NCBI GenBank assembly: GCA_041571435.1 | Contig: JBFFUI010000004.1 | Span: forward strand, 30,525-94,524 | Length of the DNA stretch: 64,000 nt | Origin: Sulfurimonadaceae bacterium | GTDB taxonomy: Bacteria > Campylobacterota > Campylobacteria > Campylobacterales > Sulfurimonadaceae | Direction of reading: 5' to 3' | Part shown: positions 1 through 64,000 of the stretch, piece by piece | How positions within the stretch are numbered: the stretch's first letter is position 1 | Layout of the letters: each line of letters starts with the position of its first letter | Notes under the pieces: generated by a model | Database searches by the model: none | What the model saw: only the letters and a program-made list of their open reading frames with translations | Told to the model about the DNA's origin: nothing | Program-made: the position numbers and the translations under genes

Positions 1-1
1 T

Positions 2-754
2 GAGATCGGCTTTGACATCATCATCACCGGTGCCGGTCTTCCGACCAACATGCCGGAATTTACAGAGGGCTATCCTGATGTTGCCCTTGTGCCGATCGTC
101 TCTTCACCCAAGGCACTGAAGATCATCGCTAAACGTTGGCAGAAGCGTTATGACCGTCTTCCCGACGCTGTGATCCTGGAAGGGCCGAAAAGCGGTGGTC
201 ACCAAGGCTTCACATATGAGCAGTGCGGGCTTGAAGAGAACCAGCTTGAAAACCTTGTCGAACCGGTTGTCGCTGAAGCAGCTTTATGGGGTGGTATGCC
301 GGTTGTCGCTGCGGGCGGTATCTGGGACAAAAATGACATCGATCAGATGATGGCGCTTGGCGCTGCCGGTGTGCAGATGGGAACCCGTTTTATCGGTACC
401 CATGAGTGTGATGCACATGATAATTTCAAAGAGGTCCTTCTTGCGGCAAAAGAGGAAGATATCCAGCTGATGGGCTCACCTGTCGGGTATCCTGCACGCG
501 GTGTCCGTACTAATCTTACTGCCCTAATAGAGACGCGTACTGGTCCGGAGATCAAATGTATCTCTAACTGTGTTGCACCATGTAACCGCGGTGTTGAGGC
601 AAAAGAGGTCGGTTTCTGTATTGCTGACCGTCTGAGCGATGCCTATGAAGGCAACAAAGAACTTGGGCTTTTCTTCTCCGGAACGAACGGCTACCGTCTG
701 AATGAACTTATCTCAGTCAAAGAGTTGATGGTAAAACTGACAGAAGGTGAATAG
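2..754 (+). CDS. fabX: Nitronate-monooxygenase-family flavoprotein, likely FabX-type acyl-ACP dehydrogenase/isomerase (5' truncated by window edge)
   Basis: Frame open from position 2 (EIGFDIIITGAGLP...). EGPKSGGHQG, AAGGI and GVQMGTRF motifs; Cys cluster CISNCVAPC...FCI. Directly upstream of amiA, as in Helicobacter/Campylobacter. Confidence 0.8.
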   Translation, partial: EIGFDIIITGAGLPTNMPEFTEGYPDVALVPIVSSPKALKIIAKRWQKRYDRLPDAVILEGPKSGGHQGFTYEQCGLEENQLENLVEPVVAEAALWGGMPVVAAGGIWDKNDIDQMMALGAAGVQMGTRFIGTHECDAHDNFKEVLLAAKEEDIQLMGSPVGYPARGVRTNLTALIETRTGPEIKCISNCVAPCNRGVEAKEVGFCIADRLSDAYEGNKELGLFFSGTNGYRLNELISVKELMVKLTEGE

Positions 755-760
755 CGCATA

Positions 761-2182
761 ATGCTGCGTCCGTTTCTTCTCCTGATTGTATTAACGACAC
801 TCCTTCTCGGCGGCTCGGTCCAGCAAGAGCTTGATGCCGCCAAAAAAAACCTCTACTCCTCCTCCAAAGAGAAACAGTTCCAAGCGTACGACACCTATAA
901 ACGCCACTATATCAAAGCCTTGTTCAACGGTGATGTCAAGACACAGATACGCTGTCTTGACGGCATCTGTATTGCCGGCAAAAAGCTTCGGATCGATGTC
1001 AGTGAATATGAGCAAAAGCGTGCTGGTATTGCGGCAGAAAATGCATTAGAGCAGAGTACAGAAGGTACTGCGGGTCCGACAAAAACAGAACGGATAAAAC
1101 CGCCAAAACCGCCAAAAGATAAACAGGTGGAGATCCGGTCCCAGCATGCTCTCAGAGGTTTTAGCTGGGAGGGCAATGCCCTTGTGCTTGATTTTGATTT
1201 TACGCTCCAAGCCAAGGATGTCAACTACTTCAAGCTCAGACCGGAAGGGAAGAAAGGACACCGTTACATCTTTGACATCCATGCGATCGTACGTAAAAAA
1301 CCGGTCATCAAACATAAAGAGATCAAACGCATTACGATCTCCCAATACAAGCGCGATACGATTCGTCTTGTCATAGAGAGTGACAAAAAACTGAAGCCGC
1401 GGTTCAGACTTGATGGCAGAGATTTGATAATCACACTGGGGGTCTCCAAAGTGTTTGCACCCAAGGCGAAGCAGATGCCGCGCGTAACCAAGAAAAACAA
1501 ACTTATCATCATCGACCCAGGTCATGGCGGTCGCGATGGGGGTGCTGTCGGGTTTAAAAAGTATCTTGAAAAGAGCATTGTGCTGCAGATATCCAATCGT
1601 CTGGCAAAACTGCTGCGTGAAGAGGGATACCAGGTGAAGATGACACGCGACAGCGACAAGACGCGCTCATTGAAGTGGCGTACCCGGTTTACCCGAAAGA
1701 ACAAGCCCGATCTCTTTCTCTCTATCCATGCCAATGCCGTTCCAAAGAAAAATGCATACAAGGCCAGTGGTGTCGAGATCTATTACCTGGATCCAAAAAA
1801 AGGGTCAAAGCGTTCAAGCCGGCTGGAACGTAAAGAGAATGCCGCGGACTATAAAGCGATGGACAAAAGTATCAGTGAGCTCTTCAGTGCAACACAGAGC
1901 CGTGCCAAAGTGCTTGAGTCCAACTTCCTGGCAATCGATCTGGGACAGAATGTGGTGAGCCGTCTTCGAGAGAAGAAGTATTCGCTCAAAGATGCGAAAG
2001 TCGCCGGGGGCAACTTCTGGGTTTTAGTCGGTGCAACGTCGGCAGCAGCCCTTGTCGAAGTCGGTTTTGTCACACACTCCAAAGAGGTAAAGCTCCTTGT
2101 CAACAAGCGTTACCAGCAGGCATTTGCCGAGGGATTGGCAGATGGTGTCGATCAGTACTTTATGAACAAAGAGCGTCGCTGA
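761..2182 (+). CDS. amiA: N-acetylmuramoyl-L-alanine amidase
   Basis: Signal peptide and AMIN-like middle region. Amidase_3 motifs IDPGHGG, EK, SIHAN and LVEVGF are intact. Confidence 0.93.
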   Translation: MLRPFLLLIVLTTLLLGGSVQQELDAAKKNLYSSSKEKQFQAYDTYKRHYIKALFNGDVKTQIRCLDGICIAGKKLRIDVSEYEQKRAGIAAENALEQSTEGTAGPTKTERIKPPKPPKDKQVEIRSQHALRGFSWEGNALVLDFDFTLQAKDVNYFKLRPEGKKGHRYIFDIHAIVRKKPVIKHKEIKRITISQYKRDTIRLVIESDKKLKPRFRLDGRDLIITLGVSKVFAPKAKQMPRVTKKNKLIIIDPGHGGRDGGAVGFKKYLEKSIVLQISNRLAKLLREEGYQVKMTRDSDKTRSLKWRTRFTRKNKPDLFLSIHANAVPKKNAYKASGVEIYYLDPKKGSKRSSRLERKENAADYKAMDKSISELFSATQSRAKVLESNFLAIDLGQNVVSRLREKKYSLKDAKVAGGNFWVLVGATSAAALVEVGFVTHSKEVKLLVNKRYQQAFAEGLADGVDQYFMNKERR

Positions 2183-2266
2183 CATCGAGGCAGCTTTATT
2201 CAGCAAAGCGACTATTCAAAGAGAAAACACACAGTCTTCGATTTGTGATCGTTGCAGAATCTACTT

Positions 2267-3340
2267 CTAGTCGGTCTTGTACTCTAATTTACCGGGCATG
2301 GCCTCTTTGGCATGGATAAGGTTCTCGATCTGTGTTTTGACCTTGTCGTAGCGGAACTGCTCTTTAAAGCCTTGTATGCGTCCACCGGCAGCATTCGGAT
2401 GACCGCCGCCGCCAGCCCACTCTTTTGAGATCTGTGCAACGTTGACCTTGTTATTGGCACGAAGGCTCATCGTACCGCGCGTCGAGACATCAACGATAAA
2501 GTCGTACTCAGGATAGGTGACCAGAAAGCCATTCCCGATGATAGAGGTGTTGCCTACGCCGTAGCTGAGAAATCCTTTGTACCCTTTGTAATAGATCGTC
2601 ATTGTCTCCATTTTGCTGCCCAGCAGCTTGACGATGAATCGTGTTGCGAGGTTGTCCAGCGTATCATCTGACGATTCGCGGAAGAACTCTTTTTTAAGTG
2701 CATGGATCTTCTCATCCAGCAGAATGTTGGCGTTCTCCACATTGACCATCTGTGCGGCCTCTTTAAGCAGGGCGACCTTGTATTTACGGTCTTCATCGCC
2801 GAAGACCACACGGTTCAGTTCGCGTGTTTCGGTGACCAGGCGCATGCAGACCTTGCCGTATTCAAAGTTATCAACTTCGTTTTGATGCCATAGATCAACG
2901 GCATCGACTACGGCAACATACTTCGGCATCCATTCGGGTTCATCCAGCTCAAACATCTCCCGTGCATATTCGTAAGTGAGTTTAGTGGCACACTTTTCCG
3001 TGTCTAAAAAGTACCAATCATACTTGTTGGCACAATCTTGACCGCTGCCATGATGGTCACGAAGGATGATCTGGACCTTTTTCCCCTTTTCATTTAGGTT
3101 CTCTACCTCTCTGTTAAGCCACTTTGCCTCATCAGCTGTCAGGTTAAGGTCGGTAATAAAGATAATAGACTCCTCATCACTCTTCTTGAGACATTCCAGA
3201 ATCTCATTTAGACGTTCAATGACTTCCGCACCGTAGTTGGCATTATAGGCGTGAACCTTGTAGGGCGTGTACTCCATGATAAGCTGGCATGAGTAGCCGT
3301 CGAGGTCAATGTGGGAAAGATGATAGATCGTAGGTCGCAT
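2267..3340 (-). CDS. DHH/DHHA1 family phosphoesterase (NrnB-like oligoribonuclease)
   Basis: HIDLDG, ITDL, RDHH and GGGGHPNAAG motifs. Confidence 0.85.
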   Translation of the reverse strand: MRPTIYHLSHIDLDGYSCQLIMEYTPYKVHAYNANYGAEVIERLNEILECLKKSDEESIIFITDLNLTADEAKWLNREVENLNEKGKKVQIILRDHHGSGQDCANKYDWYFLDTEKCATKLTYEYAREMFELDEPEWMPKYVAVVDAVDLWHQNEVDNFEYGKVCMRLVTETRELNRVVFGDEDRKYKVALLKEAAQMVNVENANILLDEKIHALKKEFFRESSDDTLDNLATRFIVKLLGSKMETMTIYYKGYKGFLSYGVGNTSIIGNGFLVTYPEYDFIVDVSTRGTMSLRANNKVNVAQISKEWAGGGGHPNAAGGRIQGFKEQFRYDKVKTQIENLIHAKEAMPGKLEYKTD

Positions 3341-3417
3341 TAAGATCCTTTAGAATGGATGGTTTTTGAATATGTTTTATGTTCAGTCGCTGCGCAGTGT
3401 GGAGCGAAAGAGAAGCG

Positions 3418-3822
3418 TTATTGTTCCATGATGTCAGCCAGGGTCAGCTGTTCAAGAAAATTGTCGATCTTACCCTGCAGACGATTTAAAAATGGCCAAA
3501 TAGAACAGGCCGACGCTTTTTCGGAAGGGCATTTGTTCTCACTCGAAGCACAGTCGAAAACGGCCGGCGATTTTCCTTCAGCTGCGCACATGATGGCATG
3601 GACAGTGATCTCGCTACTCTCCTGTGCCAGGGCAAACCCCCCATGGGCCCCCTTAAATGAGTTAAGAATACCTTTACGTGCCATCGCCTGAAGTATTTTG
3701 GCCAAAAAGCTTTTGGAGATATCCAGTTCACGAGAGAGGGTATCAGCATCCATAGGCTTGTCAGCTTTTGCAAGCACGATTAGTGATAAAAGAGCGTATT
3801 CGCTTGCGCGGGTCATTAACAT
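3418..3822 (-). CDS. Rrf2 family transcriptional regulator (3-Cys, probably Fe-S binding)
   Basis: TRASEYAL, SFKGAHGGF wHTH motifs and three C-terminal Cys. Start moved to the ATG at 3822. Confidence 0.9.
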   Translation of the reverse strand: MLMTRASEYALLSLIVLAKADKPMDADTLSRELDISKSFLAKILQAMARKGILNSFKGAHGGFALAQESSEITVHAIMCAAEGKSPAVFDCASSENKCPSEKASACSIWPFLNRLQGKIDNFLEQLTLADIMEQ

Positions 3823-3848
3823 GGCATCATCTCGGATAATTTTTGTAT

Positions 3849-3860
3849 GATTATAGCACA
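3849..3860 (-). promoter_or_regulatory. Extended -10 promoter (TGnTATAAT) for rrf2
   Basis: Minus strand reads tgtgctataat about 30 nt upstream of the rrf2 start. Confidence 0.55.
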
Positions 3861-3962
3861 CCGAACTTTGAGGGTTTGCAGTAGTCGCGAAGTGTAATAA
3901 ATTTTTTACATTTGAAAATTGGAAGATTTTATAGTCGGTGATAGGAAAATAAAGAATAATTA

Positions 3963-3976
3963 GCTATAATTCGCGC
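3963..3976 (+). promoter_or_regulatory. sigma70-type -10 box with GC-rich discriminator for rpsO
   Basis: gcTATAATtcgcgc upstream of rpsO, followed by a GGAGG RBS. Confidence 0.6.
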
Positions 3977-4022
3977 TCAACAATCATTGTGATTGAAATT
4001 TTATACCCTTACGGAGGCTATT

Positions 4023-4298
4023 ATGGCTTTAGATGCGGCGAAAAAACAAGAAATTGTAAGCAAATTCGGAAAAAATGACACGGACACTGGTTCTACAGAG
4101 GTTCAAATTGCACTATTGAGTGCTCGTATTACAGAGTTGACTGAACACCTTAAGTCTTTCAAGAAAGATCACGCTTCACGTCTTGGTCTTCTTAAATTGG
4201 TTGGTCAACGTCGTCGTTTGATGCGTTACCTAAAACGTAAAGACAGAGAAAGTTACCTCAAAACGATTGAAGCACTTTCAATCCGCGACAACATCTAA
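4023..4298 (+). CDS. rpsO: 30S ribosomal protein S15
   Basis: [40 protein letters not shown] at 4023 follows GGAGG. Confidence 0.98.
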
Positions 4299-4305
4299 TT
4301 TCTCT

Positions 4306-4342
4306 TGCAACGCATCTGCGTTGCACTTTACTAACCTTTTTA
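4306..4342 (+). terminator. Probable intrinsic terminator of rpsO
   Basis: Perfect 8-bp stem tgcaacgc-atct-gcgttgca just after the stop, followed by a T-rich tract. Confidence 0.55.
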
Positions 4343-4477
4343 TTTCCCCCTGTTTTACACACTATTCAACTTTTATCGTGAGATATATATCACTTTTGCT
4401 TATTATAACCATCCACTTGCTACTCTTTAGCCATTTAAAAAAATGATAATCCAGCTCTTTAGAGGTTAGATAAAAGA

Positions 4478-5764
4478 ATGTATAAAACCGTATTATTACT
4501 ATGTATGTCAATGTTGATCTTAAATGCACAGGGCGATTCAAAAAAAGAGGGCGCTTATGTCACTTTGATGCACCAGAACGCTTGTGCTGCAAGCGAAAAA
4601 GAGGCGATACTGCAAGTGGATACACTGCTCAAGAAGAGGTGCGGTATCGATTCAATTCATCTCTATTCCAAAAACATCTACATCCGTCAAAACAGAAACG
4701 CTAAAGGCGAGTATTGTGTGAAAGGCATTGTGACACAAGAGGGGTTTGAACGTTACAGAGCTGAACTTGCAGCGGAATATGAATCCATCATGGGCGAGAT
4801 CGAAGATCTTAATGACGGTATCAGTTATATAAAAAAGCAAGAAGAGGTTGACAATCTCTACCAGGAAGTGCAGCGCTTAAACGAAAAGATTGCTGCTGCC
4901 GAGAAGATCGCGCCGATTGCGATTGAACAGATTGCTGCGACAAAGGCTTCTTTGAGCAAGATGATCAATGCTGCACCGGTCGTGAGTTTCAAGGTTACCG
5001 GCTGTAAGGGGAAGTATGAAACAGCATGCCGATTGGTATTTGTCTCATCTATTCAAGACGACTCTTCAACGGTTGTGTATGACTGGAACTTCGGTGACGG
5101 CACGCACTCCAAGCTCATCAACCCGGTACACTATTTCCAAAAACCAGGAAACTATAAAGTCACACTGCAGATAACTGATGGCGGGGAAAAACAGACTAAA
5201 GTGAGTAAGCGACTCCATGTGTCGTCAAAACTAAAACCAGCAATCAATCAGAAACCGGATGCCGGTTTTAAAACAGACAAAAAAGTGTATGTCAGCGGAG
5301 AGAGTGTCAATTTTATCAACCTCTCAAGCAGTAAAAATTCCAACATGACAGAATACAGCTGGAACTTTGGTGATGGCCAAAACTCCAAACTGGATCATCC
5401 AAAACACAGTTTCAAAAAACCGGGCGCCTACAAGGTGCGTCTTGTCGCCAAAGACAGTGACGGCCTGCAAGCTGATGTAGTACAAACGATACATGTCGTT
5501 CATCCTGCCATAAAGTATGCCGAAAAAGGGGTAAAGTTTACCCGGGTCGTACGCAAGTACGGACAGCCTGAAAAGTCGATCGTCAAAAGCGGAACGTTGA
5601 TTCAGGCATATCAATATGGAGATGATTGGCTTTTGGTAAAGCAGAATAAAATTGCGTGTCGAATACAAGGCGGCTCATTCAAGACAAACATGATGGGGAG
5701 TCCAAAAGACTGTAACTGGTATGAAAAACATGCGGCTTCGGCCATGTATTTTTCAGGCATGTAA
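4478..5764 (+). CDS. Secreted protein with two PKD domains and an uncharacterised C-terminal domain
   Basis: Signal peptide; two WNFGDG...P.H.F.KPG.Y.V.L PKD signatures; coiled-coil N-terminal region. Confidence 0.85.
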   Translation: MYKTVLLLCMSMLILNAQGDSKKEGAYVTLMHQNACAASEKEAILQVDTLLKKRCGIDSIHLYSKNIYIRQNRNAKGEYCVKGIVTQEGFERYRAELAAEYESIMGEIEDLNDGISYIKKQEEVDNLYQEVQRLNEKIAAAEKIAPIAIEQIAATKASLSKMINAAPVVSFKVTGCKGKYETACRLVFVSSIQDDSSTVVYDWNFGDGTHSKLINPVHYFQKPGNYKVTLQITDGGEKQTKVSKRLHVSSKLKPAINQKPDAGFKTDKKVYVSGESVNFINLSSSKNSNMTEYSWNFGDGQNSKLDHPKHSFKKPGAYKVRLVAKDSDGLQADVVQTIHVVHPAIKYAEKGVKFTRVVRKYGQPEKSIVKSGTLIQAYQYGDDWLLVKQNKIACRIQGGSFKTNMMGSPKDCNWYEKHAASAMYFSGM

Positions 5765-5843
5765 GAGCTCTTAGAGAGAGATAAGGACTTTTATGTATAA
5801 TAAAGATAATTTTTAAAACATTTAATTGTAATAAAGGTCTGGC

Positions 5844-7244
5844 TTGCGATATTTTAGTTTAATCAGTGTTGTTTTGTTACTGTTGTTGTTCTCGGGGTGT
5901 AAAGTCGAGTTCGTATCGAGAGCGGATAACTCCAAGGTCTATGCGTCCGGATCAGCTTGTGGCAGTAAAAGAGAACAGGTACAGGAAAATGCCGTCAATG
6001 CATTAATCCGAGAATATCCACTGATCGCTGAAGATCTGAAACCTTACGTCAAAATCAATAAAGTCGATGCAAACAGGACACTCTGTTATGATGCCGTCAT
6101 CACTAAAAAAGCGTGGAGCCGCTTCAGCGATACCCTTCAAAACAGAAAAGATGAGATCAACAAATACAGTGAAAAAAATCAGAAGGTCTTTGAATACAAC
6201 AACAAAGATATCCTGATAAAGACGATGATAACTGAACGTCGTCAATTCAACAATAAGTTGGCAAGTGCAAAAAAACTTGCGCCTGTCGATATCGAACCTT
6301 TTGCCGTTGATTACAATAAAGTGAAAAAATCTATCAATGTGCTTCCTTCTGCCAAGATCATAGTGCGTTCGTGTAATAAAAGCAAAAATTACAACTGCCC
6401 CGTCACTTTCGTTGCAGAGGTCAACGACGAATCGAAAAACCTGACTTATGCGTGGGATTTCGGAGATGGTTCCAAATCGGAAAAGAAAAACCCGATCTAT
6501 ACTTATAATGAAGAGGGCCGGTACAATGTCTCGCTTGAAGTGACAGATGAGACAGGTCTAAGTACCTACCGATCCAAAGATATTCTGGTAAGCAAAAGTA
6601 AACAGCGTCAGGAGACCGGTCGCAAAAATAACCTGAAAGCCTATTTCATTATGCATCAAAAGTCCTACACTGTCAATTCGCTAGTAGAGTTTGACAACCG
6701 TTCTCAAAGCGACTACAGTAAGATCAAGAGCTATTTATGGAAGTTCGGTGACGATACGGAGTCAACTGAACGCAATCCTAAACACCGTTATAAGAAAGAA
6801 GGAAAATATGTTGTCAAGTACAAGGTCTGCACGAATGATGATGTCTGTGCCTATGCTTCTACAAGTGTCAATGTTGTTCCGAAGCCTCAGAAAACAAAGC
6901 CGGTAACAGCGAAAAAGACAAGTGTTAAAAAGACAAGTGCTAAAAAGACAAGTGTTAAAAAGACAAGTGCTAAAAAGATCAAGCGAGCTGCAATCGATGC
7001 CAAAGCGGGTGAAGATATCCAGGCCTATATCGCAAGTCACGGTCAACCGTCTAAAAAGATCATCAAGAAAAAAGGGACGACCAAAGCGTACAAATATGGC
7101 AATATATGGCTACTGGCCAAACGTGGAAGGATCGAGTGTGCCGTACTGGACAAGGGCCTTTCGACCAACCTGATGGGTCAGCCTAAAAAGTGCCACTGGC
7201 ATGAAAAACATGCCAAACAGTATATGGTCGATCTGCAAGAATAG
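5844..7244 (+). CDS. PKD-domain lipoprotein, paralogue of the upstream gene
   Basis: TTG start, lipobox LFSGC, WDFGDG and WKFGDD PKD motifs, Lys-rich linker, same C-terminal domain as 4478-5764. Confidence 0.85.
   Translation: MRYFSLISVVLLLLLFSGCKVEFVSRADNSKVYASGSACGSKREQVQENAVNALIREYPLIAEDLKPYVKINKVDANRTLCYDAVITKKAWSRFSDTLQNRKDEINKYSEKNQKVFEYNNKDILIKTMITERRQFNNKLASAKKLAPVDIEPFAVDYNKVKKSINVLPSAKIIVRSCNKSKNYNCPVTFVAEVNDESKNLTYAWDFGDGSKSEKKNPIYTYNEEGRYNVSLEVTDETGLSTYRSKDILVSKSKQRQETGRKNNLKAYFIMHQKSYTVNSLVEFDNRSQSDYSKIKSYLWKFGDDTESTERNPKHRYKKEGKYVVKYKVCTNDDVCAYASTSVNVVPKPQKTKPVTAKKTSVKKTSAKKTSVKKTSAKKIKRAAIDAKAGEDIQAYIASHGQPSKKIIKKKGTTKAYKYGNIWLLAKRGRIECAVLDKGLSTNLMGQPKKCHWHEKHAKQYMVDLQE
6912..6978 (+). 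repeat. In-frame 15-bp tandem repeat (4 copies plus a partial) encoding KKTSV/KKTSA
   Basis: aaaaagacaagtgtt and aaaaagacaagtgct alternate, forming a perfect 30-bp unit twice, then aaaaaga. Confidence 0.95.
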
Positions 7245-7370
7245 TCGTTGTAAAAACGTAAACATAACGTTCACACATGATGTATATAACTGTATACGCG
7301 TTGACGTTACAGTTAGAGTCTCGTCCATCTTTTATTGGCAGAGATATTCTGCAATGAGATGAGGAATACT

Positions 7371-7949
7371 CTACTTGAAGAATGCTCTTTTTGTGATGAT
7401 CTCGTCTTGAAACTGCAGAAATGCAGAACGTGATGCGATCTCAACGGCGTGAGTCGGGTTGCGTTGGTAATCGCCGAAGTTGGCGATCCCTTTACCCTGT
7501 GCATAAGTCGTGAAGAGCTCTCTGTTGTCGCTGCCGGTTACCCTGACCTTTAAGATCATATTGAACTTGGTCGGCTGCCAGTCAACATTGGAGTTGGAGA
7601 AAGAGAAAGTCTCTATCTCAGGGACAAAGAGAAATTGTATAAGGTGCTCTTTGATCTTGGCATCATCGAGCGAGTCGATCTTATAGACTTTGGTAAAGAT
7701 ATTGTCCAGTACCTTTTTGAAAGCAGATTCGGTATCTTTATAGGGTGTGTAACGCAGTTCGTCATTGTTACCGCCGGGTGTCGTGATACGCTGCACAAAC
7801 CGATCAGGCGGAATGTAATAGGCGACCGTTCTTTCTATGGTGACGGGACGGACCTTCTTGACCTTAGAGAGCTCAGGGGCTACTGAGATATCATGGATAC
7901 ATCCGCTCAGCATGAGCAGTACAAAAACGGAAGAGAGCAGTTTGAACAT
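7371..7949 (-). CDS. Hypothetical lipoprotein
   Basis: Lipobox LSGC; start abuts the kdsB stop codon. Confidence 0.75.
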   Translation of the reverse strand: MFKLLSSVFVLLMLSGCIHDISVAPELSKVKKVRPVTIERTVAYYIPPDRFVQRITTPGGNNDELRYTPYKDTESAFKKVLDNIFTKVYKIDSLDDAKIKEHLIQFLFVPEIETFSFSNSNVDWQPTKFNMILKVRVTGSDNRELFTTYAQGKGIANFGDYQRNPTHAVEIASRSAFLQFQDEIITKRAFFK

Positions 7950-8675
7950 CTACTTCTCTTTTAAAAAGATCTCTTTGGCACGCGCAAGATCCTCTTCGGT
8001 ATCGATACCGAAACCGGTGCTGGCAACCTTGACCATTGAAATCTTGCGGCCGTGATAGATAGCACGCAGTTGCTCGAGTTTTTCGATATCTTCGATAGGT
8101 GCGTCATCTAGTGAACAGAAAGTGTGCAGACTATTTTTTGTAAAACCGTAGATACCGATATGGCCGAAGTAGGTGGCGGCACCACTACGGTTGTAGGGAA
8201 TCATTGAACGGGAGAAATAGATGGCGTTGTGATCAGCGTCCATGATGACTTTGACGAGGTTCGGATCATCCGCCGCTTCAGCATTGATCGCGTTGTAACA
8301 GCTGGCCATGATGAAAACACGCCCATCCTCTTTAAGGCTATTGAGCCGATCAATAAGGGAGATAAGGACCTCCGGTTCGATAAACGGCTCATCTGCCTGG
8401 ATGTTGATGACCAGCTCATCGTCATCAATGTCAAGGAGCTGGGCACATTCGTTAATGCGGTCGGTGCCGCTTTTGTGGGTCGTGGATGTCAGCATCGCTT
8501 TGATGCCGTGGCTTCTGCACACGTCGATGATCTTCTCGTCATCGGCTGCAACTACCACATCATCAAGATGCATTACCTGTTTTGCTGTACGCACGACCAT
8601 CGGCAAACCACCGATGTCGGCCAAGACTTTGTTGGGAAAACGTGTGGATGCCATACGCGCCGGGATAATGATCAT
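7950..8675 (-). CDS. kdsB: 3-deoxy-manno-octulosonate cytidylyltransferase
   Basis: IIPARMASTRFPNK, SGTDR, NIQADEP, HIGIYG, LEQLR and GIDT motifs. Start set at MIIIPAR. Confidence 0.96.
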   Translation of the reverse strand: MIIIPARMASTRFPNKVLADIGGLPMVVRTAKQVMHLDDVVVAADDEKIIDVCRSHGIKAMLTSTTHKSGTDRINECAQLLDIDDDELVINIQADEPFIEPEVLISLIDRLNSLKEDGRVFIMASCYNAINAEAADDPNLVKVIMDADHNAIYFSRSMIPYNRSGAATYFGHIGIYGFTKNSLHTFCSLDDAPIEDIEKLEQLRAIYHGRKISMVKVASTGFGIDTEEDLARAKEIFLKEK

Positions 8676-8802
8676 ATAATGCCTTCTATTCACCCTACTA
8701 GGGTATAATTTTGGTAATTATAACATAGGCACAATATTACGAAACCGACGCTATCATCAGATGTCTGGTTCCTTGTGTAATCAGATGCCAAGAGGAAGGT
8801 CT

Positions 8803-9498
8803 ATGCTGTTCTATCAGCCTGAAAGCGGTTATCGTTACAATAGTGACTCTCTCTTTTTGTATGATTTTATCTCCTCATTCAACCCGCGCGGCCGTATGCT
8901 TGATGTCGGTGCGGGAAGCGGTGTGGTCGGTCTTCTGGTTGCACGCGACAATCCAAGGGTCCATCTCGAAGCGGTTGAGAAGCAAGAGGCCTTCGTCTTT
9001 CTGGCAACCAAGAATGCAGCAATAAACAAGATTCCGTACACCCTTCATCAGACCGATTTTTTGGAGTATGAAGATGAAGCGGGTTTTGAATATATCGTCT
9101 CCAACCCGCCTTTTTATCATGAAGGGGCATCCCGAAGCGAAGACGAGATGGTCCATACTGCCCGGTACAACATCCATCTTCCGATTGGGAAGTTTGTTAA
9201 AAAAGCGGCGTCGCTTTTACGGCCACAGGGCCATTTTATATTTTGTTACGATGCGCAGCAGTTCGGGCTTTTGTGTGCGGCTCTGGACAACGCGAAATTA
9301 AGAGTTGTTGATGTACAATTCGTCCACTCGAAACGTGACAGAAAGGCCTCGATAGTGATGGTCCACGCACGTAAAAACTCAAAGTCTCTGATGACGGTAT
9401 GGCCCCCTTTTTTCGCGTTTGAGGGGAACGAATATTCCAAAGAGGCGGCAGCGATCTATTCTAAAGCAAGGACACATACATTACGATGTCAGATCTAA
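8803..9498 (+). CDS. tRNA1(Val) (adenine(37)-N6)-methyltransferase family (TrmN6/YfiC)
   Basis: YQPESGYRYNSDS, LDVGAGSG and NPPF motifs. ATG at 8803 follows an AGGAAGG RBS. Confidence 0.85.
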   Translation: MLFYQPESGYRYNSDSLFLYDFISSFNPRGRMLDVGAGSGVVGLLVARDNPRVHLEAVEKQEAFVFLATKNAAINKIPYTLHQTDFLEYEDEAGFEYIVSNPPFYHEGASRSEDEMVHTARYNIHLPIGKFVKKAASLLRPQGHFIFCYDAQQFGLLCAALDNAKLRVVDVQFVHSKRDRKASIVMVHARKNSKSLMTVWPPFFAFEGNEYSKEAAAIYSKARTHTLRCQI

Positions 9499-9866
9499 TA
9501 CGCCAAGACGGTTTTGATTATGCTTTTGTCCCATCCGCTTGTGATAGCTGCGAAGGGCGCTGCTGTACAGGTGAGAGCGGAAATATCTTCGTATCGCCAC
9601 AGGAGATCGCTGAATTGGCCTTGCATCTTGACATGGATGAGCAGCTCTTCCGTGATACCTACCTGCTTAAAAAAGGGTACAAGTTCTCATTGAAAGAGCG
9701 TATTGTCGGCATGTCACATGACTGTATTTTTTTCGATCGGAAGATCGGCGGTTGCGGTGTGTATGAAGCCCGGCCTCTACAGTGCAGAACCTTTCCTTTT
9801 TGGGACTATTTTAAAACACATCTTGGTGAACTGAAACGTGAATGTCCGGGAATCGTTGATGTATAA
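9486..9866 (+). CDS. YkgJ family cysteine-cluster protein
   Basis: CDSCEGRCC...CIFF...CGVYEARPLQCRTFPFW...CPG. Confidence 0.88.
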   Translation: MSDLIRQDGFDYAFVPSACDSCEGRCCTGESGNIFVSPQEIAELALHLDMDEQLFRDTYLLKKGYKFSLKERIVGMSHDCIFFDRKIGGCGVYEARPLQCRTFPFWDYFKTHLGELKRECPGIVDV

Positions 9867-11160
9867 AACAGTACTCACTTCGTTGCTGACCCTGACACTT
9901 TTTAGCGGCTGTTCTATGCATGTAAACCGCGAGCACGATCTACAAAAACAAGAGCCGATGTATGTGGATGAAAATACATTGGCCATGTTTGCATTTGATG
10001 CGTTAAACCGCAACAACAGTGCGGAAGCGGTCGGCTACTTTGACCTGTTGTATGAGAAAACCGAAGACGATATATACCGAGACCAAGCTATGAGTATCTT
10101 GATGAACGGGGGCTACTACAGCGATGTCGCTGCCCGATTGAACGACAGACGCCAAAAGGGTGAAGTACTTTCGGACGAAAATCGGCGTTATCTGGTTGTG
10201 GCGCTGTTAGCGAAAAATGAGATGGTGGCTGCAAAAAAAGAGGCGCTTGAATTGGCTGAGAAGAGTCCGATTGAACAAAACTATATGGTGTTGGCGCAGG
10301 TCTATTTGCAAGAGAAGGACTACATCAACGCTTTGGCGACACTCGAAGAGGCCTATCAGCTTAACTATTCAGAGCAGGCTCTAGAAAAGATTGCGGTGAT
10401 CACCTATGTCAATCTGAATAACCCCTATAAGGCCATATCAAGGATAGAAGAACACAGTAAAAACCTCGGCTACTCGCTGCTTTTGACAAAACGTCTGGTC
10501 TCGTTTTACGGTGATCAGCAAGATGAAGCGGGCTTATTGAAAAACTATCCCCACCTCTACGAGCTGGAACCGACAGAGAACAATGCCGGTATACTGATAC
10601 AGCTCTACTGGAATGCGAATAAGATACCGGAACTGACACAGTTTTTGGAACGCACCCACACGAACGATGCCCTGTTGTTAAAGATCTATGTCAGTGAAAA
10701 AGTGTATAAAAAAGCGGTTCCTCTCTCTCAAAAGCTTTATGAAGCGACAGGCGAACTCGACTATCTGGGGCAAAAAGCGATTTATCAGTATGAAGGGGCC
10801 GCAAACAGAAGTGACGAGCAACTTTTGGACAGTGTCATCGATGACCTGACGAAAGTCGTTGAAGTCAAGGAAGAGGGCTATTATCTGAACTATCTCGGTT
10901 ACTGTATGATCGAACATGACCGTAACATTACGGCCGGGATAGCGTATGTGAAACGCGCGTTGGCGATCGAGCCCGATTCGGGGTATTTTATCGACTCTCT
11001 GGCCTGGGGATACTACAAACAGGGTGAGTGTCAGAAAGCGGATGCCCTGATGGATCGGGTCGTTGAACTTTTGGGTGCCGATGATCCGGAAGTTAAAAAC
11101 CATCGCAACGCTATCAACAAGTGTCTGGAAAGCTCTAAAAAAAGGAAAAACAGTAAATGA
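9859..11160 (+). CDS. Tetratricopeptide-repeat lipoprotein
   Basis: Lipobox FSGC; helical TPR repeats ending LNYLGY...DSLAWGYYK. Confidence 0.85.
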
Positions 11161-11948
11161 TATTAGATGAGATTATCGCCAAGACCAAGGAAGACCTTGC
11201 CATACGCGAAAAAGAGTTTTCGATGGAGTGGTTGGGGCGTTCACTTGCTTTTAATGCACGTGCACCGCGTGATGTTATTCCGTATTTAAAGTCGACGGAA
11301 GAGGACAAATATCGCATTATTACCGAGGTGAAAAAAGCGAGCCCGTCCAAGGGTATTATCCGTGAGGATTTTGACCCGTTGGCGATCGGCCAGGCGTATG
11401 AACGCGGTGGTGCCAGTGCGATCTCGGTTCTGACCGAACCGCACTATTTTAAAGGGAGTCTTGATTATCTTTCGGCGCTTCGCCGTTATGTCAGTATCCC
11501 ACTGCTTCGTAAAGACTTCATCGTCTCGGAATACCAGCTATTGGAAGCGCTGGTCCATGGGGCGGACTTTGTGCTGCTTATCGCAGCAGCTCTCTCTCGT
11601 AAAGAGCTCAAACATCTTCTCAACTATACGCGTCACCTGGGTATGGAAGCGCTTGTCGAAGTGCATGACAAGTCGGACCTGACCAAGGCGATCTTCGCCG
11701 GCGCCGACATCATCGGTATCAACCACCGAAACCTGCAGACTTTTGAGATGAACATGAACCTCTCGTATGAGCTGATCCCGCTGATTCCCAACGGAAAGAT
11801 CATCGTGGCCGAAAGCGGTATCTATGAACACGGACAGCTGGAAGACCTGAATAAAGCGGGTGTCGATGCTTTCCTGGTCGGTGAATCACTGATGCGCCAA
11901 GATGATGTTGAGAGTGCCGTACGCTGTCTTAAAACAGGTGACTGCTGA
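11157..11948 (+). CDS. trpC: Indole-3-glycerol phosphate synthase
   Basis: [28 protein letters not shown] and AESGI motifs. Confidence 0.97.
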
Positions 11949-12640
11949 TGAGAGGTCTGTTTCTGTCGCTTCTGGCTCTTCTTGTCATGACAGGCTGTTC
12001 AACGTCGCCTAAAGAGCAACCGCAGCCGCAAGAGCGACACAAAAGCCAATCGCCGCATATAGACTTCAACAGTGAAAAGAGTAGTGCCGCATTTATCGTA
12101 CCGACCTACCATGAAGAGAGTATGGCAGACAGTGACCATGACGGTGTGGAAGATGGTAAAGACCGCTGTACAGAGACCCCTATCGGTGTCGAAGTCGATG
12201 CAGAGGGGTGTGCATACGATCGAGACAAAGACGGTATCAAAGACTATGAGGATATGTGCCCTGACTCAATGCCGCATGCCAAGATAAAAGCGGACGGTTG
12301 TGCCGACTTTATCTCGTTTAACCTCTACTACGCACCGCGTGTGAATGAGATAACGCCTAAGTCGATGTCCATTCTTGAAAAAGCGGTTGGTTACCTTGAA
12401 GAACACCCGGAGTATAAGGTCAAGATCACAGGCCATACCGACAATGTCGGCGATGAGGCGTACAACCTGAAACTCTCTAAAGAACGTGCAGAAGATGTTT
12501 TGAAACTATTTAACCGTAAAGGGATCAACTTCAACCGATTAAGTGCTACAGGTAAGGGTGAAGCCGAACCGATCGAAACGAACGAGACCGATGAAGGGCG
12601 TGCCATTAACCGCCGTATTGAGGTCGAGCTCTACCAATAA
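11948..12640 (+). CDS. OmpA-family peptidoglycan-binding lipoprotein with TSP3-like Ca-binding repeats
   Basis: Lipobox MTGC; DSDHDGV..D.C and DRDKDGI..D.C repeats; GHTD...NLKLS..RA and NRRIE. Confidence 0.9.
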   Translation: MRGLFLSLLALLVMTGCSTSPKEQPQPQERHKSQSPHIDFNSEKSSAAFIVPTYHEESMADSDHDGVEDGKDRCTETPIGVEVDAEGCAYDRDKDGIKDYEDMCPDSMPHAKIKADGCADFISFNLYYAPRVNEITPKSMSILEKAVGYLEEHPEYKVKITGHTDNVGDEAYNLKLSKERAEDVLKLFNRKGINFNRLSATGKGEAEPIETNETDEGRAINRRIEVELYQ

Positions 12641-12679
12641 AGAGCGGTGTCTCTGTACGTTTACGGCCGAGACGACATC

Positions 12680-12704
12680 GAAGAGCTAAAACCTTCGCTC
12701 TTTT
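12680..12704 (+). terminator. Possible intrinsic terminator after the trmN6-ompA gene run
   Basis: aagagc-N10-gctctt hairpin followed by a short T run. Confidence 0.35.
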
Positions 12705-12901
12705 CAACATGCCCCTTCTATAGTCAGTGTAAATTTTTCCTCACTAACCATCGCAATTCCATAAAGATCAATGCTTTTTTACGGATTCCCTTTTTAATAC
12801 GTGTGTTGTTTTATCGGTTTGTCCCAGTATTAAAATTCTTGGGGACCGGTTTCAGACAGTATCGGTACAGAGGATCTAGTCAGGCAGATCTCCGCTGACT
12901 T

Positions 12902-13777
12902 TTAAAAGCGGATGGAGACGTAGAAGCTTAGGTCAAAGGTCATGTCATCCGAGAGGAAGTTGTTTCTTCGGTAGAGAACATAAGAGGGCTTTGTTGTCGT
13001 CTCGTATTCGCTTTTAGGAAGCCACTCATGGTAGACCCAGTGGATGAACTTCAGGCTGTCACCGTGTTTTCCTTGCAGATCGAAGCGGGCATAGATACCG
13101 TCTGAGATCTTGAATTTCGGCAGGCGGTCACTTTCTACCTCTTCAGCATTATTCGCAACGATACAGGCAATGTATTGACACTCATCGAGCGGTGTAATGG
13201 TCGGGTTGTCATGGAACAGACCGATCTCGTCAAAATCCTCGATCCCTTGTCCCATCGCCCAGGTCTGAAGCTTCTGCCAGGTCTGTCTTATGGTCGGACC
13301 GTACCCTTTATGGCGGATGTAATAACTTTCGATAGCGGGCATCTTGACGATCGTCGGTTCCATGTCACTGAAATCTGCAGTTGAGCGGACAGCGATCTCA
13401 GACTGTTGGAGGATACGTTTTGAGTAACTTCTGTATCCACCGTTGCGCCACGCTTTTGGCGACATCTCAAATCGCTCTTTGAAGGCTTTGATAAACGAGG
13501 AGTGCGAACTGTAGCCGCAGAGGTTCGCGATTTCCGAGATTGTCGTATATTTATTGGTCAAAAGCAGGTTCGAGGCTTTTTGTAGACGGATCGATTTGAT
13601 ACTTTCGTAAATATTTTTTCCGAAAGCCTCTTTGAAGATCCGGTGCATGTGGAACTTGCTGACGCCAAGATCGCTGCTCAGCTCTTCGACATCGATGTGG
13701 GTATCGATATGCGTGTAGATATAGTACATGATATCATTGGCGATCTTGGTTCGTTTTTGCAGGGTCGTCTTTTTCAT
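12902..13777 (-). CDS. AraC family regulator with C-terminal GyrI-like ligand-binding domain
   Basis: SKFHMHRIFK...IRLQKA...GYSSHSSF..AFK...SP HTH; GyrI-like HDNP.ITP, G.YA and W.Y..WLP.S. Confidence 0.9.
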   Translation of the reverse strand: MKKTTLQKRTKIANDIMYYIYTHIDTHIDVEELSSDLGVSKFHMHRIFKEAFGKNIYESIKSIRLQKASNLLLTNKYTTISEIANLCGYSSHSSFIKAFKERFEMSPKAWRNGGYRSYSKRILQQSEIAVRSTADFSDMEPTIVKMPAIESYYIRHKGYGPTIRQTWQKLQTWAMGQGIEDFDEIGLFHDNPTITPLDECQYIACIVANNAEEVESDRLPKFKISDGIYARFDLQGKHGDSLKFIHWVYHEWLPKSEYETTTKPSYVLYRRNNFLSDDMTFDLSFYVSIRF

Positions 13778-13928
13778 ATCACTATTATATAGCAATTATA
13801 GACAATTTAATAAACATATATGAATTATATTGAGAGCATATATAGATTAAAATAGGAACACAAAAAATAAAGAATAAATCGGCGTAACATTCTACAATAC
13901 TCCCATCATATAAAAAGGTGGAAGCGCA

Positions 13929-15380
13929 ATGCAAAAGATCACAAAAATATTGGTTGCCAACAGGGGCGAAATAGCGCTGCGAATCATTCGGGCCTGCCGC
14001 GAACTGGAGATCAAAAGTGTGGCAATGTTCTCGGAAGTGGACATAGAGGCGATATGGGTCAGAAAAGCTGACGAGTGCTACCCGATCCTCGGTAACCCTA
14101 TTGAGGCATATCTCGATTATGAACGGATCATCTCACTGGCGATAAAAGCGGGCTGCGAAGCGATCCATCCCGGGTACGGCTTTCTCTCTGAAAGCGCGGA
14201 ATTTGCAAAAGCATGTGAGGAGAAAGGGCTTATCTTTATCGGGCCGAAGGCAGAACATATTGCGCTGTTCGGTGACAAGATGGCCTCCAAGATCGCGATG
14301 AAAGCGGTCGGGGTGCCGGTGCTTGAAGGCACTGATGAACCGGTCAGCTCGCTGGAAGAGGGGGCGCGTATCTCTGAAGAGATCGGCTTTCCTGTCATTA
14401 TCAAAGCGGCGTTTGGCGGCGGCGGCAGAGGAATGCGTATCGTCAGGGAGGCGAATGAATTTGATGACCTTTTCGAGTCGGCGACCTCCGAAGCGAAGAA
14501 GTATTTCGGTAGGGGAGAGATGTTCATCGAAAAGTATGTCGAGAACCCTCGCCACATCGAAGTACAGATCATTGCCGATAAATATGGTAAGGTGGTACAT
14601 CTCGGCGAGAGGGACTGCTCCATTCAGCGCCGTCACCAGAAAGTGATAGAGATCGCCCCCTCCCCAAGACTCAATGATGCGGTCAGACAGGAACTTTTCC
14701 GTATCTCGACCGAGGCGATGTTGGAGCTTGGCTATGAGAGCGTCGGTACCATCGAATTTCTAGTGGACGAAGCGGACAACATCTATTTTATTGAGATGAA
14801 CACGCGAGTCCAGGTCGAACACCCGGTAACGGAGCTGATCTCCGGTATCGACATCATCCAGCGGATGATCCAGATCGCAGAAGGGGACGGACTGCGTTAC
14901 GCTCAGGAGGAGATCGCTTTTCGCGGTTACGCTATTGAGTTCCGTATTAATGCGGAGGATCCGAAAAATAACTTTTTTCCTGCTGTCGGAAAGATCACCA
15001 ACTATATGGCACCCGGCGGACCGGGGGTGCGACTTGACACCAGCCTCTACGCAGGCTACACGATCCCGGGTAACTATGACTCTATGATCGGTAAACTGAT
15101 CATCTGGTCATTAGACTGGGAGGGTGTTGTCAAAAAAGCGCGACGGGCTCTAGATGAGTTTTATATCGACGGCATTGTCACCAATATCCCTCTGCACAGA
15201 GAGATAACCAGGGACAGAGACTTTATGGAAGGAACATTTGACACGGGGTACCTTGATCAGAAACTACCGCATTTTAATTTAGAGGCGGTGGATCATATTC
15301 AAGAGGAAGAAAAACGTATGGCGGATATCACTGCATTGATCGAGACGATTACCAGCAAAAAGATCAATATACGCCATTAG
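13929..15380 (+). CDS. Biotin carboxylase subunit (AccC / pyruvate carboxylase subunit A family)
   Basis: ANRGEIA, HPGYGFLSE, GGGGRGMR, RDCSIQRRHQK, EMNTRVQVEH, RINAED and YDSMIGKL motifs. Confidence 0.93.
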   Translation: MQKITKILVANRGEIALRIIRACRELEIKSVAMFSEVDIEAIWVRKADECYPILGNPIEAYLDYERIISLAIKAGCEAIHPGYGFLSESAEFAKACEEKGLIFIGPKAEHIALFGDKMASKIAMKAVGVPVLEGTDEPVSSLEEGARISEEIGFPVIIKAAFGGGGRGMRIVREANEFDDLFESATSEAKKYFGRGEMFIEKYVENPRHIEVQIIADKYGKVVHLGERDCSIQRRHQKVIEIAPSPRLNDAVRQELFRISTEAMLELGYESVGTIEFLVDEADNIYFIEMNTRVQVEHPVTELISGIDIIQRMIQIAEGDGLRYAQEEIAFRGYAIEFRINAEDPKNNFFPAVGKITNYMAPGGPGVRLDTSLYAGYTIPGNYDSMIGKLIIWSLDWEGVVKKARRALDEFYIDGIVTNIPLHREITRDRDFMEGTFDTGYLDQKLPHFNLEAVDHIQEEEKRMADITALIETITSKKINIRH

Positions 15381-15670
15381 CCACTGTTTAGTGCTTCGTC
15401 GCTCCTGACTGAAGCGCTCTTCTCCTCTAGATGTACTGATTGCATAGGCAAAAATACGGACAAAACCGGGCCAAAGTTATCGGGAAGCTTTACTCATAAC
15501 ATCAACGCACTCAATTATAATCAAAAGCATCTTTTGGGTTTTCTATGCATTTTGGCAACGGAGAGACAGATTTTGTCCGCACTACGCTTAAAGTTTTTTC
15601 CATCTATTTTTTATCAGTTGCAACCCCTGTTGGAGTGTTATAATGGACCATAACACTGCAAGGAGCAAGG

Positions 15671-16498
15671 ATGAAAATTGCGCTAACCGGTGCCAGCGGT
15701 TTTGTCGGTCAGGCACTTCAGGATTTCTATCAAGAGAGTGTGGTTATTGACCGCAACGATGACGAGATGATGATACTTAAAAAGCTTGAGGGAGTCGATG
15801 TCGTTATAAATCTCGCGGGTGCGCCGATCATCAAGCGTTGGAGCGATCCCTACAAGAAAGTACTTTTGCAGAGCCGAATTTTGACCACCGAACGGCTGGT
15901 CCGAGCCATCAACAAAAGTAGTGTCTCGCACTTCATTTCAACCTCTGCTATCGGTATCTATCCGGATGACCGTCAGTGTGACGAAGGGTGTAAGGAGCTC
16001 GCTAATGACTTTTTGGGACAACTGGCCCGAAAGTGGGAAAACGAGGCAAGGCAGTGCACTAAACCAACGACTATTTTGCGTTTTGGTGTGGTCTTGGGCA
16101 GTGAAGGAGGTGCTTTGAAACAGATGCTGACACCGTTTAGACTTGGTGTCGGAGGGATGATAGGAAACGGGATGATGATGACCAGTTGGATTGCCCTTGA
16201 AGATTTGATCGATATCTACGACTTCGTGATAAGAGGACAACGCGAGGGGACTTATAATGCAGTATCGCCGAATCCTGTAAGCAACTACCACTTTACCAAA
16301 GCACTCGGCAAGACACTGCACCGCCCAACCGTTCTGCCCATCCCGGAATTTGCGCTGCGTCTGATGTACGGTGAAGCGGCAACGGTGTTGACCGGTTCCA
16401 AAGAGATCTATCCAAAAGCATTGGAAGAGGCAGGTTTTGTGTTCAAGTACCGTGACATAGAATCGGCACTGCAGGCGATCGTTAAAAATAAGATCTGA
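15671..16498 (+). CDS. TIGR01777 (YfcH-like) NAD-dependent epimerase/oxidoreductase
   Basis: TGASGFVG, INLAGAPI..RW, SAIGIY, LRFGVVL and NAVSPNPV motifs. Confidence 0.92.
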   Translation: MKIALTGASGFVGQALQDFYQESVVIDRNDDEMMILKKLEGVDVVINLAGAPIIKRWSDPYKKVLLQSRILTTERLVRAINKSSVSHFISTSAIGIYPDDRQCDEGCKELANDFLGQLARKWENEARQCTKPTTILRFGVVLGSEGGALKQMLTPFRLGVGGMIGNGMMMTSWIALEDLIDIYDFVIRGQREGTYNAVSPNPVSNYHFTKALGKTLHRPTVLPIPEFALRLMYGEAATVLTGSKEIYPKALEEAGFVFKYRDIESALQAIVKNKI

Positions 16499-16608
16499 TG
16501 TAAGCATGTTGGCACTTATCAAAAACTATGTTATCTCTTTAGTATCCATTATTCACATCTGGGCATAACGTTATAAGACCGATTAAAAACCTCTAAAGAA
16601 AAAATGCT

Positions 16609-17052
16609 TTAGATCACCATTTGGATAAGGCTCTCAGCCCACATACTGAGTTGCTCTTTTGAGAGCGCACTCGTAAAGCGGTTTACCTCTTGGCCGTTTT
16701 TAAACGCGATAACGGTCGGGAGCTTATTGACACCGTACAGGCGTGCAACCTCTTGATGTTCTACGGTGTTGACCTTCAAAAAACGAACTTCCAGAGCACA
16801 GCCTTTTGCAGCTTCTTCGTAATCCGGTGCCATTTTCATACAGGGTGCACAATCGGGAGAATAAAAATCGACGAGGACGGGAATATCGTTATCATTGATA
16901 TGGATCTTGCAGCTACTGTCGGAACAATCGACAGGCGTGGTCTCTTCCAGCGGGACACTGCAGGATGTGCAAGGGGAGGGGCTCTTTTCGATAACATTTA
17001 TTATAGTATTGACGGTATTGCATTGGGGACAGACAATATTAAGGGTTTCCAT
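16609..17052 (-). CDS. trxC: Thioredoxin 2 (TrxC)-like protein with N-terminal Zn finger and variant DCAPC active site
   Basis: CPQC...CTSC Zn ribbon, then PVLVDFYSPDCAPCMKMAP and a cis-Pro LPT motif. Confidence 0.85.
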   Translation of the reverse strand: METLNIVCPQCNTVNTIINVIEKSPSPCTSCSVPLEETTPVDCSDSSCKIHINDNDIPVLVDFYSPDCAPCMKMAPDYEEAAKGCALEVRFLKVNTVEHQEVARLYGVNKLPTVIAFKNGQEVNRFTSALSKEQLSMWAESLIQMVI

Positions 17053-17208
17053 ATTCTTCCTTTAGGCTTACAGTGCATAATCTGTACTTTTACGAGTCCC
17101 TGCGTTTGATAGGTGCGCATTGATACGTTGTTGCATTACTGATACGTTTATGTAGTATCTTTGCAATCGAAGCGCTATAGACTGTTTTAAAAAAGAGGAG
17201 GAAGTGAT

Positions 17209-17475
17209 ATGTTCATTTCATTAAGAGAGGTTAAGACTTTTGTTGGTAGGGAGATGGCTGTTCGTCTGTGCGAATGGATCGAAAACTATACACCGGTGAC
17301 ATGCAGACAGGGGCAGGAGGTTAAGGATGGTTTAGAGTTCGACATCGATGAAGCGATCGAGTATGCAAAGATCAAGATACATCAGGAGAGTTTTAAACGG
17401 GCATTTTTTCCGCATCTGGTAAAGTTGAAACACGATATGGTATGTAACGGCCTTGAGAAGGTCCGCTCAGCATAG
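17209..17475 (+). CDS. Small hypothetical protein (88 aa)
   Basis: Strong GAGGAGG RBS; fills the gap between trxC and yqeY; no family recognised. Confidence 0.65.
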   Translation: MFISLREVKTFVGREMAVRLCEWIENYTPVTCRQGQEVKDGLEFDIDEAIEYAKIKIHQESFKRAFFPHLVKLKHDMVCNGLEKVRSA

Positions 17476-17524
17476 AAGTGCGTACTAAAGCAGTGCAGTA
17501 GATCTCAGGCTGCTGGTTGAGTCG

Positions 17525-17968
17525 TTACGAAAGAAGGGCTTTAGCGCATTGGTTGATGCGTTTACCGTCAGCGATACCGTTTAGCTCTTTGGATGCTGTT
17601 CCCATCACCTTGCCGATATCTTTCATCGATTCTGCACCAACGTTAGCGATGATGGTTTTGATACGTGCTTCAAGTTCTGCGTCATCAAGCTGCTTCGGCA
17701 GGTACTCTTCATAGATCGTTATCTCCGCCATCTCTTTGTCATAAAGGTCGTCACGGCCGGCATCTTTATATTGTGACGCGGCGTCCTGGCGTTGTTTGAC
17801 CTGTTTTTGAATGATCTTCAGTGTGGCTTCATCGTCTAGTTCGATACGCTCATCGACTTCGATCTGTTTGAACGCTGAGGTCAATAGTCTAAGCGCGTCG
17901 CGACGCACTGTGTCTTTGGCTTTCATCGCCTCTTTGACTTCGTTTTGGATCTGTTCTTTTAATGACAT
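17525..17968 (-). CDS. GatB/YqeY domain protein
   Basis: KEAMKAKD..R...LR, KQVKQR, YLPKQL and DIGKVMG motifs. Confidence 0.93.
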   Translation of the reverse strand: MSLKEQIQNEVKEAMKAKDTVRRDALRLLTSAFKQIEVDERIELDDEATLKIIQKQVKQRQDAASQYKDAGRDDLYDKEMAEITIYEEYLPKQLDDAELEARIKTIIANVGAESMKDIGKVMGTASKELNGIADGKRINQCAKALLS

Positions 17969-18038
17969 GGTATTTCCTTTATGTTAAGTAAAACGTACTG
18001 AGGCACGTCAATGCGCCGCAAATAGTACGGCGTGCGTA

Positions 18039-19577
18039 TTAATAGTTGACAGCGACTTTGTAGGTCGGGTCGTTCTCTTCAAAGGTACAGTGCGGTCCCG
18101 CATTTTTCATCAGGATCTTACAATCTTTTGAGAGGTGGCGAAGCGTGAGGTTCTTACCGGTCTCTTCGTATTTTTTCGTCAGCGTGTCGACCGCTTCGAT
18201 GCCCGAAGCGTCCATAACGCGTGCATTATGAAAGTCAATGACGACGCGCGGCGGGTCCTGGTCGATAGTGAAGGTGTCCATGAAACTGGTCACCGAACCG
18301 AAGAAGAGGGGACCGTCTAGTTCGTAGACTTTGGTACCGTCAGCCTCGACGGTTGTTTTGGAGAAGATACGGGCATGTTTCCAGGCGAAGACCAGAGCCG
18401 AGATGATGACACCCGAGATCACGGCAACGGCAAGGTCGGAGAAGATGGTAATGACGGTGACGACGACCATGACCAATGCATCGCTCTTTGGCATGTGCTT
18501 TATGTGGCTGGCACTGCTCCACTCAAATGTCCCGATGCTCACCATGAACATGATCCCGACCAGAACGGCGACGGGGATGATGTTCAATAGGTCGGTCAGT
18601 GTGGCGACCAACAGCATCAGTCCGACGGCAGCCGTGATGCCCGAAAGACGGCCGAGCCCGCCGGAGGTGTAGTTGATGATGGACTGGCCGATCATGGCAC
18701 ATCCTGGCATACCGCCGAAAAGACCGCAGGTCATGTTACCGCTGCCCAGGGCGATACACTCTTTGTTACCCGAACCGCGTGTACCGCTCATCTCGTCAAG
18801 GACAGAGAGCGTCAGCAGTGACTCGATCAGTCCGACCAGTGCGACGATAACGGCATATGGTAATACCATGGCAATGGCGTCAAGGCTCAAGATCGTTTCC
18901 GGGATATGGAACGACGGCAGCTGTCCTTTAAACGCACTGAGGTCTGTCAGGTGTCCGACGGTGATGGTGTTGATGCTGCCGTAGTAGACAAGCAGTGTCA
19001 GGGTGATAATAGCGATCAGTCCTGCCGGGATCGCCTTGGTGTATTTAGGAAGGAAGTACATGATGAGCATCGTTGAGATGACCAGCAGATACATCTCGGT
19101 TCCCTGACCTTCGAAAAACTTGAACTGTGCCATGGCGATCACGATGGCAAGACCGTTGACAAAACCGTACATCGCCGGTTGCGGGACAAGGCGGATAAAT
19201 TTACCCATTTTGAAAACACCTGCCATCACCTGTATGAGACCGGCCAGAACAGCCGTAAGGGTGATGTACTGGAGCACGCCGAAGGCGAGGTCCTCGCCGC
19301 TGAGCCCCTGAGAAGAGAGCATCGTACTGGCCTGTAGGCTCAGAGCGACAAGGACGACCGCTACAGAGCCGGTCGCACCCGAGATCATCCCCGGCTTTCC
19401 GCCGATCAGTGCCGTAATAAGTCCCAGGATAAAGGCGGTGTAGAGACCGACGATCGGACTGACGTCGGCGATGAATGAGAAGGCGATCGCTTCGGGAACG
19501 AGAGCAACGGCGACGACAAGTCCGGATAGGACGTCGTTTTTGATGTTTTTGGAAGAGTAGTTGGAGATGTTGAACAA
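18039..19577 (-). CDS. SulP family anion transporter with STAS domain
   Basis: VALVPEAIAF, GGKPGMISGATG, GCAMIGQS; C-terminal GPLFFGS and D.SG STAS motifs. TTG start just after valS. Confidence 0.93.
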   Translation of the reverse strand: MFNISNYSSKNIKNDVLSGLVVAVALVPEAIAFSFIADVSPIVGLYTAFILGLITALIGGKPGMISGATGSVAVVLVALSLQASTMLSSQGLSGEDLAFGVLQYITLTAVLAGLIQVMAGVFKMGKFIRLVPQPAMYGFVNGLAIVIAMAQFKFFEGQGTEMYLLVISTMLIMYFLPKYTKAIPAGLIAIITLTLLVYYGSINTITVGHLTDLSAFKGQLPSFHIPETILSLDAIAMVLPYAVIVALVGLIESLLTLSVLDEMSGTRGSGNKECIALGSGNMTCGLFGGMPGCAMIGQSIINYTSGGLGRLSGITAAVGLMLLVATLTDLLNIIPVAVLVGIMFMVSIGTFEWSSASHIKHMPKSDALVMVVVTVITIFSDLAVAVISGVIISALVFAWKHARIFSKTTVEADGTKVYELDGPLFFGSVTSFMDTFTIDQDPPRVVIDFHNARVMDASGIEAVDTLTKKYEETGKNLTLRHLSKDCKILMKNAGPHCTFEENDPTYKVAVNY

Positions 19578-19580
19578 ATA

Positions 19581-22226
19581 TTATCCTTGTAGTGCGCCAA
19601 GCTGATCTTTGATCTTGGCCTGTTTGTCTGTCGCGTCCGCTAGAGCGGCTTTGTTCTGCTCGATCACTTCGGCAGGGGCGTTGGCAACAAAGCGTTCGTT
19701 GTTCAGCATACCGTTGAGTTTACCGATCTCTTTGTCAAGCTTTTCGCTCTGCTTGGTCAGTTTGGTAATGATCGGTGTCAGGTCGATGCTCGCCGTCGGT
19801 ATAAAGGTCTCACAGTGATCCGAAATATCGCTGACGGCATTTACGATCTTCTCGGAGGTAAAGGCGATCTCATCAACCTTCGCCAATTTGGCGATAAACG
19901 GAGTCATCATCTCGATGGTCTCATCATCGATACCGTCGATTTTGACAAAGGCTTTTTCGATCTTCTGGTTGGCCATGTCGACAAGGACTTTCGCCCGTCG
20001 GATAGAGACGATGGCATCCATGATGATGTTGAAGGTCTCTTCCTCTTTGTCACGTTTTCTAGTCTTGGTCGGATACGGCATAACCATGATCGATTCAGAG
20101 GTCTCAAGCGACGTGCCTGAGAGTTCATGGTAGAGGTACTCTGTAACAAACGGCATGAATGGGTGCAGCAGCTTCATCGACTCTTTAAAGATGGCACCGA
20201 GTTCGATAACACTTGCTTTATCCGCTTTGCTGAGCTCGATTCCCCAGTCACAGAACTCATTCCAGATAAAGCGGTAGATGGTCGTCGCAGCATCATTGAA
20301 GCGGTAAGCATCAAGTGCCTCACGCGCCTCTTTGGTCGCCTGGTTAAGACGGGAGACCATGTATTTTCCAAGCGGTGTGTCCATACAGAAACCGTCAAGG
20401 TCAGGAAAGGTGTCGACATTCATCTGCAGGAACTTTGCCGCGTTATAAAGCTTGTTGGTAAAGTTACGGTTGAGCTCCAGTTTTTTGGGACTCATACGGA
20501 TGTCACGACCCTGTGCGGCAGAGACGGCAAGAGTAAAGCGCAGGATGTCCGCACTGAATTCATTGACCATGTCCAACGGATCGATGACGTTGCCTTTCGA
20601 TTTGGACATCTTCTGGCCGTGTTCGTCACGCACAAGAGCATGAAGGTAGATGTCGTTGAACGGCAGCTCTTTTTTGAAGTGCTCACCCATCATCATCATA
20701 CGGGCAACCCAGAAGAAGAGGATGTCAAAACCGGTGATCAGCAGTGAGTTCGGGTAGAAGTCCTTGATGTCCTGCGATTCGAACGTATTGTCCATCTCGG
20801 TATCACCGTTGCCCCAGCCAAGTGTCGAGAACGGCCAAAGTGCTGACGAGAACCAGGTGTCTAGGACATCTGGGTCCTGTGTGATGTTTTTGCTGGCACA
20901 TTTAGGACAGGCCTCCGGTGCATCCTCTTGCGAAGCGAACTCATGGTCACAGTCATCACAGTAGAAGACCGGGATGCGGTGCCCCCACCAGAGCTGACGC
21001 GAGATACACCAGTCGCGAAGATCACCCATCCAGGCGTTGTAGGAGTTGATCCAGTGAGGCGGATGGAAGGTTGTCTCACCGTTGTTGGTCTTTTCGATGG
21101 ACTGTTTGGCCACCTCGGAGCGGACAAACCACTGCTTGGAGATGTACGGTTCGACGATGTTCTTACATCGGTAACAGTGACCGACCTGGTGAACGTGGTC
21201 TTCGACCTTCTCCATAAAGCCCTCTTCTTTAAGACGCTGAACGATGAGTGCACGCGCTTCCATGCGCTCCATGCCTTTAAACTCGCCGGCGTAATCGTTC
21301 AAAATACCTTTTTCGTCAAAGACGGTGATGAACTCAAGATCGTGGCGTTTACCGACCTCATAGTCATTTTGGTCGTGAGCCGGAGTGACTTTAACGATAC
21401 CTGTACCGAACTCCATATCGACATGCTCATCGGCAATAACGGCGATCTCGCGATCAAGCAGTGGCAGTTTGACCTTTTTACCGACCAGTTCTTTGTAGCG
21501 TTCATCGTCAGGATGAACCATGACAGCCGTGTCACCGAAGTAGGTCTCCGGACGTGTTGTTGCGACTGTGATATGACTTGAACCGTCCGCCATCGGGTAG
21601 CGCATGTGGTAAAAGTGGCCGTTGTGCTCTTCGTGTTCGACTTCGATGTCGGAGAGCGCACCGTCATGGGTACACCAGTTGACCATATAGTTGCCGCGAA
21701 CGATCAGACCTTCATTGTAGAGGTGGACAAATGACTCTTTGACCGAGTTCTTCAGTCCGGCATCCATCGTGAAGCGTTCACGGCTCCAGGCAGGTGAAAC
21801 ACCCATCTTGCGAAGCTGGCCGACCATGATTCCGCCGGACTCCTCTTTCCATGCCCAGACGCGCTCAAGGAATTTTTCACGTCCGAGCTCCTCTTTGGTT
21901 GTCCCTTCTGCCAGAAGCTGTTTCTCAACAACGTTCTGCGTCGCGATACCGGCGTGGTCTGTACCCGGCTGCCAAAGTGTCTTGTAGCCGTCCATGCGTT
22001 TGTAACGGGTGATAATGTCCTGTAGGGTGAAGGTGAGAGCGTGACCAATGTGGAGGCGCCCGGTGACATTTGGCGGCGGCATCATGATAGAGAAGTTCTT
22101 ATCATCTTTCTGGATCGCTTTGTTGCCGTCCACCTCAAAATAACCGCGTTCTTCCCAGATCTTGTAATAGTTCTCTTCGATTACATTGGGATCGTAAGTT
22201 GCCGCTTTTTTTGTCTCTTCTGCCAT
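19581..22226 (-). CDS. valS: Valine--tRNA ligase
   Basis: PPPNVTGRLHIGH, DHAGIATQ, DWCISRQLWWGH, KMSKS and a C-terminal coiled coil. Confidence 0.99.
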   Translation of the reverse strand: MAEETKKAATYDPNVIEENYYKIWEERGYFEVDGNKAIQKDDKNFSIMMPPPNVTGRLHIGHALTFTLQDIITRYKRMDGYKTLWQPGTDHAGIATQNVVEKQLLAEGTTKEELGREKFLERVWAWKEESGGIMVGQLRKMGVSPAWSRERFTMDAGLKNSVKESFVHLYNEGLIVRGNYMVNWCTHDGALSDIEVEHEEHNGHFYHMRYPMADGSSHITVATTRPETYFGDTAVMVHPDDERYKELVGKKVKLPLLDREIAVIADEHVDMEFGTGIVKVTPAHDQNDYEVGKRHDLEFITVFDEKGILNDYAGEFKGMERMEARALIVQRLKEEGFMEKVEDHVHQVGHCYRCKNIVEPYISKQWFVRSEVAKQSIEKTNNGETTFHPPHWINSYNAWMGDLRDWCISRQLWWGHRIPVFYCDDCDHEFASQEDAPEACPKCASKNITQDPDVLDTWFSSALWPFSTLGWGNGDTEMDNTFESQDIKDFYPNSLLITGFDILFFWVARMMMMGEHFKKELPFNDIYLHALVRDEHGQKMSKSKGNVIDPLDMVNEFSADILRFTLAVSAAQGRDIRMSPKKLELNRNFTNKLYNAAKFLQMNVDTFPDLDGFCMDTPLGKYMVSRLNQATKEAREALDAYRFNDAATTIYRFIWNEFCDWGIELSKADKASVIELGAIFKESMKLLHPFMPFVTEYLYHELSGTSLETSESIMVMPYPTKTRKRDKEEETFNIIMDAIVSIRRAKVLVDMANQKIEKAFVKIDGIDDETIEMMTPFIAKLAKVDEIAFTSEKIVNAVSDISDHCETFIPTASIDLTPIITKLTKQSEKLDKEIGKLNGMLNNERFVANAPAEVIEQNKAALADATDKQAKIKDQLGALQG

Positions 22227-22386
22227 AGGAGTGTACCTTTATAGAAAATGCTGTTTTGGTTCAAAAAAATTTAGGCGGATTATAGCCAACAAGAGGTAAG
22301 ATTCGACTAAATGATTGTCGATCCAAACCTGCCTGTTCACTCTTGTCACTTGACGATATTGATACACCACACATTAAGGAATTTTT

Positions 22387-24504
22387 TTGCCTCTATCCCG
22401 TTTAAATGATGACCAATACAAAGCGGCAACTGCACCTTATGGCGAAAACCTTATTATCGCTTCGGCGGGAACGGGGAAAACATCAACTATCGTCGGTAGA
22501 ATAGGACATCTGTTGAACAACGGTGTTAAACCCGAAGAGATACTGCTGCTGACCTTTACCAATAAGGCCGCGGCCGAGATGGTGGCGCGTGTTGCACAGT
22601 ACTTCGGTGTGCAGACCGCCGGTAAGATCGATGCCGGCACCTTTCATGCCATCAGTTACCGCTGGCTGAAGCGTTTCAACGGCAAGGTGGTGCTCAAGCA
22701 GCAGCGGGAGCTGAAGACGCTCTTTCGCAGTGTCTTTGAAAAACGTTCATTTTCGCATCTCAGCAGCGAAAATGAGCCCTACGGTGCGAACTATCTTTAC
22801 GATCTCTACTCTTTTTATCAAAACACCGAGATGTCTGAGGATTTTGAGACCTGGATCACAAAAAAACAGCCGGAACACCGTATCTATGCCATGATCTATG
22901 CGGATGTTGTGGATGAGTTTGAAGAGTTGAAACTGCAGTACGGCTTTTTGAACTTCAATGATCTGTTGATCCAGATGCGCAATATCTGTGAAAAAAAAGA
23001 GCTGGGGTACAAAGAGGTGTTGATCGATGAGTATCAAGACACCAATGCCCTTCAAGGCTCTTTGGTTGAAGCGATGAAGCCGCCCTCGCTTTTTTGTGTG
23101 GGCGATTATGACCAGAGTATCTATGCGTTTAACGGGGCAGATATCGGGATCATCGGTTCGTTTACCAAAAAGTTTGAAAAAGCGGAGGTGTATACGCTTC
23201 GCAAAAACTACCGTTCAACGGTGCCGATCCTTTCGCTTGCCAACAGGGTGATATCGCATAATGAGCGCATCTATCCAAAAGAGTTAGAAGTGACGCGTCA
23301 GGAAGAGGCACAGAAGCCAAAACTGCTGATGTATGATGAACTTTTCGACCAGTACCACGCTATTACCGAGATGATCAAAGCCTCCTCGACGGACAGAGAA
23401 GATATCGCCGTAATCTTTCGCAACAACTCGACAGCAGACGGTATAGAGGCAGCCATGCGAGAACAGGGAGTTGCCTGCAGAAGACGCGGCGGCACCAGTT
23501 TCTTTGATGCCAAAGAGATCAAGGCCATACTTGATATCTATACCTTGATGGTCAATGAAAACGACATGATGGCGTTTATCCACCTGTTTGAATTTGCAAA
23601 AGGGATAGGAAGTGCGATCGCCAAAGAGCTCTTTATCGCACTGCAGTACGTCGGTTCAGGGTCACTTCTTTACGGTATCTTTACTCCGGACACAAGCATC
23701 AGCAATCCGTTTGAAAAACGAAAGCTAAACCAGCAGTTGGGTCTGTTTGATGATTTTCTGGAGCTGGGCTCTGCAGGCCGATTCGGTTCGCTGGGGTTTG
23801 ACGCGAAATTTTTAAAAAACCCCGTGCTTAAACATCCAAAACTGACCAAAGACGGCGCAAAGTTCCTATATAACTTCACGCAGCTGCTTCGTTCTATTCA
23901 TGGACTGAAACAGCCGAAGACGATCGTCAGCAAGATCAGAACATCGGATTTTTATCACGGTATTGTCGATATACTCAGCTCCAAGCGGGCTGTTCAGGCA
24001 GATGGAACCGTCGATGAACGGCTAAAAAAAGAGTCCACAGAGCGCATCCATAATAAATCGCAGATACTCGTGGAGTTGACGCGGCCGTACAATGACCATG
24101 AACGTTTCTTGAATGCGATGATACTCGGCTCACAAGATCTGACGCAGGGTGAGGGTGTTCATCTTTTGAGTATCCATGCCTCTAAAGGTCTGGAGTACAA
24201 AGAGGTTTATGTAATTGACTTGATGGACGGACGGTTTCCGAACCGCAAATTGATGACACGCGGTGGAAGCCTCGATGAAGAGAGACGTCTCTTTTATGTT
24301 GCCGTAACACGAGCAAAAGATATTTTATACTTGAGCTTTGCCAAGTATGACAAGATCAAGAAAAGTGATTTCGTTGCGTCGCAGTTTCTGTATGAAGCGG
24401 GAATGATGCAAGAAGATGAAGCGTATAAAAAAATGCTCGAACGTGAAGAAAAGCGCAAAGAAAAAGAAGAAGCGCTAAAAGCAGAACAAGCACTTTTAGA
24501 CTAA
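22387..24504 (+). CDS. UvrD/Rep family ATP-dependent DNA helicase
   Basis: ASAGTGKT, LTFTNKAA, IDEYQD, VGDYDQSIY, NYRS, SIHASKGLE and EERRLFYVAVTRA motifs. Confidence 0.93.
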   Translation: MPLSRLNDDQYKAATAPYGENLIIASAGTGKTSTIVGRIGHLLNNGVKPEEILLLTFTNKAAAEMVARVAQYFGVQTAGKIDAGTFHAISYRWLKRFNGKVVLKQQRELKTLFRSVFEKRSFSHLSSENEPYGANYLYDLYSFYQNTEMSEDFETWITKKQPEHRIYAMIYADVVDEFEELKLQYGFLNFNDLLIQMRNICEKKELGYKEVLIDEYQDTNALQGSLVEAMKPPSLFCVGDYDQSIYAFNGADIGIIGSFTKKFEKAEVYTLRKNYRSTVPILSLANRVISHNERIYPKELEVTRQEEAQKPKLLMYDELFDQYHAITEMIKASSTDREDIAVIFRNNSTADGIEAAMREQGVACRRRGGTSFFDAKEIKAILDIYTLMVNENDMMAFIHLFEFAKGIGSAIAKELFIALQYVGSGSLLYGIFTPDTSISNPFEKRKLNQQLGLFDDFLELGSAGRFGSLGFDAKFLKNPVLKHPKLTKDGAKFLYNFTQLLRSIHGLKQPKTIVSKIRTSDFYHGIVDILSSKRAVQADGTVDERLKKESTERIHNKSQILVELTRPYNDHERFLNAMILGSQDLTQGEGVHLLSIHASKGLEYKEVYVIDLMDGRFPNRKLMTRGGSLDEERRLFYVAVTRAKDILYLSFAKYDKIKKSDFVASQFLYEAGMMQEDEAYKKMLEREEKRKEKEEALKAEQALLD

Positions 24505-24560
24505 AGACACTATCCGACAAAGTGCGCAAGAGTTGAAAATAAAAAGGAGAAGAACTCCTT

Positions 24561-25805
24561 TTATTTGCCGAGAGCAGCCTCTCCAAGACTCCACATAGGC
24601 AAGAAGATACCAAGTGCAAGCAGTAGAACCATCGCACCGATTACAAAGAGCATGATCGGCTCGATTGCTTCCTGCAAACCATCAATGATGGCATCAAAAC
24701 GCATTTTATAGTACTCCGTAACTTTTTGAAGCATATCATCGAGTGCACCCGATGACTCACCGGCTTTGATCATCTGAATGATCATATTTTCAAAAAGTCC
24801 CGTCTCTTCGAGACCCTCGTTCAGGGTGCTTCCTTTTTCTACCGCTTGGCGTATGGTGGAGAGCTTTGCTTTCAACGGCAGGTTCTCTGTCATAGCGATC
24901 GCGGTGTCAAGCGCCTCGGCAATAGGAATACCGGAACGGACCAGTTCAGAAAAGACCAGGGTGAAACGGCTTAGCGTTGAAAAAAGAATAATCCCTTTGA
25001 TAAGATAGGTACGCAATAGAAGTTGATGGACCCTATATTTGAAATCTTCATTATTTTCAATCATATACTTGAGCACAACATATATGATTGCAATGCCAGC
25101 CAAAATATAGAGACCATAGTTGAGTAGTGATTTTGACAAAAATTGCAAAATGACGGTTGGCAGCGGTAGACCAGCTTTGAACTTTGAAAAGATCATCTCA
25201 AATTTAGGAACAACAAACGTCAGCAAGATACTGAAGGCAACAGCCATTGCGATCATAACATTACGTGGGTATGCCATCGCTTTTTTGAATTTAATAACAT
25301 TTGCACGAATCTCTTCCAGCATAGTAGCCAGATTGTAGAGCGCTTCAGCCATGTTACCGGTTTTTTCACCCAGATCAATCATTGCCAGGGTCAGACCGCC
25401 AAGTTGAGAACGGTAGTTATCCATCGCATTGTAAAGGCTTGAACCGGCATTGATGTCTTCACCACACTTGGCCAGGATCTCTTTTAACGTTGGGTCTTCC
25501 GTTGCGTCGGCAAGTTCAGAAAGCGAGTCGTGAATAGAGATACCTGCGTTGGTCATGACCGCCAATTGGCGGACCGCAGCAATATGTGCATCTGGTTTAA
25601 TCTTTTTCTTTTTAGCATTTTTAAAGAGGTTTGCTTTGAATCGTTCAAACTGCTCTTCCAAAGGTGGGGAAGTCTCTTCCAGTTTGACCATAATACCGGG
25701 AAATTTGACCTTAGCCATATAGTGCGCTTCTTTTTTACTCTCAGCATAGAGTCTGTGCTCCGTTTTTTTACCGCGAGCAAGTACGGTAGCTGTAAAATGT
25801 TTCAT
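24561..25805 (-). CDS. T2SS/T4P platform protein (GspF/PilC/MshG; CtsF-like)
   Basis: RQLAVMTNAGI, GEKTG, AMAYP, VVPKF, LPLPT, AGESSG and IEP motifs. Confidence 0.93.
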   Translation of the reverse strand: MKHFTATVLARGKKTEHRLYAESKKEAHYMAKVKFPGIMVKLEETSPPLEEQFERFKANLFKNAKKKKIKPDAHIAAVRQLAVMTNAGISIHDSLSELADATEDPTLKEILAKCGEDINAGSSLYNAMDNYRSQLGGLTLAMIDLGEKTGNMAEALYNLATMLEEIRANVIKFKKAMAYPRNVMIAMAVAFSILLTFVVPKFEMIFSKFKAGLPLPTVILQFLSKSLLNYGLYILAGIAIIYVVLKYMIENNEDFKYRVHQLLLRTYLIKGIILFSTLSRFTLVFSELVRSGIPIAEALDTAIAMTENLPLKAKLSTIRQAVEKGSTLNEGLEETGLFENMIIQMIKAGESSGALDDMLQKVTEYYKMRFDAIIDGLQEAIEPIMLFVIGAMVLLLALGIFLPMWSLGEAALGK

Positions 25806-27544
25806 GATTTGACCACCCTTAAAATTTCTTCAATAGTTGAGATACCACTCACTACTTTTTTCATGCCGTTTGCAAACATTGGCTCAAAGCCTTCTTTCAA
25901 TGCTTGTTCAATCATATCATCTTTTGATGCACTTTGTGCAATCATACTTGAGAGTTGCTCCGATATAGGTAGCACTTCGGAGATCATCTCCCGTCCCATA
26001 TATCCGACACCATTGCATTCCCGACACCCGGCACCCTTGTAAAATACGGTGTCATCAGGGAGATACTGCTTGTAGCGTTCAGTGACAGCTTCCGGTAACT
26101 TCTCTTCGACCTTACAATGCGGACAGATCTTACGGATAAGACGTTGGGCCTGAATCGCAACCAAAGAACCGCTGATAAGATAGGGTTCAATTCCCATGTC
26201 GACCATCCTTGGGATTGCACTGATAGCATCATTTGTGTGCAGCGTCGAGATAACCAGGTGACCTGTCAACGCTGCTTTGATAGCAATTTCGAGTGTCTCT
26301 TGGTCACGGATCTCCCCGATCATGATCTTATCCGGATCCTGACGAAGGATAGAACGGAGTGCATCGGCAAAACTGAGCCCGACACTCGCGCGTACTTGAA
26401 CCTGTTGGATTAGGTTCATCCTGTACTCGACCGGATCCTCTACCGTAATAACTTTCTCTTCAACACTACGCAGTTCATTAAGTGCACCATAAAGAGTCGT
26501 TGTTTTACCACTACCCGTCGGACCGGTTACGAGAATAATACCATACGGTGTTTTAAGTGCAGAGTGAAGTTTTTTGTATCCAGCCTCATCCATACCGGCA
26601 TCTTCCAGACGGATCAGCGCTTTCTCTTTATCAAGAACACGCAGTACGATGGATTCACCATACATAATCGGAAGAGTCGAAAAACGGAAATCGTACTCTC
26701 TGCCGCCGACATCCGTTGAAAAACGGCCATCTTGTGGTTTTCTTCGTTCTGCGATATCGAGGTTTGCCAGGATCTTCAGACGAGAAGCAAGAGGTGGATA
26801 GATGTCTTTGTCAAAGATAAAGACCTCTGAGAGCTTACCATCGACTCGCCCACGTACGGTACAGTTGTTTTCGGTTGGCTCAATGTGAATATCACTCGAG
26901 CGGTTCTTGATACAAGCTTTCAAAATAACATCAATAAGCTGTAGAATAGAGGACGCCTGGGCCTGATCTTTATTCTGGTCAGTCCCTATGGAATTCAGTT
27001 CATTACGAATACTTACTACAAGCTCTTTGACACTGTCTTTGAGCTCAACTTTAAAGAGGTAAGCCTGGATCTGTTTTTCTGTAGCTGTTGCAATGTCCAG
27101 TGGTTTACGTGGAAAGAGACGTTGAAGGGCCTCTTGTGCTTCGATATTCAGCGGATCGGCAAAGGCAACCGTTACGGATAGGTCATTTTCCTTGATTGGA
27201 ATGGCCTGGAAACGTTTGAGTTGTGAAAGAGGGGTCCTATCAGTGAGCCTATAATCCATGTCGATCGAGTCAAGATCCAGGTATTGTATCTCCATCACCT
27301 CTGCAAGATGCTGCACGACGGCCTGTTCATTCAAAAAGTGATACTGCTTTATAATAGCCAGCTCGTAATGACCGGAACGAATCTGTTCAACAACAAACCG
27401 TTTGACAAAGTTGACAGATACCGCACCGACTTTAGTCAATGTCTCAAGGAGTGTGTCGTCTTTGACACCCACTCGGGTCAGACGCTCTATCTGCTCATTA
27501 GAAATATGGCCTTGTGCCAATAAATCATGGGTTACTCTATCCAT
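25802..27544 (-). CDS. GspE/PilB/MshE assembly ATPase (CtsE-like)
   Basis: SDIHIEP, PQDGR, GPTGSGKTTTLY, TVEDPVEY, LRQDPD, TGHLVISTLHTND and a tetra-Cys Zn motif. Confidence 0.95.
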   Translation of the reverse strand: MDRVTHDLLAQGHISNEQIERLTRVGVKDDTLLETLTKVGAVSVNFVKRFVVEQIRSGHYELAIIKQYHFLNEQAVVQHLAEVMEIQYLDLDSIDMDYRLTDRTPLSQLKRFQAIPIKENDLSVTVAFADPLNIEAQEALQRLFPRKPLDIATATEKQIQAYLFKVELKDSVKELVVSIRNELNSIGTDQNKDQAQASSILQLIDVILKACIKNRSSDIHIEPTENNCTVRGRVDGKLSEVFIFDKDIYPPLASRLKILANLDIAERRKPQDGRFSTDVGGREYDFRFSTLPIMYGESIVLRVLDKEKALIRLEDAGMDEAGYKKLHSALKTPYGIILVTGPTGSGKTTTLYGALNELRSVEEKVITVEDPVEYRMNLIQQVQVRASVGLSFADALRSILRQDPDKIMIGEIRDQETLEIAIKAALTGHLVISTLHTNDAISAIPRMVDMGIEPYLISGSLVAIQAQRLIRKICPHCKVEEKLPEAVTERYKQYLPDDTVFYKGAGCRECNGVGYMGREMISEVLPISEQLSSMIAQSASKDDMIEQALKEGFEPMFANGMKKVVSGISTIEEILRVVKS

Positions 27545-27552
27545 TTTTTTTC

Positions 27553-28101
27553 CTACCAGTATATGTGACGTATAGTCATTATTTTATCATTATATTCTTC
27601 GATTACCATTTTAGGCGAAGAACCGCTTTTAGTTATAAAAAGACGATAGCTTTTATTGACATCATTAGGATCAGTGTAATTGTAACGGCGTTTATCTTTA
27701 GAATCGGTATCGTTGGAGTATAAATCAAAAACTGTTGAAAGTACATACTCTGTCGTTGGTAACTTGATAGGTTTGAGGTCGTACTGGTCCGAAAGAGCAT
27801 GTATAAGAAGCTTCTTTTGCATCAGTATAACAGCGAAATAAGCTGCGTTTGCCCGTGCTTCAGGCGTTTTCTTTAACAATGTTATGGCAGTTGACAGTTT
27901 GTCAAGTTGATCAGAATTTAGACAAGAAAAAGCATAGAGTGAGACAAACTCTTCATCGTCTTTATATTGTTGCAACAGCTTCTCACCCGATTCACAAGCC
28001 TGTGCATACTCGCCGTTTTGATAGAGTTTGTAGGTATCCATTTTGGCATCGGCATGCATAAACAGTGGTGTAAATATCAGCAGTATTAGAAATTTCTTCA
28101 T
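27553..28101 (-). CDS. Secreted hypothetical protein within the pilus/T2SS operon
   Basis: Signal peptide; short TPR-like helix pair with two Cys; ATGA overlap with the upstream gene. Confidence 0.75.
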   Translation of the reverse strand: MKKFLILLIFTPLFMHADAKMDTYKLYQNGEYAQACESGEKLLQQYKDDEEFVSLYAFSCLNSDQLDKLSTAITLLKKTPEARANAAYFAVILMQKKLLIHALSDQYDLKPIKLPTTEYVLSTVFDLYSNDTDSKDKRRYNYTDPNDVNKSYRLFITKSGSSPKMVIEEYNDKIMTIRHIYW

Positions 28102-29045
28102 TTGAGAGTTCCTTTTTGAATTTGAACGAGTAGGATCTTCGCCTTGACTGAACCGGACGTCTTAATATAGCTTTGCAGTTTGCTGACAGCAGTGTCCTTT
28201 TCACCAAGTTTTACTAATGATTGGGCATAAAGAAGAACACCATCCTCTATATTGGGATTAATGTCGTAGGTTGCTTTGGCATAGTACAGCGATTCCTTGT
28301 AATTACCCTTTTCATAATATTCTTTTGCGACAAAAAGACTTAAAGCCGGTTTTCGCGTTTGGTTAAAGCGTTTGACAACACCGCGCAATTCATCTTCGGA
28401 AGTTTCGGACTGACCCACCTGGATTAACGTGTCCTGCGGCTCCTGATCTACGATAGCTTTGTTCGGACTGATGACAACAGTCTTTACAGGTGGTGCTGTA
28501 ACCACTTTTTTTACTGCAGGTTTAACTACTTTTTTCTCGGGAGGCTTTTTAGGTGTTGGTTTGACTGTTTTTTTAGGTTTAGCAACAGCTTTTTTCTTTT
28601 TTTTCGGCTTTGCCGCTGGGGCAGCAGTTTTTTTCGGTTTAGCTGGCGGTGTAATCTGTTCTTCTGTTGCAGGTTCTTCTGCTTCAGCTGCTGCAAGTAT
28701 TTGTGCATTATTGTAATTGATGGCTTGGTCTTCAAGGTTGTACATGAAGTCAAATGATGCAACCAATACATTCTGTTCGTCATCTTTTTCTGGCTGTGCG
28801 GTCTGCACAGGTTCAACACTCTTGTTGAGATCAACGCTCGTGTTGACATCAACTATAACAGGGACGTTAACATTCTTTGGTTCTTCTTTAAACAAAGCTA
28901 AAACTGCTTCAGGGTTTGTTACATACAGGTATGAAGATAGGCCAATAATTGCCGTTATAATAGAGGATGAGACATAAAGAGGAAGCATCTTTTTGAAGTG
29001 GTATTTTGACCACCTTTTTTCCAGATCAAGAACATCAAGCATCAA
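28098..29045 (-). CDS. Membrane-anchored TPR protein (CtsX/MshN-like) with Lys/Pro/Ala-rich linker
   Basis: N-terminal TM helix, PAKPKK-rich linker, C-terminal TPR. Lies between the ExeA-like ATPase and GspE. Confidence 0.7.
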   Translation of the reverse strand: MMLDVLDLEKRWSKYHFKKMLPLYVSSSIITAIIGLSSYLYVTNPEAVLALFKEEPKNVNVPVIVDVNTSVDLNKSVEPVQTAQPEKDDEQNVLVASFDFMYNLEDQAINYNNAQILAAAEAEEPATEEQITPPAKPKKTAAPAAKPKKKKKAVAKPKKTVKPTPKKPPEKKVVKPAVKKVVTAPPVKTVVISPNKAIVDQEPQDTLIQVGQSETSEDELRGVVKRFNQTRKPALSLFVAKEYYEKGNYKESLYYAKATYDINPNIEDGVLLYAQSLVKLGEKDTAVSKLQSYIKTSGSVKAKILLVQIQKGTLK

Positions 29046-29847
29046 TAAATCCTGTGTAGATTGCGGCCATCTCTATCAACTTTATAGGCATTGATTTTTG
29101 CTGTAACTTGGCAGGGTTGTTCTCTTCATACCAACTGCATATCTCAAAAAGCCCGTATAAAAGTTTGTTGGTGTGGCGATAATTACCCTCAGTGAACTTG
29201 TGGATAGCTTTTACAGCCTTGGGTGTGAACATATTGGCAAGGTCGAAATAGTTGGCATGTAAAAGCTTCTTATGGATATAAATCGCTAATTCGGATGCAG
29301 TAGCGTTTTGAAGCTCCTGACTCTCCCAAATACGTGTTTTGAAATGTTCTTTGGCAATAAGGTCCTCTTTTTCTGTCTTATGAAGAGCAAATATGAATTT
29401 GACTTTTCGTGAATCCGAGATAAGTCGGATCTTCTCCATTAATGGTTCAGAGTAGAGTTGTGCTTCATCAAGTATTACAATAGGTGTGGTCTCATTTACA
29501 TAATGGTTTGCAATTTCAATAAATTGGGTAAAGTTGAGTGAATCAGGTGTGTTAAAACGAAAGATCTCATAAGCCAAGACCTTAAAAAACTCACTTTCGT
29601 CTATGACAGGTATCGGTATATAGACAACTTTCTGTTGTGGTGAGAGTTCTTTATAGAGCTTGTTAAGCATCATACTTTTTCCTGTTCCCGGTTTTCCGAA
29701 AACAAGTATCATTTTGAGAGGCTTTTGGATAGCCTCTTTAAGTGCATGGTATATAGCCATGCTACGGTCAAGCTGGACATAGTCTTTTGAGTCGACAATA
29801 TCCTGAAAAACCTCCTGGGAATTGCGGAAGATCTTAGAGCTCTTCAT
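29035..29847 (-). CDS. ExeA/MshM-like AAA ATPase (CtsP-like)
   Basis: GKPGTGKS Walker A, IILDEAQ Walker B, IHKFTEGNYR. Start set at MKSSK. Confidence 0.85.
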   Translation of the reverse strand: MKSSKIFRNSQEVFQDIVDSKDYVQLDRSMAIYHALKEAIQKPLKMILVFGKPGTGKSMMLNKLYKELSPQQKVVYIPIPVIDESEFFKVLAYEIFRFNTPDSLNFTQFIEIANHYVNETTPIVILDEAQLYSEPLMEKIRLISDSRKVKFIFALHKTEKEDLIAKEHFKTRIWESQELQNATASELAIYIHKKLLHANYFDLANMFTPKAVKAIHKFTEGNYRHTNKLLYGLFEICSWYEENNPAKLQQKSMPIKLIEMAAIYTGFIDA

Positions 29848-31483
29848 TTGCCTCTTTGCTTTCAGGTGCAACTACTGCATCTGTTGTGATATTTTGATCA
29901 TCACTGAAAGTTGCTTTTAGGCCAGCCTCTTCTTTAGTTGTTGAGGTATAACCGAGGTCTGCAATTGTAAGTGTGTTACCAGCTGCTTTGACGATACGTG
30001 GTTCAATAACGATAACGATCTCTTCAACCGAACGAACCTTCTCTTCATATTTGAAGAAGTAACCTAGACCAGGAATATCACCCAAAAGAGGAACTTTGTT
30101 GGTTTTGAAGTTTTCACGCGAACCGATCAAACCGCCAAGGACAATTCGGTTACCATCTTTTACAGTGACGACAGCAGACAGTTGACGACGATCAAGGTCA
30201 GGCGGCATAGTACGATTTTCCTGATCTTTAGTGTCACTCTGAATTTGGACACGAGTCTGGCTGAGTGACGGATTCACTTTGATAGTAATCATGTCATCTT
30301 CGCCGATCTCAGGTGTAATATCCAGAAGGACACCGGCAAAGACGGAGTTAACCATGTCATTTTGTGTTGTCGAGACAACACCACCGCCTGCACCTTGCTG
30401 GTTTTGAGACTGCTGAATTTTATAGAAATACTCCGTACCGACGGTGATAAGAGCAGGCTGGTTGTTCAATGTCAGGATCTTTGGATTAGAGAGTGCACGC
30501 ACTTCACCCTGTTCTTTAAGAAACTTGATAACTTCATTTAGTGAACCAGCGACATTGACCTGTATTAAATTGGCATTTTGTCCGTATAAATCTTCAAGGT
30601 TACCAATTGATTGGTATGTGTCAATATTTTTTCCATTAAATGTATCAACAGCCACGTTAATGTTCTGCAGCGCATAAAGCTGTGACCAGTCAATACCGGT
30701 TGAAGACTTGTCGTCAAAACTTACGGCGAGCATATTAACATCGATAAGGACCTGTTTTTGGACTTTTTCTTGAAGCGTTTTTAAATAGGCAGCGATACGG
30801 GCTTGTTGACGACCAGTCGCAGAGATCGTGACCAGTCCAGCATTTCTATTAATGATTGGCGCTTCTGCCTGGTAGGCATCTTCCGGACGGTTAAGAATAC
30901 GTTGAAGTTCAAGATCAAGTTCATCCCAGAAAACTACTTCGTCCGTATGCTCGATCGAAATTCCCGATTTATTCGAGCCTACACCACCACCGGCTCCTTC
31001 TGCAGGGAAAGAGCCGCCACCTGCTGCTCCGCCTGCTGCTCCACCACTTTGAGCACCTTGGCCGATTTCAGATGATGTAGAACTCAGCATGACATCGGTT
31101 GAACCTTTGCTCTTTCTAGACGAAAGAATATAGTCGATGTTATAGGTGATCGTCTTGAGGTATGAGATACGCAGGATCTCATTTTCAATCGTAAAGTTGA
31201 GATTGTTTTCAGTTAGCAAGATATCAAAAACTTCATCAATAGTAAGGTTCTTGATATGTGTTTTGTTCAATTTTTTGTCCATCAGCTTTTCAGTCTCACT
31301 GTCAGCAACAACTAGACTGTATTCGCAGGCAGTAGTCAACTGGTCGACATATTCACCGATAGTGGTCCCTTTTGCAGATGAGATGCTGAAAAGTTCGTAA
31401 GTACAATCAGCTTGCATTGATGTCGCTAGAACGACTGAAGCGGCCAGTGACAGGAGCTTTTTATTTAGTTTTTTCATTTTCAT
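29834..31483 (-). CDS. mshL: MSHA-type pilus secretin (MshL; CtsD-like)
   Basis: Signal peptide, STN-like domain, Gly/Ser-rich insert; QVLIDV, LSNPKILTLNNQPALI, GVLLDITP and KVPLLGDIPGLG motifs. Confidence 0.92.
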   Translation of the reverse strand: MKMKKLNKKLLSLAASVVLATSMQADCTYELFSISSAKGTTIGEYVDQLTTACEYSLVVADSETEKLMDKKLNKTHIKNLTIDEVFDILLTENNLNFTIENEILRISYLKTITYNIDYILSSRKSKGSTDVMLSSTSSEIGQGAQSGGAAGGAAGGGSFPAEGAGGGVGSNKSGISIEHTDEVVFWDELDLELQRILNRPEDAYQAEAPIINRNAGLVTISATGRQQARIAAYLKTLQEKVQKQVLIDVNMLAVSFDDKSSTGIDWSQLYALQNINVAVDTFNGKNIDTYQSIGNLEDLYGQNANLIQVNVAGSLNEVIKFLKEQGEVRALSNPKILTLNNQPALITVGTEYFYKIQQSQNQQGAGGGVVSTTQNDMVNSVFAGVLLDITPEIGEDDMITIKVNPSLSQTRVQIQSDTKDQENRTMPPDLDRRQLSAVVTVKDGNRIVLGGLIGSRENFKTNKVPLLGDIPGLGYFFKYEEKVRSVEEIVIVIEPRIVKAAGNTLTIADLGYTSTTKEEAGLKATFSDDQNITTDAVVAPESKEANEEL

Positions 31484-31503
31484 TTCCTTTTTTTACTGAT
31501 TAT

Positions 31504-31971
31504 TTAGTTGACGTTAAACTGGATTTTGTCATTTTTATGGTTTTGAAAGAGTTTCAGCTCTTTCGTTTTGCTCTTCAGCGTTGCCTCACCAGGGTTGACA
31601 TTAACGATAGTGTATTGTCGTATTCTATCACCCTCTTTATACCACTTACCACTGATCTTGACATTTTTATTAATCGCAGATTCCAGTCTGAGCGGCTTAA
31701 GTCTGACTTTCTTTTTGACGGCATAAGTTCTCTTTTTACCGTCGCCTTCTTTCTTGAATAAGATAAACGGACTGTTGGTTTTGAGCACAGCATTGGCTTG
31801 CACACCTTTGCGCGGTGGTTTTATCTCTTGAATCTGTGTATTGATCTTAGCATGATTCGGTGTTCCAAACGGCTTTTCCTTTTGAACTTCTGCCGGTTTA
31901 GGTGCCTCAGTACTTGCCATTACAACCATTGGCACTAAGGACACAATGGATAATATTAGTAGCTTTTTCAT
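31504..31971 (-). CDS. Periplasmic pilus accessory protein (PilP/MshK-like)
   Basis: Signal peptide, SPF motif, beta domain AINK.VKISGKWYKEGD.I; directly upstream of the secretin. Confidence 0.6.
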   Translation of the reverse strand: MKKLLILSIVSLVPMVVMASTEAPKPAEVQKEKPFGTPNHAKINTQIQEIKPPRKGVQANAVLKTNSPFILFKKEGDGKKRTYAVKKKVRLKPLRLESAINKNVKISGKWYKEGDRIRQYTIVNVNPGEATLKSKTKELKLFQNHKNDKIQFNVN

Positions 31972-32603
31972 TAATATGTAATCCCCCATACTGATAGATT
32001 AAGATCGAGGTTTAACTTTTCAGTTGCAGCAATTTCCATGTCGTGAAGATCAACAACAAGTTTACTTTTTTCAATGGCATTCATGAATCTAACCATATTC
32101 TTATACGGTGCTTCAGCCTGTATCTCTAGGTTTAGTACATGCCCAAATTTGGTCTTGTCATCTGCAAGTCTATTGGCAAAGAAGTTAAGTTTGACTTTGT
32201 GCTTTTTGGCGTTTTCAGCAATCGAATCGATAAAAGCACCCCAAGTCTCCTGATCATAGAAGAGTTCAGGAATCTTCGCAATCTCTGCTTTAATGAAGGT
32301 GTTTTCATCCTTTAAGGTCACAAGTTTTGTATTAAGATCTTTGATCTGTCGATCTAAACGCACAATTTCACTTTCTGGATGCATCATAAGATACTGTTTA
32401 TCTTTTGCTATTTTGTCTTCGACCTTAATTCTAGCTTCTACAATGGCATTGTAGCCTTGTTCCGCACTGTCCCAAAACAGGAGATAAGATAACGAGACAA
32501 GAACGACAAAGACCATACCATAGATCATCTTGACGTCTTTGTCACTCTTTTGTGAAAAGCTTTGGTCTATATCATATAGATATTTTTCTAACATCGCACT
32601 CAT
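31971..32603 (-). CDS. PilO/MshJ-like alignment subunit
   Basis: One TM helix, coiled coil, then ferredoxin-like fold with Y.N...F...IE.S..VV. Confidence 0.75.
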   Translation of the reverse strand: MSAMLEKYLYDIDQSFSQKSDKDVKMIYGMVFVVLVSLSYLLFWDSAEQGYNAIVEARIKVEDKIAKDKQYLMMHPESEIVRLDRQIKDLNTKLVTLKDENTFIKAEIAKIPELFYDQETWGAFIDSIAENAKKHKVKLNFFANRLADDKTKFGHVLNLEIQAEAPYKNMVRFMNAIEKSKLVVDLHDMEIAATEKLNLDLNLSVWGITY

Positions 32604-34135
32604 TTCAGCACCGCCTTCATCTGACTAAGATAGTGTTTTTTCTCTTCATCATATGCAATCTCTTCTAATATAAAGTGAAAACGTGATGTCTTCTTAGCGG
32701 TCAGATACTCAAGCAATCGAGTGATATCTTTGTCTTTTTCAGACACCATGTTGAAGATGAATCCTTTAAAGTTCTCATCTTCATGATAAGAGAGTTTTTG
32801 CAGTTTGACTTTGTATTTGTTCAGATCACCGGCAAATTCAGTTGTGAGTTTAGCCTTCATCGGGTAGTTGACCTTCACATCATGGATTTTCGTCAAGGTG
32901 TTCATCTGACGCTCAAGCTCTGCCTGCTCGGCATCAACCAGTTTGTTCACAGCATTTTTCTCAACTGTTTTTATGTTGATCGTTGCTTCGCGTGTCGTCT
33001 TTACACTGTGCACTTCATTGTATTCCGTGTCAAGCATAGCCTTATTGAGTTGTTCCGCAAATGTGAGACTCCAGTATGCCACGGGATACGCGAATGCAAC
33101 TACCAATGCCACTCCCGTAGTGGCGATTAGTTTACCGCTGGCACGCTGTAAGAACTTCGGAGGGCGAGGATAGAGTGAAAAATTACACTCATAACGTTCG
33201 TCGCTCTCTGTCATTGTGTAAAGGTGCATCATCTGATGTATCTGGTCTACGTACTGTCCGTTAGTGTCAAAACCATAGTTGAAGTCAAATGATTTGGAGA
33301 TCAATCCAAGGTAGGTCTGCGAGTACTCATCTAAACCGGCTATCGACCCAATCTGTGATCCGATGTAGATCTGGTCAATTGTCTCAAGCTCGAAGGCTCG
33401 TTTGGCATAAGTAAGTACGTCGTTTATATGTAAAAAGAGCTCACCAAAAAGCTTAATAAGGTCACGCTGGTACTCTTTGTTCTCTGAAGAGAGGCCTTCA
33501 CTTGATAGCAGTTCCATAAAGAGCGTAAAGCTTACCTGTTCGCCATAGAGCTCACAGAAGCGTTCATGCATCATTTTTATAGTGTATTTAAGTGTTTTGG
33601 TGTACACAAACTCTTGATCGTTATAGATGGTGAAGAAGGCGTCATTGTCCTGGAAGTAGATGAAACAGTGTGCACCTACATCCGTAACGATCTCACGCTG
33701 ATAAAGCCCTTTGAGCAAAAGAGGAACAGGAACGATATAATCAATGTATTTGATCTTTTCAACTGTTGTCTCAAATGTCTCATCCATTGTAAGTGGATCA
33801 ACAATGAAAACGTGAAAGAATCGTTCTTTTTCATCGAGTTGATGCCCCGCTTCAATAAATTGAATGTTGTATTCAACTGCCATGTCAAGGGCAAGTTCTT
33901 CATAAACCTTGTTCTCAATAGCAAAAGCCAGATCTTCATCAGGGATGTTTTTACTTACACCAATAAGAGCGGTTAAGAAGTCATTGGTGTTAAGATAAGC
34001 CATCGTGTACTGGGTTTTAGAGAAGTTGATGGATTTCACTTGTTCTAATTTGCCAGATGCCCCAACATAAAACGACTCTTTGTAAGGGTTTATAGAAAGG
34101 ACACTGGTAAATGTCGGTTGTTGCGTATTACTCAT
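32600..34135 (-). CDS. PilM-PilN-like fused alignment subunit (MshI/GspL-like)
   Basis: About 330-aa cytoplasmic actin-like region, then NFSLYPRP, a TM helix, a coiled coil and a PilN-like domain. First gene of the operon. Confidence 0.7.
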   Translation of the reverse strand: MSNTQQPTFTSVLSINPYKESFYVGASGKLEQVKSINFSKTQYTMAYLNTNDFLTALIGVSKNIPDEDLAFAIENKVYEELALDMAVEYNIQFIEAGHQLDEKERFFHVFIVDPLTMDETFETTVEKIKYIDYIVPVPLLLKGLYQREIVTDVGAHCFIYFQDNDAFFTIYNDQEFVYTKTLKYTIKMMHERFCELYGEQVSFTLFMELLSSEGLSSENKEYQRDLIKLFGELFLHINDVLTYAKRAFELETIDQIYIGSQIGSIAGLDEYSQTYLGLISKSFDFNYGFDTNGQYVDQIHQMMHLYTMTESDERYECNFSLYPRPPKFLQRASGKLIATTGVALVVAFAYPVAYWSLTFAEQLNKAMLDTEYNEVHSVKTTREATINIKTVEKNAVNKLVDAEQAELERQMNTLTKIHDVKVNYPMKAKLTTEFAGDLNKYKVKLQKLSYHEDENFKGFIFNMVSEKDKDITRLLEYLTAKKTSRFHFILEEIAYDEEKKHYLSQMKAVLK

Positions 34136-34508
34136 CGCAGTAAATCCTAATAGTGTTATTTTTGTCCAAACTCAATTGAGCCAAACTTTTCTATACGTCT
34201 ATATCAAAATATAAACAGACCAATTGAATTACAGAGAATTGACTGGAGCAATTTCCTGTTACTAAATTTCATTTTAGCCATATTAAACTTAAATATATTC
34301 TTATGTGTCGGGTAAAAAGTTAAAAAGGAGAGAATTTATACTAAATTTCGCAAAGTGCCTAAATACGATGTATTGGAGGTTTGCAAAGCTATAAGTCGTT
34401 TTTGCTTTTTATATATTGATAATTTATTGTTATCAAAAGTGTAGAAAAGAGACTTCTAACCTTAAATGGTTATCTTAACAGAGAGGTACAACCACTAACA
34501 TTATATGT

Positions 34509-35402
34509 TTAGCTGTTGTAGCCCAGTTCTTCCAAAAATTTCTTATCGTTGGTCCACCCTTTTTTGACGGAGACAAAGAGATCAAGAAAAACAGGTTTAT
34601 CGGTCAATTTTTCGATTTTTGCACGGGCGTCTTTGCCAATACGCTTGATAGCAGCACCATTCTTACCGATAATAATCCCTTTTTGGCTCTCTTTTTCAAT
34701 GATAATTGTAGCGCGGATATGTTCGACGCGCTGATTCTCTTCAATTTTATCGATGACCACATCTGATTCATAAGGGATCTCATCACTGATGTTCTCGAAA
34801 ATTGCTTCACGAATGAACTCTCTGTAGATATCCCGCAGCATCTCCGTAGTCAAGTCGTCCGGGTCATAGAGGTAAGGTGATTCATCCAGATGCTTTACAA
34901 TAACATCCAGCAGGTCGTTTTTGCCGACATTTTTTGTGACGGACATTGGAATCAAAGCCTCGAACTCAGATGCAAACTGGTTGTATTCACTGATGCGTGC
35001 CAACAACTCTTTTTGTGAGACTTGATCAATCTTGGAGAGAGCAATGATATGTTTGCGGTTTTTTCCATTCAGTTCGAGAAAACGTTTGTAGTGTTTGATA
35101 GAGTCGCTGGCAGGTGCCAGGTAGACGATAATATCACAGTCGCCGATCGCCTTGAGTGCCTCTTCTAGCATAAACTGGTTGAGCATCTTCTCTTTTTCAT
35201 GGAGACCGGGCGTATCGACAAATATGATCTGATCATCGTGATGCATCACAATGGCATTGAGTCGACGGCGCGTCGCATTCGCTTTTTGCGACGTCATCGC
35301 GATCTTCTCACCCAGTATCCAGTTAAGCATTGTGCTCTTGCCGGCATTTGGTCGTCCGACCAAAGCGACAAAACCGGCCTTGTGTTCGGCTGTACTACTC
35401 AC
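34509..35402 (-). CDS. era: GTPase Era
   Basis: GRPNAGKST, DTPG, SKID, EIPY and KH domain SQKGIIIGKNG; GTG start overlaps the rplI stop. Confidence 0.97.
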   Translation of the reverse strand: MSSTAEHKAGFVALVGRPNAGKSTMLNWILGEKIAMTSQKANATRRRLNAIVMHHDDQIIFVDTPGLHEKEKMLNQFMLEEALKAIGDCDIIVYLAPASDSIKHYKRFLELNGKNRKHIIALSKIDQVSQKELLARISEYNQFASEFEALIPMSVTKNVGKNDLLDVIVKHLDESPYLYDPDDLTTEMLRDIYREFIREAIFENISDEIPYESDVVIDKIEENQRVEHIRATIIIEKESQKGIIIGKNGAAIKRIGKDARAKIEKLTDKPVFLDLFVSVKKGWTNDKKFLEELGYNS

Positions 35403-35841
35403 CGATTACCTCGAGGTGAATCGTCGCATGCATAGCGTGACCAAGTTTAAGGTCAAGATCATGTGTACCTGTGACTTTAATAGCTTCTTTATGATTGATA
35501 TGTTTTTTGTCAATTTCTATGTTGTGCTGCTCTTGCAGGGCATTTGCAATCTCATCTTTCGTTACTGAGCCGAACAGATGGCCTGTGTTGCCGAGTTTTT
35601 TAGTAATCGTCACTTTCAGTTTGTCAAGTTTTCCGGCAAGTGCTTTCAGTGTTTCAATCTCCTGCGCTTCATTTTCCGCTTTTTTACGTTCTGCTGCTGC
35701 ATGTTTTTTAAGGACTTCGTTTGTCGCTACCTTTGCAAAACCTTTGCCGACCAAGAAGTTCTGACCGTAACCGTCTTTCACTTCTTTGACTTCACCGGCT
35801 TTGCCCAAACCTTTTACGTCTTTGATCAATAGTACTGTCAT
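35395..35841 (-). CDS. rplI: 50S ribosomal protein L9
   Basis: LIKDVKGLGKAGEVKEVKDGYGQNFL and LFGSVT motifs. Confidence 0.98.
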   Translation of the reverse strand: MTVLLIKDVKGLGKAGEVKEVKDGYGQNFLVGKGFAKVATNEVLKKHAAAERKKAENEAQEIETLKALAGKLDKLKVTITKKLGNTGHLFGSVTKDEIANALQEQHNIEIDKKHINHKEAIKVTGTHDLDLKLGHAMHATIHLEVIGE

Positions 35842-35990
35842 AAATATTCCTAGGTTTTGTTTTCATCATTGTAGCGAGAGAAGGTATAAAAGCAGATAAT
35901 GGGTGATTTACAGGTGAAATAAATAGCGTAGACTTAAGAGTGTGGTTTTTAAGCATAGAGAGATTTCTATGCTTAGGCAGAGATAATCTA

Positions 35991-36710
35991 TTATCGCTCT
36001 TTTTCACCAGGATAGGAGACGATACCATAGGTCAGGTTACCGATTTTCTTATAGCCCATGTCACCTAATATACGTGCACAGTGTGCACTGCGGCTTCCGA
36101 CATGACAGTAGACGATAATATTCTCATCTTGTGAAAGCCTGGCTTCATCAAGGGTCTGGAAGAAATTGCTGGTTGGAATAAGAAGGTCCGCACCCTTGAT
36201 GTGACCCATCTGCCACTCCATCGGTTCGCGTACATCGACAAGTTTAAAATCAACCATGCCAAGGTCGCGTGCTTCAAGCAGGGCGATAATCTCGTCACCG
36301 TCAAGTTCATCTTTATTGACCAGAACAGTACACTCTTCTTGTGTCAGACCGCGTGAATGCTTGTGGACAACCTCTTCTATTGCCTCTGCTTGTGACTGCG
36401 CAGCGGCATATTCCGGAGTACAGAAGATCTGGCAGTGACAGACACCGTCTTCAGGGATCTCCTTTTCAATAGCCGGCGTACATGGACAGATACGATCGTC
36501 CGGCTCACCAGTGACAAAGAAACATGGACAGTAGCGCTTGCCGTGCATCAGCTTGTTGCGTGTCAGACCAAGTTGAATACCCTGGTTGATCTCTGTATCT
36601 GGATTATAGGCCCAGCCAAACTGCGCCACTACCTTGTCGGTAAATCGGATCGTTTTTTCAAGAGTATCTTTAAATTCCTGTGATTCAGGGTCGATTTTAA
36701 CGGTGCTCAT
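35991..36710 (-). CDS. Ferredoxin:thioredoxin reductase catalytic domain fused to a rhodanese domain
   Basis: FTRc triad CPC...CPC...CHC; C-terminal LVDVRE..EW..GHI.GA and CHVGSRS rhodanese loop. Confidence 0.88.
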   Translation of the reverse strand: MSTVKIDPESQEFKDTLEKTIRFTDKVVAQFGWAYNPDTEINQGIQLGLTRNKLMHGKRYCPCFFVTGEPDDRICPCTPAIEKEIPEDGVCHCQIFCTPEYAAAQSQAEAIEEVVHKHSRGLTQEECTVLVNKDELDGDEIIALLEARDLGMVDFKLVDVREPMEWQMGHIKGADLLIPTSNFFQTLDEARLSQDENIIVYCHVGSRSAHCARILGDMGYKKIGNLTYGIVSYPGEKER

Positions 36711-36834
36711 TATAAGCCTTTTACTGTTTTAGTGAGAATATTATCTTGTTTTCTGTAAATAGGGAATTAAAAGTCTTTATATCATTGAAACGTTTAGAGG
36801 ATGGGAGGATCCAGCAGCAGCTGGATTTTGATGT

Positions 36835-38070
36835 TTATTTGTTGCGCGCTTTTCCGGCAATAATAAAACGAAGTGCGTTAAGTTTGATAAAGCCCTCTGC
36901 ATCTTTCTGGTTGTAAACTTCATCTTCTTCAAACGTTGAATACTCTTCATTGAACAGTGAATCTGCTGATGCACGCCCAACTACGATAACATTTCCTTTA
37001 TAAAGTTTAAGGCGGACAACTCCATTGACAAATTCTTGAGACTTGTCAATAGCGACTTGCATCATCTCACGCTCTGGTGAAAACCAGAAACCGTTGTAAA
37101 TCAATTTTGCATAACGTGGCATCATCTCATCTTTAAGGTGTGCCGCTTCGCGGTCAAGTGTGATCGATTCGATAGCACGGTGTGCTTTTAGCATGATTGT
37201 TCCGCCCGGCGTCTCATAACAGCCGCGCGCTTTCATACCGACAAATCTATTTTCAACGATGTCAATACGTCCAATACCGTGTTTGTTTCCAAGTTCGTTA
37301 AGTGCTTTAAGCAGGGTTGCCGGACTCAGTGCCTCTCCATTGAGTGTTACAGGGTCGCCGTGAGCATAGCCGATCTCAATATATTCCGCATCATCTGGGG
37401 CATTCTCAGGGGAGTTGGTCCATAACCACATATCATCTTCTGGTTCAGCATTTGGATCTTCCAGATGCAGCCCTTCATAAGAGATATGAAGTAAGTTGGC
37501 ATCCATTGAATAAGGACTTACAGCAGGGTTGCCATTTTCATCTAAATGTTTTTTATCAATCTTAATGCCATGGTCAGCTGCATAAGCGAGAAGTTTTTCT
37601 CTTGAGTTCAGGTCCCACTCTCTCCAAGGTGCGATGATAGTAAGCGTTGAGTTCTGACCCAGGTAACCCATCTCAAAACGTACCTGATCATTCCCTTTAC
37701 CGGTAGCACCGTGGCTGACACCGTCAGCACCGGTGATCTTTGCGATCTCTGCTTGACGTTTAGCGATCAACGGACGCGCGATCGATGTTCCTAGAAGGTA
37801 TTCACCCTCATAAATGGCATTGGCACGAAACATTGGAAATACAAAGTCTTTTACAAACTCTTCTCTAAGGTCGTCGATAAAAATATTTTCTGGTTTAATA
37901 CCCAGTTCGAGAGCTTTAACACGAGCCGGCTCAAGCTCTTCGCCTTGACCGAGGTCAGCAGTAAAGGTAACCACCTCACATTTGTATTCGTCTTGCAGCC
38001 ATTTGAGAATAACACTGGTGTCCAGCCCGCCAGAGTAGGCGAGTACAACTTTTTTGACTTCTTTTTTCAT
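36835..38070 (-). CDS. argG: Argininosuccinate synthase
   Basis: [31 protein letters not shown] and RGCYETPG motifs. Confidence 0.99.
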
Positions 38071-38181
38071 CGGAAAACCTTCATAAGAGTTGAAAATAAA
38101 TTGCGCGATTTTACCTAATATTAGGTAATAAAAAGGTTAATCTAAAGCGGTATTTTACGCATCTCTGCTATGCTTTCGTTT

Positions 38182-39423
38182 ATGAACAGATATTTTACAC
38201 TTTTACGTGAAGAACGCGTGCTGAGGCGCCTTTCATTGATCCAGCTGATTGCCTATTTCGGTGCGTGGTTCTCCAATGTTGCGATCTACACACTGCTGAT
38301 ACAACTTGATGTATCTGCAACGATTATCGCGATGACGGCTGCTTTGCACTTCCTTCCCGGTGTTTTGCAGGCACCTTTCAGTGGTGTTTTGATCGACAAG
38401 TTCGCACCTAAGAGACTGATGGCATTTCTGATGATAGTTGAGATAGCCGCGACGTTGCCCTTGATGCTGGTCGATAATGTAACGCTTTTGTGGCTTTTGT
38501 TTATCCTGGTGTTTGTCCGTATGGGTGCATCCAGTTTTTATTTTACGCTGGAGATGTCCCTGTTGCCAAGGATACTACCGCATGACAAGCTGAAGTTAGC
38601 CAACGAGATCCACTCTGTGATCTGGTCGTTTTCCTACACCTTCGGTATGGCGATCAGCGGTTTTGTTGTCTATCTAGTTGGCGTCGAAACCGCTTTTTTA
38701 CTGGATGCACTACTATTTATGATTGCACTTTTCTTACTGGTGAATCTGGTATTCCCTCTCCGTGAGTCAAAAGAGAGCGTCGGTTTTGCAGCTATGTTTC
38801 GAGAGAGTTTTACTTATCTCAAAAATGCGCCACATATCAAACATCTCATCTTATTGCATGCCTTTGTCGGTTTTACGGCTTTTGATGCTCTGGTCGCATT
38901 AATCGTGGAGCGTTATTATACGCAAGCCGTTGCGGTGGCCCTGGGAATAGGGCTTTTACACGCTCTTCGTGCCGTGGGCCTGGTCTTCGGCCCGGTTGTG
39001 ATAGGAAAATGGGTCAACAATAGGACACTGGTCTATGTTCTGCTCTATCAGGCCGCGGCGATTGTCATCTGGGCCCTTGTCATAGAGGACTTCTACCTGT
39101 CGCTGCTCGCTTCAGTCTTTGTGGGATTCTCTACTACAACGCTCTGGTCTTATACCTATACTCTCCTTCAGCATCATACCGATAAAGAGTACTACGGCCG
39201 CATCGTCGCCTATAATGATATGATGTTCCTGTTGACAGTTGCCCTCATCTCAATGGCGATAGGTTATTTGGCAGAAGCAGGTGTTGCACTCTCCATCATC
39301 ACAATGCTTCTGGGAAGCAGTTTTATCGTGGCAGCGCTCTACTTTGTCTGGATAAAAAAGTGCTTTGACATTCGTGATACAACGGTCGAAGATGATAAAA
39401 TGTCACCCGAATTGGAGTTATAA
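38182..39423 (+). CDS. MFS transporter (DHA3/macrolide-efflux-like)
   Basis: About 12 hydrophobic segments; motif A-like GVLIDKFAPKR; YYGRI near the C-terminus. Start could be 38170 or 38182. Confidence 0.88.
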   Translation: MNRYFTLLREERVLRRLSLIQLIAYFGAWFSNVAIYTLLIQLDVSATIIAMTAALHFLPGVLQAPFSGVLIDKFAPKRLMAFLMIVEIAATLPLMLVDNVTLLWLLFILVFVRMGASSFYFTLEMSLLPRILPHDKLKLANEIHSVIWSFSYTFGMAISGFVVYLVGVETAFLLDALLFMIALFLLVNLVFPLRESKESVGFAAMFRESFTYLKNAPHIKHLILLHAFVGFTAFDALVALIVERYYTQAVAVALGIGLLHALRAVGLVFGPVVIGKWVNNRTLVYVLLYQAAAIVIWALVIEDFYLSLLASVFVGFSTTTLWSYTYTLLQHHTDKEYYGRIVAYNDMMFLLTVALISMAIGYLAEAGVALSIITMLLGSSFIVAALYFVWIKKCFDIRDTTVEDDKMSPELEL

Positions 39424-39426
39424 AGT

Positions 39427-39711
39427 ATGCAAAAAAATATGATCTATGAAGCTCAGGGCAAAAAAATCGACCTGACACAGTTGACCCGTCTCTACCCGGC
39501 AGCAACCGTCGATGTTCACGGCGAGTTGGCCCAGGTCTCCTTGGAATGGGCGAAGATGGAGAAGAAGCAGGAAGTCCCGATCTCATCGTATGTCCTTATC
39601 TTTGACATTGACCCGCTCGGCGAAGTGCCGAACAACCGCATAGAGCTGGTTTACGAGAGTGAAGAACTTCTGATAGAAGGGATGAAAGAGGTTGCTAAAT
39701 ACTTTGAGTAG
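39427..39711 (+). CDS. Small hypothetical protein (94 aa)
   Basis: GGAG RBS; tightly packed between the MFS and MATE genes. Confidence 0.7.
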   Translation: MQKNMIYEAQGKKIDLTQLTRLYPAATVDVHGELAQVSLEWAKMEKKQEVPISSYVLIFDIDPLGEVPNNRIELVYESEELLIEGMKEVAKYFE

Positions 39712-41023
39712 GCCTTCTTATCTTCGCGACGTCTTAAGGCTTGCACTTCCTGCTGCATTTAAACATCTTCTGGACATTTTACAACTGCTGATCGACATGA
39801 TCATGGTCGGTATGCTTAACGTCGCAGCCTTGGCAGCGGTCGGGATGAGCATGCAGTTTCTGATGGTCATCAATGTCGTGATGACACTCTACATCGTTGG
39901 CGGCAACGCTGTCATCGCCAGGCTCATCGGCGAGCATCGGCGACACCGTGCGTCGGCGCTTCTCTACTCACTTGGGCTTTTTGCACTGTTTATCTCCCTG
40001 CCTATCACGCTATTTGGCTACTTTAATGCCGAGAACTTCTATCTCTGGATGGGTGCAGAGGCCGATTTGGCGGTATTCGGACGGGACTATTTTGAGATCA
40101 TTATGCTTGGGATGCCGCTGATCTTTCTGGATGCACTGCTGTACAATGCCTTGTCCGCTGCCGGTGATACCAAGTCATCGCTCTATATCAAGCTTGTTTC
40201 TGCTGCGGTCAATCTGCTGTTTAACTACCTCCTGATCTTCGGTCATGGCGGTTTTGATGCGATGGGGATAGCCGGTGCAGCCTATGCCACGGTCATTGCT
40301 TACGGGTTTAATATCATCGTCTATTTTCTGCTGTTGGCCCGAAAAGATGCCAAGCTGCATCTTCTGCGGCGTTTCAGCAAGGTTGATCTGATCCGCGCTC
40401 TCCATGTGGGGAAACATGCCTCGCTTGACCGCTTGATGAGCGTTACCTCTTTTATACTCTTTGTATGGGTTATTACTGCCTATGGAACGGCAGCGATTGC
40501 AGGCTATCAGGTTGGTCTTCGTATTGAAGGTCTTGCGTTTATGCCGGGCTTCGGTTTTGCCATCGCAGCAACGGCATTGGTTGGACAGAACCTGGGGGCA
40601 AAAAAGTACGAGGCCGCGTATCAGACAGGGCTATATGCCACTAAGATCGCTGTTACATTCATGGGTATGTTGGGCGCGGTACTGGCGCTTTTCCCGGCAT
40701 TTTTTATCGGCTTTTTTACACAAGATGTCGGTGCGATCGAGTCCGCTTCCATCTATCTGCAGCTTGTCGGTATCTCTCAGATACCGTTGGCCATGACCTT
40801 TGTCATAAACGGTGCACTGCGCGGGGCCGGTGCGACGAAGATAACCCTGATCATCAATGTCTCTTCACTTTGGCTGTTGCGGGTTATCCCTTCGCTGGTC
40901 TTGTACTATCTGGGATTTGCACTGATCTGGATCTTCATCGCGATGACAATCGAGACCTTTATCAAAGGGGCTGTTTTCTGGTATATCTATCAGAAACGTC
41001 ACTGGCAGGCGGTGCGGGTATGA
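39692..41023 (+). CDS. MATE family efflux transporter
   Basis: LALP, D..MVG.L..AALAAVG, GDTK, MGIAGAAYATV, VGQNLGAK and LRGAG.T motifs. Confidence 0.93.
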   Translation: MLNTLSRPSYLRDVLRLALPAAFKHLLDILQLLIDMIMVGMLNVAALAAVGMSMQFLMVINVVMTLYIVGGNAVIARLIGEHRRHRASALLYSLGLFALFISLPITLFGYFNAENFYLWMGAEADLAVFGRDYFEIIMLGMPLIFLDALLYNALSAAGDTKSSLYIKLVSAAVNLLFNYLLIFGHGGFDAMGIAGAAYATVIAYGFNIIVYFLLLARKDAKLHLLRRFSKVDLIRALHVGKHASLDRLMSVTSFILFVWVITAYGTAAIAGYQVGLRIEGLAFMPGFGFAIAATALVGQNLGAKKYEAAYQTGLYATKIAVTFMGMLGAVLALFPAFFIGFFTQDVGAIESASIYLQLVGISQIPLAMTFVINGALRGAGATKITLIINVSSLWLLRVIPSLVLYYLGFALIWIFIAMTIETFIKGAVFWYIYQKRHWQAVRV

Positions 41024-41139
41024 TCGTCAGAAAAAGAATCGTTTAGCCAAAGGTTTTTCTCTGCATGTTCAGAGAATACCTTGCATGAGAAGAGTGTGCT
41101 GCGACGCGTAAAACGATAAAAAGAAGCGATTCAATGTCT

Positions 41140-42351
41140 CTATTTGATAAGCGACATTGGATCGATATGATAACTGTTCTGCGTGACTTCAAAGATGAGT
41201 TCGTTGTCTACACGGCCGATGATTGCCCCTTTTTTGACCTTTTTCCCCTTTTGTATAGTCGGGGCGATCTGATCAAGGTGTGCGTAGATCGTGTGCAGTC
41301 CGTTGGCATGCTTGACAATGACAACATTGTCGAGAAGCTGGGTCTTCTTGGCAAGAATCACTTTGCCGTTCAAGACAGTCTTGACCTTGGCACTGCGCTC
41401 AGTAGGCTCAAGGGTCACGGATTCGTTGTAGATCTTGATCTTGTAGATAGGGTCGGTGTAGGGACCGAACTTCTTGACAAGTCTATAGCCTGACAGCGGT
41501 GCGATGGTCTTTTTACCTCGGTACGTTTTAGACTTTACACTCTGGTAGCTTGACCCTTTTTTGGTTACTTTGGCCGTGGCATTTTTTTTCGTTCTGGTGA
41601 TCTTGACTTTGTTTGCTTGTTCCGCTTTTTTTGCCTCCTCGGACTGGATGATATTGAGTCTTGCAAGGGTGTTGCTGAGGGCTCTTTTCTGCGCCAATAG
41701 TTTGTCGATAGATTGTTTATACTTCTTCTTGTCCTGTTGCATCTTTTGTATGGACTTTTTGCTCTTTTCCGTCACACTGAGCAGTTCGGACTTTTTTCTA
41801 TCGATATCACTGATAGAAGACTGAAGTTCATCGGTGCGCATCTGGTAATGTTCAATCGTTTTTAGATTGGCACGGTGCTCCTGTTCGAGTTTTTCGATCT
41901 TACGCTGGGTCTGGAGATTGAGCTCATTTAATATCTCTTCGGTGATGACAGCGTCGGTGGTCACAGCATGTTTATCTTTGTCGAGGGCGTCGATAGAGAT
42001 GTTTTGGGCAATGGATTTGATCAACTCTTGTTCGATGAGCCCCTGTTTTCCCTGAAGTAACTGCTGCTTGTCTTTAAGTTCGAGCAGTTCTTTTCGGTTG
42101 GTTTCATAGCTTATTTGCGAACGCTCCAGCTGATCGCTAAGTCGACGGATGTTCTTCTCCTGCTCAGCTAGATCGCGTTCTGACTTTTGGATCGCTTTGG
42201 CGGTTTTCGACATCTTTTTATACAGGTTGGAGTATTTCTTGTCGAAGCGCTGTATCTCTGTGCTGGTCTTTTTGATCTGCTTTGAGACATCCTCTTTTGC
42301 TGCCAATGGAGAGAAGAGGAGAGCAAGAGCGAGTAAAAGTGTGCGCATCAT
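41140..42351 (-). CDS. EnvC-like murein hydrolase activator (coiled coil plus degenerate M23 domain)
   Basis: Signal peptide, long coiled coil, M23 domain lacking HxxxD but keeping YAHL; downstream of ftsEX. Confidence 0.88.
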   Translation of the reverse strand: MMRTLLLALALLFSPLAAKEDVSKQIKKTSTEIQRFDKKYSNLYKKMSKTAKAIQKSERDLAEQEKNIRRLSDQLERSQISYETNRKELLELKDKQQLLQGKQGLIEQELIKSIAQNISIDALDKDKHAVTTDAVITEEILNELNLQTQRKIEKLEQEHRANLKTIEHYQMRTDELQSSISDIDRKKSELLSVTEKSKKSIQKMQQDKKKYKQSIDKLLAQKRALSNTLARLNIIQSEEAKKAEQANKVKITRTKKNATAKVTKKGSSYQSVKSKTYRGKKTIAPLSGYRLVKKFGPYTDPIYKIKIYNESVTLEPTERSAKVKTVLNGKVILAKKTQLLDNVVIVKHANGLHTIYAHLDQIAPTIQKGKKVKKGAIIGRVDNELIFEVTQNSYHIDPMSLIK

Positions 42352-43160
42352 ACCTCTTCTTTATGACCAAGCACAATCAAGGTTGCCAGAATGATAGAGA
42401 GACTCATAGCGACACCAAAGATCAAGAGTCCGTCGTTGACAGCGTCGAAGAGAGAAATGTCAATACCGATAGCCTCAAGCTGTTCGCTACCGACCTTTAT
42501 CAGGTTAGCATAGGTAAATGCCGCAATTGCCAAGATGGAGGCGATGATGGCATCAACGATAGCAAGTCTGAAGAGCACGGCTGAACGCATCCAGACCGGT
42601 GCACCAAACATCGCCATGATGCTCATGCGTTCGTTATGCTGGAACTGCCAGATACGCATCTCTTTGAGTACAAGCAGTGAGGTGACTCCGAAGATCGCGA
42701 TCGCAAAGAGGACAACGACCGATTTGAACAGCAGCAAAAGTTTATATAGCGTGTCGTGACTCTGGGCAAAATCCTCGATCCGCGTGATGTCACTGCTTTT
42801 TTCCAGCTGCTTGCGAAGCTCTTGCACCTCTGAAGGGGTTGGGTAGTGGTTGAGGTGGAGGGCATAGAAGTGCGGAAGTGAGAGTTTCAAGAGGTCGATA
42901 TGACGTTGTTTCATCTGTGATTGCAGACGGTCGATGACCTTTTTGGTCGAGATCTCATCGGCACGTTTGATCTTGGAACTCATCGCAACAAGTGTGTCTG
43001 TCGCCACTTTCTTCTTTGTAACGACGACAATACTGTAGTTCTCGTTCAGTTGTGCTTCATAGGCCGTAACCGTACGATCGACGACAAGGTAGATCTGCAT
43101 GGTAAAGACGATGGTGAAAAGCGCGATGACAAGGGAGAGGTGGTTCTTAACTGATCTCAT
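42348..43160 (-). CDS. ftsX: Cell division permease-like protein FtsX
   Basis: Four-TM topology, IMAMFGA motif, follows ftsE. Start set at MRSVK. Confidence 0.88.
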   Translation of the reverse strand: MRSVKNHLSLVIALFTIVFTMQIYLVVDRTVTAYEAQLNENYSIVVVTKKKVATDTLVAMSSKIKRADEISTKKVIDRLQSQMKQRHIDLLKLSLPHFYALHLNHYPTPSEVQELRKQLEKSSDITRIEDFAQSHDTLYKLLLLFKSVVVLFAIAIFGVTSLLVLKEMRIWQFQHNERMSIMAMFGAPVWMRSAVLFRLAIVDAIIASILAIAAFTYANLIKVGSEQLEAIGIDISLFDAVNDGLLIFGVAMSLSIILATLIVLGHKEEV

Positions 43161-43818
43161 AGACCGTACCTCCCTCGATATTGAAGTGTTTGTACTCAAC
43201 GGCCAGATCTTCCGGGATATGGTGGGTGACAATGACGACGGTCGCTTTGAGCTGCGTATTGGCTCCTTCGAGCAGGTTCCATATCAGCCTTGAGGAGTAG
43301 TCATCAAGGTTACCGGTAGGTTCATCGGCCAGGATAAGGATAGGGTTGTGTGCCAGTGCTCTGGCCATTGCAACACGCTGTTGTTCACCACCGCTTAACT
43401 CAAGCGGGTATTTATTGATCTTGTGGGAAAGTTTGACGTGGTTGAGTAGTTTATCGACTTGTATATCGCTGATGTCTTTGGCATAACCGTTGATGATGAG
43501 CGGTAGGGCTACATTCTTTTCGATGGTCCACTCTTTGACCAGTTTATAATCTTGAAAGACGATCCCGATATGGCGACGAAGGAAGTTGAGTTTTGAACCA
43601 GAGATCTTGTTGACCTCGACACCGCCGACGACGAGGGAGCCGTTATCCGGTTTAAGGGCACCGTAAAATGAACGAAGCAGGGTAGACTTGCCGCTACCGC
43701 TGGCACCGGTAATAAAGACAAAGTCACCGGAACTGACTGAAAAGTTTGCTCGTGATATGATCGTCTCTTCCTTGTTATAGGCCAGGGAGAGGTCGGTTGC
43801 TGATATGACTTTATCCAT
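43147..43818 (-). CDS. ftsE: Cell division ATP-binding protein FtsE
   Basis: [28 protein letters not shown] and ADEPTGNLD motifs. Confidence 0.93.
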
Positions 43819-44983
43819 GAAGCAGCTCGTCTAAATGTTCATGGACCGTAAAATTGATCTTCGATGGTACCGGTTGTGTCGGGAAGTAGTAGCTTTTATC
43901 TTCGCCGATGATTACATAGAGGTGTTCCGGTCTCTCAAAACTTCCCATAGAGATCCGCATCATCATGCGTCCGTCGCTTGTCTTGTAAAGACGCTCAAAA
44001 TGGACAAAACCGCCTTCGATCTTCTGCGTCGTGCCGTTGAGCTTGTTGAGACGCTCTTCATCGAGACCACTTTTGAATGCAAAACTGCCGTCGAGTGCTA
44101 AGGCCGGGCTCAGTTCATCGTTGATCAGTGTAATGTCATAGATGTTCTTTTCCATCTTTTTCCAACGGTCTTCATATTTGGAACTGACCGCGATCTCCTG
44201 GTTCTTGTTGACCTCAAGCTTGGCCCGGTTAAGTCCGATAAAGGTCTCCCATGAGTAGGCAAAGTAGTTCTCACTGTCCGTTCGCAGTTCAAGACGTCCA
44301 TCCGGTGCCAGGACACGGGTCGATTCATTGATAAAGGCAGGGGAGATGACACGGCGGTGCGGTTTTTTGTCCCATGGAACAGGGAAGTGAACATAGATGC
44401 GGCTGACAATGTTCGAAGGGACCAGCTCCAAAAACAGTCTTGCGTCATAGTCAAGGAGGATCAGATTCTTGAGCCCAAGGATGTTGATCTGTTTCAGTGC
44501 CTGTTCGACCGAAGGCTTATGGATCTCGATGCCGATAAAGAGGATGTCCGGGTTCGCCTGAGCCTGATGCAGAAGGTGACGGCCTGAACCGAATCCGACC
44601 TCGATCCGGACATCGTCCGCTTCGGGAAAGCCCTTGACAAAATCATGGATAGTCCATAAAGACTCATCTCTCTCAAGGTGCATGCTCTTGGTGGTGTCAT
44701 TAACATTGGAGGCCAGTATCTCACTGTTTGTCAGTGCGGCATATTGGTTGAGGGCTTGCTTGACAAGGTAGGTCGGCGAGGGACGGGAGATCTTTTCACT
44801 TTTCAACAGCACGTTTTCAGGTGTGTCTTTGACAAGAAGAAAAAACGCCTTATCCCCGATAGTTGTCGATATCAGATGCTCTTCGGTATGTGTAACGTTG
44901 TCTGCCATAAAATGAAAATCGACGTTCTCTCTCTTGGCAGGCAGGGCAACAGGTGTAAACGATTTGATATGGATATGCGGCAT
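43811..44983 (-). CDS. trmB: tRNA (guanine-N7)-methyltransferase
   Basis: IEVGFGSG, GIEIH, HFPVPWDKKPHRR, LRTD and SKYE motifs. Confidence 0.95.
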   Translation of the reverse strand: MPHIHIKSFTPVALPAKRENVDFHFMADNVTHTEEHLISTTIGDKAFFLLVKDTPENVLLKSEKISRPSPTYLVKQALNQYAALTNSEILASNVNDTTKSMHLERDESLWTIHDFVKGFPEADDVRIEVGFGSGRHLLHQAQANPDILFIGIEIHKPSVEQALKQINILGLKNLILLDYDARLFLELVPSNIVSRIYVHFPVPWDKKPHRRVISPAFINESTRVLAPDGRLELRTDSENYFAYSWETFIGLNRAKLEVNKNQEIAVSSKYEDRWKKMEKNIYDITLINDELSPALALDGSFAFKSGLDEERLNKLNGTTQKIEGGFVHFERLYKTSDGRMMMRISMGSFERPEHLYVIIGEDKSYYFPTQPVPSKINFTVHEHLDELLHG

Positions 44984-44986
44984 GGG

Positions 44987-46246
44987 TTACTTTTTGTCCT
45001 CCAGCTTCACTTTGACACTGTTGGACGGTGCAGATCGAATCCCATTTTTATCGACACTGACGACATTGAAGGTGTACGCTTCGTCCTCTTTCAATGAACT
45101 GTCGATCATCAAGGTCTTTTTGATGTTTTTGAACTCTTTGGACTCACTTGAGAGAAACCCTTTTGACGTCTCTTTGATCACAATATAGGAAACAGTCCGA
45201 TCGCCTGCAGCATTCCATGTGAGCTGCACTGTAGCATTTTCGACCATCGCGACAAGGTTCGTCGGACCTTTGGGCGCATCGATGGTCGTGCCTGAAGCAG
45301 CCTTGGCAACTTCAAGATATCCATCAAGACCGTCTTTATTGACACCGACGACTTTATAGAAATAGTGCTGTGAGGTCTCGGATATCATGTCACTGTAATG
45401 CATGGTTTTGACCTTGTCTGCAACAAGTCTATAGCGTCCCTTCTCGCTTGCGGCACGATAGACCTTATAATAGAGAATGTTGGCCTTGTTATCATCTTCC
45501 CAACGGATCTCGATCACACCTGCTTTACCTTGTGATGCCTTGACCGCGTTCACCGGCGGAGGTGCCGCCTTGGTCACGACCACGACACTTTGACTCGGTT
45601 TCGAGATGATACCGTCGAATGTTACCGACTTAAGGCGGTATTCATACCGTGTGTTGTCCTCGAGGCCGGTGTCGATGTACTCAGCGTTGAGGCGGCCTTT
45701 GATCGTTGCGATCTTGCGCCATTCATCAGCACCGCTTTGACGGCGTTCCATGCGGTAGGCGACAACACTGTTGTCAGTGTGCGGTCGCCAAACCAGTTTT
45801 GCTGCACGCGGCAACGACTCTGAAGAGCTGAAAAAGCTGACAGAGGATAAAATCGGCTTGGTCCTGACCTCCATCATATCGCAGGCGAGCGAAGTGTATC
45901 CTTTTGCACTGTAGGTCGCAAAACGGTACTGGTACGATGTCTCTGGAGTCAGTCTGTCATCCAGATAGTGGGTCACACGTGCGTCTGTGATCGTGTCGAT
46001 CTGCAGTAGTTTTGTCGGCGTCTTGGATGACGGATCATTGCGGTAGACGATAAATCCGTCAACACGCTTATCAGTGATGGGCTTCCACTCAAAGGCAACG
46101 GCTGTCATATCACTCAAATAGCCGTTAAGCGAGACTTTGGGCAGTGATTTGTCAACCTGTGTTGGTTTTGGCGCGGTTGCACTACATGCGCTAAGAAGCA
46201 CTAATAGCGAAATGGCGCTCAAAATTTTCATGAGGTAGCTGTTCAT
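44987..46246 (-). CDS. Fibronectin type III repeat lipoprotein (FlpA-like)
   Basis: Lipobox LSAC; four FN3-like repeats (W...Y.VYR...Y.D..L.....Y.Y). AGGAG RBS before ATG 46246. Same position as C. jejuni flpA. Confidence 0.88.
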   Translation of the reverse strand: MNSYLMKILSAISLLVLLSACSATAPKPTQVDKSLPKVSLNGYLSDMTAVAFEWKPITDKRVDGFIVYRNDPSSKTPTKLLQIDTITDARVTHYLDDRLTPETSYQYRFATYSAKGYTSLACDMMEVRTKPILSSVSFFSSSESLPRAAKLVWRPHTDNSVVAYRMERRQSGADEWRKIATIKGRLNAEYIDTGLEDNTRYEYRLKSVTFDGIISKPSQSVVVVTKAAPPPVNAVKASQGKAGVIEIRWEDDNKANILYYKVYRAASEKGRYRLVADKVKTMHYSDMISETSQHYFYKVVGVNKDGLDGYLEVAKAASGTTIDAPKGPTNLVAMVENATVQLTWNAAGDRTVSYIVIKETSKGFLSSESKEFKNIKKTLMIDSSLKEDEAYTFNVVSVDKNGIRSAPSNSVKVKLEDKK

Positions 46247-47162
46247 TGATGATCTCCTGTTCAAAATGTTGGTCTAAGTAGGTTTGCATGGCCGGGCTCA
46301 GCGGTGCTGAGAATCGACAATGCTCTTTTGTTCTGGGGTGGATAAAGTAAATGACATACGCGTGGAGCAGGATCTGTTCCTGTTTGTCGTTCTTGACCCC
46401 GTAAAGATGGTCACCCAGGATGTGGCGTGAAAAGGTCTCGAGGTGGACGCGGATCTGGTGCGTACGTCCGGTAAAAAGCTTGCAGGCGATCAGTTCGTTG
46501 TTTTCATCTTTGGAAAGGGCCAGATGCTTAAAAACAGTTTTTGCCTCTTTGCCGCCTTCGACTTCGGCCATCTTCAGTCGGTTATGGCTGCTACGGCCGA
46601 TCGGCTTGTCTACGGTGACCACTTCGTCTTTGAGCGGGGGGTTGATCACTGCAAGATAGAAACGCCCCATCGATTTGTCCTGCAGCTGAGCAGAGAGTGC
46701 TTCGTGCGCTTCATTGTTTTTGGCGACGACCATAACACCGGAGGTCCCTTTGTCCAGGCGGTGAACGATGCCGTGACGCTCTTCGCCGCTGATCGTAGAG
46801 AGGCGTATCCCTTTGTGCTTGAGCCAGTCTACCAGAGTGGCCTCTTTGACGCTTGGGGCAGGGTGGACGGTAAGCCCAGAGGGTTTGTTGATGACCAGAA
46901 GGTCATCATCTTCATAGAGGATTTCAACATCGAAATCGATCTCTTGTGCCGGTGTGACCTTGGCCTCCGGAAAGTTGATGACAACCTCCTGGCCGACTTT
47001 TAGTTTAAGACCGGGTTTGGAGGTGTTTTTGCCATCAACCGTCACAGCATCCTGCTTGATAAGCTGTACGACCTGATTACGGGTAACGTCAAGCTGTGTA
47101 CTCAAAAAAGTGTCAAGACGCGTGGCATCTGTGACAAGAAACGTGGTCGATTTTGCTGTCAT
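46191..47162 (-). CDS. rluD: RluA/RluD family pseudouridine synthase with S4 domain
   Basis: RLD.FL S4 domain, INKPSGL.VHP, HRLDKGTSG, TGRTHQIRVH and LHAY motifs. Confidence 0.9.
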   Translation of the reverse strand: MTAKSTTFLVTDATRLDTFLSTQLDVTRNQVVQLIKQDAVTVDGKNTSKPGLKLKVGQEVVINFPEAKVTPAQEIDFDVEILYEDDDLLVINKPSGLTVHPAPSVKEATLVDWLKHKGIRLSTISGEERHGIVHRLDKGTSGVMVVAKNNEAHEALSAQLQDKSMGRFYLAVINPPLKDEVVTVDKPIGRSSHNRLKMAEVEGGKEAKTVFKHLALSKDENNELIACKLFTGRTHQIRVHLETFSRHILGDHLYGVKNDKQEQILLHAYVIYFIHPRTKEHCRFSAPLSPAMQTYLDQHFEQEIINEQLPHENFERHFAISAS

Positions 47163-47216
47163 TATTGTCCGTTATGTTACAATCTGCTCAAATAAAATAT
47201 ATTATATATAAAAAGG

Positions 47217-48335
47217 GTGTTGACTGTGTTTAAAATTGATCGCCGTATTTTAGCACATTTTGATTATCCCTCCATTATATTATTAATACCCTTGATCTTT
47301 GTTTCGCACTGGCTGATCAGCGAAGTCCATCCTGCCCTTGCCCAGAAGCATTTCGTCTATGTTAGTGTTGGCATCATTGTCTTTGTTTTCTTCTTTTTTC
47401 TGCCCTTGCGGCGCTTTAACTGGCTCATTCCGTTTTTCTACTGGTTTAACATCGCGCTGCTGCTTTCGGTGGAGTTTTTCGGTCACTCCCGACTGGGGGC
47501 AAAACGGTGGATCGAGATTCCTTTCATCAACTTTACCCTGCAGCCTTCGGAGCTGATGAAACCCGCTTTTGTGTTGATGCTGGCCTATATTATCAGCCGC
47601 AATCCGCCTCCGAAGGGTGGGTATCAGCTTCCTGACTTTTTAAAGATCAGTTTCTTTATCCTGCTGCCCTTTTTTCTGATTGCTAAAGAGCCGGATCTCG
47701 GGACAGCGACCGTACTGCTTCTTATCGGTGCTGGAACACTTTTCCTTGTCGGTGTCAACTGGAAGATCTGGGCAACATTGATAACGGGTTTTTTGATCTC
47801 TGCACCGCTGCTTTACACGCAGCTACATGACTATCAGAAACAGCGCATTGCCGATTTTCTGGCGGAGAAGCCCTCCTACCATGTCCAGCAGTCCATTATC
47901 GCCATCGGTTCCGGCGGGGTGGTCGGCAAGGTAAAAGAGGAGGCGACACAGACACAGATGAAGTTCCTGCCGATTGCTTCGAGCGATTTTATCTTCGCCT
48001 ACGTGACGGAACGTTTCGGTTTTATCGGGGCATTCTTATTGATCGGGCTTTATGCGGTCATCATCCTCCATCTGCTGAGCCTTAGCACCTACTATGACGA
48101 CATGTACATCAAGGTGGTCGCCGCCGGGATATCGCTGATGATCTTTATCTACATGTCGGTCAACATTGCTATGACGATGGGGCTTGCACCGGTTGTCGGG
48201 GTTCCTCTGCCCATGTTCAGTTACGGCGGGAGCAGTTTTGTCAACTTTATGATCCTCTTTGCCATCTTGCAGAACCTGATCGCGTTCAGATTTCAGGAAA
48301 TGTATACGGGGCGCGGCAAAAAAAGTTTCGTCTAA
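47217..48335 (+). CDS. rodA: Rod shape-determining SEDS protein RodA
   Basis: GAKRWI, QPSE..K, EPDLGT, YQKQRI, QS.IAIGSGG and PLPMFSYGGSS motifs. The real start may be GTG 47226. Confidence 0.92.
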   Translation: MLTVFKIDRRILAHFDYPSIILLIPLIFVSHWLISEVHPALAQKHFVYVSVGIIVFVFFFFLPLRRFNWLIPFFYWFNIALLLSVEFFGHSRLGAKRWIEIPFINFTLQPSELMKPAFVLMLAYIISRNPPPKGGYQLPDFLKISFFILLPFFLIAKEPDLGTATVLLLIGAGTLFLVGVNWKIWATLITGFLISAPLLYTQLHDYQKQRIADFLAEKPSYHVQQSIIAIGSGGVVGKVKEEATQTQMKFLPIASSDFIFAYVTERFGFIGAFLLIGLYAVIILHLLSLSTYYDDMYIKVVAAGISLMIFIYMSVNIAMTMGLAPVVGVPLPMFSYGGSSFVNFMILFAILQNLIAFRFQEMYTGRGKKSFV

Positions 48336-48344
48336 AGTTAGTTT

Positions 48345-48360
48345 GCTTATAATTGCGCCC
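48345..48360 (+). promoter_or_regulatory. -10 box with GC-rich discriminator for the tRNA gene
   Basis: gcttTATAATtgcgccc-type sequence about 20 nt before the tRNA. Confidence 0.55.
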
Positions 48361-48373
48361 TTTCAATACTAGT

Positions 48374-48450
48374 GGGTCTTTAGCTCAGTTGGTTAGAGCC
48401 CTCCGCTCATAACGGAGTGGTCCCGAGTTCGAGTCTCGGAGGACCCACCA
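48374..48450 (+). tRNA. tRNA with CAT anticodon, most likely tRNA-Ile2 (lysidine-modified); elongator tRNA-Met is the alternative
   Basis: 77-nt cloverleaf: GGGTCTT/AGGACCC acceptor, D arm, CTCCG-CTCATAA-CGGAG anticodon arm, GTTCGAG T loop, encoded CCA. Lacks initiator features (C1:A72 mismatch, three G-C pairs in the anticodon stem). Confidence 0.93.
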
Positions 48451-48705
48451 CCTCAATAAAATCTTTTTTATATTTACTACTAACATCTGTCTATTCAACT
48501 CTGGCTTGAATCCTGTGGAAACATACGACGATCAACATTACGCTCTCTTTTACAGCTGTGGCACAGCAATCTGCTTCCAGATGAAGATATAGTTTACGCA
48601 AGGTTTTTACTCTGACATTCATCCGAGAAAAATAGGAAATTATTATAGAAGTTCCCTAAGGTGAAAAAACATATAATAGTTTATATCACTAAGGTGCTGC
48701 CAAAT

Positions 48706-49020
48706 ATGATTGAACTGACACAAACGATCCTTACCTTTGATGCCGAGTATGAGAGCGCCCTGAAAACGGCTGATATCGCTATGCTGGAGCGCATGAAAGA
48801 GGCCGATTTCAATGCCGAGCGTCATATCGAAAAAGAGCAGCATCGGTTCGAAAAGCAGAAGGAGCGCGACGAGGCAGTGCTTGAGCAGGAGTTTTCGCTG
48901 CAACGCGAACACGCCAACAGTGCATTGAATCAGAGGATGAAGCGCTATGCGGACTCGCTTGATATTGATACCATGGTCGAAGCATTGTTGCATGTCGCCA
49001 AGGAGAGGGTATGCCCTTAG
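48706..49020 (+). CDS. V/A-type ATPase peripheral stalk subunit G/H-like
   Basis: Charged coiled-coil protein of about 104 aa heading the operon; TATAAT at 48672-48677 upstream. Confidence 0.65.
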   Translation: MIELTQTILTFDAEYESALKTADIAMLERMKEADFNAERHIEKEQHRFEKQKERDEAVLEQEFSLQREHANSALNQRMKRYADSLDIDTMVEALLHVAKERVCP

Positions 49021-49856
49021 GCAAAGCAGCCAAGTACGGCTATCTAAGTGCCCGCAGCCGCACGATGCGTTCACGGCTGATCGACAGTGAGACCATGCAG
49101 GCGCTGAGTGCGTCCAGAACGATAGGAGAACTCTCCAGCGCACTATCGTCAACGCCTTACGCTCCGTTCATTACGGCGGTGACATCCGAAGGGATCCACA
49201 AAGGGTTGAATGCGGCCTTTGCGAGCCGACGCGATACACTCTTACGCGAACTGGACAAGCGGGAGAAGGCGCTCTTCGAGCTCTTTTTTGTCACCAAATA
49301 CGGACTGGTTGATGAGAAGATCGAAGCGACCCGCTCCGCCAACCCCGAAGAGACTTTTCGCCGAATCGACATCGACTACATCACGCTGCTGAAAAAAAGT
49401 ATATCGGAGCTGCCTGCCTCAGAGCAACGTCAGCTCAGAAAGATCCTCGGAAGCTATTTCGACCTGCTCAACCTCTACAACCTGGTAAAATTCCGTCTGC
49501 TCTACAGACAGTCTGTCGAAGAGACGCTCGCCTTTATGCTCCCCTTTGCCGAAAAGTTCAGACTTGAAGAGCTCGCTGACCTCTGTGAAGCGGGTACCCT
49601 GGAGGCGCTTTCTCACAAGGTCGAACCGGTGCTGGGAAAAGGGTTTGAGGACTTCGAGGGCTTCCGCAGAGTGCTTTACGGCTACCATCGCCAGCAGCTC
49701 CTTGCCGTCTGGAGCGGTTATCCTTTCTCGATCGCACTGCCGTTCTCGCTGCTGCGACTGATCGAGATCGAGATAGCGGACCTGCGCGCCATTACCGAAG
49801 GGGTGGTTTTTGGGCTTGACCGGCAAGAGATCGCGTCGATGACGGTAGGTGGCTGA
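49011..49856 (+). CDS. ntpC: V/A-type ATPase subunit C (d)
   Basis: YGYLSAR.R.MRSRL N-terminus, L..TPY, D..NL and E.EI.DLR.I..G C-terminus. Confidence 0.85.
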   Translation: MPLGKAAKYGYLSARSRTMRSRLIDSETMQALSASRTIGELSSALSSTPYAPFITAVTSEGIHKGLNAAFASRRDTLLRELDKREKALFELFFVTKYGLVDEKIEATRSANPEETFRRIDIDYITLLKKSISELPASEQRQLRKILGSYFDLLNLYNLVKFRLLYRQSVEETLAFMLPFAEKFRLEELADLCEAGTLEALSHKVEPVLGKGFEDFEGFRRVLYGYHRQQLLAVWSGYPFSIALPFSLLRLIEIEIADLRAITEGVVFGLDRQEIASMTVGG

Positions 49857-49858
49857 GC

Positions 49859-51682
49859 ATGTTTTTTCCGGAGAAGATGCTGCGTGTCATGATAGCCATA
49901 GAACCTGATCACTGCGACAGTGTTGTTGAGGTCATCGGCCAAAAAGGGTTGCTTCATATCGATCAGCAACGTCAACAGCGCTTTCAAAGCGAGTCGGAGG
50001 CCAATAGGGTCAACACGATGCTGGCACTGTCACGGAAATATATGGCACTGCTGGGCATCACATCTAAAAAAGAGGTGATCGTTTCGGTCGCAGCTCTGCA
50101 GCGCCTTCTTGACGAGACCGAGAACAATCTGGTGCGTATGGGTGCGGAAATTGATGCTCTGGCCTTCCGCCTAGGTGAGTCAAAACTCGAGTTAGATCGT
50201 TTTGAGAAAGCCCTTGCTCTCAAATCGGCCCTTGCCCCAGTAGTCGATGTTGAAAAGCTCTCAACAGAACTGCACACGATCAGGATGCGGGTGGCGATGG
50301 TCACCATGGAGGCGACAGAACTGCTTCGTATCGCTATGAAGCAAAAAGGGCTGCTTCTGGTCGATCAGCCGCTCTTGGAACAGACCAATGCCGTGGTGCT
50401 CTTCTATGAAGAAGAGGATGAAAGCAGTGTCAACAGTGCCCTTAATACCTTTAAGGCGGTCGAGGTCGAAGCGGCGTATCTTTCCGAGGCGTCGCTGAGG
50501 TCCTACCAGCAGACACAGCATGCGCTTCAGCAGGAGAGATCAGCCTTGGCCGATCAATACGCAGGGGCGCTGCAGCATATAGAGAACCGCCTCTACGCGA
50601 TGATGGAGCTCGAACATGCCAAGTCGGCGCTACGTGAGGCTGGTGACAGAGTCATACTGGAGGGGTGGATCCCGCAGAAATACAGAGAGATGTTTCTATC
50701 CGGCATCGACCATGCGACCGTCACCTTTGCGGACTTTGAAGGCGAAGCACCGGTCATGCTGGAGACACCGCCAGCCTTTAAACCGTTTGAAAAGCTCATC
50801 AGCAGTTTTGCCTACCCGAGATACGGCGAGATCAATCCGGTGATACCCTTTGCCTTCTCTTTTTTACTGCTTTTTGGGATCATGTTCGGCGATGTCGGTC
50901 ACGGTCTCATCCTAGCATTGATCGGTTGGAGTGTCAAGCGGATCTACAGCGATTACGCCGATCTGGGTCAGGTCTATTTTCTCAGCGGCCTCTCTTCGGT
51001 CGTATTCGGCTTTCTTTACGGTTCGATATTCGGTGTGCACCACCTGCTGCCGCATCTGATGTTTACGCCGATTGAAAACATCCAGGCGACAATTATCTTC
51101 AGTGTCGGCATCGGGATCGTTATCATCACCTTCAGCTTCTTCCTGCATATTGTGACGGCACTCAAGCGCAAGGAACCAAGTCTGCTCTTTGTGAGTGAAG
51201 GGAGCATCTTGTGGCTTCTGGTCTACTGGTTTACCATCGGTATCTTTGTAAAGGCCCTTGTCCAGAATCTCAACGTCACCTATGAGGTGATGGCACTTGT
51301 CGGGCTGCTTATTATTATCTTTGTCCAGATGCTGCGCAAGAAGATGGAGAAGACGCAGGCGGTCATCGACCTCTTCAGAGAGTTTATGGACACCATCACC
51401 AATACGGTCTCTTTCCTCCGTGTCGGTGCCTTTGCGCTGGCACACGGGGCACTCTTTATGGCGGTATTCAGTATTGCCCAGATCATCAGCGAGAGTCAAG
51501 GTGCGTCATTTTTCTACTGGCTGTCGATAATTGTAGGAAATAGTGTTATTATTGTGCTGGAAGGTGTTGTTGTCACGATCCAGACACTGCGCTTGGAGTA
51601 TTACGAGTTTTTCAAACGCTTCTTTAAAGGCGGCGGCCTTCCATACCGACCTTACACCTTAGGAGAAAAAAATGTACATTAA
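49859..51682 (+). CDS. ntpI: V/A-type ATPase subunit I (a)
   Basis: EGWIP, P.YGEINP, FGIMFGDVGHG, SFLRV (essential Arg), LAH and IQTLRLEYYEFF motifs. Confidence 0.95.
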   Translation: MFFPEKMLRVMIAIEPDHCDSVVEVIGQKGLLHIDQQRQQRFQSESEANRVNTMLALSRKYMALLGITSKKEVIVSVAALQRLLDETENNLVRMGAEIDALAFRLGESKLELDRFEKALALKSALAPVVDVEKLSTELHTIRMRVAMVTMEATELLRIAMKQKGLLLVDQPLLEQTNAVVLFYEEEDESSVNSALNTFKAVEVEAAYLSEASLRSYQQTQHALQQERSALADQYAGALQHIENRLYAMMELEHAKSALREAGDRVILEGWIPQKYREMFLSGIDHATVTFADFEGEAPVMLETPPAFKPFEKLISSFAYPRYGEINPVIPFAFSFLLLFGIMFGDVGHGLILALIGWSVKRIYSDYADLGQVYFLSGLSSVVFGFLYGSIFGVHHLLPHLMFTPIENIQATIIFSVGIGIVIITFSFFLHIVTALKRKEPSLLFVSEGSILWLLVYWFTIGIFVKALVQNLNVTYEVMALVGLLIIIFVQMLRKKMEKTQAVIDLFREFMDTITNTVSFLRVGAFALAHGALFMAVFSIAQIISESQGASFFYWLSIIVGNSVIIVLEGVVVTIQTLRLEYYEFFKRFFKGGGLPYRPYTLGEKNVH

Positions 51683-51965
51683 ACGATTGTTTATCCTCTC
51701 TTGGCTGTTTATGCCGCTCATCGCATCGGCTTCAGAGTCAACCATCTCGGACAAAGGGGCGGCCTATCTTGCGGCGGCGCTTGCCGTTGGCCTGTCGACT
51801 ATTGCCGGGGGTATTGCCGTCGGTCTTGTCGGTGCGGCTGCAATGGGGGCCATCGGTGAAAAACCGGAGATCTCCGGTAAAGCGCTTATCTTTCTCGGGC
51901 TTGCCGAAGGTATCGCCATCTACGGTCTGATTATCGCGATCATGATACTAGGCAGAGTGGGATGA
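51672..51965 (+). CDS. ntpK: V/A-type ATPase proteolipid subunit K (c), single hairpin
   Basis: Signal-like N-terminus; GAIGEKPE loop; LAEGIAIYG carrying the ion-binding Glu. Confidence 0.93.
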   Translation: MYIKRLFILSWLFMPLIASASESTISDKGAAYLAAALAVGLSTIAGGIAVGLVGAAAMGAIGEKPEISGKALIFLGLAEGIAIYGLIIAIMILGRVG

Positions 51966-52264
51966 AACTGGTTGTTGTCGGCAATGAGGAGGAGTCACTG
52001 GGCTTCTCGCTTGCAGGCATAGAAGGGGTCGTTGTGGATGATGAAGTGATGTTCGTTGAGACGATGCAGCATCTGCTTGACGACAGAGAGATCGGTGTCA
52101 TCGCCGTTGCCGACCGCTACTTTGCGCTCTTTGCGGAGCGCTTCAGCGGTGTCATCAAAAAGCAGGCGGTTCCGGCTGTCGTCTTTATCCCGTCCATCGA
52201 CGGCACCCACCATCAGAGAAGTCTAAAGGAGTACCTTGCCAATATCCTCGGTATCCGACTTTGA
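51962..52264 (+). CDS. ntpF: V/A-type ATPase subunit F
   Basis: VVGNEE..LGFSLAGI, IGVIAV and PAVVFIPS motifs. Confidence 0.92.
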   Translation: MKLVVVGNEEESLGFSLAGIEGVVVDDEVMFVETMQHLLDDREIGVIAVADRYFALFAERFSGVIKKQAVPAVVFIPSIDGTHHQRSLKEYLANILGIRL

Positions 52265-52793
52265 ACGTTTTGCACGCAAGTGCCGCAAAAATATTGCCGA
52301 AAAGGTCCAAAAGAGAGAGACAGATGCCGCGGCATATGTGCTTGACAAAGAGAAAGCGACCCTGAACACCATCGAAGCGTGGCGGGTACTTTCGACGGCC
52401 GAGTGGCAGCAGGAGCTTCAGTCACGAAGGCAGCAGGGCGAGCGGCGTATCGCCGATGAGGTTGACCGGCAGTGGTCCGCGTTTAAAAAAGAGCGCAAAA
52501 AGGAGCTGAAAGCGGCGTTGAGAAGACGTTTACAAGAGGAATTTCCAGCGCTGGCAGCCTGTTTCGTCGACTGGGTCGCAGGTCGCTATGAAAGCGGTGT
52601 TTTCACAATGCCAAAAGCCTATTGGTCACTGGTGAAGGGTGAACGGTTTGAGGTGCAGGAGTGTAATGAAGAGCAGCTCATCTTCGCAAACGGCAACCTC
52701 TTCATCGAGTATTCGGTCGAACGCATTATTGATGAACTCGGCGACGAGATCGCGAAACAGATGCATTTTGAGGAGAACGAATGGCAAGCATAA
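52236..52793 (+). CDS. V/A-type ATPase subunit E-like (divergent)
   Basis: TTG start with AAGGAG RBS; N-terminal coiled coil plus small globular domain; lies between subunits F and A. Confidence 0.7.
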   Translation: MPISSVSDFERFARKCRKNIAEKVQKRETDAAAYVLDKEKATLNTIEAWRVLSTAEWQQELQSRRQQGERRIADEVDRQWSAFKKERKKELKAALRRRLQEEFPALAACFVDWVAGRYESGVFTMPKAYWSLVKGERFEVQECNEEQLIFANGNLFIEYSVERIIDELGDEIAKQMHFEENEWQA

Positions 52794-54526
52794 TCTCAAT
52801 TTTGGGCCCTATTGTCAAGGTCCGCCTCAGTGGTGAAAACGTCCGGATCCAGGATGTCGCCTATGTGGGCGAGGCCGGTCTGGTCGGCGAGGTGATCGAA
52901 CGCGAACTTGACAGTGCCGTGGTGCAGGTCTATGAAGAGACTGAGGGGCTCAGACTCGGAGAAAATGTGCATTTCACTTCGGAGATGCTCAGTGCGGAGC
53001 TGGGACCGGGACTGCTCGGCGCTATCTACGACGGCATACAACGTCCTCTCACACTGGCGGGTGCCCGGATGGAGAAGGGGCTCAGACTGGCACCGCTGGA
53101 CAGAGAGAAAGCGTGGCATTTCGTTCCGAAGATCAAGGTCGGCGAAAAGCTCAAAGCCGGAGATATCATCGGGGTAGCGGGCGAGAAGGAGGGATTCGCG
53201 TACCGCATTATGGTGCCGCCTGAGATGGAGGGCACCGTCATTTTTGCTGCTGGTGAAGGCGATTACAGAGTCGATGCGTTGGTCGTTGAATTCGAAGGGG
53301 GCGAAAAGCTCAGTATGAGTCAGCGCTGGCCGGTGCGGATACCCCGTCCTTTCAAAGAGCGGGTCGTCTCAGGCAAACCGATGATCACCGGGCAACGGAT
53401 CATCGACTTTCTCTTTCCTATCAGTGAAGGGGGGAGCGCGTCTATACCGGGCGGCTTCGGTACGGGCAAGACCATCCTGCAGCAGACCCTGGCCAAATGG
53501 AGCGATGCCGATATTATCGTCTATATCGGCTGCGGCGAGCGCGGCAACGAGATGACGGAGGTGCTTCAGGAGTTCCCCGAGCTTGAAGATCCAAAAAGCG
53601 GTAAACGGCTCATCGAGCGGACAGTGCTAATTGCCAACACCTCCGATATGCCGGTCTCTGCCCGCGAAGCGTCGATCTACATGGGGCTGACGATCGCAGA
53701 GTACTTTCGTGACATGGGCTATACTGTCGCGCTGATGGCCGACTCAACTTCGCGATGGGCCGAGGCGATGCGCGAGCTCTCCGGACGGATGAACGAACTG
53801 CCGGCAGAAGAGGGCTTCCCTTCATACTTGGCGTCGCGCATTGCTTCGGTCTATGAACGTGCGGGGGCGGTCAAGACACTGGGGGAGCGATCAGGTGCGG
53901 TGACAATGATCGGAGCCGTCTCGCCTCCTGGTGGTGATTTTTCAGAACCGGTGACACGCCATACCCAGCGTTTTACCTCTGTCTTTTGGGCGCTGGACAA
54001 AGAACTGGCAAATGCGCGATTCTACCCCTCCATCAACCATCTACTGAGCCACAGTGCTTATGCGGAGGGCGTCAAGCAGTGGTGGGAGACGGGCTATCCG
54101 GGTTGGGAGGCACTTCGTCTCTGGATCATCGAGCTGCTACAGCGCGACGAGAAACTGCAGCGCATCGTCAAACTCCTCGGCAGCGAAGCCCTGCCGGAGG
54201 ACCAGAAACTGACCCTTTTCATGGCCGACCTTGTCAAAGAGTTCTTTCTGCAGCAAAACGCCTTTGACGAGATCGACATGCACGCTTCACCTGCCAAACA
54301 GATGCGCATGGCTGAGGCTCTGCAGGCTCTGCACGTCTGGTGGGAACGCTGTTACAGCCAAAAAGGAATCCCCGTAGCACAGCTCAAAGAGCAGTCGGCC
54401 GTCCAGGAGCTGCTCTACGCAAGACAGGGTGTCCCCAATAGTGATACGGCGTGGTTTACGGCGTGGAATGAACGGATGCAGGAGCAGTATGAAACACTGC
54501 TGCTCAGTTTTGGAGAGCTTTCATGA
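52781..54526 (+). CDS. ntpA: V/A-type ATPase catalytic subunit A
   Basis: QVYEET.G, ELGPGLLG.IYDGIQRPL, GGFGTGKT, GCGERGNEM, DSTSRWAEA, PAEEGFPSYL and SPPGGDFSEPVT motifs. Confidence 0.97.
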   Translation: MASIISILGPIVKVRLSGENVRIQDVAYVGEAGLVGEVIERELDSAVVQVYEETEGLRLGENVHFTSEMLSAELGPGLLGAIYDGIQRPLTLAGARMEKGLRLAPLDREKAWHFVPKIKVGEKLKAGDIIGVAGEKEGFAYRIMVPPEMEGTVIFAAGEGDYRVDALVVEFEGGEKLSMSQRWPVRIPRPFKERVVSGKPMITGQRIIDFLFPISEGGSASIPGGFGTGKTILQQTLAKWSDADIIVYIGCGERGNEMTEVLQEFPELEDPKSGKRLIERTVLIANTSDMPVSAREASIYMGLTIAEYFRDMGYTVALMADSTSRWAEAMRELSGRMNELPAEEGFPSYLASRIASVYERAGAVKTLGERSGAVTMIGAVSPPGGDFSEPVTRHTQRFTSVFWALDKELANARFYPSINHLLSHSAYAEGVKQWWETGYPGWEALRLWIIELLQRDEKLQRIVKLLGSEALPEDQKLTLFMADLVKEFFLQQNAFDEIDMHASPAKQMRMAEALQALHVWWERCYSQKGIPVAQLKEQSAVQELLYARQGVPNSDTAWFTAWNERMQEQYETLLLSFGELS

Positions 54527-55866
54527 TCATCGAATATACAGGCGCACAGAAACTTAAAGGTTCACTTCTTTTTTTCGAACCTGTAGACGATGTCCGCTAC
54601 GGCGAGAAAGTGGTGATCCGCTCCAACGATAAGGTACTCTACGGTAAGGTCGCGGTGCTCTCCGAGAGCGTGATGCTCATCGAGATACTGGGCGAGCCTT
54701 ACGGTCTCGACATCGATAATCTGAAGGTCCATTTCAGCGGCAGCACTTTTGAGCTCGGGGTAAGCGAGCGTATGCTGGGAAGGGTTCTTAACGCCTTCGG
54801 TGAGCCGACGGACGGCGGGGCTGAACTCCACTATGAGAAGCGCATGCCGATCGGCGGTTCCGCCTACAACCCGGCGCAGCGGAACTATCCGCAGGACTTT
54901 GTACAGACGGGGGTGTCGGCGATCGATGGTCTGAACGTGCTGGTCAAAGGGCAGAAGCTTCCGGTCTTCTCGGTCGCCGGTGCAGCAACCAACGAACTGG
55001 CCGCGCAACTGGTGCGCCAGATACGTCCTTCGGAGAAAAAGGGTGCTGTGGTCTTTGCCGCGATGGGGATAAAGTACGAAGATGCCATGGCGCTTATGCA
55101 GGGCATCAGTGCCGGTGGCAACTTCAACTCGACGGCGGTCTTTTTGAACCTGGCGGACGAGCCGAGCATCAATACCTTGTTGCTGGCACGCTCGGCGCTC
55201 ACTTTTGCAGAGTACCTGGCCTTTGAGAAGGGCTACGACGTCGTCACCATCCTTTACGATATGACCAACTACTGCGACGCCCTCAGAGAGGTCTCGTCGC
55301 GGCGCGAAGAGATCCCGAGCCGAAAAGGGTACCCGGGTTATATGTACAGTGATCTCGCTTCCATTTATGAGCGCGCCGGTATTCTGAAAGGGCATGAGGG
55401 GTCGCTGACACAGATCCCTATCCTGACAATGCCTGATGGTGATATCACCCATCCCATCCCGGATCTTACGGGTTACATCACCGAAGGGCAGATCGTGCTC
55501 GAGCGCGATCTGCAGCAAAAAGGGATCTACCCGCCTATCAATGTCCTGCCGTCGCTTTCGCGCTTGATGAACCATGGGACGGAGCCGCTGCACCGTCGGT
55601 GGTCTGCAGAGATCTATGCCGCTTATGCCAAAGCAAAAAAAGCGGAGATGCTCGCCTCCATCATCGGCGAAGGGGAGATGGCTGAGACAGAGCGCGATTA
55701 CCTCGCTTTCGGCAAGGCTTTTGAACGGCGTTTTATCACCCAGAGAGAGGACGAAGAGCGTACGCTTGACGAGACCATGGCCATAGGATGGGAACTGCTG
55801 AGACTGCTGCCTGTCGGATCGTTGACGCGGCTTAAACCCAAAGATATTGCCGAGCACCTGCAATGA
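54523..55866 (+). CDS. ntpB: V/A-type ATPase subunit B
   Basis: QTGVSAID, GQKLPVFS, DMTNYCDALRE, RKGYPGYMYSDLASIYERAG, THPIPDLTGYITEGQI and VLPSLSRLM motifs. Confidence 0.97.
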   Translation: MIIEYTGAQKLKGSLLFFEPVDDVRYGEKVVIRSNDKVLYGKVAVLSESVMLIEILGEPYGLDIDNLKVHFSGSTFELGVSERMLGRVLNAFGEPTDGGAELHYEKRMPIGGSAYNPAQRNYPQDFVQTGVSAIDGLNVLVKGQKLPVFSVAGAATNELAAQLVRQIRPSEKKGAVVFAAMGIKYEDAMALMQGISAGGNFNSTAVFLNLADEPSINTLLLARSALTFAEYLAFEKGYDVVTILYDMTNYCDALREVSSRREEIPSRKGYPGYMYSDLASIYERAGILKGHEGSLTQIPILTMPDGDITHPIPDLTGYITEGQIVLERDLQQKGIYPPINVLPSLSRLMNHGTEPLHRRWSAEIYAAYAKAKKAEMLASIIGEGEMAETERDYLAFGKAFERRFITQREDEERTLDETMAIGWELLRLLPVGSLTRLKPKDIAEHLQ

Positions 55867-56465
55867 TCCATGCCAAGAACAAGACCGCACTGCTGGAGCT
55901 TAAAAAAGACCTTGAACTGGTGCATAATGGCGCCGAGATCCTTGAAGAGAAGCGCAATATCCTGCTTAAAGAGATCATCGCGCTTCTGGACGAGGTCGAA
56001 GAGGAGCGCATTAAGCTCAACGAGTCTGTACAGGCGAGTTACCGTCTGCTCATAAAGGCCTTTATGGAGAGCGGAAAAAGTCAGCTCAAAAGAGAGGCGG
56101 CACTGCCGCTCTTTAACGGCAAACTGCAGGTCTATGAAAAGAGTTTCATCGGCATCCTCACCCCCAAGATGAGCTACGAACTGGAGCAGGTGCGTTTCCC
56201 TCTGGACATCAGCGCCGAAACTCTCTTTTTAGAGGTGGCACGCAAGTCCTTCATCGACACGACCGAGCAGATCCTTGCGCTTGTCGAGATAGAGTTCAAA
56301 GCGTGGCGTCTTGCCGAAGAGCTCAAAAAGACCGTTGTCAGGGTTAATGCCCTGCAGAAGTACTATGTGCCGGAATACGACAAGGCCATCAAAGAGACGA
56401 TGGCTTCGCTCGAAGAGGTGGAGCGTGAGTTTTTGATCGTTGTCAAAAAGGCGAAAGAGCGCTAA
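55863..56465 (+). CDS. ntpD: V/A-type ATPase subunit D
   Basis: L..LKK.L....G..IL.EKR N-terminal helix; EL.KT..RVNAL...P and L.E.ERE. Confidence 0.93.
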   Translation: MIHAKNKTALLELKKDLELVHNGAEILEEKRNILLKEIIALLDEVEEERIKLNESVQASYRLLIKAFMESGKSQLKREAALPLFNGKLQVYEKSFIGILTPKMSYELEQVRFPLDISAETLFLEVARKSFIDTTEQILALVEIEFKAWRLAEELKKTVVRVNALQKYYVPEYDKAIKETMASLEEVEREFLIVVKKAKER

Positions 56466-56504
56466 GAACCGATTTGAGGCAGATGATGGACACCCGCCGT
56501 CCAC

Positions 56505-57107
56505 TCACTTCTCTTTACAGGTGACATCTTTACCCAAGAGGGCCTCTTCCTTTTTTGCCTCTTCGCACTGCTGCTTCGTCAAAACACTCTCTTTGAACGT
56601 TGTTTTCCAGAGGATGGTGCCGCTTATGTTACTGTCGGTTAGGTCGTTGCGGTAGAAGGTGGCATCGCCCAGTTCACTGTTACTGAAATCTGCGTGTTTT
56701 ATCTTGGCATTGCTGAAATCTGCTTTCCAGGAGATACTCTCACTGAGATCACTGTTTTTCAAGATGGCATGGGTAAGCTTTGCCCCTTTGAAGTTAGCTT
56801 TGTGTGCGTTGACGCCGCTCAAGTTGCATGATGACAGGTCCGCTTTCCAGAAAATGGCCCCTTCAAGGTTCGCTCCACGGAGATCACTCCCTTGCAGCTC
56901 CGAGTAAAACAGGTTGGTGTTTTGTAGGTTCGTCCCTTGAAGATTTGCGCCTTTCAGCTCAAATCCGATCAGATCCAGGCCGCTCATGTCGGCACCGCTG
57001 AAGTCACAGTTCTCACAGCTCTCCTCGTCCAAAAGTCTGTCGATATGGTGCTGATCAAATCCAAAAAGAAGTGTCGATAAAACGACAGAGTAAAAAAACG
57101 TTCTCAT
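56505..57107 (-). CDS. Secreted pentapeptide-repeat protein
   Basis: Signal peptide, CENC cap, long A(D/N)(L/F)xx pentapeptide repeat run. Confidence 0.9.
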   Translation of the reverse strand: MRTFFYSVVLSTLLFGFDQHHIDRLLDEESCENCDFSGADMSGLDLIGFELKGANLQGTNLQNTNLFYSELQGSDLRGANLEGAIFWKADLSSCNLSGVNAHKANFKGAKLTHAILKNSDLSESISWKADFSNAKIKHADFSNSELGDATFYRNDLTDSNISGTILWKTTFKESVLTKQQCEEAKKEEALLGKDVTCKEK

Positions 57108-57505
57108 CTGCTCTCTGTCTCTTGTACGATCTGTTTAAGCTGTTGTAAAAAAGGTGCGGCTCTTGATGACCCGACAAATTTTCCTCTGCTTCTGCCCTCT
57201 TTGTCAACAAAGAACATCGTGGGAATGCCGAAATAGTCAAAACCGCTCGGGAGATCGTCTCTGTGAACATCTTTTTCCAACATAACGAAATGCTTCTTCA
57301 AAAACATCTGTACGTTCTGCTCTTTGAAGACCTTCTCTTTCATGTAGGCACACTGTGGGCACGATTGTGCACTGTACAACATCAAAACGAGCTTGTCGCT
57401 GTTCTGGTCATGTTGATATATCTTTTTAAAAGCGGGGTCATCCTCTATTGTCAGGCCAAGGGCAGAGATGGCAAGCAGAAGAATAAGCAGGAGTTTTTGT
57501 GGCAT
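57104..57505 (-). CDS. Exported thioredoxin-fold protein (SoxW/thioredoxin_2-like)
   Basis: Signal peptide, CPQC, M...VF, and GIPTMFFVD.EG cis-Pro motif. Confidence 0.85.
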   Translation of the reverse strand: MPQKLLLILLLAISALGLTIEDDPAFKKIYQHDQNSDKLVLMLYSAQSCPQCAYMKEKVFKEQNVQMFLKKHFVMLEKDVHRDDLPSGFDYFGIPTMFFVDKEGRSRGKFVGSSRAAPFLQQLKQIVQETESR

Positions 57506-57655
57506 AGTCAGGGTCTTTTTTTAAATAGATGGTTGTATTTTAGCATAAGCGTTTTGTCCGATATGTGGAGAGAAAGGAGAAGTTGGTAGATAAGAATGGG
57601 GATGGTGAACGTTTCAAACAGCAGGAGAGATGCGTTATTCAGGGAAGGCGCTTCG

Positions 57656-58654
57656 TCAAATTTTGTAATTAGGAGCAACCGTTATAACGACTTTTCCCTT
57701 TTTGTGTCCCTCTCCAAAGTACCGCACAGCGTCAGCCGTCTCGCTTAAAGGGTAGCATTTGTCAATGACGGGCGCGACTTTTTTGGCTTCGAAAAGTTCC
57801 TGCATAAGCGCCAGTCCTTTGTTGGGTATGTGGAGCAGAAGACCCATCTTCTTGCTCCCGGTCATGGTGATCAGCGGTCCCAGTAAAATGCTTTGCAAGG
57901 CCTGCATGTTGGCACCTCCAACCAGGAGATAGACTCCGTTGGGCGACAATGAACGTCGGCAGTCGAAGATGGAGTGGTGTGCCTGCATGTCAAGGATGCG
58001 GTCATACTGCTGGCCGTTTTTGGTGAAATTCTCTTTTGTGTAGTCGATGACATGGTCCGCCCCGATGGAGCGGACAAACTCCATCTTCTTAGTGCTGCAG
58101 ACGCCGGTCACTTCGGCACCGAAAGCCTTGCCAAGCTGTACCGCGAAGGTTCCGGCGCCTCCGGAGGCACCGTTGATGAGAAGTCTGTCTCCCGGTTGGA
58201 TCCCGCCAAATTTTTGAAGCCCCTGAAGGGCAAGAAGGGCGGCCTGCGGCGTGGCTGCGGCCTGCTCAAACGTCATCGTCTTCGGTTTAAAAGCCAAGGC
58301 ATCTTCACGGGCGCAGACATATTCGGCAAAACCACCGAAGCCGCAGCCGGAGAGATCCCCGAATACTTCGTCACCCGCGCGGAACTGTTTAACGTTTTTG
58401 CCAACCTCCGCGACCTCACCCGCGATGTCACAGCCCAGTATCAGGATCTTCGTCGGCTTAAATAGCCCGGCCATCATACGGTTTGCGAAGGGAATGCCTT
58501 GGAGGAGCTGCCAGTCCCAATCATTGACAGAGACCGTATGTACTTTGACAAGCACTTCATCGTCCTTTGGTGTCGGTTTATCATACTCACTCAGTTCGAG
58601 ATCGTCAGGCCCACCGTACTTTCTGAAAATAACCGCTTTCATAACCTTCTCCAT
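57656..58654 (-). CDS. Zn-independent MDR family NAD(P)-dependent oxidoreductase (quinone oxidoreductase-like)
   Basis: YGGPD.L, SVNDWD, GCDIAGEV, GGFAEY, INGASGGAG, GADHVIDY and GKVVI motifs. Confidence 0.9.
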   Translation of the reverse strand: MEKVMKAVIFRKYGGPDDLELSEYDKPTPKDDEVLVKVHTVSVNDWDWQLLQGIPFANRMMAGLFKPTKILILGCDIAGEVAEVGKNVKQFRAGDEVFGDLSGCGFGGFAEYVCAREDALAFKPKTMTFEQAAATPQAALLALQGLQKFGGIQPGDRLLINGASGGAGTFAVQLGKAFGAEVTGVCSTKKMEFVRSIGADHVIDYTKENFTKNGQQYDRILDMQAHHSIFDCRRSLSPNGVYLLVGGANMQALQSILLGPLITMTGSKKMGLLLHIPNKGLALMQELFEAKKVAPVIDKCYPLSETADAVRYFGEGHKKGKVVITVAPNYKI

Positions 58655-58780
58655 AACTGTCTATTGGTATATCTTATACCGATGAGGCTTAAACATCGAA
58701 GAACGAAGGAGAAGGTGCTACAGATCTACTGTCCGAGACCGTTCAATCGTGCTTCTAAACGCCATACCTGTGAAAGAGCG

Positions 58781-59197
58781 TCAGTATGTGTGTAAAGGGG
58801 TGCGCTTATGCCGATAGTTTTTTTTTGGTTTGCACCATTGCTGAGCAGCGTCAAGCGAGGTGAAGATGCGGACTTCACCTGACCCCTCCAGATTCTGAAA
58901 AAGGGCAGCAAACTCATGACATAATCCTAGAGAGTAGATATCTCTGGCAACAAGCGCCTTTTTTATATATTGCACCGAGAGTGTCGAAGCCCAAGTGATG
59001 TAGGCCGGTTGCTTGACATCCTCTTTAGTGATATCAGACGTATCGCAGTCAAGAAAATTCCATATTGAACAGTGGTAGTGTGCGAAGGCTCTGCTTCCAT
59101 GCAGAATACCATTCGCCTCGTTCACCTCTATGATGTCGGTTCGATTGAAAAAGGTGAAGAGGCTTGCGTTATCTCCCCAAGTCACATCGTACGCCAC
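58781..59197 (-). CDS. Hypothetical protein (possibly SpoIIAA-like fold)
   Basis: GTG start with AGAGGAG RBS; C-terminal RIFTSLDAAQQW resembles SpoIIAA-like proteins. Confidence 0.6.
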   Translation of the reverse strand: MAYDVTWGDNASLFTFFNRTDIIEVNEANGILHGSRAFAHYHCSIWNFLDCDTSDITKEDVKQPAYITWASTLSVQYIKKALVARDIYSLGLCHEFAALFQNLEGSGEVRIFTSLDAAQQWCKPKKNYRHKRTPLHTY

Positions 59198-59351
59198 GGA
59201 TAACTCCTCTGGATGTAATTTCGCGATGATTATAGTGTTTGTTTGTTACATTACTGTTAAGTTCTAATAGGACTACAAAAAAGTTTTAATTGTGTGCTTC
59301 AGTTGTGTTGAAAATGTTTCATACGGGATACAGGCATGCAAAATGATTTTA

Positions 59352-59380
59352 TGTATAATATAGACAAGAGCTAAAGGAGC
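59352..59380 (+). promoter_or_regulatory. -10 box and RBS of the hydrogenase operon
   Basis: tgTATAAT at about 59352-59359 and AAGGAG just upstream of ATG 59385. Confidence 0.55.
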
Positions 59381-59384
59381 AGTC

Positions 59385-61814
59385 ATGCGTGTAGTGATAG
59401 TTGGTGGCGGGATCGCGGCGGTCTATATGGCCAATGCACTGATCCAAAAGTCACCTCAGACAGATGTCCTTATTGTCTCGGGCGAATCCTATAACCCTTA
59501 TGACCGTATTCACCTCTGCTCTCTTGTTGATGGCAGTGCGACAGTGGATGACATTGCATTGGAACTCGACGAACGGGTCAGGATGGAGCTGGATCAGCAC
59601 ATTGCTTCCGTCGATCCTGTCTCCAAACGTATCTTCTCCGAAAACGCGAGCTATGCCTACGACAAGCTCATCATCGCAACCGGTTCCAAGCCGCGTGCGC
59701 TTTTTGACATCGCCGGGATCGACAATGCTTCCACCTTTCGCAGTGCCAAAGACAGTTTTGCGATTGCAGACAAGATAGCAGGTGCGAACGTGGTGCTGGT
59801 GGGCAGCGGTCCCATCGGGCTGGAACTGCTGGACACCCTGAGCCGTATGGACGCGCCAAAGAGTATCACCCTGTTGTCGCGTTCCGAAAGCCTCTACGCC
59901 AAGGACCTGACGCCGACCGCGGTTGCCCTGGTCACCAGGACCTTTGAGCAGGATGAGCGGGTCAGGATCTTGTTCAATGACGAGATCGTCGACAAGAGGG
60001 TCGAAAACGGTCATATCACCAGCGTGCAGACGAAAACGACGACGATAGAGGAGCCGTACGTTATCTTCGGGGTCGGGATCTCCCCCAATGTCGATTTTGC
60101 CCGTGAGACTCTGGCGTGCGAACGCGGGATTATCGTGGATGCGCAGATGCAGAGTTCGGTCGCCGACATCTACGCGGTCGGCGAAGCGGCGCAGATGAAA
60201 GACGGCTACAGCACCGGCCATGTCAAGGAGTGCACGCGCGAGGCCGATGCGGCGATAGCGCACATCGTGGGCGAAGTCTCTGAAGGTTTTATGCGCGAGG
60301 TGAGCATGGACGCCCTGAAGGTGGGTGCTTTTTTACTTGCAGATGTCACGTCACCGTCATACGATGCCAAAGATACGACCAATGAAGAGGTCGTTATTGC
60401 GTCAAAAGCCGACAACCGGATCGACCAGTACATCATCAACCATGAGCGGTTGGTCCGTTTTATCGGGATCAACTCCAACATCGACCTGATGGCGCTTAAG
60501 ACACTCATGGAGAAGGATAAAGCGGTCGATCCGGCCTTTTTCTATGCCAACCGTCTCGAGAGCGGCCGCGGCAAACTTGTCTGCTCCTGTACGGGAAGCC
60601 ATGAGAAGGACCTTGTCGAGATCATTCAGTCCAATGCGGTGACGGACTTTGCCGAGCTCAAAGCCTTCAGCGAGGCGGGACGGGTCTGCGGGCGCTGCAA
60701 GAAAGAGGTAGCTGAACTTATCGCTTCGACCGAGGTGGATCCCATCGAAGCGGCACGTTTGAAAACCGAACGCGAGGCGGCAGCAGAGGCGGCGAAACTG
60801 GAGAAGGTGCGCCGCCGCATCGCGAAGTTCAACACCCTCCATCCGCGCAACCAGATCAGCGAGACCAACCTCGAAGAGGCGATGCACTCTCTGGACATCA
60901 GCGAAGACTACAACCGCTGGGTCTCGATGGTGACGGCGACAATGCGGCTGCACCCCGACTATGAAGAGGAGGTGGGCAAAGGGGTCAAGGCGCTCAACAA
61001 GATTCCCATCATCTGGCTGGAACTTGCCGACTGTTCGGGCAACTCAGAGGCCTTCATAAAATCCGCCAATCCCGAAGTGGACGAGCTGATCCTCAACTAC
61101 ATCTCGCTGGACTACCATGAACTGCTGATGAGTGCATCGGGTGATGCCTCGGAAAGTGTGCTTGATGATCTCATCAAAAACGATGCCGGTCAGTATATCC
61201 TGCTGGTCGAGGGGGCGATTCCGCTGGGACTCGAGGGTAAGTTCCTGCGTATCGGTCCCAAAGGGGAGACGGGGCTGGAGCTGCTGCGCCGTACTGCCGA
61301 AAAGGCGGCGGCGGTCATCGCCGTAGGCTCATGTGCCTATGACGGCGGTGTCGTTGCTGCGGCACCCAACCCGACGGGTGCCGTCGGTGTTTCAGAGGCG
61401 TTGGGGCGCGATGACATCATCAACCTGCCGCAGTGCCCGGTCAACCCGGTCAACATCGTCGGCACGCTGCTGCACTACCTGATGTTCGAGGAGTTCCCTG
61501 AGCTGGATGAAAAACGGCGGCCGAAATGGGCCTACAGCTACCGCATTCACGACAACTGCGAACGCCGAGGCCATTATGACGCGGGCGAGTTTGTCAAAGA
61601 GTGGGGCGACGAAGGGGCCAAGAAAGGGTGGTGCCTTTTTGAGATGGGGTGCAAAGGACCCTACGCCGACCTGAACTGTTCGGTGGTGCGTTTCAACGAG
61701 GGGACCAACTGGCCGGTCGGTGTCGGCCACGGCTGTTTTGCCTGCGGCGAAGGTAAAGTCGCTTTTGACAAGTATGCCAATAATCGACCGGTAGAGGATG
61801 AGAACAATGAGTAA
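59385..61814 (+). CDS. Fusion protein: NirB-like FAD/NAD(P)H oxidoreductase + BFD-like [2Fe-2S] + [NiFe]-hydrogenase small subunit
   Basis: Flavoprotein motifs IVGGGIAA, PYDR, IIATGS, VGSGPIGLE and YAVGE. BFD motif C400-x-C402-x32-C435-x2-C438. Small-subunit motifs IIWLELADCSGNSE, VEGAIP, GSCA, PQCP, HDNCERR, WCLFEMGCKGP, C..VRFN and WP..VGHGCFAC. Confidence 0.92.
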   Translation: MRVVIVGGGIAAVYMANALIQKSPQTDVLIVSGESYNPYDRIHLCSLVDGSATVDDIALELDERVRMELDQHIASVDPVSKRIFSENASYAYDKLIIATGSKPRALFDIAGIDNASTFRSAKDSFAIADKIAGANVVLVGSGPIGLELLDTLSRMDAPKSITLLSRSESLYAKDLTPTAVALVTRTFEQDERVRILFNDEIVDKRVENGHITSVQTKTTTIEEPYVIFGVGISPNVDFARETLACERGIIVDAQMQSSVADIYAVGEAAQMKDGYSTGHVKECTREADAAIAHIVGEVSEGFMREVSMDALKVGAFLLADVTSPSYDAKDTTNEEVVIASKADNRIDQYIINHERLVRFIGINSNIDLMALKTLMEKDKAVDPAFFYANRLESGRGKLVCSCTGSHEKDLVEIIQSNAVTDFAELKAFSEAGRVCGRCKKEVAELIASTEVDPIEAARLKTEREAAAEAAKLEKVRRRIAKFNTLHPRNQISETNLEEAMHSLDISEDYNRWVSMVTATMRLHPDYEEEVGKGVKALNKIPIIWLELADCSGNSEAFIKSANPEVDELILNYISLDYHELLMSASGDASESVLDDLIKNDAGQYILLVEGAIPLGLEGKFLRIGPKGETGLELLRRTAEKAAAVIAVGSCAYDGGVVAAAPNPTGAVGVSEALGRDDIINLPQCPVNPVNIVGTLLHYLMFEEFPELDEKRRPKWAYSYRIHDNCERRGHYDAGEFVKEWGDEGAKKGWCLFEMGCKGPYADLNCSVVRFNEGTNWPVGVGHGCFACGEGKVAFDKYANNRPVEDENNE

Positions 61815-63504
61815 AAATAAGAAGATCGTGATTGATCCGATTACACGAATAGAGGGGCACCTGCGCATCGAAGTCGAGGTCGATGAAGAGAATGTCATAC
61901 AGGAAGCCTGGGCTTCGGGGCAGCTTTTTCGCGGTATCGAGCTCATTCTCAAAGGACGTGACCCGCGTGATGCCGGGCTGATCGCCCAGCGCATCTGCGG
62001 GGTCTGTACCAACGTCCACTACCGCGCTTCCATCGCATCGGTCGAGAATGCCTACGGCATTGTCCCGCCCAAAAACGCCGAGATCGTGCGCAACCTCATA
62101 AGCCTTGCGCTCTTCGTGCAGGACCATGTGGTGCACTACTATCACCTGCATTCGCTCGACTATGTCGATGTGGTGAGCGCCCTGGACGCCGACATTGATA
62201 AAGCGCTGCAGACTGCACAGCACTACCACAAGAGTCCCTACCGCGCTTCCGCCGGGCATCTGGAAACCGTCAAAGAGAAGCTGGCCTCTTTTGTCGGGGC
62301 CGGGCGATTGGGCCTCTTTGCCAACGGCTACTGGGGGCATGAACGTTACCGGCTGACGCCCGAGCAGAACCTGGTGCACATGAACCACTATCTCGAGGCA
62401 CTGCGTCTGCAGCGGGAGCTGAGCAAAGCGATCGCCATCTTCGCCGGCAAGACGCCGCACCCGCAAAACCTTGTCGTCGGCGGGGTCACCAGCGTGATGG
62501 ACATGCTCAACCCGCAGCGGCTCAATGACTACCTCTTTATCCTCAAAGATGCCTGGGAATTTATCGAACGGGCGTATCTGCCGGATATGAAGATGATCGT
62601 CGAGGCGTACAGAGAGGAGATCCAAAGCGGCGACGGGCGCGGATGCGGCAACTTTCTTGCCTGCGGCGGGTATGACCTTGGCAATGAGGGGCCTCTCTTT
62701 GCAAGCGGTATTGTCAAAGGGTCCGATTTTGATGATGTTCTCGCTTTCGATGTCACGAAAGTGACCGAAGATGTGACGCGTAGCTGGTATGAAGGCAAAG
62801 GCAAGAGTGACCCGTATGCGGGGGATAGCGAACCGCACTACACCGACCTGAACGAAGACGGTACACTGAAAAGTGAAGGCAAATACAGCTGGATCAAGGC
62901 CCCGCGCTACGACGGTATGGCGATGGAGGTCGGACCGGTGGCCAGAATGCTCATCGGCTACAGCAAAGGGGCAAAAAGTGTCACGATGTATCTGCAGCAG
63001 TTCATGGACGACACGGGGATGGGAATGCAGGACTTTGACACGACCATCGGCCGTAATGCAGCCCGCGCCGTCGAAGCACAGGTCTGCTGTGCCGCCACTT
63101 TTGAATATATGAACGACCTTATCGAGAACATCAAGTATTACGACGAAGAAACCTGGACGAAGTATGACTTTGAGGCATTGCCGACCACGGCAGAGGGGCA
63201 TGCCTTTTTTGAGGTGCCGCGCGGCGTGCTTTCGCACTTTGTCCGCATCGAAGATGCCAAGATCGCCAACTATCAGGTTATTGCCCCGACCACATGGAAC
63301 GCTTCGCCGAAAGATGAGGATGATCGGCGCGGCCCTTACGAAGAGGCACTTGTCGGTCTAAAACTTGCCGACCCGTCGCAGCCGCTCGAAGTGCTGCGTA
63401 CGGTACACTCCTTTGACCCCTGTCTGGCCTGTGCGGTGCATGTTATGGATATAAAAGGAGAGGAGATCAGCGCGTATAAGATTGGATCGGCGTGTAGTAT
63501 TTAA
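61807..63504 (+). CDS. [NiFe]-hydrogenase large subunit (group 1-like)
   Basis: IDPITRIEGHL, RGIE.ILKGRDPRD, L1 QRICGVC, YSWIKAPRY, PRG.LSH, L2 SFDPCLACAVH, plus a 20-aa cleavable tail. Start MSKNK follows GAGG. Confidence 0.96.
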   Translation: MSKNKKIVIDPITRIEGHLRIEVEVDEENVIQEAWASGQLFRGIELILKGRDPRDAGLIAQRICGVCTNVHYRASIASVENAYGIVPPKNAEIVRNLISLALFVQDHVVHYYHLHSLDYVDVVSALDADIDKALQTAQHYHKSPYRASAGHLETVKEKLASFVGAGRLGLFANGYWGHERYRLTPEQNLVHMNHYLEALRLQRELSKAIAIFAGKTPHPQNLVVGGVTSVMDMLNPQRLNDYLFILKDAWEFIERAYLPDMKMIVEAYREEIQSGDGRGCGNFLACGGYDLGNEGPLFASGIVKGSDFDDVLAFDVTKVTEDVTRSWYEGKGKSDPYAGDSEPHYTDLNEDGTLKSEGKYSWIKAPRYDGMAMEVGPVARMLIGYSKGAKSVTMYLQQFMDDTGMGMQDFDTTIGRNAARAVEAQVCCAATFEYMNDLIENIKYYDEETWTKYDFEALPTTAEGHAFFEVPRGVLSHFVRIEDAKIANYQVIAPTTWNASPKDEDDRRGPYEEALVGLKLADPSQPLEVLRTVHSFDPCLACAVHVMDIKGEEISAYKIGSACSI

Positions 63505-63607
63505 TCTATAGGCATTGTATTGTTTATATGCATTCCTACGTTTTATGTGAGAATACACATTTGACTGGATGCCTACTTAAAAATATCTAAGCGTTCAACT
63601 GCTGTCA

Positions 63608-64000
63608 TCACAGCGAACCGAGAAAAGTCACGAGTGCACTGTTGAACTCGGCGGGACGCTCCATATTGCTCAGATGTCCCGCATGGGCGATGATTTCCAG
63701 TTGTGAGCCCTCTATCTTCTGATGCATCAGTTTTGCCGCTTCGGGAGGGGTGATCTTATCTTCCTTGCCTACCAGAATTAGCGCCGGTACCTTTATCTCC
63801 TGCAGTCTGCTGCAGCTCTCCTCGCGCTTGTAGAAGGCGCGCAGAGTCTCTACAAGTGTCGTTTCGGGGGTGGCGGCCATCATCGATCGTACGTGTTCGA
63901 GCGTGCTTTTTTGGCTTTGCAGTGATTCGGGTGCAAAGAAGTTTGGCAGGCCTGCTTCGGTGAATGCCTCTATACCGTTTTTTTCGATGCTCTCTATCGC
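63608..64000 (-). CDS. Alpha/beta hydrolase (enol-lactonase-like), 5' part outside window
   Basis: Frame open to the window edge; L.EIKVPALILVGKEDKITPP and AGHLSNMERP catalytic Asp/His motifs. Confidence 0.85.
   Translation of the reverse strand, partial: AIESIEKNGIEAFTEAGLPNFFAPESLQSQKSTLEHVRSMMAATPETTLVETLRAFYKREESCSRLQEIKVPALILVGKEDKITPPEAAKLMHQKIEGSQLEIIAHAGHLSNMERPAEFNSALVTFLGSL

What the first reader, a model, noticed from the sequence alone, without database searches (positions are those of the whole stretch)
59385..63504. Cytoplasmic NAD(P)-linked [NiFe]-hydrogenase apparently built from a group 1 enzyme by fusion to a NirB-like flavoprotein
Seen in sequence: one uninterrupted 809-aa ORF joins a two-Rossmann FAD/NAD(P)H oxidoreductase (aa ~1-390), a BFD-type C-x-C-x32-C-x2-C [2Fe-2S] motif and a complete hydrogenase small subunit with all three cluster sites. 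Its end overlaps a group 1-like large subunit. It has no N-terminal Tat leader and ends about 18 residues after the last Cys without a TM anchor. No cytochrome b (hydC) gene follows; the next gene is a convergent hydrolase. Established: group 1 hydrogenases are normally Tat-exported and quinone/cytochrome-linked, while NAD(P)-coupled ones are group 3 enzymes with HoxFU or sulfhydrogenase modules. Flavoprotein plus BFD is the electron-input module of NirB nitrite reductase. Inference: a soluble two-subunit H2:NAD(P)+ oxidoreductase (H2 -> NiFe -> 3 FeS -> 2Fe-2S -> FAD -> NAD(P)), convergent with group 3. It could supply reductant to an autotroph without reverse electron transport. I do not know of a characterised enzyme with this architecture.
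Basis: partly seen in the sequence, partly recalled or inferred. Interest (0 to 1): 0.92.

Follow-up and report, generated by a model that had tools for sequence, protein, structure and literature searches.

The report
Flavoprotein-fused cytoplasmic nickel-iron hydrogenase
A sulfur bacterium's two-gene nickel-iron hydrogenase has its small subunit fused to an NAD(P)H-binding flavoprotein; genome papers have noted this design since 2006 but nobody has tested it biochemically, so this is one more member of a known, uncharacterised enzyme type.

Summary
One 809-aa ORF (59385..61814) joins a ferredoxin-reductase-type FAD/NAD(P)H flavoprotein, a BFD [2Fe-2S] domain and a [NiFe] small subunit. It overlaps a group-1 large subunit gene (61798..63504) by 17 nt. 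It is not a chimera: more than 120 protein clusters keep the full fusion, and contigs from runs of four studies bridge the junction.

Two corrections: the proximal cluster motif reads C-x-x-N, not C-x-x-C, and the tail after the last Cys is 22 residues.

The novelty claim fails. Scott et al. 2006 described this architecture and the H2/NAD(H) idea for Thiomicrospira crunogena XCL-2. Hansen and Perner 2016 reported it in Sulfuricurvum, Sulfurovum, Sulfurimonas and Arcobacter. This scan met it three times on other DNA. My searches found no biochemical test, and the published physiology is negative or ambiguous.

- The linker is a disabled Tat leader homologous to Campylobacterota HydA leaders.
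- The Asn is invariant and also occurs in conventional Tat-type HydA.
- The coenzyme site lacks the NADH-marking acidic residue, hinting at NADP(H).
- The paired large subunits form one clade beside cytochrome-b-linked HydB.
- An Ech-type hydrogenase lies adjacent in 4 of 23 loci.

Best reading: a cytoplasmic H2:NAD(P)+ oxidoreductase (about 0.55).

The parts
59373..59379 (+). Ribosome-binding site AAAGGAG, 5 nt before the start codon
   Evidence: Read directly from the sequence printed
59385..61814 (+). Fused small-subunit gene (809 aa): flavoprotein, BFD, linker and [NiFe] small subunit
   Evidence: ORF; domains; full-length homologs
59385..60554 (+). FAD/NAD(P)H flavoprotein of the ferredoxin-reductase / NirB N-terminal type (aa 1-~390). 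FAD motif G7-G-G9. NAD(P) motif G140-x-G142-P with invariant R166. Invariant C45 and C283 of unknown role
   Evidence: Pfam PF07992; PDB sequence hits; Foldseek TM 0.81-0.84 to putidaredoxin reductase and BphA4; conservation; pLDDT about 90
60576..60725 (+). BFD-type [2Fe-2S] domain (aa 398-447); ligands C400, C402, C435, C438
   Evidence: PF04324; all four Cys present in 121 of 121 homologs
60747..61004 (+). Conserved linker (aa ~455-540), a disabled Tat leader homologous to the whole N-terminal leader of Campylobacterota HydA. HydA's RR[DE]F[LM]KW corresponds to SE-DYNRW here
   Evidence: BLASTP to this genome's own HydA; MAFFT with four conventional HydA leaders; TIGR00391 alignment starts at residue 493; conservation
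61005..61811 (+). [NiFe] small-subunit domain (aa 541-809). Proximal site C550/N553/C650/C684; distal H722/C725/C750/C756; medial C765/C784/C787. No C-terminal anchor
   Evidence: Alignment to Hyd-2 small subunit; invariance; polar C-terminus
61798..63504 (+). [NiFe] large subunit (568 aa), group 1b type. Ni-binding motifs RICGVC and DPCLAC. Has a C-terminal extension after His (VMDIKGEEISAYKIGSACSI) that would need an endopeptidase
   Evidence: PF00374, 663 bits; PDB ranking and alignment; tree; C-termini printed

Best explanation
The two genes encode a cytoplasmic, two-subunit [NiFe]-hydrogenase of group 1b ancestry.

Origin (inferred): a NirB-type reductase module (FAD, NAD(P)H site and BFD [2Fe-2S]) was fused in front of the Tat leader of a Campylobacterota HydA-type small subunit. 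The twin-arginine motif was lost and the leader kept as a linker. The membrane anchor and the cytochrome b partner were dropped. Export is therefore abolished, and the Fe-S wire ends at a flavin instead of a quinone-reducing cytochrome.

Proposed electron path (inferred): H2 at the NiFe site, then the proximal [4Fe-4S] (3 Cys + Asn), the medial [3Fe-4S], the distal [4Fe-4S], the BFD [2Fe-2S], FAD and finally NAD(P)+. The coenzyme site suggests that NADP(H) is accepted or preferred.

Proposed role (inferred): in this rTCA autotroph it would make reduced pyridine nucleotide from H2 without reverse electron transport. The reaction is reversible in principle.

Shown here: the architecture, its conservation, its ancestry, and the loss of the export and anchoring features.

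Not shown: cellular location, the electron path, the coenzyme and the direction of the reaction.
For: Domains and ligands:
- 10 of 11 canonical small-subunit ligands, all four BFD cysteines, both dinucleotide motifs and Asn553 are present in 121 of 121 full-length homologs of 53-100% identity. This indicates purifying selection on a working electron chain.
- Cys-to-Asn at proximal position 2 is a known natural variant (Nostoc HupS). The engineered C81D/N enzyme was active (passages and Table 1 of PMC4070099).
- The same CxGN motif stands in conventional Tat-type, cytochrome-b-linked HydA of S. paralvinellae, G174 and G285.

Loss of export and anchoring:
- The linker (residues 475-540) aligns to residues 8-73 of this genome's own HydA leader, with the RR motif destroyed.
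- The tail is polar with no anchor.
- Cytochrome b directly after the paired large subunit: 0 of 23 loci.

Reductase module:
- It folds like NAD(P)H:ferredoxin reductases that serve [2Fe-2S] partners (TM 0.81-0.84).
- It matches positions 1-465 of the NirB model.
- BphA4 Glu175, whose charge is proposed to exclude NADP, corresponds to Ser165 here (Ser/Val/Ala across the family), followed by invariant Arg166.

Ancestry and maturation:
- The large subunit is group 1 and keeps its Ni ligands.
- A HycI protease gene directly follows the large subunit in 9 of 23 loci.

Physiology:
- This genome has ATP-citrate lyase.
- In H. crunogenus SP-41 the orthologous hynL was expressed most when H2 was the only electron donor.
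- Scott et al. 2006 reached the same proposal.
Against: - No activity has been shown for any member.
- H. crunogenus XCL-2, whose only hydrogenase is this type, consumed no H2 under all tested conditions, and no cell fraction was active.
- In SP-41 and related strains hydrogenase activity was found in membrane fractions, not soluble ones.
- The medial cluster is a 3-Cys site, presumably a high-potential [3Fe-4S]. The effect of the Asn on the proximal cluster's potential is unknown.
- This genome has a single HycI protease gene, in the other hydrogenase operon, so maturation of this large subunit depends on sharing it.
- The same-genus genome G276 gave only a conventional small-subunit match with this query, so the enzyme appears dispensable.
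- Two invariant cysteines in the flavoprotein (C45, C283) are unexplained by this model.
- The AF2 model gave no reliable geometry between the modules (pTM 0.58, small-subunit part mostly below pLDDT 60), so cofactor distances are untested.
Confidence: 0.55

Rival explanations
1. Same enzyme and chemistry, opposite physiological direction. It acts as a redox valve that oxidises excess NAD(P)H to H2 when electron acceptors are scarce.
For: Scott et al. 2006 proposed this as an alternative. XCL-2 with only this enzyme does not consume H2. The reaction lies close to equilibrium at low H2 (established thermodynamics, recalled).
Against: In SP-41, expression was highest with H2 as the sole donor. 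The ancestry is from uptake enzymes, and the 3-Cys medial site is typical of uptake-biased group 1 enzymes. A passage reports that converting [3Fe-4S] to [4Fe-4S] raised H2 evolution.
Confidence: 0.15
2. The flavoprotein passes H2-derived electrons to an acceptor other than NAD(P)+. Candidates are O2 (a protective oxidase), a persulfide, polysulfide or CoA-disulfide via the invariant Cys45, or a soluble ferredoxin or rubredoxin. NAD(P)H would be only a second donor.
For: C45 and C283 are invariant in 121 of 121 sequences. C45 lies in the helix after the FAD beta-alpha-beta, where relatives place flavin-facing residues (PPLSK in BphA4). The family also scores on CoA-disulfide reductase, NADH oxidase and CoA-persulfide reductase models and structures. 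The hosts are sulfur bacteria. A rhodanese or DsrE gene neighbours the pair in 2 of the 10 wide loci scanned.
Against: C45 aligns to Ser of PPLSK or to Pro or Asn in the printed alignments, not to a known redox-active Cys. The closest sequence and fold matches are NAD(P)H:ferredoxin reductases and NirB-family proteins. The NAD(P) motif and Arg166 are invariant.
Confidence: 0.12
3. The enzyme works at the membrane after all, docked from the cytoplasmic side to another complex. Candidates are the cytochrome b of the second hydrogenase cluster, or the Ech-type complex that neighbours it in some genomes.
For: Activity was found in membrane fractions of strains carrying this large-subunit type, and Gonnella et al. 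2019 speculated about anchoring by cluster II components. An Ech-type group 4 operon lies adjacent in 4 of 23 loci.
Against: SP-41 also has a Tat-type group 1d enzyme with cytochrome b that explains the membrane activity. Most loci have no such neighbour. This genome has no Ech-type large subunit; the best match is 28% identical.
Confidence: 0.08
4. A catalytically idle or regulatory (H2-sensing) protein, or a decaying gene.
For: No activity was found in XCL-2. Hansen and Perner suggested the Fe-S sites may not bind clusters properly.
Against: The cofactor ligands are invariant across 121 sequences. The Asn variant is natural and functional elsewhere. The large subunit keeps the C-terminal extension and often its own protease gene. 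No signalling domain or kinase partner appeared under the Pfam scan of neighbours, except one GGDEF/EAL gene in 1 of 10 loci. The ortholog is expressed in SP-41.
Confidence: 0.05
5. Assembly chimera joining an unrelated flavoprotein gene to a hydrogenase gene.
For: None found.
Against: The 120 best hits are all full-length fusions, several on contigs of 0.4-2.9 Mb from isolates. 17 of 301 Campylobacterota genomes and 12 of 98 genomes of Hydrogenovibrio's order carry it. Contigs of runs from four studies bridge or cover the junction.
Confidence: 0

Closest known systems
'Hydrogenase gene cluster I' of Hydrogenovibrio (Thiomicrospira) crunogenus XCL-2 and SP-41 (Tcr_2037/Tcr_2038; Scott et al. 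2006; Hansen and Perner 2016; Gonnella et al. 2019)
   Same: Same architecture: a small subunit of about 810 aa with an N-terminal FAD/NAD pyridine-nucleotide-disulfide-oxidoreductase domain, no Tat motif, no cytochrome b, and a large subunit classed as 1b. The ortholog in Hydrogenovibrio sp. 3SP14C1 is 62% identical over residues 1-803. Its large subunit nests inside the same clade.
   Different: The host is a Sulfurimonadaceae MAG. Here the pair stands alone, with no adjacent hyp or protease genes, whereas XCL-2 has a compact operon.
Membrane-bound group 1b HydABC of Campylobacterota (Wolinella/Sulfurimonas type)
   Same: The small-subunit domain is 46% identical to this genome's own HydA and 52-53% to several conventional HydA of the family. 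It shares the homologous leader region, the same cluster ligands including CxGN in several HydA, a large subunit in the neighbouring clade, and a similar C-terminal extension.
   Different: The twin-arginine motif is destroyed, there is no C-terminal anchor and no cytochrome b, and a 450-residue reductase module sits in front.
Group 3d (HoxFUYH) and 3b (sulfhydrogenase) NAD(P)-linked soluble [NiFe]-hydrogenases
   Same: Proposed function: a cytoplasmic link between H2 and NAD(P) through Fe-S clusters and a flavin.
   Different: The large subunit is not group 3: at most 105 bits to group 3 chains against 491 for the best group 1 chain. The flavin module is a ferredoxin-reductase/NirB-type FAD protein fused in cis. 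By my recall, group 3d uses a NuoEF-like FMN diaphorase and group 3b uses beta/gamma subunits. This enzyme needs two genes instead of four or more.
NirB N-terminal module and NAD(P)H:ferredoxin reductases (BphA4, putidaredoxin reductase)
   Same: FAD and NAD(P) Rossmann domains followed by, or serving, a [2Fe-2S] centre. TIGR02374 matches model positions 1-465. Foldseek TM is 0.81-0.84.
   Different: The TIGR02374 score of 147 bits is far below the 578-bit cut-off, and there is no sirohaem domain. Electrons are proposed to flow towards the flavin. The acidic residue that marks NADH specificity is missing.

Membership tests
Flavoprotein-fused 'cluster I' hydrogenase (H. crunogenus type; described, uncharacterised) | Small subunit of about 810 aa with an N-terminal FAD/NAD(P) oxidoreductase domain in one ORF | tested here: met
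   The Hydrogenovibrio ortholog is 62% identical over residues 1-803.
Flavoprotein-fused 'cluster I' hydrogenase (H. crunogenus type; described, uncharacterised) | No Tat motif on the small subunit and no cytochrome b gene | tested here: met
   (RR motif lost); 0 of 23 loci have cytochrome b directly after the large subunit. Searches cover this locus.
Flavoprotein-fused 'cluster I' hydrogenase (H. crunogenus type; described, uncharacterised) | Paired large subunit belongs to the same lineage | tested here: met
   19 paired large subunits form one clade, support 100/99, with the Hydrogenovibrio copy inside it.
Group 1b [NiFe]-hydrogenase (prototypical uptake) | Large-subunit sequence affinity and Ni-binding motifs | tested here: met
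   Best PDB match is D. vulgaris Miyazaki at 491 bits. The clade lies beside cytochrome-b-linked Campylobacterota HydB and apart from the 1c/1d references. No Desulfovibrio reference was in the tree.
Group 1b [NiFe]-hydrogenase (prototypical uptake) | Tat-dependent export and periplasmic orientation | tested here: not met
   The N-terminus is a Rossmann fold, and the internal leader remnant lacks the twin arginines. Location itself was not measured.
Group 1b [NiFe]-hydrogenase (prototypical uptake) | Cytochrome b or c3 as redox partner, with a membrane anchor on the small subunit | tested here: not met
Group 1b [NiFe]-hydrogenase (prototypical uptake) | [quoted passage not shown] | tested here: met
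   10 of 11 canonical ligands plus an invariant Asn at proximal position 2. The same variant occurs in conventional HydA and is known from Nostoc HupS. Cluster types were not measured.
Group 3 NAD(P)-linked [NiFe]-hydrogenases (3b, 3d) | Group 3 large subunit | tested here: not met
   At most 105 bits to group 3 chains. NCBIfam sulfhydrogenase models score 65-90 bits against cut-offs of 700-880.
Group 3 NAD(P)-linked [NiFe]-hydrogenases (3b, 3d) | Separate diaphorase (HoxFU) or beta/gamma subunits | tested here: not met
   None appeared among the neighbours scanned in 10 loci. The whole genome was not searched for HoxFU.
NirB (NADH-nitrite reductase large subunit) | N-terminal FAD/NAD domains plus BFD [2Fe-2S] | tested here: met
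   TIGR02374 model positions 1-465 are matched by residues 3-446. PF04324 is present.
NirB (NADH-nitrite reductase large subunit) | C-terminal sirohaem/[4Fe-4S] nitrite reductase domains, and a score above the family cut-off | tested here: not met
   147 bits against a cut-off of 578. The C-terminal half is a hydrogenase small subunit.

The most novel reading that the evidence does not exclude
One fusion event in front of a HydA Tat leader both blocked export and rewired a respiratory group 1b hydrogenase to a flavin. The result would be an NADP(H)-preferring, two-gene soluble hydrogenase. Where it sits beside an Ech-type hydrogenase (4 of 23 loci), the pair would supply both NADPH and reduced ferredoxin from H2 for the reverse TCA cycle. 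That would be a route to NAD(P)-linked hydrogenases independent of group 3, and a compact catalyst for H2-driven NADPH regeneration.
Probability: 0.3. Interest if true: 0.6.

Novelty: new member of a known kind. Interest (0 to 1): 0.35.

Why it matters
If the proposed activity is real, sulfur- and hydrogen-oxidising Campylobacterota and Thiomicrospira-type Gammaproteobacteria would hold a minimal two-gene enzyme that makes NAD(P)H directly from H2. That would change energy budgets for autotrophy at vents and in sulfidic sediments. Surveys also class these enzymes as group 1b, a class described as membrane-bound respiratory uptake enzymes, so counts of that class would be misleading. The enzyme would be a second, independent evolutionary route to pyridine-nucleotide-linked [NiFe]-hydrogenases and an attractive cofactor-regeneration catalyst. 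The design has been in print since 2006, so the value lies in the still-missing biochemistry and not in the discovery of the architecture.

Tried and rejected
- **Assembly chimera:** rejected.
- **Group 2 or group 3 large subunit:** rejected.
- **'The proximal Asn is special to the fusion':** rejected. Of 127 representative small subunits, position 2 is C in 68, N in 16, D in 7, E in 3 and a gap in 25. Three of four conventional Campylobacterota HydA also have CxGN.
- **'RRRIAKF (residues 476-482) is the Tat remnant':** my first guess, rejected. The HydA RR motif aligns to residues 506-512 instead.
- **Cofactor geometry from AF2:** the model was confident only for residues 1-450 (pTM 0.58), and no coordinates are available.
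Nothing was folded.
- **RNA evidence:** no RNA holder was listed. All laid runs were DNA contigs.
- **Small-subunit-domain quick tree:** the conventional HydA form one clade (99), but the root among the fused rows is unresolved. It adds nothing firm.
- **The search for related loci:** gave only 14 loci, because a single-protein query reaches close relatives only.
- **Literature search for a biochemical characterisation:** searches found none. Subscription journals are not covered.
- **Supplements are closed:** Supplementary Figure S5 of PMC4744846 (operon comparison) and the supplementary tables of PMC4584964 could not be seen.
- **Not done:** a test of whether C45 lies next to the flavin, and a genome-wide search for HoxFU.

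Full report
**Observation**

One search lists an 809-aa ORF at 59385..61814 (+) and a 568-aa ORF at 61798..63504 (+), overlapping by 17 nt. A Shine-Dalgarno AAAGGAG lies 5 nt before the first ATG.

Pfam finds these domains in the first protein:
- Pyr_redox_2, residues 1-274
- Fer2_BFD, residues 398-447
- Oxidored_q6, residues 550-697
- NiFe_hyd_SSU_C, residues 717-792

The second protein scores 663 bits on NiFeSe_Hases. NCBIfam adds hydA TIGR00391 (358 bits, residues 493-792). It also matches the first 465 positions of the 794-position NirB model (147 bits, well below the 578-bit cut-off).

The window ends at its contig's end. A 97%-identical Sulfurimonadaceae MAG locus (L028) shows what lies beyond: a convergent alpha/beta hydrolase, then an ORF with no Pfam match. 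There is no cytochrome b and no protease.

**Not an artefact**

- The best 120 of 712 database hits are all 807-836 aa with at least 99% coverage and 63-100% identity. Nearly all list PF07992, PF04324, PF01058 and PF14720 together; I saw two rows without PF04324 (P0028, P0050). Several sit on contigs of 0.4-2.9 Mb from named isolates: Hydrogenimonas urashimensis, Sulfurovum sp. CS9 and Thiomicrolovo sp..
- Among 301 sampled Campylobacterota genomes, 17 including this one carry the whole fusion in one open frame. An 18th (G262) has a contig-truncated copy that still spans the junction. 12 of the 17 are among the 24 genomes of the window's own family.
- The same-genus genome G276 gave only a conventional small-subunit match.
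- In the order of Hydrogenovibrio, 12 of 98 scored genomes have the reductase module and linker inside open frames of 813-884 aa. One genome could not be scored.
- In the library clustered at 50% identity, the family collapses to one full-length representative plus fragments. It is a narrow, recent family.
- Contigs of runs from four studies cover the junction (window ~60726-61032). X1 record 5 covers 60249-63491, X5 record 11 covers 60580-61417, and X8 record 24 covers 59526-61567. X6 records 17 and 18 overlap across it.

**Prior description**

- Scott et al. 2006 (PMC1635747; passages read) describe the T. crunogena XCL-2 small subunit (Tcr2038) as having two domains. One is hydrogenase-like; the other resembles pyridine nucleotide-disulphide oxidoreductases, with FAD and NADH sites. 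It has no twin-arginine leader. They propose direct electron transfer between H2 and NAD(H) in the cytoplasm, or use as a reductant sink.
- Hansen and Perner 2016 (PMC4744846; passages) give the 813-aa size and the lack of cytochrome b. They class the large subunit as 1b. [quoted passage not shown] They also report that XCL-2 showed no activity in any fraction, and they suggest the Fe-S sites may not bind clusters properly.
- Gonnella et al. 2019 (PMC6501319; passages and section 9) show that SP-41 has this 'cluster I' plus a Tat-type group 1d enzyme with cytochrome b. Cluster I hynL was expressed most with H2 as the only donor. No soluble activity was found.
- Seven literature searches found no biochemical characterisation.
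- The 'cytoplasmic hydrogenase' discussed for S. denitrificans is a different, group 2 enzyme.
- Earlier notes of this scan met the same family on three other genomes. Two reached the same verdict as I did independently. One had missed the literature.

**Fe-S sites**

Aligned to Hyd-2 small subunits, the medial site (C765, C784, C787), the distal site (H722, C725, C750, C756) and three proximal ligands (C550, C650, C684) are present. The second proximal Cys is Asn553.

In 121 of 121 full-length homologs every one of these residues is unchanged, including Asn553 within D-C-[ST]-G-N-S-E. That set was P0001-P0121; none was dropped by the 790-840 aa length filter.

Three findings show this is not decay:
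- Among 127 representative small subunits of at least 250 aa (from P0122-P0270; shorter ones dropped), position 2 is C in 68, N in 16, D in 7, E in 3 and a gap in 25.
- Yonemoto et al. 2014 list Cys-to-Asn at this position as natural in Nostoc HupS, and found the engineered C81D/N enzyme active.
- The conventional, Tat-bearing, cytochrome-b-linked HydA of S. paralvinellae, G174 and G285 have the same CxGN motif, while this genome's own HydA has CTGC.

The Asn is therefore inherited from a HydA lineage. The worry of Hansen and Perner is weakened.

**The linker is a dead Tat leader**

BLASTP aligns residues 475-789 with residues 8-322 of this genome's own 381-aa HydA (46% identity). The leader is included: HydA's IDRRDFLKW lies opposite ISE-DYNRW.

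MAFFT with four conventional HydA leaders gives the same register. It also shows that the long pre-RR extension of Campylobacterota HydA is homologous to residues ~470-500 of the fusion.

Across the family the site reads [SN]-[RKQH]-E-[FY]-N-[RK]-W. At most one basic residue remains where the twin arginines stood.

The linker is well conserved: R478, H486, P487, N489, A499, W512, S514, L522, V530, L537 and P541 are invariant or nearly so. AF2 models much of it as helices, but with low confidence beyond residue ~480.

The fusion lacks HydA's last ~59 residues, which hold the anchor.

**Ancestry**

I built a maximum-likelihood tree of 30 large subunits:
- 19 paired with fused small subunits
- 3 conventional Campylobacterota HydB
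- HyaB, HoxG and HupL (1d) and HybC (1c)
- 3 Campylobacterota group 2 and one mycobacterial sequence

There was no Desulfovibrio reference. I used 8 of the 14 loci.

The paired subunits form one clade (100/99). It lies next to this genome's own HydB (92/92, a long branch) and then the S. paralvinellae/G174 HydB (90/85). The 1c/1d references fall outside.

The Hydrogenovibrio copy is nested within the Campylobacterota sequences (97/98). This fits the horizontal transfer proposed in the literature.

All 19 keep DPC[LI]ACAVH and a C-terminal extension.

**Reductase module**

Sequence hits and Foldseek (TM 0.81-0.84 over about 400 columns) place it with putidaredoxin reductase, BphA4, ArR, TodA, rubredoxin reductases and NirB-family N-terminal domains. 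These are enzymes that exchange electrons between NAD(P)H/FAD and a [2Fe-2S] or rubredoxin partner.

In the printed alignment to BphA4, positions 175-177 correspond to S165-R166-S167. The family shows [S79/V31/A11]-R(121/121)-[G82/K28/S7] at these positions.

BphA4 Glu175 hydrogen-bonds the adenosine ribose, and its charge is proposed to repel the NADP phosphate. The PDB holds BphA4 E175A/T176R/Q177G and E175C/T176R/Q177G variants (titles). That these were made to switch the enzyme to NADPH is my recollection and is not checked.

I infer that NADP(H) is accepted or preferred. This refines the published 'NADH site', but it is inference only.

C45 and C283 are invariant and unexplained. In the printed alignments C45 aligns to the Ser of PPLSK, or to Pro or Asn, in relatives.

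**Neighbourhood**

I examined 23 loci: 10 with ±10 kb and 13 of the 14 (L038 left out as truncated). Neighbours were searched by tblastn, and 10 loci were also scanned with Pfam.

- Cytochrome b directly after the paired large subunit: 0 of 23. The three cytochrome b hits lie at least 6 kb away, beside conventional HydAB.
- A HycI protease directly after the large subunit: 9 of 23. L031 and L034 are two contigs of one MAG. HypF often follows.
- An Ech-type group 4 operon is adjacent in 4 of 23 (L017, L018, L030, L036). Its large subunit has RVCGLC and DPCMSC. In G152 it directly continues the same strand.
- A TetR gene, a group 2 hydrogenase and a conventional HydA follow in G285 and G174.

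In this genome the pair stands alone. The only HycI gene lies in the HydABC operon on contig C56. No Ech-type large subunit was found; the best match is 28% identical. ATP-citrate lyase is present, which fits rTCA autotrophy.

**Mechanism and odds**

The conserved cofactor chain, the loss of export and anchoring, and the reductase type make a cytoplasmic H2:NAD(P)+ oxidoreductase the best reading. I put it at about 0.55. This equals the 2006 hypothesis, with NADP(H) as my refinement.

Against it stand:
- the negative physiology of XCL-2
- the absence of soluble activity in SP-41
- the untested geometry between the modules (AF2 pTM 0.58; complex prediction unavailable)
- the unexplained cysteines C45 and C283

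Rivals are H2 evolution as a redox valve, another flavin acceptor, membrane docking, and an idle protein.

**Verdict**

The evolutionary and architectural reading is supported, and the function remains inference. Novelty is limited to a new member of a described but uncharacterised kind.

Noticed in passing
window 52781-56465 (+): V-type ATPase subunit genes: ORFs of 581, 447 and 200 aa in a row with overlapping stops and starts. I read them as subunits A, B and D from the translations only. They lie just upstream in a Sulfurimonadaceae genome.
   Followed up: no
window 57656-58654 (-) versus L028 2966-3132: A zinc-type alcohol dehydrogenase gene (ADH_N, ADH_zinc_N) sits between the thioredoxin-like gene and the 138-aa ORF in the window. 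It is absent at the same place in the 97%-identical MAG locus L028. This is a strain-level gene indel next to the hydrogenase.
   Followed up: partly
L017 3548-8057; L018 2999-7516; L036 599-3409; L030 3-971: An Ech-type group 4 [NiFe]-hydrogenase operon (antiporter-like, NuoH-like, NuoB-like, 30-kDa and 49-kDa subunits, the last with RVCGLC and DPCMSC) lies adjacent to the fused hydrogenase in 4 of 23 loci. In G152 it directly continues on the same strand.
   Followed up: partly
window 59517-59519 (C45) and 60231-60233 (C283): Two cysteines in the flavoprotein domain are invariant in 121 of 121 homologs. They have no assigned role. In the printed alignments C45 aligns to the Ser of the PPLSK motif of BphA4.
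   Followed up: partly
L041 2775-4010; L025 5357-6592 (-); L024 15575-16807: Conventional Tat-type, cytochrome-b-linked HydA of S. paralvinellae and two relatives carry C-x-G-N instead of C-x-x-C at the proximal cluster. They also have an unusually long extension (about 50 residues) in front of the twin-arginine motif.
   Followed up: partly
L022 5126-7883 and 12168-13016; L023 likewise: In G243 and G159 the fused hydrogenase is flanked by a FAD_binding_2 flavoprotein (fumarate reductase or L-aspartate oxidase type), an aldo/keto reductase and a quinolinate phosphoribosyltransferase. These are possibly NAD biosynthesis genes beside an NAD(P)-linked enzyme.
   Followed up: no
window 58781-59197 (-): A 138-aa ORF with no Pfam or NCBIfam match lies directly upstream, divergent from the hydrogenase. 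It is kept in L028 (3132-3548).
   Followed up: no
L031 and L034: One MAG (FK_Sedi_A_Bin.72) holds two contigs with the same fused-hydrogenase locus at the same offsets (64% identity to the query in both). This is either a duplication or redundant assembly.
   Followed up: no
L004 4910-7350 (own genome, contig C56): After HydA-HydB-cytochrome b-HycI come a 600-aa and a 212-aa ORF without Pfam matches. Homologs of the ~212-aa protein recur near hydrogenase genes in six loci.
   Followed up: no

Follow-up and report, generated by a model that had tools for sequence, protein, structure and literature searches.

Judged from profile comparisons, the linker of an 809-residue fused hydrogenase protein is homologous to the long twin-arginine (Tat) leader of Campylobacterota-type HydA precursors, and nearly the entire leader has been kept. 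The protein is encoded in the window, the 64,000-nucleotide stretch of DNA analyzed here, and consists of an FAD/NAD(P)H domain, a BFD [2Fe-2S] domain, the linker, and a [NiFe] hydrogenase small subunit, in that order (Table 1). We consider it very probable that residues 456-540 are what remains, in remodelled form, of the long twin-arginine leader of a group-1 small-subunit precursor that was fused to a NirB-like module, and that the product is now a cytoplasmic hydrogenase in which the linker has been kept as a helical spacer or strut. Among the matches listed, 117 of 120 homologs share the fused architecture.

Table 1. Positions in the window of the fused gene, its parts, and the large-subunit gene.
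Feature	Position	Strand	Basis
Fused gene, 809 aa	59385..61814	+	ORF, translation, Pfam and NCBIfam domains
FAD/NAD(P)H-binding domain (Pyr_redox_2, aa 1-274)	59385..60206	+	PF07992, E 6e-41
BFD-like [2Fe-2S] domain (aa 398-447)	60576..60725	+	PF04324, E 1e-9
Linker (aa 448-540); aa 456-540 homologous to Tat leader	60726..61004	+	Leader-only profile, 30.5 bits
Former twin-arginine box S-E-D-Y-N-R-W (aa 506-512)	60900..60920	+	Alignments with leaders
Former h-region (aa 513-524), carrying R521 and H523	60921..60956	+	Alignment
Former c-region (aa 525-540), A-x-A cleavage site gone	60957..61004	+	Alignment
Small-subunit core (aa 541-809)	61005..61811	+	PF01058, PF14720
Large subunit, 568 aa	61798..63504	+	ORF; PF00374, E 3.5e-199

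The 809-aa protein is the translation of 59385-61811 (+). Its N-terminus is a Rossmann FAD fold, with an AF2 pLDDT of ~90 for the FAD/NAD(P)H domain, and C400, C402, C435, and C438 of the BFD domain are invariant in 56 fused proteins. The nirB profile TIGR02374 matches aa 3-446 over its positions 1-465 of 794 (E 8.7e-43) and scores 146.8 bits against a cut-off of 578; a Pfam search found no NIR_SIR domain in the fused protein, which is therefore not a NirB-type nitrite reductase. A standalone parent of the flavoprotein was sought in five genomes that do not have the fusion, and one match was returned, a NirB-like 836-aa frame with 27% identity.

The hydrogenase portion is predicted to be catalytically competent, since the cluster ligands are intact and the large subunit retains a C-terminal extension past the last His. 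The small subunit scores 358.5 bits with TIGR00391 (cut-off 179.5), and its best match among solved structures is the Hyd-2-type small subunit 5xvb_S (E 9e-78). It keeps 11 Cys/His cluster ligands and has N553 at the second proximal position, like its unfused relatives. When a model of linker plus core was compared with solved small subunits, Foldseek gave a TMt of ~0.74, with solely the core (~260 of 362 residues) aligned. The large-subunit gene and the fused gene share 17 nt, and the top named NCBIfam profiles for its product are NiFeSe and Hyd-2/Hyd-1 large subunits. No cytochrome b gene was found downstream; the next gene encodes an alpha/beta hydrolase and lies on the opposite strand.

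For the linker, a leader-only profile was built from 87 unfused, RR-bearing relatives with their cores removed. It scores 30.5 bits against the window linker alone (E 3e-7 in 20,117 sequences), which bears out the resemblance to a Tat signal peptide with its twin arginines erased that the initial annotation had claimed. Profile positions 16-98 of 98 align to aa 456-540, and all 117 fused linkers are matched at 22.8-41.7 bits, compared with a top score of 13.2 bits among 20,000 composition-matched shuffled decoys. In the reverse test with a linker profile, all true long leaders (minimum 17.1, median 28.4) exceed the best decoy (15.3); the leader of Sulfobacillus reaches 26.8 and that of the HydA encoded in the same genome as the fusion 20.1 (E 6.7e-4), and the E. 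coli and Azospirillum leaders are non-significant against this profile. The unfused leaders share the consensus [SN]-R-R-D-F-[LM]-K-W, then an uncharged hydrophobic stretch, then L-P, F, P-L-V, A-x-A, and [RK]-x-P-[VI]-I-W, in agreement with the family pattern given in the initial annotation. The spacing reported as preserved is indeed so: the conserved Trp precedes the P of P-x-x-W by 29 residues in 117/117 fused linkers and 87/87 unfused leaders, and from D-[FY] to P-x-x-W the two families align gap-free.

Other alignments also reach into this region. BLASTP matches span 96-99% of aa 470-809 and so include the linker, and six-frame matches in the 301 sampled genomes begin at query position 8-10. 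The TIGR00391 alignment to the fused protein starts at profile position 3, and the D. vulgaris precursor entry 1h2a_S is aligned from its residue 12. The stretch 60795-61020 covers aa 471-546, with P-I-I-W-L-E at aa 541-546 (nt 61005-61022), and its end at 61020 sits within the codon of aa 546.

The features that export a Tat precursor are missing. RR is found in none of the 117 fused proteins. In an ungapped register it corresponds to S506-E507, and in that register the proposed replacement of RR by SE stands; the profile and MAFFT alignments instead give a one-residue deletion at the RR site. Position 507 is variable among 118 fused proteins (R in 40, K in 31, Q in 15, H in 15, E in 5), so the E507 of the window is rare, and fusions with a partial RR motif, which the initial annotation had suggested looking for, are present. 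A-x-A occurs in 0/117 fused proteins and 87/87 leaders. The h-region has a mean hydropathy of 0.06 in the fused proteins compared with 1.09 in Tat leaders, and 3.9 charged or His residues compared with 0.2; the gained R, H, D, and EEE that had been described are R521, H523, D525, and E527-529, located in the former h-region and its edge. The C-terminal anchor is absent as well, with the best 19-aa tail hydropathy at most 0.92 in fused proteins and at least 1.52 in anchored relatives. Situated inside the protein (aa 456-540 of 809) and lacking the RR box, an uncharged h-region, and A-x-A, the linker is not a functional Tat signal peptide.

Group-1 [NiFe] hydrogenases are generally Tat-exported. 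The fused small subunit belongs to group 1 by phylogenetic placement and by its Oxidored_q6 and NiFe_hyd_SSU_C domains, and the enzyme shows none of the group's hallmarks of Tat export, C-terminal membrane anchor, and cytochrome b partner. It is most likely cytoplasmic, because the signal is internal, the protein carries an NAD(P)H/FAD domain, the tail anchor is lost, and no cytochrome b gene lies downstream; the Rossmann FAD fold at the N-terminus also points to the cytoplasm.

The events may have followed another order, in which RR was lost first, giving an unfused cytoplasmic enzyme with a vestigial N-terminal leader (like NarG), and the fusion came later. We regard this order as unlikely, though it deserves serious consideration. 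It would account for the complete absence of RR from the fused proteins, shared by the deep-branching P0149 and P0248, and the protein collection also contains short forms that lack the flavoprotein (P0132, with 409 aa and on a contig of 39.8 kb; P0138; P0129). However, most short forms lie on short contigs or start within the BFD domain or the linker, and thus resemble fragments or gene-calling artefacts, and the small-subunit tree has no unfused RR-less member at the base of the fused clade. We prefer the reading in which the fusion came first.

The linker is 102 aa long in 117/117 fused proteins. Across 118 fused proteins it is gap-free with a mean pairwise identity of 0.66, compared with 0.60 for the FAD domain, 0.65 for the BFD domain, and 0.84 for the core, and this value reaches 81% in the former h-region. 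Eleven residues are invariant in 118/118 (R478, K481, H486, A499, W512, S514, T517, L522, V530, L537, and K539), and A518 is kept in 116. Eight linker residues are common to fused linkers and real leaders. S514, T517, A518, and L522 each have the same residue in 80% or more of the fused and likewise of the Tat-type proteins, V530 and N538 are common to linker and leaders, and W512 is invariant in both families. Going by these alignments, the linker is under selection. With a deeper alignment, helices are predicted at aa 453-485, 493-502, 506-519, and 524-535 (pLDDT 64-87), and the linker is probably structured. A full-length AF2 model from 56 close homologs gave the linker a pLDDT <50, which is uninformative because the small-subunit core scored equally <50.

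It is improbable, then, that the former leader is a neutral relic, a mere tether in the course of decay. The drift at the RR position could be read this way, as could the low linker confidence of the full-length model and aa 501-512, the least conserved part of the window linker (0.43 identity to the window over 118 proteins). Against such a reading stand the identical length, the absence of gaps, an identity matching that of the flavoprotein domains, the strong conservation of the former h-region, the invariant residues, and the predicted helices. The terms "fossilised" and "decayed" used in the initial annotation do not fit a segment of this constancy, and we retain the view of a remodelled leader that has been kept as a spacer.

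In our trees, the fused clade is supported at 100/100 and lies within a clade supported at 99/99 (small subunit) or 97/99 (small plus large subunits), in which all other members are RR-bearing. This wider clade holds E. coli Hya and Hyb, Azospirillum Hup, Alteromonas, Sulfobacillus, and Campylobacterota enzymes. The outgroup includes the group-2-like small subunits of relatives, which lie far from the fused clade. The trees do not separate a fused clade nested among Tat-bearing lineages from one that is their sister: inner supports are 83/68, 74/75, 47/39, and 29/0; AU tests did not reject a topology that unites all sampled Tat-bearing relatives to the exclusion of the fused clade (p-AU 0.30 for the small subunit and 0.42 for the concatenate); and an earlier quick tree, from which the outside group-1 rows were absent, recovered the fused clade and all remaining sequences as sister groups. 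The direction in which the change ran must therefore be argued from the fusion as a derived state. That the fusion is derived is suggested by the outgroups, all of which are unfused, and by the distribution of the fused form, which is present in 17 of the 301 sampled genomes of the class and limited to four families of one order, whereas 285 of these genomes yielded a small-subunit match. Every unfused sequence sampled from the inner clade carries an RR leader, as does the archaeal outgroup row. The periplasm-to-cytoplasm relocation that had been proposed is backed by leader homology, the lost export features, and the Rossmann FAD N-terminus, but nesting among Tat-bearing lineages is not proven by the trees.

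We find it very unlikely that the fused protein is ancestral and that the unfused Tat leaders derived from the linker by gene fission. The AU tests are compatible with a fused clade outside the sampled Tat-bearing relatives, and the quick tree shows it as sister, but RR leaders run through the inner clade from E. coli to Sulfobacillus as well as the archaeal row, the fused form is narrowly distributed among unfused outgroups, and fission would require the coordinated gain of RR, an h-region, A-x-A, and a tail anchor. A derived fusion is the reading we carry forward.

Searches with the linker alone returned little. In a phmmer search of 1.84 billion representative proteins, the linker had seven matches, six to fused-type pieces and one to an unrelated repeat protein (P0245); none was of Tat type, and a single-sequence search is therefore too weak here. 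Searches of NCBIfam and Pfam with an E limit of 10 gave no hydA, TAT_signal, or nirB match and one 12-bit chance match. The linker directly follows the NirB-like module, and charged coiled helices are common and can match spuriously, as in the repeat protein, but an origin as an inter-domain segment of a NirB-like parent, or a resemblance to leaders by chance or convergence, is hardly conceivable, as the nirB profile match stops at aa 446, the linker alone has no nirB match, the leader-only profile scores every fused linker above the best decoy, and fused and unfused proteins alike keep an unvarying distance to the core. The alignment of the linker with HydA leaders that the initial annotation had proposed as a check thus comes out significant, with no NirB inter-domain match.

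We propose the following course of events. A NirB-like gene for FAD/NAD(P)H and BFD [2Fe-2S] domains would have been joined in frame directly upstream of the nearly entire pre-protein, and the leader, internal after the fusion, would no longer have targeted the protein for export. The twin arginine would have gone by deletion of one residue and drift of the other, and the loss would have extended to the signal-peptidase site, the membrane anchor at the C-terminus, and the uncharged character of the h-region; the product would be a two-gene cytoplasmic hydrogenase. Its electrons may pass from the NiFe site through the three small-subunit clusters to the BFD [2Fe-2S] cluster, FAD, and NAD(P)+. 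The former leader would most likely serve as a helical spacer or strut of fixed length that connects the N-terminus of the small subunit to the diaphorase-like module, and may also remain a docking site for a maturation chaperone, a role known for Tat leaders and for the remnant in NarG. The genome carries a gene for a SlyD-like protein; HybE was not found there, and a search for HyaE gave a weak thioredoxin-like match only. In H. pylori, the 69-aa leader of HydA is described as being bound by SlyD (PMC3292732). More tentatively, and with considerable doubt, we suggest an undescribed class, a self-contained cytoplasmic H2:NAD(P)+ oxidoreductase in Campylobacterales, in which the Tat leader would have been exapted for two tasks, to place [2Fe-2S]/FAD near the distal cluster as a strut and to dock a SlyD-like maturation chaperone. 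Such a double role would account for the eight leader residues that exported and non-exported enzymes have in common.

The fused enzyme can be compared with the membrane-bound, Tat-exported uptake hydrogenases of Campylobacterota, Aquificota, and Sulfobacillus, whose leaders are very long; examples are small subunits of ~410 aa (P0153-P0242) and H. pylori HydA. The core is ~50% identical to that of these unfused long-leader relatives, the leader is homologous over ~83 positions, and the D-C-x-G-N proximal-cluster motif and the C-terminal extension of the large subunit are the same. In contrast, the long-leader enzymes, of which the cluster on the Sulfurimonas paralvinellae plasmid NZ_CP041407.1 is an example, combine RR, A-x-A, and an h-region free of charges with a C-terminal anchor and a cytochrome b gene; all of these are missing from the fused enzyme, whose N-terminus is longer by 447 residues. 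The D-C-x-G-N motif was tried as a marker joining the fused and long-leader clades and was dropped because Asn/Asp are also present in outgroups and the motif may be ancestral.

[quoted passage not shown] According to the review PMC10609526, which cites Ize et al. 2009 (Microbiology 155:3992), this remnant is helical and is bound by NarJ. As in that description, a redox enzyme has lost its export but still carries a recognizable RR-less copy of a Tat leader, conserved, helical (here by prediction), and apparently re-used; in terms of homology, the linker is a Tat remnant like that of NarG, with a different, internal position. Unlike the N-terminal remnant of NarG, it lies at aa 456-540 of 809, behind 447-455 flavoprotein and BFD residues, and it belongs to a [NiFe] hydrogenase, whereas NarG is a NarJ-bound molybdoenzyme.

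Soluble NAD(P)-linked [NiFe] hydrogenases form groups 3b and 3d, of the HoxFUYH type. Like them, the proposed enzyme would be a cytoplasmic hydrogenase wired via FeS clusters to flavin and NAD(P), and it may function similarly. It is not a member of either group: unlike theirs, its hydrogenase module is group-1-like, and its flavin module is Pyr_redox_2 plus Fer2_BFD instead of an FMN HoxFU/NuoEF-type or HydBG-type diaphorase. A cytosolic group 3 is named in PMC6265342. The "cytoplasmic hydrogenase" of Sulfurimonas denitrificans, called Group II and proposed as a source of reductant for carbon fixation (PMC4149538, PMC4584964), is likewise cytoplasmic and comes from the same bacterial family; it is described as a group 2 enzyme, and the passages of these papers that deal with it mention no flavoprotein fusion. 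Our literature search, which covered the main texts of papers free of subscription, found none that describes the fusion or the linker.

The old export signal survives within the polypeptide, so that the relocation can be traced residue by residue, and the protein would thus be a record of a respiratory enzyme's move from periplasm to cytoplasm. It would extend the idea of a remnant Tat signal from an N-terminal position on molybdoenzymes to an internal one in a hydrogenase. The eight residues common to working leaders and the remnant suggest that long leaders have a role besides targeting. For H2-oxidizing, carbon-fixing Campylobacterota, the enzyme may offer a direct route from H2 to NAD(P)H that takes two genes and bypasses reverse electron transport. 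These proposals are testable, since the fusion has a cultured carrier, Arcobacter iocasae KX21116 (locus L061).

The string that the initial annotation had quoted as linker corresponds to aa 471-546 of the fused protein, with its first nucleotide at 60795 and P-I-I-W-L-E at aa 541-546. Upstream of it, the nirB model (NCBIfam) matches aa 3-446; the hydA model TIGR00391 (NCBIfam) matches aa 493-792 from profile position 3 (358.5 bits vs a cut-off of 179.5). The large subunit retains a C-terminal extension past the last His and is, judging by its sequence, of the processed, catalytic type. The genes around the fused operon encode a zinc-type dehydrogenase, a thioredoxin-like protein, a pentapeptide-repeat protein, and an alpha/beta hydrolase, none of them related; thus, the unit in the window is a two-gene operon without a cytochrome b gene. 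The pentapeptide-repeat and thioredoxin-like proteins have signal-like N-termini, judged by eye.

Features of the fused hydrogenase operon and adjacent genes in the window (aa, residues of the fused protein)
Feature	Position	Strand	Basis or remark
Fused gene, single open frame, 809 aa	59385-61814	+	ORF and translation
Pyridine-nucleotide-disulphide oxidoreductase FAD/NAD(P)H domain	aa 1-274		Pfam, E = 6e-41
BFD-like [2Fe-2S] domain	aa 398-447		Pfam
[NiFe] hydrogenase small subunit, two domains	aa 550-697 and 717-792		Pfam
Large subunit, 568 aa	61798-63504		ORF; 17-nt overlap with the fused gene
138-aa ORF, divergent, upstream of the fused gene	58781-59197	-	Pfam: no match
Pentapeptide-repeat protein (200 aa) and thioredoxin-like protein (133 aa)	56505-57505	-	4-nt overlap

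Among unfused proteins, those closest to the fused core are ~405-416 aa long, from sources that include Nitratiruptor, Nitrosophilus, Arcobacter, Hydrogenimonas, Persephonella, and Venenivibrio. They have leaders of ~96-101 aa with RRDF[LM]KW, an uncharged stretch, and A-x-A, plus a C-terminal hydrophobic anchor. The second small subunit of the same genome (locus L001, 381 aa) is a Tat precursor of the canonical type, bearing RRDFLKW. The leader n-region is conserved across phyla, with sources in Campylobacterota, Aquificota, and Sulfobacillus (P0153-P0242; Sulfobacillus loci L029 and L042; L028, 5704-6939), and at ~96-101 aa, the leaders of the exported relatives much exceed the length required for targeting.

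BLASTP of aa 470-809 against the unfused relatives gave 96-99% coverage, so the alignments extend across the linker. We built a leader-only profile from 87 RR-bearing leaders, trimmed at the P-x-x-W strand and leaving out the fused-type fragment P0168. By itself, the window linker scored 30.5 bits (E = 3e-7, 20,117 sequences), compared to 13.2 bits for the top decoy among 20,000 composition-matched shuffles, which makes the resemblance to a leader noted initially real and statistically solid. The profile matched all of the 117 full-length fused linkers (22.8-41.7 bits). Positions 16-98 of its 98 align to aa 456-540 and, at the sequence level, nearly the entire leader is present in the linker, long n-region included. 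In the reverse test, with a profile made from the 117 fused linkers and 20,000 decoys, all true long leaders scored higher (minimum 17.1 bits, median 28.4) than the top decoy (15.3 bits). The Sulfobacillus leader reached 26.8 and the classical Campylobacterota HydA leaders 16.7-21.8, including the genome's own HydA at 20.1 (E = 6.7e-4). Against this profile, E. coli HyaA and HybO and the Azospirillum protein, whose leaders are short, gave no significant score. The distance from the conserved Trp to P-x-x-W is exactly 29 residues in 117/117 linkers and 87/87 leaders. A single-sequence search with only the linker against 1.84 billion representatives returned solely fused-type pieces and one repeat protein, and the linker alone matched none of the generic hydA, TAT_signal, and nirB models. 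Because it matches no nirB model, the alternative origin as a NirB inter-domain segment is unsupported.

The features required for export are gone. RR occurs in none of the 117 fused proteins vs all 87 leader-bearing relatives (which were chosen for RR), and the A-x-A site likewise in 0/117 vs 87/87. Over the 17 residues past the Trp, mean hydropathy is 0.06 in the fused proteins (n = 117) vs 1.09 in the leader-bearing ones (n = 87), with 3.9 vs 0.2 charged or His residues; in the tail, the best 19-residue hydropathy window is at most 0.92 vs at least 1.52 in the same two sets. In two alignments, one residue is deleted where the RR would be. At position 507, the residue that remains, 40 of 118 fused proteins have R, 31 K, 15 Q, 15 H, and 5 E; thus, one basic residue is often kept, and the S-E-D-Y of the window is rare and more derived. 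Among deep-branching fused forms, P0149 has P-R-E-F, while P0248 and the Arcobacter loci have no Arg.

The fused clade is monophyletic (support 100/100) and lies in a group-1 clade with E. coli HyaA and HybO, Azospirillum HupS, Alteromonas, Sulfobacillus, classical Campylobacterota HydA, and the long-leader enzymes (exported unfused small subunits), in which all unfused members bear RR leaders. This enclosing clade is supported at 99/99 in the tree of 42 small-subunit cores and at 97/99 in that of 30 concatenated small and large subunits. In both maximum-likelihood trees, the fused clade adjoins the long-leader and Sulfobacillus lineages, weakly (83/68; 47/39 and 29/0). AU tests did not reject an arrangement in which all sampled Tat-bearing members form a single clade with the fused proteins outside it (p = 0.30 for the small subunit, p = 0.42 for the concatenate), and a quick tree without the outside group-1 rows gave a sister arrangement. 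The direction of change therefore rests on grounds other than a nested or sister position. Since all outgroup small subunits are unfused, the fusion is derived, and the small subunit ancestral to the fused clade must then have lacked the fusion and borne at its N-terminus an extension homologous to Tat leaders, i.e., a leader. The initial reading that an export signal was disabled and buried through fusion is right in substance. So is the proposed move from periplasm to cytoplasm as an evolutionary reading, although the cytoplasmic location itself is one that we infer; the linker would be a record of this move.

The initial annotation had also described the linker as a decayed fossil, which is refuted by its fixed length, absence of gaps, and identity. 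The linker spans 102 residues between the last BFD Cys and P-I-I-W in 117/117 fused proteins and is gap-free among 118 aligned ones, with a mean pairwise identity of 0.66 (FAD domain 0.60, BFD 0.65, hydrogenase core 0.84) that rises to 0.81 in the former h-region. Eight residues (R478, W512, S514, T517, A518, L522, V530, and N538) are identical in at least 80% of the fused proteins and of the exported relatives. AlphaFold2 with a 116-sequence alignment of fused proteins and exported relatives predicted four helices (aa 453-485, 493-502, 506-519, and 524-535); in this linker plus core model, the block has pLDDT 64-87 and pTM is 0.74. In a full-length model built on 56 close homologues, the flavoprotein module folded confidently, with the hydrogenase core itself at pLDDT <50; in Foldseek, the core alone aligns to solved small subunits. 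"Fossil" is the wrong word because the former leader is conserved, probably structured, and probably re-used as an element of the enzyme.

The 11 Cys/His cluster ligands of the small-subunit core are intact, and the four BFD cysteines are invariant. N553 (61041-61043) replaces the second Cys of the proximal C-x-x-C in the motif D-C-S-G-N-S-E (aa 549-555), leaving just three Cys ligands for the proximal cluster. Asn is found here in every fused row except P0149 (Asp), and also in the long-leader enzymes and Sulfobacillus; among the outgroups, group-2-like, Methylocystis, and C. acetobutylicum rows have Asn or Asp, and classical HydA and E. coli types have Cys. The enzyme would be cytoplasmic, with H2 as the electron donor and the three small-subunit clusters, the BFD [2Fe-2S] cluster, and FAD as successive relays to NAD(P)+. 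In solved structures, the small-subunit N-terminus and the distal cluster are at opposite ends. A rigid helical linker of fixed length could plausibly carry the BFD domain as far as that cluster.

The residues common to linker and functional leaders suggest a further, older role required in both contexts. Tat leaders and the NarG remnant are described as helices that bind chaperones (PMC10609526), and the unusually long leader of HydA from H. pylori, an organism without HyaE or HybE, is reported to bind the SlyD IF domain (PMC3292732). In the window's genome, a search for HybE found none, and the HyaE search gave a single weak, thioredoxin-like match; the same genome encodes a SlyD-like FKBP (PF00254) with a Cys/His-rich C-terminal tail (G000:C37, locus L052, 1474-2004, + strand). 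By analogy, we hypothesize that the former leader may be a chaperone-docking site in the fused enzyme.

The remnant signal peptide of NarG is the same concept, a remnant on a non-exported enzyme, but here the remnant is internal and in a hydrogenase. By phylogeny, the fused enzyme belongs to the group-1 hydrogenases, but it lacks their topological hallmarks (Tat export, anchor, and cytochrome b). It may function as the soluble group-3 enzymes linked to NAD(P) do, yet it is not a member of that group; both its function and location are our inferences. The relevant sections of two papers on Sulfurimonas describe a group-2 cytoplasmic hydrogenase of unknown role and do not mention a flavoprotein fusion (PMC4149538, PMC4584964). 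Full-text searches of openly accessible main papers found no account of the fusion or the linker.

The narrow distribution of the fused form also bears on the direction of change: of 301 genomes sampled from the class, just 17 have it, compared to 285 with a small-subunit match. These are 12 of the 24 genomes of the window's own family and five more in three other families. Occurrence is patchy as well: within the window's own genus, the second genome sampled (G276, 99% complete) has classical HydA only, and in G262 (locus L019), a 36-residue fused-type piece in a 531-aa open frame is ended by the contig edge. A pattern scan of species-representative genomes found the BFD-linker junction at nine loci (Sulfurimonadaceae, Campylobacterales, and Arcobacter), among them cultured Arcobacter iocasae KX21116 with an open frame of 814 aa. 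The fused operon is isolated in the window, whereas in G174, from a related genus, it heads a hydrogenase supercluster (L038, G174:C22:20000-39999). The order there is a GAF-PAS-GGDEF-EAL protein, the fused small subunit, its large subunit, and TetR, followed by group-2-like small and large subunits, then a long-leader small subunit, large subunit, and cytochrome b (a membrane-bound enzyme), and finally a HypF-like protein and HypF. A Sulfurimonas paralvinellae plasmid has the same cluster minus the fused pair. Shorter forms, which begin at the BFD domain or mid-flavoprotein, are found on long contigs (P0132, 409 aa, on a 39.8-kb contig; P0248 and P0250, 600-604 aa), and these may be natural splits or gene-calling artefacts.
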